From positions 122,711,589-122,775,588 of the forward strand of contig NC_092374.1 of NCBI RefSeq assembly GCF_030028105.1: a DNA stretch of 64,000 nt. Direction: 5' to 3'. Positions 1-64,000 of this stretch are shown here, piece by piece (within the stretch, counting starts at the first letter, position 1; each line of letters starts with the position of its first letter). The translations under genes and the position numbers were made by a program. Below the pieces are notes generated by a model. It was given only the letters and a program-made list of their open reading frames with translations, searched no databases and was not told the origin of the DNA. Source of the stretch: Mobula birostris. Lineage: Eukaryota.

Positions 1-709
1 GGAATAAAATCATTCGGCACCCACAGCAGCTGCTCATATACCAACTCAGCTGTGAAGCACTGTACGTCCTCTTTTAGAGCCTTTGTAAGGACCAGCAGGA
101 CCAATGGGAGACGACTGTGCCAACTTTTGTCCATTAGGAGGGGCCTCAGAGCAGCCTTTATGGAATGATGAAACTGCTCACACAGGCCATTAGACTGTGA
201 GTGATACACTGTGGTGTGATACAATTTAACACCAAGGTTCTGGGTCATTTTGGCCCAGAGGTCTGACGTGAATTGGGGACTGTGTTTAGAAGAAATTTCA
301 GATGTGGTACTGAGTAAGGTCTGCTGCCCTTGACTGTTGAACACCTTGCCAGGGATGGTAGTAGAGCAGACGCCTCTGGTTGTGTGCTGTCCCCAAAATC
401 CTGGCAGCTTCTAAGCCACTGCATTGGTCAACATGTTGTTGAGTAATTCTTTAATTGTCTGATCTCCTTGAGGTCACCATGGCAGAATTTTGTGAATAAA
501 ATATGCAAGAGTCATATTATGTGCATAACAAAAGCTGCAGCCCTTTGCATCCATTACCAACAAAATAAAAGCACTCACCTTACGCTGACGTCATTATGAC
601 AGACACCATCTCTTAAAGTGAACGCATCAACTTAATGATGATGTTTGTGAATTACACAGAATAGTGTCTATTATGAACAATATGTGTTATCTGCCACCCA
701 TTACATTAC

Positions 710-815
710 CCTACACAAGGATTAGATTGATCTTAGACTAGGTTAAAAGGTCGACTCAACATTGTCAACCAAAGTGCCTGTACTGTGCTATAGTGTTCTA
801 TGTTAACGTTCTATG
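710..815 (+). mobile_element. CR1 LINE 3' terminal fragment
   Basis: GCCTGTACTGTGCTATAGTGTTCTATGTT matches the 3' tail of the CR1 copies at 9020-9063 and 62908-62960. Confidence 0.6.
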
Positions 816-2414
816 AAACATTTCAGCCTCGTTTCCTCTTTCTTTTCTCTTTAGATTTAGCCATTGGCACATCTCCATTTTGCTTTTCAACAAACATTCA
901 CCAACTCTTCCCTACTCTTCTTACAGACAAAGAAACAGATGCATTATGGGAATGGAGCAAGAAGCGTGAACCTGGATCATAGCCTGGGAAATCTGAAGCC
1001 TGGATAAAGCTGGGAGCACTGGGTAGGAGGATGCCGAACTTGCCTAATGTTATTAATTTTCACTTCTTAAATACACTCAGCAAGGTTCATGACTCTAACA
1101 TGTTTATCTGTGTTCTCATAACTGTCAGTCATTAGTTGTCATCCTGTTGTCCCTTTCATTGCTCGTCAGGTACTGAGTGCAATCAGTAACATTTGCTGAT
1201 TGTGGAGAACAAGAACAGACAGTACAATTGCATTTAACATGTAGTGTGCTGTGTGTGGAAAGTTAAGATGGCACAAAGAGAATGCCAGTTGAGCAATTAA
1301 AGTACCAGGAAATTCTTTTATAACTACAATTCGAACAAGAAAATACGCAGTAGCTTTGGAATTTCCCTTCTGCACACAGATACAAGAGAGCTTCTCATTT
1401 CCTGATTGTCCTTCAGTTGACCGTTTATAATCACTGTGGTATGAAACAGCAGTCTGAGAATATAAAAAACTTCCTTGCTCAGTTTATCCTATTGAAACCC
1501 TACAGGGTGCTAAGTAAGAAAGATCTCATGATGTTGCACGAATGATGTTGCCGCGAATGATGTTGCCACTTCCACCTTGGAATTAAGAGATATAATGGAT
1601 ACTTTTTTCATCAGAGGCAGACAAACTTAACCTTCACATTTAACAGATATCCTCTTGTTTATTCAAAGAAATGCTGTCAGTGTTGCAATCCTTCACGGAT
1701 TACCAAGTGGCATGAAGAAAATGATCTTGAAACGGAAAAGAGATAGTCTAGTGACATTCAGAAAGTTTAATTTTGACTTCTGACCAAAAGATATTTCTTA
1801 TTATATACAGTGAGTATTTGCATTATCATCAAATGAGATTGTGCTGCGATTTGTAATTTACATTCACTTCTTGGCATATTAGAACAGATACCCATCATAT
1901 GATTGGCTTTTGAAAGTGATAGGCACACAGACTAACACCCCATTAGTCATTGTAGTGCTCATAAGAACAGCAAATGTAAGACCATAGAAATTATTCAAGC
2001 TAAACCCATATGCAAAGTAATAAAAATGCATAAATATCTCTATTAGCAAGACAATGGCTCTCAGATGTTAAGCCCAAAATTGAACCTTTCTAAAAGCAGA
2101 GGCTGCATGATTTCCACATGCTGAATGATTAATACTGTACTCTGAAGGACATAATTTGTCTTGAGATTTAAGGACCAGGTTCAGCCTGATGAAGAGTGGT
2201 ATTGGTATTTGATCTAACCTGCATAGTTCCTGCTTTCCCCACGGGCTACATTATTCACCATCAGTGGGGCTGAATTTCAATTTAGGCAATCAACTGGTGC
2301 TTTGAGTCTAATGGTTTCCTTCTCCTCATAAGTGCTTGAAGCCCCAGCCTGTTAGAGGTCCCTCCTCATCTGTGCATAGCTCTTGGATATTAGTATTTCA
2401 ATAATGACATGTTA

Positions 2415-3160
2415 TAAGACCATGAGCCCACAAGACATAGGAATGGAATTAGGTCATTCAGCCCATCAAGTGTTCTCCACCATTCCATCATAGATGCCTT
2501 CTCCCCATATCCTTTGACCCCCAGACTAACCAAGGACTTACCAATCTCTTCTTTGAATATACCAATGACATAGCCTTCTCAGCTGTCAGTGGAAATGAAT
2601 TTCACAGATACGCTACATTCTGGCTGAAGAAATTTTTCCTTATCTCTGTTCTAAATGGATACCTCTCTGTTCTGAGGATGTGTCCTCTGGTTCTAGACTC
2701 ACCCACTATGGGAAACGTTGTCTCCACACCCACTCTATCTAGGCCCTTTAATATTCGATAGGTTTCAGTGAGACCCCCTCATTCTTCTAAACTTCAGTGA
2801 GTACAGGCCCAGAGTCATCAAACTCTCCTCATACATTGACCCCTTCATTCCCAGAATCATTCTTGTGAACCTCCTCTGGACCCTTTCCAATGGCACCACA
2901 TCTCTTCTTAGATAAAGGGCCTAAAGCTGCTTACAATACTCCAAGTGCAGCCTGGTCAATGCCTTATAAAGCCTTAGCATTATATCATTGCTTTTATATT
3001 CTAGTCCTCTTGAAATTAATGTCAAAAAATGCATTTGCCTTCCTTACCACTGATTCAACCTGTAAGTTAACCTTTAGGGAATCCTGCATGAGGACTCCCA
3101 AGGTCCCTTGCAACTTGGATTTTTGAATTTTCTCCTCATTTTGAAAATAGTCTGCATCTA
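2415..3160 (-). mobile_element. CR1 LINE 3' fragment (RT C-terminus and 3' UTR), degenerate
   Basis: Clear similarity to the young CR1 at 50611-51350; (CATAAGA)-type tail at the left end. Confidence 0.85.
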
Positions 3161-4039
3161 TTTCAAGAGATACCAGTTTCTAAGTTATGATATCTAAATT
3201 ATTAGCATTCTGTCTCCAATTCACCTTCATTCTCCTCTAGATTCACTCATCCAAACAGTAATTTCTGACCTTTATCTGTCGTGTCTTGTACTTCTATATT
3301 CTTAGCATTTCCTCAGCAATGGCTGCAGTTTCAGCAAAACGCTGTGTGGTAAGTAACTCTGTGTCGTTTGCTGACTGCCACTACCTCTTTTTACTTCTGG
3401 CGAAGGTATTTAAAATTAGCCCACTGAATGTAAAACTTACTTACCCTATGAATTTAGTCCTTCACTATAAAGCTCAGTCTCAACGGTCAGCATGAAATGT
3501 TGTGGCAATAGTTAATGATAGCACCACACTTTCAATTGTCATGGATGGCAACTATTAGTGATCAAAATTCTATCGGACACTTCTAGCACACCCAGTCCAA
3601 AAATTAGTTGCACTGAAGTCAACATTTTGCTGGTAATATAACCAGACTGTTACTGCATACTCTGCATCTCAGAAGAAAATCTATTCTAGAAAGTATGACT
3701 AGGTTGCCTTGGACTTTTGTACAGTACTGAAGTCATTTTATTAACTGCATTTATTCCGGTCAAGATGACGTTAGCATACAGCGTTCCCTCGGTTCACAAC
3801 TTCCAGATAGTTCATGAAAATACCTTTTTTTCTTCTCTTACATCTGTTTTTTCCCTTAAATGTGTTTCTAGGGTGTTTAGAGCCTGCGATTTACAGTTTG
3901 GAGATTGTTTGAGTGATCCAGTGCTTTGCCATCTCCAAGAAGATTCTGGGAAGCCAGCACATACTAGGATGGTCTCAATGCAAAGAAACTTCAAGACAGA
4001 ACAGGAGCTGATCTTTGATACCATTTCACTGTTTAAAGT

Positions 4040-4628
4040 GTCCATTAATCGCCAATTAAAGAGTTGACGAAGATTGTGACATTGAGGCGAATGCGGAAGG
4101 CGGGCGAGAGCTTCAGCACTGACTGCCTTCCTTTGGATCACTGCTGGAGAAGGAGTCTGTGAGTGGCCTACAGCTGTGTGGTTCACTGTCTCTCTGAGGG
4201 TAGGCCTCGCTGCCTCGTGTGGTGTCTTTCGATAATCGTCAGCAATACTGTGATTCTGCTTTTATGGATTGGACTATTGTGTTTATGGACAGTGGACTTC
4301 TTTAGACTTCCGGTTTTTGTATTCTGTGTTTTTTTGTTGCCCGTTCCGTTTCCGTTTTGTTGTGCAAGGGGAGGATGTTTGGGGGTTGATGCTCTGGTAG
4401 TTTTTTGTGCGGAGGAGGCTGATGTTCCCTTTCTGTTTTGTGTGAGGGAGTGAGGCTTTGGGGTGTTGATGATTGGGATGCCGCTCTTTCTGGTGTGGAT
4501 CTGATGTTTCTCTCTGAACGACTTTCATGTTCTTTTTTTGTTTCGTGGCTATCTGGCAAATATGAATTTCAGAGTTGTATGTGATACATTATAAAAATAA
4601 ATGAACCTTTGACCTTTGAAACTTTGAA
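4040..4628 (+). mobile_element. Non-autonomous retroposon with Rex1/Babar-like 3' tail
   Basis: Ends GAATTTCAGAGTTGTATGTGATACAT...AATAAATGAACC(TTTGAA/C)n like the Rex-type tails elsewhere in the window; G/T-rich body; left boundary approximate. Confidence 0.55.
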
Positions 4629-4634
4629 TTTTAT

Positions 4635-4803
4635 GTAGTGTACTGTACTGCTGTTGCAAAAAAAAATCAAATTTCATGACATATGAGAGGAATGATAAAT
4701 CCGATTCTAATATGGGTCTCCATTGTGGACTGAGAGTGGAAGGGGGCAGGGAGAGGGAATCATGGTTAAGCACTATATATATGTGCCTAAAACTTTTGAA
4801 CAG
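4635..4803 (-). mobile_element. Partial copy of the composite Tc1-like MITE seen at 23800-24292
   Basis: 4640-4768 is the reverse complement of about 24075-24205 and is followed by the TIR-like GTGCCTAAAACTTTTGAACAG. Confidence 0.65.
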
Positions 4804-4897
4804 ATTTGATTACTTATCACTGAACAACCTTGGGACATTTTTCCTATATCAAGGTGCTACGTATATTATTGAAAATAGAATTGCAATTATACAACAA

Positions 4898-5245
4898 TCA
4901 AAGTTCAAAGTTCAAAGTACACATATGTCACTACATGCAAACCTGAGATTCATTTTCTTGAGACCATACACAGTAAGAACAAGAAACACAATATAATCAA
5001 TGAAAAGATACACCCCACAGGACAAACAACCAATTATCCGAAAGACAACAAACTGTGCAAATACTAGAGAAAAAAATGAGCGATAAATATCGAGAACATG
5101 ATATGAAGAGTCCTTGAAAGCGAGTCCATAGGTTCTGGATACAGTTTAATGATGGGGAGGGTGAAGTTGAGTGAGATTAGTCCCCTGGTTCAAGAGCCTG
5201 ATGGCTGAGGGGTAATAACTGTTTCTGAACCTGGTAGTCTGTGTC
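4898..5245 (-). mobile_element. Rex1/Babar-like LINE 3' end
   Basis: (TCAAAGT)n tail; reverse strand carries ACCAGGTTCAGAAACAGTTATTACCCCTCAGCCATCAGGCTC (RFRNSYYPSAIRL-type C-terminus). Confidence 0.75.
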
Positions 5246-5878
5246 ATATCATAAGCTGTATTGACATGAAAACCTATACTTCTATACTTAACTACTGTAC
5301 CTCTATATCTGTGTAAAGCAGATGTTAGAGCATTTTATTTAAAGGCCTGCCTGAAACTAATGCATGAAAAAGGCAATTTGGTGTTCAAGGTGTGAACACA
5401 TTTTCCTTTGCTTACTGGTTGATTTTTCACCCATCCAGTCAATGAACCTACACTACTGTACAAAATCAATAATATACAACTGGCACCAATGTACTCAAAT
5501 AGATCCTGCCAAAGATGATCTTAAACTCCATCTAAATGTACTCTGAAATTTGCAGTTGCAGATAACATTTTATCGAGGTTACTTTCAATCTTAATTGGAA
5601 AAAAAGTACTTGAATGGCAAAACGAGCTAATAGTATGTTGATAAAAAAAAGACTTGTTTAACCTGGCAAAAGAACAAACAGTTTGTAACACTTTATATTA
5701 AAAGATCACTTGCTTGAGGAACTGGAGGAAAATGTGCAAAGACATTTGCAAGAAGTAGTCAGATGGTTAGAAATGAGAGAGAACAATCGGCTGAAATTCA
5801 GAATGACACCATATATAATTACTTTGTCAAACGAGCAAAAATGCTGTTTATACAAAGGCCTTAAAATTGTTTTGGGAA

Positions 5879-6292
5879 TACACTCAGTGCCCACTTTATT
5901 AGGTACCTCCTGTACCTAATAAAGTGACTATTAAATGTATGTTTGTGGTCTTCTGTAGCTGTAAGTCATCCACTTCAAGGTTTGATGTGTTGTACATTCA
6001 GAGATGCTCTTCTGTGCACCACTATTGTAACGTGCGATTATTTGAGTTATTGTTGCCTTCCTGTCAGCTTGAACAACTCCTGGCATTCTCCTCGAACCTC
6101 TTTCATTAACAAGGTGATTTTCACCCACCGAATTGTCGTTCACTGGGTGTGTTTTGTTTTTGGTTTTGCACCTTTCACTGTAAACTGTAGAGACTGCTGT
6201 GTGTGAAAATCCCAAATCAGCAGCTTCTGAGATACTCAAACTACCCCCTCTTGCACCAACAATCATTCCATGATTAAAGGCACACAGATCAC
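5879..6292 (-). mobile_element. Tc1-like DNA transposon remnant (TIR plus N-terminal HTH of transposase); continues at 9064-9193
   Basis: TA-CACTCAGTGCCCACTTTATTAGGTAC TIR; translation GMIVGAR...SISEAADLGFSHTAVSTVY...VQADRKATITQI...YSYRRP is a Tc1 transposase N-terminus. Confidence 0.85.
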
Positions 6293-9063
6293 TCAGAATT
6301 GTTTCGGGGTGGGAACAGAAATGGAGAGACTGGGGAAGAGGAGGTTGGCTCACAAGTAGAGAAAGCTTGTAGACAGTGCGAGAGGGAGGATAGGCAGGTG
6401 ATAGAGAAGGGACGTGCTCAGACCGAAGGTTTGAGATGCATCTATTTTAACGCAAGGAGTGTTGTGAACAAAGTGGATGAGCTTAGAGCATGGATCAGTA
6501 CTTGGAGATATGATGTGGTGGCCATTACAGAGACTTGGATGGCTCAGGGGCAGGAATGGTTACTTCAAGTGCTGGGTTTTAGATGTTTCAGAAAGGACAG
6601 GGAAGGAGGCAAAAGAGGTGGGGGTGTGGCACTGTTGATCAGAGATAGTGTCACGGCTGCAGAAAAGGTGGATGCCATGGAGGGACTGTCTATGGAGTCT
6701 CTGTGGATGGAGGTTAGGAACAAGAAGGGGTCAATAACTTTACTGGATGTTTTTTATAGGCTGCCCAATAGTAATAGGGATATCAAGGAGCAGATAGGGA
6801 AACAGATCCTGGAAAGGTGTAATAATAACAGAGTTGTTGTGAGGAGAGATTTTAATTTTCCAAATATCGATTGGCATCTCCCTAGAGCAAGGGGTTTAGA
6901 TGGGGTGGAGTTTATTAGGAGTGTTCAGGAAGGCTTCTTGACACAATATGTGGATAAGCCTACAAGAGGAGAGGCTGTACTTGATTTGGTATTGGGAAAT
7001 GAACCTGGTCAGGTGTCAGATCTCTCGGTGGGAGAGTACTTTGGAGATGGTGATCATAATTCTATCTCCTTTACAACAGCATTGGAGAGAGAAAGGAACA
7101 GACAAGTTAGAAAAGCATTTAATTGGAGTAAGGGGAATTATGAGGCTATCAGGCAGGAAATTGGGAGTTTAAATTGGAAACAGATGTTCTCAGGGAAAAG
7201 TACAGAAGAAATGTGGCAAATGTTCAGGGGATATCTGTGTGGAGTTCTGCATAGGTACATTCCAATGAGACAGGGAAGTTTTGGTAGGGTACAGGAACCG
7301 TGGTGTACAAAGACTGTAATAAATCTAGTCAAGAAGAAAAAAAAAAGCATGCAAAAGGTTCACAGAGCTAGATAATGTTAGACATCTAGAAGATTATAAG
7401 GCTAATAAGAAGGAGCTAAAGAAGAAAATTAGGAGAGCCAGAAGGGGCCATGAGAAGGCCTTGGCGGGCAGGATTAAGGAAAACCCCAAGACATTCTACA
7501 AGTATGTGAAGAGCAAGTGGATAAGATGTGAAAGAATAGGACCTATCAAGTGTGACAGTGGGAATGTATGTATGGAACCGGAGGAAGGAGCAGAGATACT
7601 TAATGAATACCTTCCTTCAGTATTCACTATGGAAAAGGAACTTGGTAATTGCAGTGATGACTTGCAGCTGACTGAAAAGCTTGAGCATATAGACATTAAG
7701 AAAGAGAATGTGCTGGAGCTTTTGGAAAGCATCAAGTTGGATAAGCCACTGGGACTTGATGAAATGTGCCCCAGGCTACTGTGGGAGGCGAGGGAGGAGA
7801 TTGCTGAGCCTCTGGCGAGGATCTTTGCATCATCAATGGGGGCTGGAGAGGTTCCAGAGGATTGGAGGGTTGCAGATATTGTTCCTTTATTCAAGAAAGG
7901 GAGTAGAGATAGCCCAGGAAATTAGAGACTAGTGAGTCTTACTTCAGTGGTTGGTAAGTTGATGGAGAAGATCCTGAGAGGCAGGATTTATGAACATTTG
8001 GAGAGGTATAATATGATTAGGAATAGTCAACATGGCTTTGTCAAGGGCAGGCCATGCCTTACGAGCCTGATTGAATTTTTTGAGGATGTGACTAAACATA
8101 GTGATGAAGGAAGAGCAGTAGATGTAGTGTACATGGATTTCAGCAAGGCATTTGATAAGGTACCCCGTGCAATGCTTATTGAGAAAGTAAGGAGGCATGG
8201 GATCCAAGGGGACATTGCTTTGTGGATCCAGAGCTGGCTTGCCCACAGAAGGCAAAGAGTGGTTGTAAATGGGTCATATTCTGTATGGATGTCGGTGACC
8301 AGTGGTGTGCCTCAGGGATCTGTTCTGGGACTCCTTCCCTTCATGATTTTTATAAATGACTTGGATGAGGAAATGTTACTAAATTTGCTGATGACATGAA
8401 GATTGGGGGTGTTGTGGATACTGTGGAGGGATGTCTGAGGTTATAGTGGGACATCGATAGGATGCAAAACTGGGCTGAGAAGTGGCAGATGGAGTTCAAC
8501 CCAGATAAGTGTGAAGTGGTTCATTTTGGTAGGTCAAATATGATGGCAAAATATAGTATTAATGATAAGACTCCTGGAGGTGCTACCCCTCCCTGACACC
8601 CATATACCCCTTATGAGGATAGGTTGAGTGAACTCATTCTTTTCTCCTTGGAGCAACGGAGGATGAGAGGTGATCTGATAGAGATGTATAAGATGATGAG
8701 AGGCATTGATCGTGTGGATAGTCAGAGGCTTTTTCCCAGGGCTGAAATGGTTGCCACAAGGGGACACAGGTTTAAGGTGCTGGGGAGTAGGTACAGAGAT
8801 GTTAGGGGTAAGTTTTTTACTCAGAGAATGGTGAGTGCGTGGGATGGGCTGCCGGTAGCGGTGGTGGAGGCGGATACTTTAAAGAGTCTCTTTTAAGAGA
8901 CTCTTAAGTCTCTTTTGAGAGTCTTGGATAAGTACATGGAGCTTCGGAAAATAGAGGGCTACACGGAAGCCTAGTAATTTCTAAGGTAGGGACATGTTCG
9001 GCACAACTTTGTGGGCTGAAGGGCCTGTATTGTGCTGTAGGTTTTCTATGTTTCTATGTTTCT
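6293..9063 (+). mobile_element. CR1 LINE, 5'-truncated, ORF2 (APE endonuclease and RT) with frameshifts, stops and an internal deletion
   Basis: YFNARS, AITETW, GGGVALL, DFNFP, SQHGF, YMDFSKAFD, GVPQGSVLG motifs; (TTCTATGT)n tail; TSD AGATCAC at 6286-6292 and 9064-9070. Confidence 0.97.
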
Positions 9064-9193
9064 AGATCACATTTCTTTTTCAATCTGATGTTTGGTCTGA
9101 ACAACAACTGAACCTCTTGACAATGCTTCCTGCTTTTATGCATTGAGTTGCTGCCAGATGATTGGCTGGTTAGATATTTGCATTAACAAACAG
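9064..9193 (-). mobile_element. Continuation (upstream part) of the Tc1-like element split by the CR1
   Basis: Joins 6292 across the TSD; GAGTTGCTGCCAGATGATTGGCTGGTTAGATATTTGCATTAAC is a typical Tc1 subterminal sequence. Confidence 0.75.
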
Positions 9194-9920
9194 TGTAATG
9201 TATTTAATATTTCAGTAATATTTGAGTAATATTGTAATTATATTGCATGATAAAGAATTCTTGTTCATTTAAATAATTTATTATGGGTTATATGTAAAAA
9301 TAAATGCATTACATACGTTATGACACTACCACGTGATACGTGGGCGCCTCGCTTAAAGTAAAGAACGAAAAACTAAGACTTGCACATCTCTTGGACTCCT
9401 GTCTTTTCCTTTTAATTAGTTTAATGTCTTGGAGTTACAAAACATAAGAGTGATGACAAGGTATTTTTAAAATGAACCTGAGACAACCTTTGGAAGTGCA
9501 GCAAGACGTTCAACCTAAAAAAAAAATTGGCAGAATGTGTTCTTCAGAAGATAAGAAATATTTGCGTTTAAAATAAAGGCAAAAAAAAAGAATTCATGGA
9601 TTCAAAAAAAGTATTAATAATCATTAAAAAAGAGCAGAATTGGCTGACTACATCAGAAAGATAGACACGTTAAATACCACAACAGATAAATGAATTTTGT
9701 ATTCTGAAAGGATTGGGCAGTATATTAAAGCAAATGAAATAGTCACTGGAAAACAAGTCCTGAAGAATGGTCTTAGCTTGAATGTTAACTGTTTACTCTT
9801 TTCCATTGATATTGCCTGGCTTGCTGATTTCCTCCAGCATCTCGTGTGTTGCAATGGGAAACAAGTACCAATTTTGCTGAGTTTAAAGGCATACAATTTG
9901 CTCAGAAGTTTGACTAATAG
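9194..9920 (+). mobile_element. Gypsy LTR retrotransposon remnant: 5' LTR (about 9194-9449), decayed PBS, gag N-terminus
   Basis: TG start; PBS-like GTGATGACAAGG; translation ADYIRKID...YSERIGQYIKANEI...KQVPILLS..KAYNLLRSLT resembles Gypsy gag; related LTR on the minus strand at 53050-53970. Confidence 0.75.
9758..9856 (+). mobile_element. Short degenerate Penelope-like terminal-repeat insertion within gag
   Basis: Decayed GTCCTGAAGAA...TGCCTGGCTTGCTG...CCAGCATC...GTGTGTTGC; flanking duplication GGAAA(A)CAAGT. Confidence 0.65.
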
Positions 9921-10585
9921 CTATTTGATGTGCTAAGTGACAGTATCAGTCTGGTCAGCAAACTTTCTTAACTAAATAACTTGGTCAGTGTAGTCTTGTT
10001 TGATGCAGGCCAGTTAACATACCGTACTTGTCTTACACTGCATCTCTTCAGAGTCAGTTCCATGCTGTGGGCCAGCAGCCTGTGCTCTGTAAACAGTGCT
10101 GTTTGTTTGCAAAGCAGTCCTTTTAACTTCAGACTGATTATTGCTTGCCATTTACATTAAGAACTGAAGACTTGCTCCTATTCATGAGAAGTTGAGCAAA
10201 TAATAATAGTTGGGACTTTAACTTAATCAAAAACAACTCTTCGATCTCCAGAAATGTCAGCTGCTATGTTAGAAAGCCAAGCTTGGCAAAAATGCCTTCC
10301 AGTCCTGGACAGTGAATATGCAACACTTTCCCTTTTTCTTTTGTTTTTGTGAATACATGACATTCCTGTTTGAAACCCTGCATGAATTTGCTTCCACTCT
10401 GCTTTCTGATGACACTCCAGATGAAAGTACTTGCATTGGACCATTTTCCTATATCTCTCCATTGATGATTTATCCGCCCGTTCTAACACGATGTATGTTA
10501 ACCAATGACCCAGTAACAAGATAATATTGTCTCTTCCATCTCTTTCACATGTCACAGAAATAGCTTTCTATCAAGTTGAGGACGA

Positions 10586-11000
10586 AGTTCAAGGTTTATT
10601 GTCATTCAACCATATAAATGTGTATAGTCAAATGAAACAACATTCCTCTGGACCAAGGTGCAAAAAAAGTGCAAATAATTCACACATAAAACATAAAGGA
10701 ATATTACTACAGATAAATTAACAGATAATAAAGTGCATTTATGATACAAATTAAAAAGTAAACACTATAACTCTACTGGCGCTTCATACGTGATGAGAAC
10801 TGGGTGGTGGCAGGGAGTTCAGCAGTCTCACAGCCTGAGGGAAGAAGCTGTTTCCCATCCTAACTGTCCTCGTCCTAATACTATGGTACCTCCTGCCTGA
10901 TAGAAAGCGGTCAAAGAGATTGTTGGATGGATGGGCAGGATCATTGACAATGCTAATGCCCCTGTGTATGCAGTGCTCCTGATAAATATCTTGGATATTT
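10586..11000 (-). mobile_element. Rex1/Babar-like LINE 3' fragment
   Basis: Translation IVNDPAHPSNNLF...SGRRYHSIRTRTVRMGNSFFPQAVRLLN. Confidence 0.85.
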
Positions 11001-11604
11001 CTATTACATTTCTGATTTGACCACTTCAGTGTTTTCCTTAGCACACTTCCACCATCAATCTTCTCTGCCTCTATTTCATTTGATGTATATATTCTATTCA
11101 ATCTTGAATCGAATCCAACTCACCTGAGTCCCTGAAGCATTTCTGAGCATCTGTAAATGGGCGAACAGCATCTTCTTCTTTGAGTCCTTGGTTTATTGTT
11201 AAATAATATATGGAGCATGTAGAGTATTATTTATTATTTAAATAAATTGCAGCTACAAATTTAGATCAGAGGCTGTGAATGCTGTCCTTTCCCTACATCT
11301 ATAAGGTAAAAGCCAGGTGCTGATGGAATACCCTCTACTTACCCAGATGAGTCAGTTCCAAAAACTCTCAAGAAGGTTAAAAGCAATAAGGACAAGGCAG
11401 CTTGCTTGACTGGTGCAACTTTCACCAGCCTAAGCACACAGAGAACCTCTTACCTCTTGACTCTCGTATTTGATGTTCATTGCCAATTTATCATGAATAA
11501 TTGCAGGATTAACATCAAGATTATATTAAGCTCATAATATTCCTTATATTCTCTTGGTTATCTTGTACTGACATCAATTGATTTGGATGAATTTTTATGA
11601 ATAT

Positions 11605-11705
11605 GTTCCCAGAAGAAGGCAATGGCAAACCACTTTTGTAGAAAAAAAATGCCAAAAACGATCATGGCCATGACCATGATTTCTGATGTCATGTGAACGA
11701 ATGGG
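11605..11705 (+). mobile_element. 3' part of a BovB-like bipartite RTE element (family of 45390-45774)
   Basis: CCCAGAAGAAGGCAATGGCAAACCACTT motif shared with 45655-45770. Confidence 0.65.
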
Positions 11706-12237
11706 TGTTACCTAATCTTGTGAGATAATTCTCAGAATCACATGCTTCCACAGTTTCTCTGACGTCCCATTTGTTCTATCCTTGACCTATTGACACATGA
11801 TCCGTATTATGAAATCTTAAACTTTTATTACGACATGTGTCACAATGCCTTATTTCAGCTGCCTTTCTTCCAGTTCTTTATATATTATCTAAAAATAAAT
11901 AAGTAGTGCAAGAAAAGTAGTGAGGTAGTATTCATGGGTTCAATGTCCATGGGGCGGCATGGTAGCGTATTGGTTAGCACAACACTTTACAGTACCAGTG
12001 ACCCGGGTTCAATTCCCACCACTGTCAGTACGTTCTCCCTGTGACTGTACGGAGTTCCTCCAGGTGCTCCACTTTCTTCCCACAGACCAAACAAGTAGCG
12101 GTCATTATAAATTGTAGCTGCAATGATTTGTGGCTGGTCTATATAGTACTCTGTATTCTCCATGTGTTAAATCAGGGTACACACACAAAATGCTGGTGGA
12201 ACGCAGCAGGCCAGGCAGCATCAATAGGAAGAAGTAC

Positions 12238-12273
12238 AGTCGACGTTTCGGGCTGAAATCCTTCATCAGGACT
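12238..12273 (-). ncRNA. Minimal type I hammerhead ribozyme motif (Penelope-associated)
   Basis: Reverse strand AGUC-CUGAUGA-AGGAUUUCAGCCC-GAAA-C-GUC-GACU: intact core, weakened stem II. Confidence 0.75.
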
Positions 12274-13710
12274 AACTGAAAGAAGAGATAGTGAGAAATT
12301 TGAAAGTGGGAGGGGGAGGCGGTGATCCAAAATGCTAGGAGAAGACAGGAGGGGGAGGAAAGAAGCTAAGAGCTGGAAAGTTGATTGGCAAAAGGGATAC
12401 AGAGTTGGAGAAGGGGGAGGATCATGGGACAGGGGGCCTAGGGATAAAGAAATGGGGAGGGGAGCCCAGAGGAAGATGGAGAGCAGGCGAGGAGTGATTG
12501 TGAGAGGGATAGAGAGAGAAGAAAAAAAAGGGGGGACAAAAATAAATAAGGGATGGGGTAAGAAGGGGAGGAGGGACATTAACGGAAGTTAGAGAAATCA
12601 ATGTTCGTGCCATCAGGTTGGAGGCTACCCAGACAGAATATAAGGTGTTGTTCCTCCAACCTGAGTGTGGCTTCATCTTGACAGTAGAGGAGGCCATGGA
12701 TTGACATATCAGAATGGAAATGGAACATGGAATTAAAATGTGTGGCCACTGGGAGATCCAGCTTTCTCTGGCGGACAGAAAAGGTGGTGTTCAGCAAAAC
12801 GGTCTCCCAGTCTGCATCGGGTCTCACCTATATATATCTCTATAAAAGGCCACACCGGGAGCACCGGAAGCAGCTGACTCAAGGTGAAGTCGTGTAGGGA
12901 GTGATCCCTGTGGAAAGCAGAAAGAGTGAGGGAGGAAATGATGTGCTTAGTGGTGGGGTCCCGCTGGAGGTGGCGGAAGTTACAGAGATTATATGTTGGA
13001 CCGGAGGCTGATGGGGTGGTAGGTGAGGACAAGGGGAACCCTATCCCTAGTGGGGTGAGAGAAGATGTGCGTGAAATGGGAGAGATGCGTTTGACAGCAG
13101 AGTTGATCATGGAGGAAGAGAACCACTTTTTTGAAAAAAAGAGGACATCTCCTTTGTCCTGGAATGAAAAGCCTCATCCTGAGAGCAGATGCGGTGGAGA
13201 CGGTGGAATTGCGAGAAGGAGATGGCATTTTTGCAAGAGACAGGGTGGGAAGAGGAATAGTCCAGGTAGCTGTGAGAGTCCATAGGCTTATAGTAGATAA
13301 GCTGTCTCCAGAGATAGAGACGGAAAGATCAAGAAAGGGGAAGGAGGTGTCGGAAATAGATCAGGTAAATTTGAACATTGATTTCTCTAACCTCCGTTAA
13401 TGCCCCTCCTCCCCTTCTTGCCCCTTTCCTTATTTATTTTTATTCCCCCCACTTTTTTTTTCATTCTCTCTCTGTCCCTCTCACAATCACTCCTTGCCTG
13501 CTCTCCACCTTCCTCTGGGCTCCCCTCCCCTTTTCTTTCTCCCTAGGCCCCCAGTCCCATGATCCTCCCCCTTCTCCAACTCTGTATCCCCTTTGCCAAT
13601 CAACTTTCCAGCTCTTAGCTTCTTCTCTCCCCCTCCTGTCTTCTCCTATAATTTCAGATCTCCCCATCCCCCTTCCATTTTCAAATCTCTTACTATCTCT
13701 TCTTTCAGTT

Positions 13711-13746
13711 AGTTGTGATGAAGGGTCTTGGCCCGAAACGTCAACT
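13711..13746 (+). ncRNA. Minimal hammerhead motif with mutated core (C3 to G)
   Basis: AGUU-GUGAUGA-AGGGUCUUGGCCC-GAAACGUC-AACU. Confidence 0.6.
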
Positions 13747-13881
13747 GTACTTCTTTCGATAGATGCTGCCTGGCCTGCTGCGTTCCACCAGCATTTTGTG
13801 TGTGTTGCTTAAATCAGGGTTGCTGGGCGACATGGCTTGAAGGGCCTTTTCTGTGCTGTATCCCAATAAATAAACTTTAAA

Positions 13882-14110
13882 TATTCAGAAATCTGATGAC
13901 AGAGGGGAAGAGGATATTCCTGAATCATTGAGCATGTGCCTTCAGGCTCCTGTACCTCTTTCCTGATGGTAACAATGTGAAGAAGGCATATCCTGGATGA
14001 TGGAGATCTTTCATGATGGATGTCATCTTTTGAGGCATCACTCCTTGAAGACGTTCAGGATGCTGGAGAGTCTAGTGTTCCAGAAACTTTACAACTTTCT
14101 GCAGCTTATT
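13882..14110 (-). mobile_element. Rex1/Babar-like LINE 3' fragment (tail at about 11880-11950)
   Basis: Homologous to 28765-29000. Confidence 0.75.
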
Positions 14111-14179
14111 TGCTTTGCATGACTTGCTTCTTTAGTATCCAATTCATTTCATGTTCTGACCTTTCCTAGTTTGTCTTAT

Positions 14180-14575
14180 TGAGAGAGATTAAGTAGATAG
14201 GGACTCTAGTAGAATGAGAGTTGTTCTCATTGAAATATATAACAATCTTATGGGCTTGACATAAGTTGATATTTCCCCAGGCTGGGTGTCCGGAAAATAA
14301 TGCATCACACTGTCAAAATAATGGGACATCCACTCAAGGCAAAACTGAGAAGTTGTCCCTTTGTCTGTGAACTGGTAAACATTTGGAATTTTCTGTCCGC
14401 TCTGGAGGCTTAGTCACTGAACATATGCAACGGAGAGATTGTTTTTCAAAACTAGTGAATCAAAGGATATAGTTTAGTGTAGGAAATAGGAGTTGAAGCA
14501 AAAGATCAGCATTCAGTTTGGAGGAGACATGAAAGGACTGAATGATTCATTCCTGTTTCTATTTCTTATTTCCTT
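14180..14575 (+). mobile_element. Old CR1 3' fragment
   Basis: AGAATGAGAGTTGTTCTCATTGAAATATAT...TCCTGTTTCTATTTCTTAT. Confidence 0.6.
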
Positions 14576-14889
14576 ATTTGAGATTGGATGATAACAAGAT
14601 GTAAAACAATGTTTGAACCCATTTGTTTTATAAACTGTGAAAGAGTAATATACAGAACAATCTCCTTGGGAAGACTATATGACACTAAAATTGATTTAGC
14701 TTATGAAAATTACTGACCACCTAAAATTTTAGGAAGCCATTTCCATCAACATGTGGGCTTAAACTCTATATATTAATAATTTAGATTGAATTGGCTTATC
14801 TGTCAAACTTGCCCACTAATACTCATTCCAGGTATGTACCAAAACCTCAGTGTTCAGTCAGATTTCTCTCAGCTATGTAGAAAAAAAAA

Positions 14890-15092
14890 TGGTGTTACTT
14901 GATCTTCAGTTTCTGGCACTGAATTTATAGCTTTCTATTATCTATGAAAGCACTGGATTAAAGTAATTCCAGCCATTATCAAGGTTAGTCTCTTGGTGTT
15001 GCTTGATCTTCAGTTTCTGCTTGTGAATTTATGGCTTTCTATTATCTCTGAAAATGCTGGATTAAAGTTACTAACCATTATCAAGCTTAGAT
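14890..15092. repeat. Diverged tandem duplication, period about 104 bp
   Basis: TGGTGTT(A/G)CTTGATCTTCAGTTTCTG...CCATTATCAAG(G/C)TTAG occurs twice. Confidence 0.9.
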
Positions 15093-15469
15093 TTTTATGT
15101 TCTTTCATGGCTTTATTTTGAACAGAAAGACTGATACTTTGCCCTGAATTGCAATGATAGTACTTCCTACATCCATTCAACATAAGGACAGAAGAGCTCA
15201 AATGCTTATCAGGCCTGCAAAAGTTCCTGATATAATTGGAATTGGTTGAAGCTGCCATCTTGTTACGTGTATGCTTTAAGATACAAGGTATTTGCTTGTC
15301 AGTATGCTTGCTCTCCCTTTTATTATTCCTGTGCTCAAGTTTTACTTAGTTTCTTTTCTGTTCTAGCCTCACACTTTCTAGTTTCCCAATGCGTAACATA
15401 GTGATTTCACCAAGTAATGTAGAGAATACATGAAAATCTCAAAAATAAAGGGCAAGTTCTTCATAAGCT

Positions 15470-15625
15470 GCACACAGCAAAAAACACTGATCAAATATGT
15501 CATTGGGGGACATCATATATTAATATACAATATGTAAATATTATATGTAAATATTAAACAGCACACAGCAAAACACAAATGATCAAATATGTCATTTGAT
15601 GAGATCACGTATTTACATATAAAAT
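15470..15625. repeat. Diverged tandem duplication, period about 91 bp
   Basis: GCACACAGCAAAA...TGATCAAATATGTCATT at 15470 and 15561. Confidence 0.85.
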
Positions 15626-15949
15626 GCTATTATCTACAATGATCAAACTGAATGAAGGTGTTGCACATTGTAAATTTATCAGCACTCACTATCTTATTAC
15701 ACCCTAGCATATATTAGAAAATGCTGTATAACTGGGGCCAAACAACTATATAACATCAGGATTCTACAACGTGCCACCTACTTGTAAAGCACTGCCAGCC
15801 ATCAAATAATTTATTTTATGAAAAGAAGAATGAGTGCCATGAACAAGAAAATAATTTCCCTACCATTCAAAATTTCAGGGGATATTTTATCATTATGCTT
15901 ATAGTGGAAGTCCAGGTAACTAAAGAATTAATATCCAATTAATATCCAC

Positions 15950-16275
15950 TTGGACAGCATGGTAGTGTTGTGGTTATCAGTGGAAGCAAACCAGGTTCAG
16001 TTCCTATTGCTGAATGTTAGGAGTTTGTATGTTCTCCCTGTGACTGCGTGGGTTTCTTCTAGGTGCTCTGGTATCCTCCCACAGTCCAAAGACTTACCGG
16101 TTAATATGTTAAGTGGTCATTGTAAATTGACCCTTGATAGACTGGAGTTAAATTGTGTGGAGGGTGGTTTCTGAGTGGCGGAGCTTGGAGTGCCGAAGGG
16201 CCTATTCCTCACTGTATGCCAATAAATAAATAAAGATACAAATAAATAAATAGATAGGTAAATAAATAAATAAAT
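15950..16275 (+). mobile_element. tRNA-derived V-SINE-type element with (AAAT)n tail
   Basis: Same family as 11951, 19450 and 33040. Confidence 0.85.
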
Positions 16276-16489
16276 TTCATGAAGACAAATTCATAATTGA
16301 GAATTTTAATATGCTCTCCTAAGCGTGCCATAGGAACACCCAACTGAAGTCATCAGGGTCAATATTTATACACATGCTGTTGAATCTCCCAGAGTTTATG
16401 ATTTATTTTTGTTGCCTCTGTCAGCTTACTTTGAATAGGATACCAGAAAGTACCCTTAATGTAAGATCAGGATAGCTTTTACTTCTTGG

Positions 16490-16890
16490 AGAGGAGATCT
16501 TATAGAAACATATAAAATTATGAAAGGGATAGATGAGATAGCAGCAGGAAAGTTGTTTCCACTGGTAGGTAAGACTAGAACAAGGGGACATAGCCTCAAG
16601 ATTTGGGGAGAAGATTTAGGATGGAGCTGAGGAGGAACTGCTTTTCCCAGAGAGTGATGAATCTGTGGAATTCTCTGTCCAATGAAGCAGTGGAGGCTAC
16701 CTCAATAAATATATTTAAGACAGGGTTGGATAGATTTTTGCACAACAGGGGAATTAAGGGTTATGGGGAAAAGGCAAGTAGGTGGAGGTGAGTCCACGGC
16801 CAGATCAGCCCATGATCTTATTGAATGATGGAGCAGGCTCGACGGGCCAGATGGCCGACTCCTGCCCCTATTTCTTATGTTCTTATGTTC
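16490..16890 (+). mobile_element. CR1 LINE 3' end
   Basis: RRNCFSQRVMNLWNSL; (TTCTTATG)n tail. Confidence 0.9.
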
Positions 16891-18240
16891 ATTGTGCTTA
16901 CATTATGCCAAGATTTGCTTGCTAGATGAACAATTAACTTGATGAAGTTCAAAACTGAAGTCATGGGCTCCTTCGTACACCAACTGGGATGCATGGCTGA
17001 GTTTATATTGCTTAAATATGCCAAAACTGGAACTATGTTCAACCCATGGATATTGAATCCCATGGGTAAGAGGTTAGTACGTTGTTTTGGGATGTGTAAG
17101 GCATCAGGGATGTGTAGAGGAACAATGAATGAGACAGTTTTTGGTTTAAGCCATGCCTTCTTACAGTTAATATTTTGGTACTTTCAATGAATAAGAATTG
17201 TAGTCACAATTTAAAATTTTGCCTCAGAAACATCAGTCTCGGTGTTGATTTTACTTGATGTAAAAATAAACCAGCATTTGTGAATATTTTTGATGTTACA
17301 GGTGTGATCATGCAGATTCAACGAGTAGCCTTTAAAAATGGAAAATGACATATCACTATATCACTACATTGCTATAGTGTCAGGATACTTGATGGAACTT
17401 GCTCAGTTTTGCCATTAATCTTGTCTCAATAGATTGCTTTATATATGCTTTTGCCATGGGTGAAAATGCATGCAATGTAAAAATATGCTTGAGAAATACA
17501 TTTGACAAGTCAGCTTTGGATTTGATTGATGCATGACTCTTCACATGATGTGAGCAAAGAATCACTCTACAAAAAAGCCTTAGTTTCCACAGAGGGAGAT
17601 AGGCTATAGTAAACATGATCACTTAAGCAGAAAATGTGAGCTCTAAACCAACATGAACTTGGCAGCTGAATATTGACGAACCACACCATTGCCTTTATCA
17701 TATTAAGGTTTGCATTGTGGAGCTCTGTGAGGTGAAACAAGTGAAATTTGTGGAGTTAGAGTAAAAAGGGCCTTACAAAAATGATCTGGAAAGTGCATTG
17801 TTTTGGAGTAGATCATTCTGAAATACTGTTGAATTCCTAACTCTGCTGTTCAAAGTAAATTGGAAAAGGAAATCCTTGAAGTGGGGCAAATCAGCTTTGA
17901 TCGCAACTTCTTGTAGGATGTCACACTACAGTGGCCTACAACAAAATATAAATAGATGGGAAGAAATCCAAAGTGATAAATTCAAATGATATTGTAAATC
18001 TCAGACACAGTCAGAATCAGAATCAGGATTAATATCACCGGCATACCGTTTGTTGAGAAATTTGTTGTTCTGTGGCAGCAGTACGTTGTAATACATGGCA
18101 ATAAAAACTATAAAATTAATATGAAGTAATAAATTAAATAATTAGTGCATAAAGAGAGGGAGAAATACTGAGGTATTTCAGAAATCTGATGGCAGAGGGA
18201 AAGAAGCATTGAGTGTGTGTCTTCAGGCTTCTGTACCTCC

Positions 18241-18810
18241 GGTTCGGTCACTGGCCGCTCAACCATGGTTTTCGGTCGGGTGCCGGACGCTCGGAGAGAT
18301 TCTGCGGGAGCGGGCGCCCAGCGCTTGGCCAGGGGCCATGGTCGAGTGGTCGGCGACTTGGGCCGGCTCCCCCTCCAGATTTAGTCTAGTCAGGAGGGTG
18401 TGAGGACACCCAGTAGGACCATAAAAAACAAGACCTGACAAAGGGCGGATGAGCTCCTTGTGAGCCAACGGCCATCTTCCATGGAAGAGATTAAAGCCTC
18501 ACTACGTATCTACGAATCGTATGCTATGCACTTAGTTAGAAGAGACATGATGAACTTGGGCGCTGCACCATGTGCCTGGACCTGCCCAAGGCCTCAGCCT
18601 AAGGAAGGGCCGAGCTCGAAGAAGCAGCCGCGGCTGGAGGCCGAAATGGCCTCGAGCTTGAGTTCGGCGGGGGTGGTGGTGGGCGGTGCCAAGGCATCCA
18701 GCGAGCACAAACTGGAGGAGAGGCTGTACTCGGTGTTATCGCAGGATCGAAGAAGATGGAGGTGCATAGCCGCCAACCCCGGATTCAGGACGGCACCCAC
18801 TGACTGACTG
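18241..18810 (+). mobile_element. Non-autonomous bipartite RTE-clade element (5' UTR plus 3' end) carrying a host gene fragment
   Basis: TSD ACCTCC at 18235-18240 and 18811-18816; 3' end QDRRRWRCIAANP is an RTE ORF C-terminus; (TGAC)n tail; CpG-rich, in contrast to the flanks. Confidence 0.8.
18562..18739 (+). pseudogene. ZFTRAF1: Circularly permuted 178-bp fragment of ZFTRAF1/CYHR1 N-terminal coding sequence
   Basis: 18598-18739 encodes PKEGPSSKKQPRL...[12 protein letters not shown] and 18562-18597 encodes (C)[11 protein letters not shown]; the recalled vertebrate CYHR1 motif is [25 protein letters not shown]. Confidence 0.88.
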
Positions 18811-19449
18811 ACCTCCTCTTTGATGGTAGCAATGAGAAGAGGGCATGCCCTGGGTAATGGGGATCCTTAATGATGGAAGCTGCCTTTTTCAAGTATTGCC
18901 TTTTGAAGGTGTTCTGGATGTTGGGGAAGCTGGTGCACTTGATGGAGCTGGTTGAGTTTGCAACTTTCTGCCGCTTTCTCCATTCCTGTGCAGTGGCCGG
19001 TCCACAGCATTCAGTGATGCTGGTAGTTGCAATGTTCTCCAAGGAACATCTGTAGGAATTTGCAAGTATCTTGGGTGACATATCAATTCTACTCATAGCC
19101 TGACCCATTCATTATGTTATTACATTTGATCAAATTATCGCACAGTCTGTAGAATAGAAAGGTGTAGATCTTTTAGTCTAGATTAACAACCAAAATGTTT
19201 TGGACTGTGAATTATTCCCATATCCTCCCCTCTGCAATATTTAAAAGCCTCAATATGACTCATGATATGAAGATACTACTAGTGAACAGCGTACGCCCAC
19301 TGAAGCTAAAATCTTTAAATTGATAAAATAGTAAGCTTCTTATGGTACGATATCATCTTGGTCTTTATTCATGAACAGAAACAGTTGATATTGTACCATT
19401 TTCCAATCACATTTTTGCTTTCTGAGTGAAGATAAATTGATGCAGCTTT

Positions 19450-19730
19450 ACAATAGCGTAGTGGTGAGCACAGCACTTTACAGTACAGGTAATTGGAGCT
19501 CAATGCCCGCTACTGTCTGTAAGGAGTTGGTATATTCTCCCTGTTACTGCGTGGGCTTCCCCCCGGGTGCTCTGCTTTCCTTGCACAGTCTGAAGACATA
19601 ACAGTTGGTAGGTTAATTGGTTATTATAAATTATCCCACGATTAGGCTAGGAATAATTTGTGGGATTGCTGGGTGTTGTGGCTCAAAGGGCCAATTCCAC
19701 ACTGTATCTCAATAAATAAATACATAAATG
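19450..19730 (+). mobile_element. tRNA-derived V-SINE-type element
   Basis: A and B boxes, shared core, AATAAATAAA tail. Confidence 0.8.
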
Positions 19731-20029
19731 ATAATTTGGTTCTATATATTATTCTATTTAATATGTAACAGAAAATATGGTTTTCAATCAATCATTTCAA
19801 GTAGTGACCATCATGTTTAACCTGCCTTTGCTACCACCAGCTCAAGTACCTGAGTAATTTGTTCTGACTTGAAAAGGAAATTTGAAAAAAGAGACATTAA
19901 AGAGAGGAGTTTAAGCTGTTTCTACAGATCAGCTCAAAGTATTAGCCATTTGGCACCATCTTAGCTCCGCAATGTTAACTGAACTTGCATGTTAATTTAG
20001 ATCTGCTTTTCATGTGCTTCTCTATAGTG

Positions 20030-20109
20030 CAGGGGTTCCCGACCTTTTTTATGCCATGGACCCCTACCGTTGGCTGAGGGATCTGTGGACCCCAGGCTGT
20101 GAACCCCTG
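20030..20109. mobile_element. 80-bp hAT-like MITE
   Basis: TIRs CAGGGGTTC / GAACCCCTG; imperfect 8-bp TSD CTATAGTG/CTATATTA; second copy inverted at 39345-39424. Confidence 0.8.
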
Positions 20110-20229
20110 CTATATTAGATCAGTGATTCCTATACACGAGGAATTCTGCAGATGCTGGAAATTCAAACAACACACATCAAAGTTGCTGGTGAACTCAGCA
20201 GGCCAGGCAGCATCTCTAGGAAGAGGTAC

Positions 20230-20265
20230 AGTCGGCGTTTCGGGCCGAGACCCTTCGTCAGGACT
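20230..20265 (-). ncRNA. Minimal hammerhead motif with cleavage triplet mutated (GCC)
   Basis: AGUC-CUGACGA-AGGGUCUCGGCCC-GAAAC-GCC-GACU. Confidence 0.65.
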
Positions 20266-20599
20266 AACTGAAAGAAGAGCTAGTAAGAGATTTGGGAAAG
20301 TGGGAGGGGGAGGGGGAGATCCAAAATGATAGGAGAAGACAGGAGGGGGAGGGATGGAGCCAAGAGCTGGATGGTTGATTGGCAAAAGGGATATGAGAGG
20401 CTCATGGGACAGGAGGCCTAGGGAGAAAGAAAAGGGGGAGGGGGGAAGCCCCTAGGCCTCCTGTCCCATGAGCCTCTCATATCCCTTTTGCCAATCACCT
20501 GTCCAGCTCTTGGCTCCATCCCTCCCTCTCCTGTCTTCTCCTATCATTTTGGATCTCCCCCTCCCACTTTCAAATCTCTTACTAGCTCTTCTTTCAGTT

Positions 20600-20635
20600 A
20601 GTCCTGATGAAGGGTCTCGGCCCGAAACGTCGACT
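20600..20635 (+). ncRNA. Minimal type I hammerhead ribozyme, fully consensus
   Basis: AGUC-CUGAUGA-A-GGG-UCUCGG-CCC-GAAA-C-GUC-GACU: helix I AGUC/GACU, helix II GGG/CCC, palindromic ACGU in helix III. Confidence 0.85.
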
Positions 20636-21395
20636 GTACCTCTTTGCATTCACTAGCAACTTTGATGTTTGTTGCAGTGATTCCTATAGCCTGGTGACCT
20701 TAAATTTTGTCAGAGTCGTTTGGCATGGAAACAGGCCATTCTGCTCACAGGGCCTTCACTGTCCATCAGCCACATGTTAACAGGCAATGTTAATTCAGGT
20801 CTGCTTGTTATGTGCCTCTATAGTACATCAGCGCTTCCTATAGTATGGTGACCTTAAATTTTGTCAGAGTCACTCGGCATGGAAACAGGTTCCTTCAGCT
20901 CACGAGACCTACACTGTCCATCAGCCACACGTTTATATTAAACCCCATATTAATCTCATTTCTTTGATTCTCCCCACATCCCCATCAAATCCTCTTGATT
21001 CTACCATTCCCTTACAAACCAGGGACAATTTACTGGGGACTTTTAGCCTGCCCACTTTGTAGGAGAAAAGCAGAGCAGCTGGAGGAAATCCAGCAATGAT
21101 AGGGAGAACATACAGATTCCGCGTGGATCATACTAGAGGTCAGAACTGAACCTCTACCTCAGTCACTGTCTGCTGGTGGTTCCATTAGTCATGCCACTAT
21201 ACTGCTCCTTGTTGATCTTACTCACTTGGGCTACTTTCTGTTCTCCAAAACAATGCCTGTTAAACTCACTGTTTAAACAAAGGAATAAAGAACAGTAAAT
21301 TAATTATTATGATTATTATTTAATTTAATTTTGTTTTATTAATAACAAGCCCCGAAGGTTACCATGACTTTCTGTTGGGTGAGTTCATTGAAGAC

Positions 21396-21527
21396 NNNNN
21401 NNNNNNNNNNNNNNNNNNNNNNNNNNNNNNNNNNNNNNNNNNNNNNNNNNNNNNNNNNNNNNNNNNNNNNNNNNNNNNNNNNNNNNNNNNNNNNNNNNNN
21501 NNNNNNNNNNNNNNNNNNNNNNNNNNN
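21396..21527. other. Assembly gap (132 N)
   Basis: Run of N. Confidence 1.
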
Positions 21528-21730
21528 CACAATCACACAATGCTGGAGGAACAGCAAACTCAGCAGGTCAGGCAGCATCTATGGAAATGAATAAGCAGTC
21601 AATCTTTTGTTTGGCCCATATCGTTGATTGTTTATTAATTTCCATAGCTGATGTTTGACCTGTTGAGTTTTGCCAGCATTTTGTAGGTGTTCCTCTGGAT
21701 TTCCAGCACCAGCAGGATTTCTTGTGTTAA
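21528..21730. mobile_element. Old fold-back Penelope-like terminal-repeat element
   Basis: ATGCTGGAGGAA...CTCAGCAGGTCAGGCAGCATCTATGGAAAT, followed by its inverse TTTCCATAG...GACCTGTTGAG...CCAGCATTTTG. Confidence 0.7.
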
Positions 21731-22916
21731 TGTGATTGTATCCTCTGTCCGTTTGCCTTTTACAAGTAGTACAGGAATTACTGCCTGCCCACTTTGTGGG
21801 AGATAAGCAGAGCAGCTGGAGGAAATCCAGCAATGATAGGGAGAACATACAGATTCCGCGTGGATCATATGCCCTGGCTGAGCATATTCAATCATTTGTT
21901 CAGAGTTAACAATTTTAATATCTTTCATTATGAGTGTATTAGGAAAAAGCAAATCACTGAAAATTTATATTTCACAAGAGTTGATTGCCTCAATATAAAA
22001 GAACCATGTGTTCTGTAAGCAGAGGGCAAATAAATGCCACTTTAAAATATCAGCTCAAAAAACAAAGTTTTAAGCATTTAAATCCCACTGTCGTCATATC
22101 TGATTTTCGGCTTCAGTAAGAAGTGGGTGTATAGTGTTGGTAATACAGACACAACAACAAATTATCACATTAAGCACTTTTAATGTGGTGAAATATTCCT
22201 TGGCACTGTAGAAAAAGGGAGTCAATATTCATTCTTAAATTTGTTTGAGAAATACAAACATGGGTACAATGACGACTTGTTTTAAAATGACCCGAGTGGG
22301 AACGTGGAGCCTTTGTCCTCAATCAGAGAATGAAGATTGAGCAATATATTAAAAATAAAACTGGAGCTGGAGGAATCGTCAGGAGAAAAGGTTGAAGAAG
22401 TTGGATCAGGGATGAATTGCAAAGATGGTTTAAAATATACTCAGTTTATCAACTTGCAAATTTGCCTATTTCTTCTTGCTTATAAATTCGCTGTTCTTCA
22501 ATACCTCAAATATTTCAATGGAACCAAAATATAAAGGTGGTGTACATTTTCACGTGCTTCTACATCACATTCAACAAGGAATCATTGCAGAATGAGTCCT
22601 GATTGATGGAAAGGAAAGGACAAAAGGGCAGAGCTAGCAGCTCTTGCAGTTTCAGGGGACTTGCTGCGTGTGATGGAGTGGGTATTAGTGGAGGTGAAAG
22701 GGTTTGTCAAAGCATTAAATGCAGAATAATCTACAAGTTACATTATACATTGAGAGAAGCGGAAGATGAAACTGAATGCTGCATCACACTAGTCCTGGCA
22801 AATATTATGGAGGTTACTCTGTTGAATATGGAGAGTGGCACTTTCAGCCCTTTTTATCCGAGGCAAGGGTAGAATTCTCATTACTGCTTTCAACTGTAAC
22901 AGCCTCCACATACAAC

Positions 22917-23600
22917 AGATAGAACATAGAACAATAAAGTACGGGAACAGTCCCTTCAGCCCACAGTGCCTGTGCTGACCCATCTGCCTGTGATTTATAT
23001 CACTCCATTTTCTGCCTTTTAATGTACCTGTCTAAATATCTCTTAATTGTTGCAATCGTTTCTGTTCTACCACTTCCCTTGGAAGTGTGTATCAGGCACC
23101 TACCACTCCCCATGTAAAAAAAGCATCTCCTCAGGGTTTCCTCTTTTCACTGTAAAGCTATGCCTTCTAGTATTTTACTTTACTACCCTATACATCACTT
23201 AATATTAGAGTAGGTCACCCCTTAGCCTCCGAAAGATGTGAGAAAAGAATTCACATAGTGATGTCTAACCACTCCTTATAACTGATGCACCTTAATGCTG
23301 GCAACACCCTGATGTACTACCTCGGCATCCTTTCCAAAGCCTCCATGTCTGTCCTGTAATGGGGCTATGAAAACTGCACACAATACTCCGAATGAGGTCC
23401 AACAGATGCAGCATGACTTGTTGACTTTTATACTCAACACCCTGGTCAATGAAGGCAAGTATGCCTACCTACATCTACTGCTATTTCCATAGGGCTAGGC
23501 ATCTAAAGAAACCTCTGTCCATCAATGCTTCCATATTTCCCTCTTAAATTTGATTTTCTAAAGATCAATGCAACACACTTATCCATCTGTCATTCTTATG
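22917..23600 (-). mobile_element. Old CR1 3' fragment
   Basis: (ATAGAAC)n tail; AACTGCACACAATACTCC (LEYCVQF on the reverse strand). Confidence 0.8.
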
Positions 23601-23799
23601 AAGATCACCCTCCATCATAATGATCTCCTCTGACTGTGATGTCAATGCAACACCGATCGGCACTGCCTCCTGTGGAAGAGCACAAACCTACTGAGCTGGG
23701 AATGTATGTACTTGGCACCTTGGCTTTGTTATAGAGGATGGCTGTCATAAGTATACATTGTTCATTTAAATAGATTTGATTAAAGAGTTAAGAACATTG

Positions 23800-24292
23800 A
23801 CTGTACTGTGCAAAAGTCTTAGGCACACACACACACATATCTCCAGGGTGCCTAATTCTTTTGGACAGTACTGTATTTGTCAACGTGGAGTAGAGAGCAA
23901 GTTTGTGAACCTGGTGAGAGCAAAGGATGTTGGGAATAGTGAGGGTGGAGACAGATCCAGCCCTGTGACACCAGGCAAGGTCATTTAATTCCAAACAATT
24001 GGTTTATTTATAATTACAGAATGTGTCTCTGGTGCTTCTCACTCGCTCCCCTCTTCCTTCCCCTTTTCCCAAGCATGATTCCCCTCTCCCTGTCCCCTTC
24101 CCACTTCCACTCCACAATAGAGACTCATATCAGAATCAGGTTTATCATCACTCTCATATGTCACGAAATTTGTTTCTCTTTTTTTTGTGGCAGCAGTACA
24201 GTGTAATTTATAAAATTACTACTGTACTGTGCAGAAGTCTTAGGCACCTGATTGATATATATATGTGCCCAAGACTTTTGCACAGTACTGTA
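23800..24292. mobile_element. Composite Tc1-like MITE with four TIR copies
   Basis: CTGTACTGTGCAAAAGTCTTAGGCAC at about 23801 and 24222; inverses at about 23848-23874 and 24264-24292. Confidence 0.8.
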
Positions 24293-26554
24293 AATATATT
24301 TTTTAAATGTTTTACTTTTTTTTCGAATACTATGACTATGAGACATACGTATAGAGATGTTGGATGAGGGTATAAGTGGGCTTTGTCTTGATAGTAACAC
24401 TTAAATTAATTCATATCTGGTCTTATAGGGATAACAATCACTGAATTGGATTTCTTACTCTGCCACTTTAATAGCCTCCCATCTATGACAGCCCAAAGTC
24501 GTTGGCTGTTTCATGTGATTTATAAACGTGCATTCGTCTCAAGGACTTCAATTGTTGTTCTGGCACAGAACTAGTCAGAGAGGTCACCACTGGCACACTT
24601 GTATGTTCTATAACAACAGAACCACAAGCCACCAATAAAGGCCATTTTCAACAGAGTGATGCACCTAATGCCAGATTACAAGAGTAGAATAAGTCTTTCA
24701 GCCTCTCAACCCTGCTTTTCCATTTCATTATATCATGGGTAATCCGTGTCTGTGCCTTGCCTTCATATGATGCACCTAACAAGAAGCTAGGTCAGTTTTC
24801 AAATTTTGAAGTGACCTAGACTCAATATTTGTCACTGATGAACAAGTTCTAAACCCAGAAGTCAAAACTGACCTCCTTGACTGAGTTCATGCATGAAGAA
24901 TGACCTCTTGTTTGAACTATCAGAATTAAATTCCACCATGAGTCAATATCTTCAGCAAAAGGAGAAAATTTCAGGAAACAAAGTAAAAACATTAAACCTA
25001 ATGGCATAGTGCCATAATTGCATAACCCCGTGGTGTTAAATTAATGCCAACTACCTAAAACTGCATGGTGCTGATTTCCAATTATAACAGAGCTCTTGAC
25101 CTACCCCAGACAAACTCCTCTCTCAGTCTTTATTTTCTGCTCCCAGAAAAACAATCTGTATCTTTCCAAAGCAAAAGACAAAAATAAAAACATACCTATT
25201 TCATTTTAATTGTTTTTTATATAGCCTCAGGTCTTCTTGGACTTCTCTGTGCTTGCATTAGCCTGAATTTGTAATTGATGGAATTAGAGGAAGGGGTATC
25301 TATGCAGACAAAACACTGAACCAGTCTGGTCGTCTGGCTGAGAGTTTGGTATACAATTGCTTTTAAAAGAAAATTCAATCATTTGCAATTGGAAATGATG
25401 ATTCATTTGAATAAACTAAAGAATACCAGGTGAGCCTTACTTGATGCATACACTCAAAATGTTATCAGCCTTTGCAATAAAATAATGCTCAATAATTTGT
25501 ATCATAATACATAATTTTCCTCTGTTTGGATCTCAAATCAATACTCCGAAGCAGATTTTTACAGAATCTTGAAATCTTGCAACCATCTTCCTTCGCGCAG
25601 TGTCAATACTATTTTCTATGTGGGATTGGCTTCTCACAAAGTCGTACTAAACCAATAAAATATTTTGTTGGACAAATGTTGCTGGATTATAGTTTATATC
25701 ACTGTTTGAAATTAAATTGCAAACAATTATAGACAGGTCTCCGATTTAACTGCGCCTGACAGTGTCTCTCATCTATTTTGCCTTGCAGGCTAACAGTCAG
25801 AAACATTTCCCAGAGATTTGCTGCTACAAAGCAAGTCTTAAATGCAGAGAAACAGATGCTAGGAGATGTGAACAGTAGGGAATCTTAACATGTTATTGTA
25901 ATATAAAGAACAGTCAATTTGGACCCCATGTAAGTAATAATGCACCTTTGTATATACACGTATGCACATTCTTAACTATATAACATACTATACGCACTAC
26001 TTACTGAGTTATTAGGATTTTATTTGGCTCTTTCAGAAGAAGATCCTTGATGTGGTCACTTTGATCTTTTTGACTAATCTATTTAAAACTGGAAAAGAGC
26101 TCACATTTCAACCGGATGGCACCGCTTTGCACCTTTTATTGGGCCAGGTTTCTGATTATACTATGCTTGAGTAGATTAATTTCATATGAAGGAATAATCT
26201 GATGAAAATGTCACTAAACATTTGTATCTGAACAAAAACTGTCTTCCTTCCATTGGTAAAATAAAAGCAGATGAATGTGACACAAGAACATAAATGCTAA
26301 ATCTGAAAACCTCCCAATGGAGAAGTTGGCAAAAGCACATCCCTGTGTTGAATTGAGCTGTATCAACCCAGAACGTCCCAAATGAGCTCTGAGTGAGAAA
26401 ATATTTCTTCTGATTTCAATTCAGCGTTGCCATATGTGAGCACATTATGTGATGACAGATTTAGGTTTTACTGCAATGTGTAATACTCTATGAAAAGGTC
26501 ACAAAATCATATTTATAAACTTTGGCCTCATAACATAGTCGCTAAGGTCAAAAT

Positions 26555-26797
26555 TTCAGCTCAGGGCTAACATCTCTGACTGGTAAAACAAAATTGCTAC
26601 ATAAACAGCAATGAAGAATCCTTCTACACCTGAGTGTGACAGTATTCCTGAGTCTCCAACCGGTACATGTATGACTGACAGTAATGAAACCCAGGAGGGA
26701 ACTACTGACATGATGAAAGAAGCCCTGAACACCGCCAGAGATGGAGGACCTTCATTGCTGCCCTAAACAGCAGGGCATAGTGGGCAGTAAGTAAGAA
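26555..26797 (+). mobile_element. Bipartite RTE element (family of 42884-43231), 5'-truncated
   Basis: CAGCAATGAAGAATCCTTC; RQRWRTFIAALN C-terminus; (AGTA)n tail. Confidence 0.8.
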
Positions 26798-26888
26798 AGA
26801 TCAAAATTAAATTTTGCAATTGTTGTGCCTACAACTTGTAGACTACTGCAATGTTTCTTGTATATTGGGTATTGGTAACTATTATAAA

Positions 26889-27035
26889 CACAAGAGGCTC
26901 TGCAGGTGCTGGAAATCCAGGGTAACACACACAAAATGCTGGAGGAACTCAGCATCCAGGCAGCATCAATGGAGAGGAACAAAGAGCTGACCTTTTTGGC
27001 CGAGATCAGGACTGGAAAAGAAAGGGGAAGAAGCC
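26889..27035 (-). mobile_element. Penelope-like terminal-repeat fragment
   Basis: TCTGCAGGTGCTGGAAATCC...ATGCTGGAGGAACTCAGC; hammerhead region partly deleted. Confidence 0.75.
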
Positions 27036-27594
27036 ATAAACTGTTAACCTGTTCTTTTTCAGTTGAATAGATGAATAAGGGATTAGAATATTTTTATATG
27101 ATTTTCAGGTTGATAGATATCTTTGCCAAGGAATTCGCTACCTGGGTTGGATCACAAATTTCTTCTAAATAGAACCTTCATTCATTTTCTTTTTAAATAT
27201 CAAAATGATGCTCAAAATCCAATAGTTAAAGTAAATTTATTATCGAAGTATATATATGTCACTATATACAACCCTGAGATTTATTTTCTTTGGGAATACT
27301 CAGTAAATCTATATAATAATAACCATATCTAAATCAATGATTTTGGCTCTGCCAAAATATGAATAGTATTCTTTTAAAGTTTCCATTTAATCAATGAAAA
27401 AACAAATTTAGCATGCAAGTTTTAAAACCCACTGCATTATTATTTCAGCTTTGAGTATGAACTTAGCTCGCTTACATTTAATTACAAATTCTTCCCTTCC
27501 AGTTTTCCCAGTGAAGTTGTCATAATTTGACATTTCAGTAGAAAATTAACATAAACTTCTCAGCTGTGTAATTCAAAATATCTCAACATTTGGT

Positions 27595-28130
27595 TATAGA
27601 GTCATTGAGTCATACAGCAAAGAAACAGGACCTTCACCCCAAAGAGTCCATGATGAACTGTTATTCTACTTAGTCCCATTGACTTGCACTTGCATCATAG
27701 CCCTCCATACCCATCTCATCATGTACTTATCTAAATTTCTCTTAAATGTCGAAATTGCACCTGTATCCACCACTTCTGCTGGCACCCCATTCCACACTGT
27801 CACCACCCTCTGAATGAAGTTGCCCTTCAGATTCCATTTAAATATTTCACATTTCACTCTTAACCCATGACCTCTAATTTTAATCTCACCCAACCTCCGA
27901 GGAAAAAGCTTGCTTGCATTTACCTCATAATATTATATACCTCTATCAAATCTCCCTCATTCTCCTCTGCTCCAGGGGAAAAAAAAATTCTTAACCTATT
28001 CAACCTTTCCCTATAACTCAGGTCCTCAAGTCTCGGCAAAATCCTCGTAAATGTTCTCAGTACCCTTTAAGTCTTATTGATATCTTTTCTGTAGGTAGGA
28101 CCGGACTGACTAGAATGGCACGCAATACTC
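27595..28130 (-). mobile_element. CR1 3' fragment
   Basis: RGHGLRVK...FIQRVVTVWNGVP. Confidence 0.85.
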
Positions 28131-28187
28131 AAAATCTGAAACAAGTTTTAGGCTTTTTAAAAATCTGGATTCTGATTATTTTAAACT

Positions 28188-28535
28188 ATCATTCATTTGT
28201 TATGTGCTGTGTTGTATGATGTAAGCGATCGTGGTATTTTCATGACCACAACAGTTTTTGGTAAATTTTTCTAAAGAAGTGGTTTGCCATTGCCTTCCTC
28301 TGGGCAATGCCTTTGCAAGATTGGTGACCCCAACCATTATCAATACTACCTGGCTTCAGTGGTCACGTAAACAGGACTTGCGATATGCATCAACTGCTCA
28401 TACGGCCATCCATTACCTGTTCCCTTGGCTTCATGTGACTCTGAGCTACACTTTGCCCAAGGGTGACATGCAGGCTTGCGGAGGGAAGGAGTGCATTACA
28501 ACTCCTTTGGTAACAACCTGTCCCCACCCCGCCAC
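28188..28535 (-). mobile_element. BovB-like bipartite RTE element
   Basis: Reverse complement of 45390-45774, including GAAGGCAATGGCAAACCACTTC. Confidence 0.8.
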
Positions 28536-28536
28536 T

Positions 28537-29430
28537 CAGAATTGGAATCAGAATCAGGTTTATTATCACTGGCATGTGTCCTGAAATTTGGTAACTTAGC
28601 AACAGCAGTTCAATGCAATATGTAATATAGAAGAAGGGAAAAAAATTATAAATGCATAAGTAAATCAATTACAGTACGCGTATATTGAATAGATGAAAAA
28701 TCATGCACAAGCAGAAATAATATACATTTAAAAATGAGGTAGTCTCCATTTAGTGTTTAATGTCCATTTAAGAATCAAATGGCAGAGGGGAAGAAGCTGT
28801 TCCTGAATCGCTGAGTGTGTACCTTAAGGCTTCTGTACCTCCTACCTGATAACAACAGTGAGAAAAGGGCACGCCCTGGGTGCTGGAGGTCCTTAATAAT
28901 GGACGCTGCCTTCCTGAGGCACTGCTCCTTGAAGATGTCATGGATACTTTGTAGGCTAGTACCCAAGATGGAGGCAACCAAATTTACAACTCTCTGCAGC
29001 TTCTTTCAGTCCTGTACAGTAGCCACCCTCCCCCCCCCCCACCCCCTTACCAGAGAGTGATGCAGCCTGTCAGAATGCTCTCCACGGTACATCTATAGAA
29101 GTTTTTGAGTGTATTTGTTGACATACTAAATCTCTTCAAACTCCTAATGAAGTATAGCCGCTGTCTTGCCTTCTTTATAACTGTATCAACATGTTGGGAC
29201 CAGGTTAGATCCTCAGAGATCTTGACACCAAGGAACTTGAAACTGCTCACTCTCTCCACTTCTGATCCCTCTGTGACGATTTGTATGTGTTCTTTCATCT
29301 TACCCTTCCGGAAGTCCACAATCAGCTCTTTCATCTTACTGACATTGAGTGCCAGGTTGTTGCTGTGACACCACTCCACTGTTGGCATATATCGCTCCTG
29401 TACGCCCGTTTGTCACCACCTGAGATTCTC
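28537..29430 (-). mobile_element. Rex1/Babar-like LINE, RT C-terminal part and 3' UTR
   Basis: WCHSNNLALNVSKMKELIVDFRK, FKFLGVKISEDLTWS, FYRCTVESILTGCIT, RFRNSFFPSAI. Confidence 0.93.
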
Positions 29431-30099
29431 ACCTGAAAATAGAGAAATTAACCTGAAAATGTCGAAATCGGTTTATCAAATTAATGTTAGATCAAAATTA
29501 CTCATTTTCAGAATTACAGATCTAATTATAAGTTTATTTCAACTTGTAAGTGATGAATATTTTTGTAAAAGCAGTATTTTGAAAATCAATTCAAAAGAAT
29601 GTTAAAGTAAGTAGAATATATCAGCATTACATCAGTGTGAAACATTAAAAGCTGTATCTTTCCAGTTTGAAAATAATAATACAAAAAATTTGCTCAAGTG
29701 TGAATGCATGCCAATTAAAGTCTTTAGATTCTACACTCAATATGACTTCAATAACTAATGTGCAAAGAAGGTTTGTTTAGCTCAGCAAAATTTAAACATT
29801 AGTTGTTTTCATTGGGATTTTAATCATCTGCTGAAGGAAAACTGCCTTAGCAGTAAGTGGAAAATCTGAAGTAATGATGATTATCAGTAAGCATTGGACT
29901 CTGACTAACTGAGACCACACCTGGCAGCAATTTTTCAGCATCATATACAAATGGCATTGAATGTTTGGGAACATCATCATACATAGAGTAAACTAACATA
30001 ATTCTGACAAAGAAAGATCACACTGTAATGCTTGGCTAGAATTATTTCTGATCTTTTCTTATATGCAGAGCTCTAAAATATAAGAACAAAAGAAGTAAA

Positions 30100-30680
30100 A
30101 ATACAGTCAAAATGCTGGAGAAACTCAGCAAGTCAGGCAGCATCTATGGAAATGAATAAACAGTTGATGCTTCAGGCTGAGACCCTTCTTCAGGACTGGA
30201 AAGGAAGGAGGAAGACGCTAGAATAAAAAGACGTGGCCGGAGGGTAGCTAGAAGGTGAAGCCAGGTGGGTGTGAAAAGTAAAGGGGTAGAGAAGAGGAAA
30301 TCTGATAGGAGAGGAGAGTGGACGATGGGAGAAAGGGAAGGAGGAGGAGATCCAGGAGGAAGAGGTAGGCAGTTGAGAAGAGGTAAGAGGCCAGAGTGGG
30401 GAATAGAAGAAGAATGGAGGGTGTAGGACGAATGTTTTTCTCAGAAGGAGAAATCTATATTCATGCCATTAGGTTGGAGGCTACCCAGATGGAATATAGG
30501 GTGTTACTCCTCCACACTAAGGGTGGCCTCATCCTGGCACAAGAAGAGGCCATGTACTGACATGTCAGAATGGGAACGGGAATTGGAATTAAAATGTTTT
30601 GCCATGGGGAATTTATGTTTTTAGCAGATGGAGTGGAGGTGACCAATGAAGAAGTTCCACAATTTACAATGGGCCTAAAC
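30100..30680 (-). mobile_element. Penelope-like element 3' fragment (GIY-YIG C-terminus plus terminal repeat with decayed hammerhead at about 30162-30197)
   Basis: Homologous to 12185-12830. Confidence 0.85.
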
Positions 30681-30959
30681 AGTCGAAACAGGAATACGAT
30701 ATTCAGTCTATTGTGTTTAGTCTATAATTTAATATCCTGGTTAATCTTTTAAGTTAGTCTTGCTATCCTGCTCTAAACTTTTATTCTCATGATATTTGAG
30801 ATTCTGATGATACTTAAGACACGTCTACCTTTATTTTGAATAAACTGAGGAACTGAACATCTTTCTTTGGTGGGATCTTCATGGCATGGCACAAGTTGAA
30901 GCTCTCAACATGAAAGTAATAGATTTCTAGGTCTGATATTTCCCTATTAATAAGTCCCC

Positions 30960-31800
30960 CATCAATGCTAATTTAGTCCCCCAATATTGTGCATTTGAAT
31001 TTTGTTCTTTAATCTCTTATAAGTCACCTTACCAAAAGCCTTCTGAAAGTAGTAATATTCCACGTAGAGTGCATCAACTTAGCTACTCTGTCAGCTACAA
31101 CTCCAAAAATCTCTAACAGATTCGACAAAATGATCTCCCTTTTTTAAATACAAGAGATTCTGCAGATACTGAAAATCCAGAGAGACACCCATAAAATGCT
31201 GAAGGAACTCAGCGGGTCAGGCAGCATCTACGGAGAGGAATAAATTGTCGATGTTTCAGGCCGAGACCCTTGATCAGGAATTTATCAGTCCTGATAAAAT
31301 GTTTCAGCCCAAAACATCAGTTGTTCATTTCTCTCCATAGATGCTGCCTGACCTGTTGAGTTCCTTCAGCATTCTGTGTGTTTTGCTGCTTCATTTTTAA
31401 TCCATATTGACTCTGCTCAATCCTATTATTGTTTGCAAAATGTCTTATTACAGCTTCCTTAGTAATAGATTCTTGCAATTTGCTTGTGGTTATATCAAGC
31501 CAGCTGGTCCATAACTCCCTTGTTTCTTTCCCATACATAGTTATCAAAAAGTGGAGTTACATTTAATACCTTTCTTTCTGTGGAGACCATTTCAAAATCT
31601 ATGGAAATCTGGAAGGTGAGACCATGGGCTCTCCCCATAGACAGTATCATTGAAATACTTGAATGTGAGTCATAATGTCCCGAGATTTATTGCCTTTCAG
31701 TCTAGTTACTTTCTCCGATACTAACTTTTGCTAATGGCATTTATGTTGAACTTCTCATTCATTCTATGTCTTTGGCTCTCCACTATTTCAGGGACATGAT
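30960..31800 (-). mobile_element. Old CR1 RT fragment containing a fold-back Penelope-like insert (about 31149-31392)
   Basis: AAAAGCCTTCTGAAAGT (DFQKAF on the reverse strand); insert has inverted arms with two decayed hammerhead motifs at 31246-31322. Confidence 0.75.
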
Positions 31801-32069
31801 CCATTTTGGTCTAATTTTGGTACAAACACCTGAGATCTGGTTATAACACATAGCAGAATATATTATTTTCATAGTAAGGGAGTTGAAGAATTATAGTTGC
31901 TCATTGGCAGAGAAAACTATCCAGGGTTGATAAAATGATGTGCACAAGAGAGCTACCAAGATGGCACTGAGTGGAACATAATGCAAAACTGAGACTAGGG
32001 TTGGCGCTGCTTTAGTGCTAAAAGATTAAGTTAACTTGTCCAATATTGCTTAGTTTTGCACCTTCAAAG

Positions 32070-32552
32070 ATTAAAGATTCAAAGTACATTTATATCAAAG
32101 TATGTATGCAGTATACAACCCTTAGGTTAGTCTTCCCACAGAACTTGCCCGCATAGCTTCACATGAACCTCAATCTTTGCGCTGTAAGACTGAAAGATCC
32201 CACTCATCCATCCAGCATCCTATTTGACTTTCTACCATTATTTCTAACTTTCCTGCCTTTTACCAGCAGCCAGGAGACTCTGATGCATAATGACAGCGGT
32301 CAGGATAGGAAACAATTTCTTCCCTCAGGCCATTACGTTCTGAACTCCCTGCCACATTGCATTCGAAATGTCGCTGTTTACTTTGTTAATTTATCCATAA
32401 TTCATTTGTAGATATTCTTCTTACTTTCCTAAGTAATTGTGTGTTATGTTTACTACTGGTTCTTTACACTCCGGTCTGGAGAAACATAGCCTCATTTCAG
32501 GCTATACATATATGTAATTAAATGATAATAAACTTGACTTGACTTGACTTGA
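32070..32552. mobile_element. Two Rex1/Babar-like 3' fragments in opposite orientation (about 32070-32145 minus; about 32180-32552 plus)
   Basis: (TTCAAAG) tail; KDPTHPSSILF and (CTTGA)n tail. Confidence 0.7.
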
Positions 32553-33037
32553 AACACTCCATAAGGTGAAGACAGATACAATTCTTTAAGGAGAATTATT
32601 TCATAATGAATATTTGGAAAACTCAATTGAATTAATACAAACTCATCCGCTCAAAATATAAATGGAACTTCCGCTTCCTACTTAAATTTGTTTGTTTTTT
32701 GATTTACCTATCTTTCTAGATTAGTTTGAACTATAAAACAACTGACTAATGGCTCCAGCATTAGATAATTGACTTTCATCATATCAGTTATATCATCCCA
32801 CAAACACAATTTATAACCTCAATGGTTACAAGCTTTTTGCCAACCATGCAAAAAAAATCACTTTGTTATATTATCAAGCACTTAAAAAAACTTTCCTTCT
32901 GTAATAGAAGAAAGACCAAAAATCTCACAATCATATAACATGAATGGCAGTAAAATGTTGTTAGTTCATTGGACATTGCATCAGAATAGATTAAGATGTT
33001 ACATACCTTGCACAAGTTACAGAAAATTTCTTATAAT

Positions 33038-33305
33038 TGGGTCGGCATGGTAGTGTAGTGGTTTATAGTACAGGGGACCAGGTTCAATTCTTGCCACTGC
33101 CTGTAAGGAGTTTGTACATTCTTCCCATGACCATGTGGGATTCCACTGGGTGCTCCAGTTTCCTCCCATAGTTCAAAGGCGTACCGGTTGGTTGGTCATT
33201 GTAAATTGTTCCGTGATTAGTGTCAGATTAAATTGGGGAATTATTGGATGGACTGGCTCAAAGAGCCAGATGGGCCAACTCTGTGCTGTATCTCAATAAA
33301 ATAAA
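33038..33305 (+). mobile_element. tRNA-derived V-SINE-type element
   Basis: TGGTAGTGTAGTGG A box, GGTTCAATTC B box, family core. Confidence 0.85.
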
Positions 33306-34938
33306 ATTTTAAAAAATTGGAATACACAAAGTTCTGTTTGGGTTTGTTTTGTTCCTGTCAAAAGACCGCTTAAATGGAAAATATCCAGTGAAATATCTTC
33401 CTTCATCCAGACTAATGCTTTAAAATGTTAAATATACTTCATATAAGATGTTATCTATGTTCTATGTTCTATATTCTACCTGTTTAAGTGTTCAAAAAGA
33501 TGAAATCATTCCAGGTACTTTTTGTTGTTTGAGTCAGAAAGAACCAGTAAATGACATAATGGCATTTAATTTTATTTTAGAATCAGCACTGCAAGAACAA
33601 AGAGAAACAGCGCAGGCAAAAGGAAATGCTGCAGATCTAAAATATTAAAGAAAGTGGTTACACGAAATGTGTGGCAGGACCATCAAAGACCAGCTTGGGA
33701 AAGGCAGGTTATGGTTTTGCTATTTAACCTTTCATAACAGCGAAGGTTGTGCAGAAAGGTCAAACCGCAAATGTTGACCTAACATCCTACATGTGAAGCT
33801 GTTTTACCTATTGTGCATTTCCTGCATTAAAAAAAAGACACAAACTCTCCCATGAAGTGGCTTCTGCTATTCAAGTGACACCTTCCGTTGTGGCAGCCTT
33901 TTGACCAAAATTGCATTCCAGGCTGCTTCTGGAGCGAAACCTATCTGAAACCTCCTCAGTAGTTTGATCAAAATATTTTATTTTCAAAATAATTTAGCTC
34001 TATTAACTAAAAATCAGATTTACATATTATAAATGAATTTTTCATATTATTTAATAAACTTTGTCTGGTGGTTGCTTGCAGGTGTTTGGAGAATGGTAAG
34101 GCTGTCATGATGAAAACTAGACTTTCCTTTTAACCCACAGCTCAGGTATTCCCCTGAGGTGGGGGTGTGTGGAGGAGTGGGGAAATGGTTTAAATGGGCA
34201 TATTGTAAGGTTAATTAGTGGCTAATTGTTGAGAGTAATTTATGTGGACTGACAGCTGCTTCTAAATCCCCAGATTCTTCAAATAAAGGCCAGGTTGTCA
34301 AGGTCAGAAGAAAAAGCCCAGCAGGAAATGACTTGTTTTATTTCTCTACATTTTAATACTTTGAAGTAAGAACTTTAATTTCAACTTGGTTGCATTTGAT
34401 GTGGCCAGTAAACAAATATATCTCACGCTGAGTTGAAAGTGAGGCCAAGGTTCCGAGACTTTCTCAGTAGAACTCACTCCTGCCGAAAACTGGTGGGATT
34501 AACATCTAAGTAGGCAAGGAGTTAGATGGGAGCCCAGTACTACTGGGCAGCTGAGAGAGGAGTTCCTGATATAAAATTTATACTAGTAAGGGACATATTG
34601 AAAGCAGATGCTGACACTATATTTGGAACAGGATGTTAGTAATCTCCTTATGGAGTTTAGCCATTTTTGTCCTGAAACAAAGGTTGGTGGGGATTGAGTA
34701 GGTCATTGTGGTTATATTAGTTGCCTGGCATTCCAGAGATCTGAATTACCATGAGTTTATAATCTCACCACAACATCCAAGGAATTTAAATTTAGCTAAT
34801 GAAAAAATGTCTGTGCAAGGTGAGTCAAGCAGGAGTGGGTGTCTTCCCGATATTCTTTGCAGGAAATCATGCATATAATGGAGACTATGATCATGCATTA
34901 CTGAATGGCATTAAGAATGCAAGAATGGAAAGAATGCA

Positions 34939-34983
34939 CTATTTATTTATTTATCTATCTATCTATCTATCTATTTATTTATT
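34939..34983. repeat. (TATT)n/(TATC)n microsatellite (retroposon tail)
   Basis: Seen directly. Confidence 0.9.
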
Positions 34984-35251
34984 GAGTTACAATGTGGAAT
35001 AGGCCATTCTGGCCTTTTGAGCCACGCTTCCCAGCAATCCCCCAATTTAATCCACAATACTTTTAATTGACATCTCAAATTACAAGACACAGTAAAAAGA
35101 CAATTATAGAAAAGCAATGAATCAGGCCTTATTGTAATGCTTAATATTTAGAAATAAAATATCTTATTTTGCCTCCTTGCTTCCTTGTGTCTGGTCTGCC
35201 TGTATGTTCTTAGGCATCTTTTCTTCAACCTGGGCAGTTCCTTGGTAAAAA

Positions 35252-38200
35252 CCATAGGACCATAAGACAAAGGAACAGAATTAGACCACTTGGCCCAGTG
35301 AGTCTGCGCCACCATCTAATCATGGCTAATCCTTCTTTTTCCCCTTGTCAGCCTCACTTCCTGGCCTTCTCCCTGTAAACTTTGATGCCGTGGCCAATCA
35401 AGAACCAATCAATCTCCATCTTAAATATACCCAGTGACCTCACCTCCACAGCTGCCTGTGGCACCACATTCCACAAATTCACCATCCTCTGGCTAAAGAA
35501 TTTTATTTACATCTCTGTTTTAAATGGACACCCCTCTATCCTGAGGTTGTGCCCTCTTGTCCTAAGACTCCCCCACCATGGGAAACATCCTTTCCACATC
35601 TACTCTGTCTAATTGTTTCAATATTCGAAAGGTTTCCATGAGATCACCACTCATCCTTCTAAATTCCAGTGAGTACAGACCTTGAGCCATCAAACATTGC
35701 TCATATGATAACCCTTTTATTCTGGGAATCATCTTTGTGAACCTCCTCTGAGCCCATTTGAAAATCCAAATATACAATGTCCACTGCATACCCTTTATCT
35801 CTCCTACTTGTAATCTCCTCAAAGAATTCCAACAGGTTCATCAGCCAAGATTTTCCCTTAAGGAAACCATGCTGACTTTGTCCTATCTTATCCTGTGTCA
35901 CCAAATACTCCATAAACTCATCTTTAACAATTAATGCCAATATCTTCCCAACCACTGAGGTCAGGCTAACTGGTCTATAGTTTCCATTCTGCTTAAAGAA
36001 TGGAGTGACATTTGCAATTTTCCAGTCCTCCAGAACCATGACAGAGTCCAATGATTCTTCAAAGATCATTATCAATGCCTCCACAATCTCTTACCGCTAC
36101 CTCTTCAGAAGCCTAGGGTGCAGCTCATCTGGCCTCGGTGTCTAATATACCTTTATGTCTTTCAGCTTTTTGAGCCCTTTCTCCCTTGTAATAGTAACTG
36201 CACTCACTTCTCTTCCCTCACACCCTTCACCATCTGGCACACTGCTAGTATTTTTCACAGTGAAGACTGATGCAAAATACTCATTTAGTTCATCTGCCAT
36301 CTCCTTTTTCCCCATTATTATTTCTCCAGTCTCATTTTCTAGTGGTCCTATTTCCACTCTCATCTCTCTTTTTATTTTTTATATACTTGAAAAAGCTTTT
36401 TCTATCCATCTTGATATTGTTTGCTAGCTTGCTTTTATATTTCATCTTTTCCTTCCTAATAATACTTTTAGTTGTGTTCTGTGTTTTTAAAAGCTTCCCA
36501 ATCCTCTATCTTCCTGCCAATTTTTGCTTTGTTGTATGCCCTCTCTTCTGCTTTTACATTAGCTTTGACTTCCCCTGTCAGTCACAGCTATGCTATTTGG
36601 CCATTTGAGTATTTCTTTGTTTTTGTAATACATTTATCCTGCACTTTCTTCATTTTTCCCAGAAACTCAAGCCATTTTTGCTCTGCTGTCATCCCTGTCA
36701 GCATTTCCTTCCAATTTACTTTGGCCAACTCCACTCTCATACAACTGTAATTTCCTTTGCTCCATTGAAATACTGCCACATCAGACTTTACTTTCTTCCT
36801 ATCAAATTTCAAGTTGAACTCCTAGTAATCATATTGTGATTATTGTCTCCTAAGGGTTCCTGTACCTTAAGCTCCTTAATTGCACAGTTCATTTCATAAC
36901 ACCCAATCCAGTATCGCTGATCCCCTAGTAGGCTCAATGACCAACTGCTCTAAAAAGCCATTTCATAGGCATGCAATAAATTCACTCTCATAGGCTCCAC
37001 TACCAACCTCTATTTCCCAATTTACCTTTATGTTAAAATCTCCCATGACTATTATAACATTACCCCTTTGAGCAACACACATCAAAGTTGCTGGTGAACG
37101 CAGCAGGCCAGGCAGCATCTGTAGGAAGAGATGCAGTCGATGTTTCAGTCCGAGACCCTTCGTCAGGACTAATCTCGGCCTGAAACGTCGACTGCACCTC
37201 TTCCTACAGATGCTGCCCGGCCTGCTGCGTTCACCAGCAACTTTGATGTATGTTGCTTGAATTTCCAGCATCTGCAGAATTCCTGTTGTTTGCGTTTAAA
37301 TTCACTACTGCGAAGCCTCTTCCGGTGATGCCTACACCGAAGAAGTTTAGATCCTCGCTTCGACGGGAGTTCAGTGAAATCATCTCTCTCTGCTCCCCAT
37401 CTGTAATTTCTTGGGCTCTTCAACTTTTCGACCACACTTTGACTCAAACTCGCTATCACAGCCATATATCCTTTCTAGGAACATGCCTCCGTCGCCAACT
37501 TACTCCAGTTGGCTTTAGGATTCGTTTCCAAGCCTCTCAATTTGAACCTTCTGAGGATCCCAGGTAAGGGTCTCGGCCTGAAACGTCGACTGCACCTCTT
37601 CCTACAGATGCTGCCTGGCCTGCTGCGTTCACCAGCAACTTTGATGTGTGTTGCTTGAACTTCCAGCATCTGTAGAATTCCTGTTGTTTACCCCTTTGAC
37701 ATGCCTTTTCTATTTCCTACTGTAACCTGTAGTTTACATCCAAGCTACTGTTGGGAGGGCTGTATATTACAGCCATCGGAGTCCTATTACCCCTGCAGTT
37801 TTTTAACTCATCCTGCAGGGATTCAACATCTTCTGATCCTATGTCACATCTTTCTGATAATTTGATGCCATCCTTTACCAGCAGAGCCACACCAACCCTT
37901 TGCCTACCTCCCTATCCATCTAATACAATGTGTAACATTGGACTTTCAGCTCCTAACTACAACCATCCTTCAGCCATGATTCAGTGATGGCCACAACATC
38001 CTACCTGACAATCTGTAAAACAAGATCATCCACCTTAATTCTTATACTCCATGCATTGAGATATTACACTATCTCCCCAACCACTGAGGTTTCTGTCTGG
38101 CTCTCTAAATTCTCCCTTCTGGATCTCATTGTTTTTCTTTCCTACGTCATTGGTACCAGCAAATACCAAGACATCTGGCTGCTCCTCCTCCCTCTCCAAA

Positions 38201-39085
38201 ATGCAGTGGATGTGATCGAAGAAGCCCCTAACCCTGGCACCTGGGAGGCAACATACTATTCGGGGGTCCCAATCACATACACAGACTCGCCTCCTGTTCC
38301 TCTGACTATTGAGTCCCTTATCACTACTGCTCCCCTCTTCTCCCTCTTTCCTTTCTGCACCACGGACTTATGTTCAGTGCCAGTAACCTGGCCTCCATGG
38401 CAACCCCCAGGAGATCATCCCCACAACAGTATCCAGAAGAGTATACACATTATTGAGGGGAATGGCCACAAGTGTGCTCTGTGCTAACTTCCTATTCATG
38501 TTCCCATTTCTTTTCCTGACAGTCTACCAGCTACCTGCCTCCTGCAACTTAAGAGTGACTACTTCCATGCAACTCTGATTGATGATCTCCTTGCTCTTCC
38601 ATACCAGCCGAAGGTTATGCCGCTGCTGCTCCAGATCCCTAACATGCTCTTCAAGGAGCTACAGCTGGATGCACTTCACACATCTGTGTCTCCCAGGTCA
38701 CATTCTGGGTCTCCCAGGACTCCAATATCCAGTATGAAGAACACACCATGGCCATTTAAACTATATTAATTACTCCTAACACAGTAAGAAAAAGGGGAAA
38801 CTCAACAGCAACGAACACAGACAACTTACCCAGTGCCAATGCCTCTTCCAAGCTAAAGCCTCCTTTGAGCCAAAGCCTGACATGCCCACACTCACCACTG
38901 TCCTTGTCTCAACAATGTCTCCTCTGTACTTTTATCTGCTCCTCTCTGTGCTGCTCCTGCTTGCCTGTGAGAAACCTCCTCCTTGTGTGCGCTCCCACTG
39001 CTGATTGGGCCTTCTGAATGACACCGAACACCCACGAAGCCCTCCTTTTAAACGAGAGCTGCTGGCCTACGAGAAACCTCCTGAA
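35252..39085 (-). mobile_element. Near full-length decayed CR1 (5' UTR, ORF1, ORF2 with internal deletions)
   Basis: NYRPVSLTSVVGK, SQHGFLKGKS, IVMGDFN, ORF1-like segment at about 38080-38750; deletion junction near 35752. Confidence 0.9.
37072..37687 (+). mobile_element. Penelope-like insertion: inverted repeat, repeat, ORF 5' end, repeat
   Basis: TSD TTACCCCTTTGA at 37060-37071 and 37688-37699; ORF from ATG 37328 contains HISFLGTCLRRQLTPVGFRI, resembling the PLE N-terminal H..FL..C....P.G motif. Confidence 0.9.
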
Positions 39086-39344
39086 CAATTCCAGAATTGC
39101 AGGTAAATGGTATTGCCAGTTATTTAATTTCCAATTTACAGCAATCACTCCATACCTCTCTGGGTATTATTTCTGCTTTCACACAGAATAGTCTTGCTTC
39201 ATTCTAATGATGGGGTTGGGGAGGGATGAGAGTGGACTTGCTGGGCTAGGAAGTTTTGGTAAATTGGATTTCTGTCAGGTGGATTGGATGAGAATTATAA
39301 ACAGAACAAGCTGGTCATGATGAAAATTTATTAAGCCCTGAGGC

Positions 39345-39424
39345 CAGGGATTTCTATCCTGGGGTCCACAGACATCTTGCTTAATGGTATTGGTCCATGG
39401 CATAACAAATGTTGGGAACCCCTG
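39345..39424. mobile_element. 80-bp hAT-like MITE (second copy)
   Basis: Reverse complement of 20030-20109. Confidence 0.75.
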
Positions 39425-39551
39425 CACTAGGCAGATTCTCTCGAAGTTGAGTTTATGGTCAAATGCATGAGCTCAGCTACAAAGGGCATACCACAATTAC
39501 AGCCCACTGAATATGTCTCCTTGCATGGTGACAAAACATCGCTAGTAAATT

Positions 39552-39829
39552 CGCAAACATGAGGAAATCTGCGGATACTGGAATTTCAAGCAACACACAT
39601 AAAAGTTGCTGGTGAATGCAGCAGGCCAGGCAGCATCTATAAGAAGAGGTACAGTCGACGTTTCGGGCTGAGACCCTTCGTCAGGACATTTCTTACTAGC
39701 AATCTCTTACTAGCTCCTCTTTCAGTTAGTCCTGACAAAGGGTCTCGGCCTGAAACGTCGACTGTACCTCTTCCTAGAGATGCTGCCTGGCCTGCTGTGT
39801 TCACCAGCAATTTTTATGTGTGTTGATTT
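39552..39829. mobile_element. Fold-back Penelope-like mini-element
   Basis: Inverted arms about 39591-39687 and 39729-39825; TSD CTAGTAAATT at 39542-39551 and 39830-39839. Confidence 0.9.
39653..39687 (-). ncRNA. Minimal hammerhead ribozyme motif, intact core
   Basis: GUC-CUGACGA-AGGGUCUCAGCCC-GAAACGUC-GAC; the partner at 39728-39763 (+) has CUGACAA (G8 lost). Confidence 0.75.
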
Positions 39830-40056
39830 CTAGTAAATTGCCAAGTTCAGAGAATAACTCAACCCAACTATAAATTATACACAATTTTTACAATATTCCT
39901 TGTGTCAGGTCTATGATCAGAAGAATTAGATGAGAACAATAAATAAAACAAAGTCCATTGCACGGAAAAGTGATCAAAGTGGTCATAGGGTTGCTAACTG
40001 TAGTGAATAGAGCTGTGTTGGTGGGTTCAAGAAGAAACTGTGCGGTGTGGGACTTC

Positions 40057-40580
40057 AGATTTCTACAGATACACCATGGAGAGCATTCAAACTGGTTGCA
40101 TCACCATATGGTATGGAGGGGCCACTGCACAGGATCAGAAAAAGCTGCAGAAAGTTGTCAACTCAGCCAGCTTCATCTTGGCCACAAGCCTCCCCAGCAA
40201 CCAGGACACCTTCAAATGGCAATGACTCAAAAAAGCAGCATCCATCATTAAGGACCTCCATCAACCAGGACATGCCTTCTTCTCATTGCTATGATCAAAG
40301 AGAAGGTACAGGAGCCTGAAGACACACACTCAATGTTTCAGGACCAGATTCTTCTCCTCCACCATCGGAAATCTGAATGGACAATAAACACTTCCTCAGT
40401 ATTTTCTTCTCCCTCTCTTCTTGCATTGCTGATTTAATTTATTCATGCATATATACTGTACTTATTATAATTTATAGTTTTTAAATTATTATGTATTGCA
40501 AAGTGCTGCTACAGCAAAACAACAATTTTCATGACATACGGCATGCCAGTTATATTAAACTTGATTCTGATTTCTGATTC
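40057..40580 (+). mobile_element. Rex1/Babar-like LINE 3' fragment
   Basis: FYRYTMESIQTGCITIWYG; (TTCTGA)n tail. Confidence 0.88.
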
Positions 40581-42637
40581 TGCCTCCTGCCCAATGGTAA
40601 TTGTAAGAATTCTGACAATATTTAAGAGGTTGCATCTGAATACCCAAATAACCAAGGCATAGAAGACTGCAGCCAAATTACTGGTGAAGGATATTAACAT
40701 AGATAGGTGTGATGATTGCTTGTAATGGTGTGATGAGGGGCCTTTTACCATTAGACATTAAGAAGACCTTGGGGAGAAGATTTAACAAAAGTATTCAAAG
40801 GGATAAGGGGTCTGAGATAACTTGATCGATGAAAGAAGCAAAGTTTGTTCTTGGAACAGAGGTGGCCGCAAGGAGCTTTGCTTGAGTTTTTCAAAGTCAT
40901 GAGTATTTACAGAAATAAGGGCATTTCCAGTGGTTGGGTGGGCCAAGGTCAAGAGATTATGAAATGGTATTGACAAAAAAAATAATATAATGATTTAAAA
41001 ATTCTATGGTAAAAGGTTAGGGTCTGAAATACATTTCAGGAGGAAGTAATAGCCTTCAAATGGAAATTGATTTAGTATATGGTTGGAAATAATGTTTAGG
41101 GCATAAGTGAAGTTGAGGCAATAGGATTTGATGGATACTTAGAGATGGTATGGTCTTCTTGGATGGAATACTATTGTTCTGTGATGTACATGTATTCTAG
41201 GCCAAGTTATGTAAATGTAGAACAATCTGTGTCATCAATATCAGAGTTGATTGTGACTCCCTACAAAACTTGGAGCTTAACTAGAATGTCAGCAACAACA
41301 TGTAGGAAAGGTGCCAGGGAAAGTGTGAGGGAAATTGGTAATTAACAGACACACTCTTCTAACTGGTTACAGTAAAACCCTGGCAAGGCAGAAATGTAAC
41401 TGCAAACCTCTCCTGCTGTGTCAGGAGTACAGACATCGATCCTGCTTTTACAACTGGTCACAAAAGAAAGAAATCATCTTATCTTAATAGTCATTTAAAG
41501 ACAACATTATTGTACATGCAGCACCACATAGAAACTTAATTTGTATACATGTTGTAAACAGTCTGATGTTTAAAACATAGCTTCATAATTAAATGAAAAT
41601 ATGTGAAAGGAGCAGTCTATGTTCACAAAGTACTTCATTATTCACTAGATGTATAGTCTATATCACTGGCAAGAACTGCATTTATTGCCCATCCTTTAGT
41701 GTCTCTGAACTGACTGCCTTGTTATCTATTTCAGAGGGCAGTCAAGAGTCATTCATTATTACTGTGGGTTAAGAGCCACAAAAAAATCAGACCAGGTAAA
41801 AGCAACAAATTTTCTCTATTAAAGTATATTAGTAAAACAGATGGATTTTTACAACACTGCTCACTGATTTATTTAATTAATTGAATTTTTAATTCATCAG
41901 CTGTCATGGTGAGATTTGAACTCATATCAATGAATTGTCAGTCTGTTTTTTTTATTACTTGTCTTGTTACACAGCCATAATTCTACAGTACCTTTGAAAC
42001 AACATTGATTACAACACTGTAAGGAATCATTTGGGGTGCTCGAAATATTGGACAACAAATGTCGCAACTCACAAAAACTATTTTCTCTCCAATGACTTAA
42101 AATTCACAGTATGACAACTGAGAAAGAGCTTGAAAAATTTAAAAGTTAAAACCACCTTTGCTGGTCTTCAATTATTTAACTTGGATATTATAGTATAGAC
42201 TCTCTGGAGTCTATGTAGCAATTTTCGGCTGCCACCAACAGCCAGGAATCTCAGTATTAATTAGGTCTGGTTCCCCAATGAAATGAATTTGAAGCGGAGC
42301 TTTATGAACGGTAGTACTTCTGAAAATGCTAGTTGTACCTTGTTACAGTGGTATATAGAACATATTCCAGTCATTACTGTCTTTCTTTTTCCAACCTGGA
42401 CACCCAATGTAAAGGAAATTGAACAAATATTACTTTACAACTATGGGGAAGTTGTTTTAATCACACATGAAAGTAAAACAAGGTGAATTTAAAAGGATGT
42501 TAATATATAATTGATGGACTGTGTGGAGAAATGTCTGTACTTTTATGCATTAGGGTTAGCAAATTATGGTTACTGCACATATATGCATATCTATGGATGC
42601 CCTGATTTGCTAATAGCTCTTTACTGGTATTTCTTAC

Positions 42638-42777
42638 CTGTGATTCCAGAGGAGAAGCACAAAGTTGTATAGATTTCCCAATTCCCAAAACACTTGGGAA
42701 TCTGATTAATGAACTATTCCCAGATAGACCAGATGTAAGAATAATTTCTCCATTCATACAATGGAGAGGAATGGCTG
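42638..42777 (-). CDS. Candidate internal coding exon of an unidentified host gene (140 nt, phase 1 to 0)
   Basis: Acceptor CTTACTTTGTTCTCTAG, donor CAG|GTAAGA; only one open frame AIPLHCMNGEIILTSGLSGNSSLIRFPSVLGIGKSIQLCASPLESQ; non-repetitive context; protein not recognised. Confidence 0.4.
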
Positions 42778-42883
42778 CTAGAGAACAAAGTAAGCATTTA
42801 TTTGTGAACATTGTTCTTGAAATATTTGAGATTATTTAAAGGTTTTTGAAGTATATATTAATAATATTTTTTAATATTGTTTT

Positions 42884-43231
42884 TCTCACTGCCCATTATG
42901 CCGTTGATGTTTAAGGCAGCAATGCAGGTCCACCATCTCTGTCTGTTCACACAGTTGCACACAGATACAGAAGGATTCTTCATTGCTGTTTCTGTAACAA
43001 TTTTTTGTTGACCAGTCAGGGTTGCTAGCCCTGAGCTGAATTCCTGAACCTGGAGGACCGGTGGACCACTCTTAGTTTGGCCTCTACCCCTTGACCTGTT
43101 TGGCAAGGGTGACCCTACCAAGAGCCAAAGCACAAGACGCTGATTCCAGCCAACATAGCCCTCCAGATCATTGAGGCATGCATGTCTCCAACCCTCCAAA
43201 ATCTATGACAAAGCTGAGGTCCTCTTGGAGG
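42884..43231 (-). mobile_element. Bipartite non-autonomous RTE (Expander-like) element
   Basis: TSD AATATTGTTTT at 42873-42883 and 43232-43242; NRQRWWTCIAALN C-terminus joined to an RTE-like 5' UTR. Confidence 0.85.
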
Positions 43232-45389
43232 AATATTGTTTTAAGGGTAGAATAAACTTAATATTTTAAAAAATATTCCTGAATATCATTCAATATTTTC
43301 TCCCCAACAGTTCTGAGGGCATAGCTTGTCTGTCTCCATACTCTATGGAATCCTCATCCTTCTCTCTTGCCTGAATGACCCGCTTTAATCCCCCCTTCCC
43401 TCCCCCTCCATGGTGGCTCATTGCTTCTGGCCTATACAATTGACAACCTACAATGTTTTTCATTCAACACCTTAATGCAGTAAAGATCCTAACGTGCTTC
43501 AGGAATAAGGGTTTGGCCCTGAACAAGAACTAAGAAAAGTAGGCCATTTTCAAGGTTTCCCATAAATATGGAAGAAATGTTAGGTCAACTAGATTTCCTT
43601 TCGGTGGGGTCATCACAACTACAGAATTTGTCAAGAATTAAAAAAACATATAAAGGATGTAAATCAGAAGAACCAATACTCCAATCAAGGATGCTGAACC
43701 ATTTTTAAAATTCACTGACTTACTAACAATAGTGTTTACTGGAAATCACTGCAGCTATTGTCTGTCTCTCATTGTCCCTACACTGAAGAGGAAAGAGTAA
43801 ACCAGAATAGTTGCTCTGAGGTTGCATCTAGGTCAGGCACAGTACAAATAACAGAGTTCACCTGCTGCAGAATAGAAGTAAGGCAGGTGTGATATTTTTA
43901 TGACACTTATTAGGGTTTGACAACAATTACTCAAATGAGTTTACCATTAAAAAAAACTTCTTTAGTTGATAAAGTAGAATTCAAACTCAAACATCTAGAT
44001 CAATGGTACAGAACTCTGGCCAGAGTCTGTTAACTTAACTTCAACCCACATCTCTCATGCAATCGACGAACACAGAGAAAAGGGCAGGAGAACCAAGGCA
44101 AATGGTTATATACTCAGAGAACCACTCCCATGTATTAACATAATGCTATTTCCACATGGGTATTGTCAAGTGCAACTTATGATTGAATGATGTTGTCCTG
44201 ATGGTTTAGTGAGTACTGGCTGTACATTGATGTGTTCCCAATTCATGTAGTTAACACAGAGCACGAAGACAGTCTAGCAAATACTAGAAGAATGACTTAT
44301 TTCCGTCTCCAGATCTGATGCATATATTGAATGTCATCTTTCAGCATTAGTTGTTTTTGGCAATTACCACTTCCTTTTTATCTGCAAGGGATTCCACCCA
44401 TAAGTACAGAAGTAGGCTATTTAGCATATTGACCCCATTTTTCCTTCATTTGGACCATGAATTATCTGTACTTCTTCTCCGATCGGCTTGCAATTAATAT
44501 CTATTGATGTTTTAAATACATAATTCTCTGCCATAAATACGCTCACAATCCTGTCATCCACTTCTTTGAAAAAAAATTGAGATATTTTGCTTCTCATGGT
44601 CTTCTGATTTCGCTTATGGTGAAATGGTGCAGTAATGCTGTAGGTGACCTTGACAATACCCCAAATGGAATGACACAGTGCGGAAGAATTCTGGACAAGA
44701 ATCTGTACAGCTGAAGGATTGTTCCTTTCCTTTTGAATTCCCCTCCAATGGGGGAATAATTCTATGAATCTGTCTGATTACATTTCATATCTGAGCACCT
44801 AAATTTATGGATTTTGTTCATAAAAATATTCTTCCTCCACACTTCCATAATTTTTCTCCATAAAAAATGTATTTTTGAATCAAAATTGGAAGTCCTCGTA
44901 CTTTCCCACATTTGACAAAGATATGCTTCTTATAGCAGTGCCATCTTATCTACAAAACCTGTTGCCATATACCTGAAGAATTGCAGTTGAGTGATATTTT
45001 CGTTCTTCAGACTTCGCCATGTTGACATCTGACACTCAGTCATCAAGAAATGTTTTACATGCATCATGTCCCCCTCAATGACTCTCTATTCTTGACTGAC
45101 CTACTTCACTCCCAGTTTCCAATGGTAATGTAATTTCATTCAATGATATTAATTCCAGCAAAGTCTATTGGAGATTGCTCATTGGGCACAAGAAACTTAG
45201 ACAAAATAAGCAGATTGGAACAAAACAATTAGGTTACAATCAGACTCAAAAGAAACTTTTGGTCAGGACACCATGATATTAAATAATTTAATTGGCTAAA
45301 GAGCAAAAACGCATAGTAAACTAGTTTTTATTCAGATTTGAGTAGAATCAAATGAGGTGCCTATCAATTTCATTGGATATATTCACAGA

Positions 45390-45774
45390 GGGTGGAGTGG
45401 TGAAGAAATGTTTCTACGAAAGGAGGTGTAAGGTGCTCATTCCCTCTGTTAGCTTGCAGGTCACCCTTGGACAAAGTGCAGAACTTGCTTAGCCCCTGAT
45501 CAGGGTCACAGGAAGCCATGGGAATAGGTGGTGGATGGTCATATGAGCAGCTGGTGCATATTATAAGTCCTGGTTATGCGACCACTAATTCCAGACAGAC
45601 AATCTCTGAAGGGTATTGATAATGACTAGGGTCACCAGTCTTGTAGAGACAATACCCAGAAGAAAGCAATGGCAAACTATTTCTGTATAAAAAATTGCCA
45701 AGAACAATCACCATCATGGTAAGACCATGATCACTCATATCATACAACACAGCAAATTACAGATGAACGATAGG
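45390..45774 (+). mobile_element. BovB-like bipartite RTE element
   Basis: GAAAGCAATGGCAAACTATTTC motif; flanking CACAGA duplication; copies at 28188 and 11605. Confidence 0.8.
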
Positions 45775-45802
45775 CACAGAAGCTCAGCAAATGTGAACAA
45801 AG

Positions 45803-47352
45803 AAATAGAAACATAAAAAACCTACAGCACTATACAAGCCCCTTGGCCCACAATACTGTGCTGTACTTACTTTAGAAATTACCTAGGATTACCCACAGCC
45901 CTCTATTTTTCTAAGCTCCATATACCTATCCAGGAGTTTCTTAAAAGACCCTATCGTATCCGCCTCCACCACCATCACTGGCAGCCCATTCCACACACTC
46001 CCCTCTGTACCTATTTCCAAACACCTTAAAACTGTGCCCTCTCATGTTAGCCATTTCAGCCCTAGGAAAAAGCCTCCATCAGGTCACTTCTCATCCTCTG
46101 TCGCTCTAAGGAGTAAAGGCCGAGTTCACTCAGTCTATTCTCATAAGGCATGCTCCCCAATCCAGGCAACATCCTTGTTAACCTCCTCTGCATCCTTTCT
46201 AAGTTTCCATGTCTTTCCTGTAGTGAGGTGACCAGAACTGAGCACAGTACTCCAAATGGGGTCTGACCAGGGTCCTATGTAGCTGCAACATTCCCTCTTA
46301 GCTCTTAAACTCACTCCCATGATTGTTAATGGCCAATGCACTGTATGCCTTCTTAACCACAGAGTCAACCTGTGCAGCAGCTTGGAGCATCCTATGGACT
46401 CGGACCCCAAGATCCTTCTGATCCTCCACACTGCCAAGAGTCTTACCGTTAATACTATATTCTGCCATCATAGTTGACCTACCGAAATGAACCACCTCAC
46501 ACATATCTGGGTTGAACTCCATCTGCCACTTCTCAGCCTAGTTTTGCATCCTTTCGATGTCCCACTGTAACCTCTGACAGCCCTCCACACTATCCACAAC
46601 ACCTCCAACCTTTGTGTCATCAGCAAATTTACTAACCCATCCTTCCACTTCCTCATCCAGGTCATTTATAAAAATCACGAACAGAAGCGGTCCCAGAACA
46701 GATCCCTGAGGCACACCACTTGTCACTGACCTCCATGCAGAATATGACCCACCTACAACCACACTTTGCCTTCTGTGGGTAAGCCAATTCTGGATCTACA
46801 AAGCAATGACTCCTTGGTTTCCATGCTTCCTTACTTCCTCAATAAGCCTTGCATGGGGTACCTTGTTAAATGTCTTAATGAAATCCATATACACGACGTC
46901 TACTGCTCTACCTTCATCAATGTGTTTGTCACATCCTCAAAAAATTTAATCAGGCTTGTAAGGCACGACCTGCCTTTAACAAAGCCATGCCAACTGTTCC
47001 TAATCATATTATGCCTCTCCAAATGTTCATAATTCCTGCGGCTCAGGGTTTTCTCTGTCAACTTACCAACCACTGAAGTAAGATTCACTGGTCTATAATT
47101 TCCTGGGCTATCGCTACTCCCTTTCTTGAATAATGAAACAACATCTGCAACCCTCCAATCCTCCGGAACGTCACCTGTCCCCATTGATGATGCAAAGATC
47201 ATTGCCAGAAGCTCAGCAATCCCCTCCCTCATCTCCCCCAATAACTTGGGGTACATCTCGTCTGGTCCTGGTGACTTATCCAACTTGATGCTTTCCAAAG
47301 CTCCAGCACATCCACTTTCTTAATGTCTATATGCTCAAGCTTTTCAGTCCGC
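45803..47352 (-). mobile_element. CR1 LINE, 5'-truncated (same subfamily as 6293-9063)
   Basis: GVPQGSVLGPLLF, KFADDTK, NYRPVNLTS; (ATAGAAAC) tail. Confidence 0.95.
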
Positions 47353-48444
47353 TAAGATAACGTGAAGATATTGCTCCGTTAAGACATAACTGTGGAAGTT
47401 TATTGTATTGTTGCTTAATATTAAATGCAGTACACTTATTTCTCTTAATATGAGGGGACAGATGCTTCACATAGAAACCTACAATAGATATAAAACAAAC
47501 AACAATTCAATCAATATAGGGGCAATTTTATAAGAAAATGTGTGAGGAGCTGATGTGAACAAAAATGTTGTTAGTCAGCATCTGACAAATCTCTAGGACA
47601 CCATCATAAGTTCAGTTGGTTTTCTATCTTGCTCTGTAGAATTGAAACTGGTTACATTGACAACAAAACAGCTTAATTTTCCTTTTAGCAAGTCCTGAAA
47701 AGTTTGGTTTAATTGAAAGGTTCCTGACGTTCTTCACTGTTTACCAATCTGAAATGATCAGTCATTTCAGTATCATTAATTTCTCACTAAATATTTTACT
47801 GCCCTATAGCAGATATGAATAGCTTGCTTTTAGAAGCAAATGATTCTCAGTATATATAAAAAAAACCTTCCAAAATGAGCAGGGTCCTTCCTTGGGCCAA
47901 TGGCCTATTGCATAATTTATTTTGACTTCAATAAAATTTATTACACTGGGTCATGCTGTCCCATTAAGTTATCGGTGTGATACTCCCTACTGAACCTTGC
48001 TCCTTCATAGTAAATCTACGAATGAAATTGTATCAAATAATAGGTCTTTGAGTTTCTTTGCTTCTTCTTCATAAATTTTCTCATGCAGCTCTGAGTGTCT
48101 AATCACTCAATCAATTGCAGTGATCAAACCAAAACTTGATGAGATAATATTTAGTGTATATATCTAGAAGTGTGCTAAGTATTCTTGAAAGAAAAATCTA
48201 TGCCCATTTCTCCTGCAACTTGATATCTGATTCAAGATTCAAAATTGTTTATTGTCATTCTACAGAACCTGAGTGAAATGGAAAACAAAATGATTATTAC
48301 TCCTGATCCGAAGTGGCATAAAAAAACACAATAACTATCAAACATATCCTATAAGCATAATGTACAAGTAACTATTGAGTGTGTTTATGTATATGTAAGA
48401 TTTCCTTATACACATGGACTGATTATTAGGCCTGCACAAGCAGG

Positions 48445-48545
48445 GACTTCTCAGTCTTCAGCTTTATCTTCTAGTAACGTTTAATGGTGGTTGTCAGACC
48501 AACATAAGGTGCATTACTGCCACCTATTTAGTTGGAGTGTGGAGC
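48445..48545 (-). mobile_element. Nimb/I-group LINE-like 3' end
   Basis: Reverse strand CCACACTCCAACTAAATAGGTGGCAGTAATGCACC followed by a GAA-rich tail; family recalled from memory. Confidence 0.5.
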
Positions 48546-48559
48546 AAAGGTCTTCTCAG

Positions 48560-48845
48560 ACACCACCCAGCTAACAGTAGTTACTTACCACTCGCTTCCA
48601 ACATATACCCGCAGCCTATTTAAATCCAGCTTGCATCCACGGTCCTTGTTCACTCATATGAACCAGCTAGCCTCAACCATTTGTTCCTAGTCTTCAGTTA
48701 CCTTGTTATGTTAACTATCTGTTCTTTCTTGGTTTGTGTCCCCTTGAGGCTTGTTATTTTGCAGTTTATTAGTAAAATATCATTCTCTGCTAAATTGTCT
48801 GCGTTGATCTGCTTTTGGATTAAACCTCCTCTACATTTCCTGACA
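48560..48845 (+). mobile_element. Possible solo LTR remnant
   Basis: TATTTAAA box, T-rich R/U5-like tract, ATTAAA, ends TGACA; left end unclear. Confidence 0.35.
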
Positions 48846-49074
48846 TTAATTGTGTGTGCATAAGCATCAGGTGACTCTGGCAGGAAATGATAAAGTGACA
48901 AAATGACTCTTGGCAAGAGGATCTATTCTATGAATAGACATTTGAAAAGATGTAGGACAGTGACTGGGTTAGCATAGGTGCAAGATGTGGCTTGTAAGTA
49001 TAAAGTGCCAGTGCATGGGGAGTTGAAGGGTGCTGAGGAGGTCTGGAGAGGAATAGCTGTAGTGGTGCTGGGGT

Positions 49075-49790
49075 GGCTCAAAGGATGAAAGTGTTGATCA
49101 GCCTTGATGTTTTTGAGTCTAGTGGTCTTGGCATGGATGCCGTGTAGGCTCTTCCCTGATGACTATGTGAGAAACAGTCCATAAGCAAGGTGGATGGATC
49201 CTTCATGATATTGCTGACCTTTTTCTGAGACCTTTCTGTATATATGTTCTTGATAGTAGGTAGGCAGGTGCTGGTGATGTGCTGGACTTTCTGCTGCAGT
49301 GCAGTTTCCATACCACATAGGAACTCTCCCCTGTTATCTAAATGAGTGAAACTCCACTTAGCCGGCTCAGCTCTAAGTTTTAATCAGAAAATCCCCTGCA
49401 TTGGTTTTCCTCTTTCACCACTACTGGATTAGTCGAGGATCCGTCTTCAGTAATTCTCTGGCTGTCACTTAGCATCTGAAAGTTTCAAATTCAATTAGCT
49501 CCATCATGGGCATGAGCCTCCCCAACATTCAAGATATCTTCAAGGATTGAAGCCTCAAAAACATGGCATCCGTCATAAAGAATCCCCTTCAACTGGATCA
49601 TGCTCTCTTGTCATTTCTACTATCAGGGAGAAGGTGCAGGAACCTGAATGCACACACTCAATGATTCAGGAACAGCTTCTTCTTCTCAGCTATCAGATTT
49701 CTGAATGGATATTGAACCCACGAACACTACCTCATTATTATGTTTTTCTCATTTTGGACTAATTATTTAATTTAACTTTATATGTGGTAT
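49075..49790. mobile_element. Rex1/Babar-like fragments (about 49075-49315 minus; about 49495-49790 plus)
   Basis: LPTIKNIYTER...NIMKDP; CAGGAACAGCTTCTTCTTCTCAGCTATCAG. Confidence 0.7.
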
Positions 49791-49794
49791 GTAT

Positions 49795-50050
49795 ATATGA
49801 GGAGTAATTGATAAGTTCATGGCCTGAGGTAGAAGGATTCAATTTTAGGAAACCTAGCATACTTATTTTTCAACATAGTCCCCTCCTACATTTACACACT
49901 TAGTCCAGCGGTTGTGGAGCATACGGATCTTGGATCTCCATAAACTGTCCACAGCAGGAGTGATTGATAAGTTCGTGGCCTAAGGTAAAAGGAGATGTGT
50001 TATTAACTTCAAACTTTCTGCATAATCACTCAAAGAGTTGAATTGCTGTG
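49795..50050 (+). mobile_element. Mariner-like non-autonomous fragment with duplicated terminus
   Basis: GAG(T)(A/G)ATTGATAAGTTC(A/G)TGGCCT(G/A)AGGTA at about 49802 and 49959. Confidence 0.6.
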
Positions 50051-50610
50051 CATGGGCCAGGCTCTTCCTGGTCTTCCCACCTGCATGTTTCAATAGGTAC
50101 ATTTAATGTCAGAGAAATGTATATAATATACACCGTGAAATGCTTTTTCTTCACAAACATCCACAAAAACAGAGGAGTGCCCCAAAGAATGAATGACAGT
50201 TAAATATTACAACCCCAAAGCCCCCCCCAACTCCCCCCGCCCATGCATGCACAAGCAGCAGCAAAGCAACAATCCCAACCCCGATCCCCACCAACAAAAA
50301 AAAGCATCAGCACCCCCTACCGAGCACTCAAGTGTGCAGCATAGCATCAATAAAGACACAGACTTGCAGTACCCCAAAGACCACTCATTCACCTGGTAAC
50401 TCAACATATCACAGGCGCTTTCTCTCCCTAATAAGAGAAAAAGAGGTGCCCCCATTACAATGGGGATATCAGAACTATGAGCTGGACATGAGATGCTGGC
50501 TTATTTGATTTCCCACATTGCTGCTGCATTCAGCAATGAGGGGTGGGATACAAACATACTAAACTGAGAAAATAGATGGACTTCACATCCAGTGATGAAA
50601 GGCAAATGTG

Positions 50611-52743
50611 ATAGAAACATAGAAAATAGGTGCAGGAGTAGGCCATTCGGCCCTTCGAGCTTGCACCACCATTTATTATGATCATGGCTGATCATCCAAC
50701 TCAGAACACCGCCCCAGCCTTCCCTCCATACCCCCTGACCCCCGTAGCCACAAGGGCCATATCTAACTCCCTCTTAAATATAGCCAATGAACTGGCCTCA
50801 ACTGTTTCCTGTGGCAGAGAATTCCACAGATTCACCACTCTCTGTGTGAAGAAGCTTTTCCTAATCTCGGTCCTAAAAGGCTCTCCCTCTATCCTCAAAC
50901 TGTGACCCCTCGTTCTGGACTTCCCCAACATCGGGAACAATCTTCCTGCATCTAGCCTGTCCAATCCCTTTAGGATCTTATACGTTTCAATCAGATCCCC
51001 CCTCAATCTTCTAAATTCCAACGAGTACAAGCCCAGTTCATCCAGTCTTTCTTCATATGAAAGTCCTGCCATCCCAGGAATCAATCTGGTGAACCTTCTT
51101 TGTACTCCCTCTATGGCAAGGATGTCTTTCCTCAGATTAGGGGACCAAAACTGCACACAATACTCCAGGTGTGGTCGCACCAAGGCCTTGTACAACTGCA
51201 GTAGTACCTCCCTGCTCCTGTACTCGAATCCTCTCGCTATAAATGCCAGCATACCATTCGCCTTTTTCACCGCCTGCTGTACCTGCATGCCAACTTTCAA
51301 TGACTGGTGTATAATGACACCCAGGTCTCATTGCACCTCCCCTTTTCCTAATCGGCCACCATTCAGATAATAATCTGTTCTCCTATTTTTGCCACCAAAG
51401 TGGATAACTTCACATTTATCCACATTAAATTGCATCTGCCATGAATTTCCCCACTCACCCAACCTATCCAAGTCACCCTGCAGCCTCTTAGCATCCTCCT
51501 CACAGCTAACACTGCCACCCAGCTTCGTGTCATCCGCAAACTTGGAGATGCTGCATTTAATTCCCTCATCCAAGTCATTAATATATATTGTAAACAACTG
51601 GGGTCCCAGCACTGAGCCTTGCGGTACCCCACTAGTCACCGCCTGCCATTCTGAAAAGGTCCCGTTTATTCCCACTCTTTGCTTCCTGTCTGCTAACCAA
51701 CTCTCCACCCACACCAATACCTTACCCCCAATACCGTGTGCTTTAAGTTTGCACACTAATCTCCTGTGTGGGACCTTGTCAAAAGCCTTCTGAAAATCCA
51801 AATATACCACATCCACTGGTTCTCCCCTATCCACTCTACTAGTTACATCCTCAAAAAATTCTATGAGATTCGTCAGACATGATTTTCCTTTCACAAATCC
51901 ATGCTGACTTTGTCTGATCATTCCACCGCTTTCCAAATGTGCTGTTATCACATCCTTGATAACTGACTCCAGCAGTTTCCCCACCACCGACGTTAGGCTA
52001 ACCGGTCTATAATTCCCCGGTTTCTCTCTCCCTCCTTTTTTAAAAAGTGGAGTTACATTAGCCACCCTCCAATCCTCAGGAACTAGTCCAGAATCTAACG
52101 AGTTTTGAAAAATTATCACTAATGCATCCACTATTTCTTGGGCTACTTCCTTAAGCACCCTGGGATGCAGACCATCTGGCCCTGGGGATTTATCTGTCTT
52201 CAATCCCTTCAATTTACCTAACACCACTTCCCTACTAACATGTATTTCGCTCAGTTCCTCCATCTCACTGGACCCTCTGTCCCCTACTATTTCTGGAAGA
52301 TTATTTATGTCCTCCTTAGTGAAGACAGAACCAAAGTAATTATTCAATTGGTCTGCCATGTCCTTGCTCCCCATAATCAATTCACCTGTTTCTGTCTGCA
52401 GGGGACCTACATTTGTCTTTACCAGTCTTTTCCTTTTTACATATCTATAAAAGCTTTTACAGTCCGTTTTTATGTTTCCTGCCAGTTTTCTCTCATAATC
52501 TTTTTTCCCCTTCCTAACTAAACCCTTTGTCCTCCTCTGCTGAACTCTGAATTTCTCCCAGCCCTCAGGTGAGCCACTTTCCCTGGCTAATTTGTATGCT
52601 TCTTCTTTGGAATTGATACTATCCCTAATTTCTCTTGTCAGCCACGGGTGCACTACCTTCCTTGATTTATTCTTTTGCCAAACTGGGATGAACAATTGTT
52701 GTAGTTCATCCATGCAACCTTTAAATGCTTGCCATTGCATATC
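50611..52743 (-). mobile_element. Young CR1 LINE, 5'-truncated, RT domain nearly intact
   Basis: 470-aa and 199-aa ORFs lie in one frame separated by a single TGA at 51328-51330; FADD motif intact; CpGs retained. Confidence 0.98.
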
Positions 52744-53049
52744 CTACCCTATTCGTTTGCATGAGATCCTGGCCCTTGATTGAAAAGGTAAGGACATGTA
52801 GGTAATTTGGTGCTTCTTTTTTATTTTATTTAAGGTTAATATTTTTAATCATTTGAAGGTTAAACATATCTTTAAATGAACTTATGATTTAATTATCTAA
52901 ATCTCTTTGAACAGGTTTTAAATGCTGCAAATCATCAGACATGCTTACATGTCATTCTCAGGCCTTTGACAGCAGCAAAAGGCTCTCGGTGTAGGTCATG
53001 GAAGGAGCCTCAGGATTCATTACCTTGGGCTGTGTTGCTGTTTATGGAA

Positions 53050-53968
53050 GTGTTAGATTTTGTAATTTCAAAACATTGAACTAATTCAAAGGGAATCTGA
53101 AATGTGTCTAACGTCATGTTCACTTTAAGTGAGGCACGCACGTGTCACGTGGTAGTGTGATGATGTATGCAATTCACGCATTTACACATACAACCTGTAA
53201 TGAATAAGATCGCTTAATCAACATATATATATATATGTACGGGGTTTTTTTTGTATGTTAAATTTAAAATGTCTTCTTTGTTATGTTATACTTGAGAATG
53301 CTTCTTTGTTATGTTAAACGCTGAGAAAGTCCTTCCCGCTAGCAGTTTGTTGAAACACATTACTGATAAGATGTTATGAACCAATTGGGATAGTTGTTAT
53401 GTTTTTGGTGTATTTGAAGATACTGTATGCGTGGGGTTTTGGGGGAGAAGATGGGAGAGAAAGACAGAGGAATAACCAGGTGCTGTGAGTCTGCTAACGG
53501 GGTCGGACCCTGAGGAGGGCGTTCGGCGAGGAGAGGAGACGGAGACGGACTCATATGGAGCGTCTGGTCGACCACCGTTGTTGGTCCCAGGCAGCCGGTT
53601 GAGGTGGTCCGAAGGGTCGCATGGTGAAGAAGAAGGGTCTTGAGCTCCAACTGTTTTGTGCACGAAGAGATTGAACTTTGATAAGTGTGGCGCCTTTTAT
53701 TTTCCTTTTATATTTTATTCTCTATTAATTATATAGTTCCAGTAATATCTATAAACTGTAACTCATTTAATCGTATCTGATGTATTGTCTGTTATTTGGG
53801 GGGGGGGGGGGTACATCACACAGCATCCACACAAACTAATTACCCAGTTTGGCGGGGCTGAGTGCTGTTTCCCTAGATGACAGCGAGCCGTGCGACCCTG
53901 AGGGTGGCCGGGGGGCTACATGTACACACACACACACAAGATTACTCAAATATTAAATGCACAACAGA
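53050..53968 (-). mobile_element. Gypsy-type solo LTR (family of 9194-9449) split by a younger LTR
   Basis: TTTAAGTGAGGCACGCACGTGTCACGTGGTAG is the reverse complement of about 9326-9357; resumes at about 53925 with ATTACTCAAATATTA. Confidence 0.75.
53236..53920 (+). mobile_element. Young solo LTR (685 bp)
   Basis: TGTA...TACA termini; 4-bp flanks TATA/TGTA; CpG-rich; inserted in a (TA)n tract. Confidence 0.7.
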
Positions 53969-54624
53969 AGTATTTTCTGTTCTCTGTCATCACTGTGACA
54001 GTCAGGCCTTGAACTGGATTGGTTCAAAAAAATTAAATGCAGTTGTGGCAAAAGAACAGGGCTGAGCAGAGGAGGTGGACTAGAATGATCACAATCTGAA
54101 CCAAGTCTTTGCCGTTACAATTAAATTTGTTTCTTCACCTGTGGTTCCTGACCACTTTAAAACTGTTTACACTTCCGCTGTCCATCTTGCGTAACATTTA
54201 AGGCCTCAACCCTGTATCCTTTTTGTCACAAAGATCATCTGTTTTTGCCTCATAATATTTCCACTCACTGTTCCTGTTCCTTTACATTTTCCTGAGCTAC
54301 AGACATTAATTAAATGCAAGTTATTCTTGTAAAAGAGACTGCAGCTGGTTTGAAAGATATGTTGGAAATTCAACTAACAAGGTGTTACATTTGACACAAA
54401 CCCTTTTACTTGACCAACAGTTAAATTTAAAATAAAATACAATTTTGGTATCAAAGTGAAAGAGGCTGGGAACAGTAACTAAGTCTGTCACACAGCTGAA
54501 TTAACATCAATAGAGATGCTTTTATTAGTTCAGAATGTTTCAAAGGTCATGTTGATTTAACTTTATCTGTTAATTGAGCCCCTTCACAATCTCAGGCTCA
54601 TTAACTCCTCGCAGCCAATTTCAT

Positions 54625-54972
54625 CAGTGGAGTAAAAATAAAGTATTAATCTGATTCTTCTGAATCAAAGGTTCCCGTTTCAAGTCCCACTCTAGAGACT
54701 TGGACACAAAAGGCTGGGATGACTTTTTAGCACAGTACGGAGGGAGTGCTACCTTTTCAAGATGCTGCCTTTCAGATTTGATGCTAAACATTGGTCTCAT
54801 CTAGATTCCTAAGTGAATGTAAAAAATCCCTTGGCAGTAATTTGAAAAAGAATAGCATGTCAAGCTCTGATGTTCTGATCAATATTTATCCCTTATTAAA
54901 CAACACTAAGACAGATTATTCAATCATTATCATATTAGTGTGTGTGGCAGCTTGCTGAATACAAATAGGCTG
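54625..54972 (+). mobile_element. DeuSINE (SacSINE1/AmnSINE1-related); likely 3' tail at about 56417-56500
   Basis: TTCAAGTCCCACTCTAGAGACTTG...CAGTACGGAGGGAGTGCT...AATATTTATCCC...ACAGATTAT...CATTATCA match the recalled Deu-domain consensus. Confidence 0.75.
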
Positions 54973-56416
54973 CTGCCTTTTCCACATTATAACTGTTGCA
55001 GGAAAGCAGCATCCATCATCAGGGACCTGCACAATCCAGGACATGCTCTCTTCTCACTGCTGCATTTAGGAAGAAGGTACAAGAGCCTCAGGACTCACCG
55101 CCAGGTTCAGGAACAGTTGTTACCCCTCAGCTATTAGGCTTCTGAGCCAGGCGGGATAACTTTACTCAGTTTCAGTCACCCTATCACTGAACTGTTCCCA
55201 CAACCTATGGACTCATTTTCGAGGACTCTTTATTTCACATTCTCAATAGTTATTGCTTATTTATTAAATATTATTATTTTTTGTTGTATTTGCACAGATT
55301 GTTGCCTTTTCCATATTGGTTATTTGTCTGCCTTGTTGGGTGTGGTCTTTCATTGATACTATTGTACTTCTTGGATATACCGTGTTTACCTGCAAGGAAT
55401 CTCAGGGTTGCATATGGTGATGTGTATGTACGTGGATAATAAATTAACTGTTGTTCACACCGCTGGCGCATGACTCTGTTGCAGGATTCAGCTCAAAGCG
55501 TACCATCAAGTTTGCAGAAGACGCAGCAGTGGTTGTCCTCATCAACGATGATGACAAGATGGAGTGCAGAGAGGAAGTGGAGCAGCTGGTGGATTAGTGT
55601 GTGAAGAGCAACCTAAACCTGAACATTGAGAAGACCAAGGAAATCATTGTGGACTTCAGGAAGGGGCATGTGAACCATTGCCCTCTGTGAATACGTGGTT
55701 CCTCCATAGAGAGAGTTAAGTGCACCAAGTTCCTGGGACTTCACATCACAAATGACCTCACTTGGTCCTAAATATCACCTCCCTGAACAAGGCAGCACAG
55801 CAGCACCTCCACTTCCTAAGCAAAAAGAGGTAAAAAAGGCTTCCCCCCACTCCCCCCCACCCCCATCGTAACTGCATTTTACAGGAGCACCATTGAGAGC
55901 ATCCAGACAAGTTGCATCTCCATCTGGTATGGGAGCAGGCAAGCTTCAGATCCTACAGTGAGAGAAGCTGAGAGGATCATAGGAGTCCCCCTACAATCCA
56001 TCGGGTCCCTTGGTATTATTAAGGATCTGACCCATCCATCTAGCATCCTCTTTGACTTTCTACCATCAGGCAGGAGAATATGATGCATAAAAACTAGAAT
56101 GGTCAGGGTGGGAAATAGTTTCTTCCCTCAGGTCACTAAGCTTCTGAACGCCCTGCTGAATCATATTTGAAGTGTCACTGATTAATCTGTTGTTTACGCT
56201 ATTTAATTTATGCTCTTTAGTTTGTTATTTATGTGTGATTCATCCATAGATTTTATCCTTTCCTTCATAAGTTATCGTGTGTTTTGTGTACGACTGTGCT
56301 TTACACCCCAGTTCGGAGAAATGTTGTCTCGTTTTTATATACATTATGTGATTATATATATTATAAACATTTATATATGTAAATGATACTAAATTTGATT
56401 TTATTTGACTTGACTT
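54973..56416 (+). mobile_element. Two tandem Rex1/Babar-like fragments (about 54973-55446 and 55450-56416)
   Basis: CRKAASIIRDLHNPGHALFSLL; KFAEDA, NLNIEKTKEIIVDFRK; (TTGAC)n tail. Confidence 0.88.
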
Positions 56417-57254
56417 ACTGTGAGCTTTTGAATATGAATACCTGCAACATATTGCTCATTGTCTTATAAAGTCTTTTGAGACTTATTAAGATATTTAAAA
56501 TTGATTAGCTTTTCTTCTTTTTGTTCTCCTTAGTTTTCACTTGTGTTCTCCCTTGGCCAATTTCCTCTCAGCCGTCCCCAAGAACCCCACTGAATGGTAG
56601 CATTCTGCTAGTGTTGTAACTGAAATTCCACCAGGATCAAGTGCATATGTTCCAGTCCCGTACTAAGTGTTGGATGGACCCATTGCTTGATTCTTGCCAA
56701 CCACATTCATTTTCAATAGTATGCAGATGGTGGGATATCCTGTTCAAGTTTTGTTTTTGGTATATGAAGACTCAGAGATCACATTACAATGGCAGTAAAA
56801 TTAATCCCAAGCTCTTAATAGTATGGTTCGTGTTTCTCCAGTCTAAGTCAGCTTATATGATAATGGTAAACACATTTTACTATTTATGCTGAACAACAAT
56901 AATATCAAATATAAACTCCAGTCTGGTAACAACAAAGCTATTTGAATTCTTTATATGTTATTTTTATTTTGTTGCTTAAAATTAAGAAGGCAACTTTCAT
57001 ATTCAAAGACATTTCTAGGACCATTTGCTTGAGTGTTGGAACAATTATTTTCAATTTTCAATTCATCTATTTAAATAAATATAATTTCAGCACCTCATCA
57101 TAATCATCAAGTTGTTGGCACCAATGCTAAAATGCTCAGGGTATCCCACTTTTAAGTTTACTCTGGGATGAATGTTTTTTGAAAATTCGGACAAAGCTAC
57201 TTCGGTTTGCAATGTTGTTTTATGGAAGGTGCATTGACCACCTACAGCCAAGGG

Positions 57255-57650
57255 TTCGAAGTTTAAAGTACACTTTTTATCAAAGTATGCATATTGTATA
57301 CAACCTTGAATTCATCTTCTTGCAGGCAGCTAGGAAACACAGAAACACAACAGAACCCACTTATTAAAAAAACCCACAGAGCAAAGGTCATCAAACTCTC
57401 AATGTGTGGAGCAATAAGGAATAAATCATGCTAACAATAAAAAAAGTACACAAATAACACACAGAATGTTAACCACAAAGTTGCTGAAAATGAGTCCATA
57501 GCCATGGAGCCAGTTCAATGCTGAAGTGACTGAAGCTGGTCCAGGAGCCTGATGGTTGCGGGGCAACAACTGCTCCTGAACCTGGTGGTGTGGGACCCAA
57601 GACTACTACACCTCCCACCCAATGGCAGTAGCAAGAAGAGAGGGAGACTG
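57255..57650 (-). mobile_element. Rex1/Babar-like 3' end
   Basis: Homologous to 4898-5245. Confidence 0.7.
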
Positions 57651-58781
57651 GTCAGACGCAGGCTGATGGTGCTGAACACCAGATCATTTTACACCCTCGT
57701 CCTTGACAATTTCAATCCTGCTTGAAGCTTCAATCAGCACAGAATGATGAAGCCAACCACAGGTTTGTGCTTGGCCAAAAGGCATCATGCAGCATTCACC
57801 CCCAGCCTGACATGGGCACATGAGAATCTAGTTCCCTTAATCCCCCGGTAGATCATAAAGGCACTCGATCATTTAGTCAGCTCAAAAGTACATGCTTAAA
57901 AGGAAAATTACTGGCTGTAATCTAATGCAATTCAAAAGAAGAAGTATATCTAGAAGGAGAAAGTTACCTAGTGGCTTGCTGAGCTGTCTCCAACATGTCA
58001 CCATTTGTTGCTGGCACCTTTTTGCCAGTGGAAGTCTATGTGATGCATTGTTGAAAGCTCCTCAATGTGCAGGAGTTGCACCCTAAGTGCAGGCGTGATA
58101 ACACTGCTAAAATGCCCTTTTTGCACTGGGGCAAGAGTAATGCCATTAATGTACTTCAATAATGTAATAGGATCCTCCCGCACCTCACTGGCACCTCAGG
58201 CAGCAACCATGCCACCTCCTTAGCATTTGTGTGTTTTCCGAGGCCAAGTTGCTGGCTCGATGCTCAACCCAGCATGGATGGGAAGTGTGCAACGGGCTGG
58301 CTGGATTCGAACCTGGAACTGCTCACCCTGACGTCCAGTGAATATGCCACCAGCAGGCTAACATAATTTCTTTCTTTCTTCTGCGGTAAGAGTTCTGGTG
58401 CTTTGGGGCTAAGCATAGAACTACACTCTTAAGAAATAAAATGAGGAACAATAAAAAAGGTGCAATCCTGTAAGGGCATGACTGATCCTGAGACTCGTGA
58501 CTACTTGGCACAGTTGCATTTTTCTTCATTCCCTTAATGTGTATCGTCCATCGATCTCAGCTGTGAGTATACTCAATAACTGCACATCCAAATCCCTGTT
58601 GAGTCAGAGAATTCCAAAGATTTGCAGAAGAAGGGAGCAAAGGTATTTCACGCCTGTGATAAATTGCCAAATCCCATAGACTTAGACCGAGTCTCCCAGC
58701 TCCAAAGTTTTTCTGTCTTTGAGAAAAAAATCTCTGTGTCTACCCTGTTTATCCCACTCATAAACTTACATGCCTTAATGA

Positions 58782-58913
58782 GATAAGAAATTCTGTAGAT
58801 GCTGGAAATCCAAAGTAATACAGACAAAATGTTGGAAGAACTGAGCATGTCAGCCAGCATCCCTGGAAATGAACAGGCAGTGGATGTTTTGGGCCGAGAC
58901 CCTTCTTCAGTAC
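58782..58913 (-). mobile_element. Penelope-like terminal-repeat insertion in an old CR1 fragment (about 58450-58960)
   Basis: TSD CCTTAATGA at 58773-58781 and 58914-58922; decayed hammerhead at about 58878-58910. Confidence 0.8.
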
Positions 58914-59697
58914 CCTTAATGAAATTATCCCTCATTCTTCCAAACCCAAATGAGTACCGGCCAAAATTTGTTTTCTCAGATGAACACTACCTCATGATTG
59001 GCTCATAAAGCATTTTTTGTTTTAGCTTGGAGGAATGACTAAAATCCTGTTTAAATGTTAAAATCTACGAAAGATTAAATTAAGTTGATTTCAATAAAGC
59101 CATTTTGGAGGTGTCTTAAAAGCAGAGAAAAATGAAACCAATCTCAAATCCTATCAGATCCCAATATGTTGCCAGTCTTTATTGCTTTGCTGCTGTGACT
59201 TTGTTAATGTTAGGTTTTCTCTTGTGTTTCAATGAGTGATGAATTTAGACAAGGTTAAAAGGAAGAAATTATTAAATAAAAAGCTTGCAGAATCAAGCAT
59301 CTCCATAAGTAAATGCATGTTGACTTGTCACAGGAGGTTACTGAGGCAATGAACAACAATGACAATTTGTATTTATACAGCACCTTTCATGTTGTAAAGC
59401 TCCCCAAGATGCTTTACAGGAGTGACAGGAAACAAAAATTGACATTGAGTCACACAAGGAGATGTTCAGGCTGAAGAGCCTAGTTGAAGCAGGAGAATAA
59501 AGTGAGCACCACAAGGTGAAAAGTGAAGCTGAAATGCTCAAGTCCTTTACAAATGAACATACATCTGTCATTTTCAGAGTTTCCATGTAAGTACAAGTGA
59601 CAAATAAAGCTAATCTTCTTTAAATTTCCAGCACCCAGAAATGTTCCTGCTTTTGAGTCATAGGTGCATTCCTAATCCCTTACTGCAGGAATAAACT

Positions 59698-60047
59698 TCA
59701 CTAAGGACCCCCCTCACCCAGGTCACACCTTGTTCCCATTGCTACCATCAGGAAGGAGGTACAGAAGCCTGAAGGCACACACTCAGCTATTCAGGAACAG
59801 CTTCTTCCCTTCTGCCATCTGATTTCTGAATGGACACTGAACCTATTAACACTACCTCACTACTATTTTATTTCCATTTTTGCACTACTTATTTAATTCA
59901 ACATAACATACACACACATACATGTATAATGTTAATTAATGTTTCTTTCTATTACTATGTATTACATTGTACTGCTGCCGCAAAGTCAACAAATTTCATA
60001 ACACTTGCCAGTGATATTAAAGCTGATTTTAATTCTGATTCAAATTC
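59698..60047 (+). mobile_element. Rex1/Babar-like 3' end
   Basis: KDPPHPGHTLFPLLPSGRRYRSLK; TTCTGA tail. Confidence 0.85.
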
Positions 60048-61543
60048 AGAAATATCAAGTGGTCAGAATTAGAGATGCACAGACACCTAGCAGGATGGAA
60101 GAAATTGTACAGATAAGAAGGGGCAAGTAATGTTTAAATCTTTCACCTGCTGTCCTATTTCTGAAGTTATTCCTTATATATTCAGTGCCCTCCTTCATCA
60201 GAGATAATGAGCAGGCAGCCAGCGATAAATACTGCAAATGCTACATACTGTTGATGAGACAAGGGTGATTTTTCTTTCACTTTCTCCTAATATGAAAAGG
60301 CTGATATCCATCATCACCTTTCTCCATATACCCTGCCTCACAGGGAAATTAAGGGCAGCGTGCTGATGCACTGACCTGCTACACAGTTTGACAAACTGGC
60401 TAGCATTTGTATTTAATTTACTTACAATGTTATGAAGATTGTGATAAGCTCACATATCTGAACATCACTTTTAAGTTTGTATGCTGGTAGTTTTAATATC
60501 CAATTTATGAAGGTTTTAAAGAAAAGAGGCTAATGGATAGATGGGAGTGATTACAAGCCAGTTATCTAATCAAGGAGTTTGTATAGCATAAATCAAGTGA
60601 TGCTAGAGCACTTTCTAACTGTCATTGAAACTCCAGGATTGGATTACAGCCCTGAAATGCATTTCCTGGTGTCTGTTGCTATTTAAAAGAACTTTTGTAC
60701 ATACCTACTATATATTATATAAATCATTCTTGCTATCTTATTTTTTTATTCCTGTATTTTCTTATTCCATATTTTTTGTATACGTCTGGGAAATAGCTGT
60801 ACTGCTGTTGGTCTTCATTCATTTTTGCAGCTGATCAATCTTGCCTTTTTTGGAAGGGCGCCACTGGTAAGTTTCCTGCTTGATATCTTTCATCTCATTG
60901 ATGAGGCAAGAATGCCATGTCGTTAGCACTTAGGTTTGCTAACTGTAGAGGAAGATCCTTTCACGTTAGAGAGGACTGGATGTGCAGCTTTCTTAACATT
61001 TGAAATCAATGGTTCCATCTTAATCTGGCAGCTCTGAGGTAGCATGCCATACTTGATCACCACGAAGCAGCTGTAAACTCATATAACCAATCATCAGCCG
61101 CATAAAAATAAATTAAACATACATTAAACATTCAATAGAAAGAGTCTAGCAAAGGCTCTCCAAACTAATTTCCAGAAAGTGATTTTTTTTTCCATTTTTA
61201 TATAAGGTCATGTTAAACTGACTGGCCCTGTAATCGCTTGAACTTAGATCAAGCAGAAGTGATCTCTCTGAATAGGTAAAGCTCTACCTGAGCTTGACAG
61301 GAGGTAATGTTTTCCTTGCTAGGAGCCACAATCTCAGAACAAAGGGGGACCTCCATCCAGGAATGAGGTGAAATGAAACTTATTCATGCGAGGATAGTGA
61401 ATCTTTGGAAATTTTTACTTTAGTGGGTTTAGTCTCCAAGTATAATCAAAAGAGAGATCCATAGACTTATAGATATTAAGAGAAGCAGTCGCAAATGCTA
61501 GAATGGACTACACCTGCTTCTATAACTTCTGGTCTAAACAAAC

Positions 61544-61623
61544 CAGAATCAGGTTTAATATCACTGACATGTGTTGTGAAATTTGTTGTTATGTGGCAAT
61601 ACATATTAATAAAAACTGTAAAT

Positions 61624-61658
<35 letters not shown>

Positions 61659-62190
61659 GTTGACAAGTGAAAATAAAAATACAAGAGAAAAAAATACAAG
61701 TAGTGAGGTGGTGTTGATGGTTTCAATGTCCATTCAGAAATCTGACAGCAGAGAGGAAGAAACTGTTCCTGAATTATTGAATGTGTGCTGGCAGGCTTCT
61801 GTATCTACTCCCCGATGGTAGCTTTGAAAAGACGTCATGTCCTGAGTGATGAGGGATCCTTCTTGATGGATGCTACCTTTCTGAGGCATTGTTTCAGCCA
61901 GAGAGTGGTGAATCTTTGGAATTTTATTCCCACAGACAGCTGTGGAGGCCAAGTCTGTATGTATATTTAACGCAGAGGTTGATAGATTCTTGATTTGTCA
62001 GGGCATGAAGGAATGTGGGGAGAAGGCAGGAGACTGGGGCTGAGAGGAAAAATTGATCAGCCATGTTGAAAAGGCAGAGCAGACTCGATGTGCCAAATGG
62101 CTTAATTCTGCTCCAAAGTATTATGGTCTTATGCTTCTTGAAGATGTCCTGGATGCTGGGGAGGCTAGTGCCGATGATGGAGTTGGAGCT
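61544..62190 (-). mobile_element. Rex1/Babar-like 3' fragment with (TA)n at 61627-61655 and a nested CR1 3' end (about 61888-62132, +)
   Basis: LPSIQDIFKK; SQRVVNLWN insert ending TATGGTCTTATG. Confidence 0.8.
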
Positions 62191-62466
62191 GACTGGCAGA
62201 GCTGTCTGGATCATGACACATCACAGTAGTCTGCAAAGGATAAACCAGGATGACTTATTGATCAATTGTGCTTATTTATTTGGCTTGTCAGTAGGAAAGT
62301 ATTGTATATTGCTGTGCAATGGTGCAAAGTAACAATTAAAGAATTGGTGAGCTGTTAAGAAGTCTCAACTTCTTTGCAATTGCAGTAGGTGGGTTCTTTC
62401 ATTGTTTTATGTTTTAAACAAATCTTTTGTACATATTATAAATTGAGTATATTTCAAAGCTAACTC

Positions 62467-62714
62467 CACCATGGATGGTCCCAAGCCCGGCTGCAGAAGG
62501 AGGAAGGTTGGGCATGGGGCTAGCAACTCCATCCTGCAAAAACCCAGTGCTACAGAAATGCAGTAGAAGCTCCAGGGACCTCATCCCTGGGAGGGAAAAG
62601 ATGTTTGAAGATGAGCTACACTTGGGAACAACTTGAAAGTCTGGCCCAAGACGGAGGACTCTGCTGGTGGAAGCCTATGCCCCAGCAGGGCTGATGGGCT
62701 TAAAAGAGAGATAC
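62467..62714 (+). mobile_element. Bipartite RTE mini-element
   Basis: TSD TTCAAAGCTAACTC at 62453-62466 and 62715-62728; TWEQLESLAQDGGL...LCPSR C-terminus; GGGCTAGCAACTCC 5' UTR motif. Confidence 0.85.
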
Positions 62715-62908
62715 TTCAAAGCTAACTCATAATTATAAAGGTTGGATAGCTGATGCAAGGAAATATTTTGAGCTAAAATAAACTCATTGTTGCAAATAAG
62801 ATTATGCCTATAATTTTATCAGATAACCTCTCTTTTCTCTTAAAGTCTTTAGACTATCACTAATTGAACATTGCTTGACTGGAAGTACTATATCTAACTG
62901 ACCATTTT

Positions 62909-63243
62909 TAGAACATAGAACATAGAATAGTACAGCACAGTACAGGCCCTTTGGCCCACATTGTTGTGCCGACCCTCAAACCCTGCCTCCCATATAAACC
63001 CCATCTTAAATTCCTCCATATACCTGTCTCGTAGTCTCTTAAACTTCACTAGAGTATCTGGCTCCACCACTGACTCAGGCAGTGTATTCCACGCACCAAC
63101 CACTCTCTGAGTAAAAAACCTTCCTCTAATATCCCCCTTGAACTTCCCACCCTTTACCTTAAAGCCATGTCCCCTTGTATTGAGCAGTGGTGCCCTAGGG
63201 AAGAGGTGATGACTATCCCCGCTGTCTATTCCTCTTAATATTT
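62909..63243 (-). mobile_element. CR1 3' end
   Basis: (TAGAACA)n tail; FFTQRVVGAWNTLP. Confidence 0.9.
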
Positions 63244-63344
63244 TGGCCTAGGAGCATTGACAATGAATGCAAAGGAACAATTTAAATTCAAGAGATAGAA
63301 GAAGAATTTTTTTTATTGCATTAGCTCCGAGAAAATTGAAATAT

Positions 63345-63605
63345 AGATAGATTAGCTGTATTTATCACACGTACATCAAAACATACAGTGAAATGCGTTG
63401 TTAGTGTCCATTACCATTACAGTCTGAGGATTTGCTGGGGGCAGCCCACAAGTGTCGCCATTCTTCTGGCGCCAACGTAACATGCCCACAATCTATACGT
63501 CTTTGGAATATGAGAGGTAATCAGAGAATGCAATCATGGGAAGAACATACAAGCTCTTTACAGACAATGTTGGGAATTGAACCCTCAACCATTGATTGCT
63601 GGCAC
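63345..63605 (-). mobile_element. tRNA-derived SINE with Rex-like tail
   Basis: Reverse B box GGGTTCAATTCCC at about 63572-63583; V-core remnant. Confidence 0.6.
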
Positions 63606-64000
63606 TTTTCTTTAAAGTCATTACTATTTACTTCAACAGACTTTACATGAAAAATTCTCTCCTTCTAATGTCAAGAAATGTTCAGTTATCTGAGATTTGA
63701 GAAGCACGTTCTTGGTTTTTGATGATTGTTGCTAAAGTACCTTTTTTTTGCACAGATAGTGTAGTTTGGAGCTTGGATCTGTCATTTGTAATGCTGAGAA
63801 TAATCTCAACTTCTAACATCAGCGCTGTAGTGATGCAGGTCATAGCTCTTCAAGTAAAAATCCACATACTTGTCCAGTTCAAGTTCAAATTCAGTTTATT
63901 GTCATCCATCCGTACACATATATACCACCAAATGGCACAAAGTTCCTCCAGACCAGGGTGCACAACATAGTACACACATAACACATACAGTAAATATGAT

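Follow-up and report, generated by a model that had tools for sequence, protein, structure and literature searches.

The DNA analysed here is a 64-kb window (by which we mean the whole stretch that was examined). It is vertebrate-like in composition, with approximately 40% GC and a window-wide ratio of observed to expected CpG (CpG o/e) of 0.26. At positions 18241-18811, on the plus strand, it contains a 571-nt unit that consists of a 5'-truncated LINE ending in (CTGA)3, is enclosed by a target-site duplication, and carries a foreign insert at 18562-18739. The unit interrupts an interspersed repeat that is older and some 400 nt long; the parts of it on either side lie at 18100-18240 and 18813-19100.

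The LINE unit and its target site

The LINE body (18241-18561, plus strand) is rich in both GC and CpG, starts abruptly at 18241, and is unique in the window. An ORF-like frame runs through it from 18439. Beyond the insert the element resumes with its 3' end (18740-18811, plus strand), which provides 21 final codons of the ORF and closes them with a TGA at 18805-18807; the (CTGA)3 tail occupies 18800-18811, so that the stop codon itself sits within the tandem repeat. The frame remains open across the insert: 122 codons on the plus strand (18439-18804) lead out of the LINE body, through the whole of the foreign piece and into the LINE tail, and two stops in the same frame lie just upstream. This open frame was considered as a signal of selection and rejected as such, since 14% of 20,000 shuffled versions of the insert were also free of stops.

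Pfam assigned no family to either of the two pieces of the LINE body that were submitted, and the copy comprises only the 3' end of the element. The tail peptide contains D-R-x-x-W-R, which we take to resemble the ends of many LINE ORF2 proteins. Neither a second copy of this LINE nor an uninterrupted version of the point at which the insert sits was present in the 64-kb window. A 24-nt LINE pattern gave 0 matches there, a 21-nt pattern from the LINE tail (allowing up to 3 mismatches) matched itself alone, and blastn of both LINE parts against the window returned self matches alone. With three LINE peptides as tblastn queries, the best non-self matches in the window had E values of 0.2-0.65, and no reverse transcriptase or endonuclease sequence of the inserted LINE's family, labelled RTE in the original prediction, was detected in it. 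The window does hold two other LINE remnants, both CpG-depleted, one on the plus strand at 6299-8399 (Exo_endo_phos, E 1.3e-12) and one on the minus strand at 50701-52740 (RVT_1, E 1.2e-33). By tblastn, both are unrelated to the LINE tail of the unit at 18241-18811.

Several further features of this region were recorded. The 5' part of the LINE fragment (18241-18400) has a GC content of 63% and includes, at 18265-18381, an ATG-started frame of 39 codons that then meets a stop and has no match in Pfam; this part may be LINE coding sequence with frameshifts, or it may be a second foreign piece. A SINE-like head upstream was considered and rejected: the 3 Rfam matches scored far under their gathering scores (13-16 versus 35-70 bits), and ARAGORN found 0 tRNAs. 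A run of 132 N at 21396-21527 is an assembly gap or a masked stretch.

The sequences flanking the unit revealed how it had been inserted. When they were compared with the rest of the window by blastn, the left flank matched seven other places and the right flank six, with identities of 68-79%, and these matches define the older repeat. The window contains at least seven copies of it (68-79% identity), the others lying at approximately 40052-40452, 49478-49783, 28766-29024, 59698-59830, 61733-61891 and 13884-13958. Six other copies are uninterrupted at the insertion point, and in these the motif (A)CCTCC occurs once. At the locus under study the motif is found twice, as (A)CCTCC at 18235-18240 (plus strand), at the end of the interrupted repeat, and as CCTCC at 18812-18816 (plus strand), directly after the unit. 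Because the repeat is uninterrupted elsewhere and the motif is doubled here, we identify the two copies as a target-site duplication around the LINE unit. The A at 18811 can be assigned either to the duplication or to the tail, and the duplication around the 571-nt unit is accordingly 5-6 bp long. The unit thus has both a flanking target-site duplication and a short tandem-repeat tail that follows directly upon the ORF, as a LINE copy does. We read it as a 5'-truncated LINE copy that target-primed reverse transcription placed here, with the older repeat as its target.

The foreign insert and its rotated reading frame

The insert (18562-18739, plus strand) lies in the same sense as the LINE. 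Its letters were as originally quoted, with a length of 178 nt and a GC content of 0.64. Of these, 176 nt are unambiguously foreign, and the remaining 2 nt are shared with the LINE edge and can be assigned to either partner. The insert falls into two segments. The first, of 36 nt, is free of stops in the frame originally assigned to it and ends in AG. The second (18598-18739, plus strand) is 142 nt long, encodes 47 codons without a stop, and contains an internal ATG at 18646; translation showed that its reading frame extends upstream of that ATG. The original prediction had proposed that these two segments stand in swapped order, such that joining the last base of the insert to its first would restore a continuous coding sequence. 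We carried out this join with a script, and the reading proved to be open as proposed: one frame runs through 59 codons, and each of the other two contains a stop. It is only once rotated in this way that the insert has a single open frame, and after rotation the 142-nt segment becomes the upstream part of the gene piece.

The piece presumably derives from the host gene ZFTRAF1/CYHR1; we take it to carry a motif that stands at the start of that protein's RING-like domain, and this motif spans the rotated joint. The native donor gene is absent from the 64-kb window. The 47-residue peptide of the downstream part found 0 families in Pfam and 0 chains in the PDB. At the nucleotide level, the 142-nt downstream part has a single counterpart elsewhere in the window, an exact match of 16 nt in which positions 18715-18730 of the insert recur at 6966-6981 (blastn E 0.007) inside the endonuclease ORF of another LINE. 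This match is probably due to chance, as the reading frames differ.

The edges of the insert required some correction of what had been proposed. A CGC duplication at both edges had been reported, and CGC is indeed present at 18561-18563 and at 18740-18742. However, the left CGC shares two bases with the start of the insert, which is why only 176 nt are unambiguous. It had also been stated that excision of the insert would restore the LINE end as GCG CAG GAT CGA. Removal of exactly 18562-18739 does not yield this sequence, whereas removal of 177 nt, shifted by one base, would.

CpG preservation in the insert and the LINE

As a measure of age we determined CpG o/e for four parts of the unit, of which three belong to the LINE and one is the 142-nt downstream segment of the insert. 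The LINE body gave values of 0.79 (18241-18436) and 0.72 (18437-18561), the LINE tail gave 0.78, and the insert segment gave 0.84. By comparison, the two 1-kb flanks had values of 0.19 and 0.29, three host-repeat copies had 0.05-0.20, and the remnants of two other LINEs had 0.19 and 0.32. When 628 windows of 571 nt across the whole stretch were ranked by CpG o/e, five that overlap the LINE unit or its left flank occupied the 4th to 8th places. Since all four parts show equally little CpG decay, the LINE unit is young and, by this measure, the insert and the LINE surrounding it are of one age. Equal decay fits a joint arrival of the insert and the LINE, without proving it.

The highest CpG o/e in the stretch was found elsewhere, at 53000-53770, where windows of 571 nt reached 0.89-0.96 at 41-44% GC. 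This segment is situated a short way upstream of the ORF for reverse transcriptase in the minus-strand LINE remnant, and its ORFs are all short (52-96 aa). Either a young insertion or an unmethylated island could account for it.

Origin of the permuted piece

The origin of the piece is most simply explained by a closed circle or a circle-like template, to which an exact permutation by one turn points, and to this extent the circle footprint originally proposed has held up. The further proposal, that a DNA circle integrated at this site, did not find support. According to it, a free 178-bp DNA circle would have been inserted right here, into a LINE copy that was already in place. Such an event could have left the exact permutation and also the CGC found at either edge. 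However, the LINE fragment around the insert has a tail and a target-site duplication of its own, the CpG o/e of 0.84 in the insert's 142-nt part shows the same preservation as the 0.72-0.79 of the LINE parts, and the LINE frame continues through the insert. We therefore regard local integration as very improbable. The LINE fragment's own tail and target-site duplication, together with the matching CpG preservation, indicate instead that the capture most likely took place in an ancestor of the LINE lineage and that the site examined here is a retroposed copy. That the insert came as cargo of the LINE, and not by local insertion of a circle, is in our judgement very likely. The idea of a circle-derived piece captured by a retroelement thus survives, moved back to the founder of the LINE lineage.

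Our preferred explanation is that the site represents the target-primed insertion of a LINE copy that already bore the swapped piece, and that the piece had been captured once, from an RNA circle. We consider this account as a whole probable; the judgement covers the complete statement and leans towards its first half, the arrival as cargo, which is the better supported. For the second half, an RNA circle as the first source of the piece, we would put the case at slightly under even. The capture would have been a single event in an ancestor of the LINE lineage. The reverse transcriptase, copying the LINE RNA from its 3' end, would have left its template about 70 nt in and gone on to copy a small closed RNA derived from the host gene. 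With one turn completed, the enzyme would have met the duplex at its own point of entry and stalled there, and it could then have returned to the LINE RNA by way of a 2-nt match (GC) at the left edge. The product would have been a chimeric element, in frame, that continued to retropose. Both the 2-nt match and the in-frame insertion are steps that we infer. Reverse transcriptases run many turns on circular RNA, and a copy of exactly one turn for this reason needs the stalling argument.

A circle of DNA could also have served as the source. In that case a microDNA-type eccDNA, formed from the gene's 5' coding region, would have been cut once and ligated into an active, full-length master copy of the LINE, and would then have spread by retroposition. 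A single cut explains the exact turn, with its overlap of no more than 2 nt, without any extra assumption. Moreover, the resemblance to microDNA noted in the original prediction was borne out: taking microDNA to be about 100-400 bp long, GC-rich and drawn from the 5' part of genes, the piece fits with its 178 nt, its 64% GC and its genic origin, in which the frame extends upstream of the ATG. Against this, a rare germ-line hit in a master copy would be required, and no result favours DNA over RNA. The orientation argues for RNA, because a switch of the reverse transcriptase from its template to another RNA invariably gives the sense orientation, as RNA copying demands, whereas a DNA circle would do so half of the time. 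The AG at the end of the first segment, typical of exon ends, tilts mildly in the same direction, although it is a weak indication. RNA is also favored by precedent, in that the junction of one circRNA has been found in 33 inherited copies near retrotransposons (PMC4897178). We judge a DNA circle in a master copy to be unlikely.

It is also conceivable that no circle was involved. The reverse transcriptase could have jumped from LINE RNA to a linear RNA of the gene, from there end-to-end onto a second such molecule, and back to LINE RNA; alternatively, a tandem duplication in the donor could already have contained the junction. Precedents for parts of this route exist. One report describes double template jumps and tripartite chimeras in LINE reverse transcription (PMC2104539), another describes chimeras of sense RNA and LINE with one target-site duplication as common (bioRxiv 10.1101/2025.02.02.635956), and it has been cautioned that open-ended, structured RNAs can give rise to non-colinear junctions (PMC4897178). 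This route, however, needs at least three switches, and the enzyme would have had to enter and exit on neighbouring bases by chance in order to leave one turn (176-178 of 178 nt), so we consider it decidedly unlikely. Finally, the permutation might be only apparent, if the piece does not come from ZFTRAF1/CYHR1 or its parts do not adjoin in the native gene, with the open frame arising by chance or the arrangement by an assembly error. The lack of any Pfam family or PDB chain for the 47-residue part would be in keeping with this. It is opposed by the rotated frame, which alone is open over 59 codons, and by the motif that crosses the joint. It is opposed as well by a comparison of sampled words, a measure that covers the whole 2.4-kb stretch around the LINE unit and is not specific to the insert junctions: fractions of 0.64-0.68 of these words were present in the runs of one organism and 0.43-0.44 in those of a second. 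The same words reached 0.12-0.19 in twelve more rows (organisms B to G). An apparent permutation seems to us highly improbable.

Relation to known systems and implications

The closest parallel to a piece captured from an RNA circle is found in mouse, where 33 pseudogenes contain the back-splice junction of circRFWD2 and have flanks enriched in LTR sequences (Dong et al. 2016, PMC4897178). The way in which circular RNA enters germ-line DNA was there called mysterious. The piece described here shares with those circRNA-derived pseudogenes (PMC4897178) an apparently non-colinear order relative to the parent gene (suggested here by the rotated reading, which alone is open), an association with retrotransposons, and the lack of a poly(A) tail of its own. 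It differs in consisting of one short segment, roughly an exon, that represents exactly one turn, and in being embedded, in frame, in the coding 3' end of a LINE that continues on either side of it. The unit also resembles the U6/L1 and mRNA/L1 chimeras (bioRxiv 10.1101/2025.02.02.635956) and the tripartite ones (PMC2104539), in that a foreign RNA in sense orientation is fused directly to the 3' part of a LINE and one target-site duplication encloses the whole chimera. In U6/L1-type chimeras the foreign RNA, which is colinear, precedes a 3' fragment of the LINE, whereas here the piece is permuted and LINE sequence flanks it on both sides. The reverse transcriptase must here have returned to its LINE template. 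As for the reintegration of microDNA or other eccDNA, the likeness lies in size, high GC and a source in the 5' portion of a gene; the difference is that the piece travels with a retroelement, and nothing shows a DNA intermediate.

In the accessible part of the eccDNA literature, no documented case of germ-line reintegration of a nucleosome-sized circle was found. Likewise, the accessible literature yielded neither a published example of a permuted exon piece inside a LINE nor a publication that connects CYHR1 with circular RNA; the supplementary pseudogene tables of PMC4897178 could bear on the frequency of such pieces within retroelements.

The event at the site itself was not unusual: a LINE copy inserted into an older repeat. 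The interest attaches to the family to which that copy belongs. What the site contributes is a target-site duplication that can be read clearly, together with the argument from CpG. We suggest, tentatively and as a reading that falls some way below an even chance, that a LINE lineage of cartilaginous fish took up one exact turn of a 178-nt circRNA of a host zinc-finger gene, in frame at the end of its ORF, and kept on retroposing. If the piece is indeed one turn of a circle within an active LINE, the copies that bear the insert would mark a single capture, open to dating and to tracing across species. From the two LINE junctions one could then read how the enzyme entered a circular template and how it left it, and the family would supply many dated copies of one occasion on which a LINE reverse transcriptase copied a circRNA and returned to its own template. 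Few germ-line cases allow a circle of RNA to be distinguished from one of DNA, and this family would provide a natural record of circular RNAs entering germ-line DNA.
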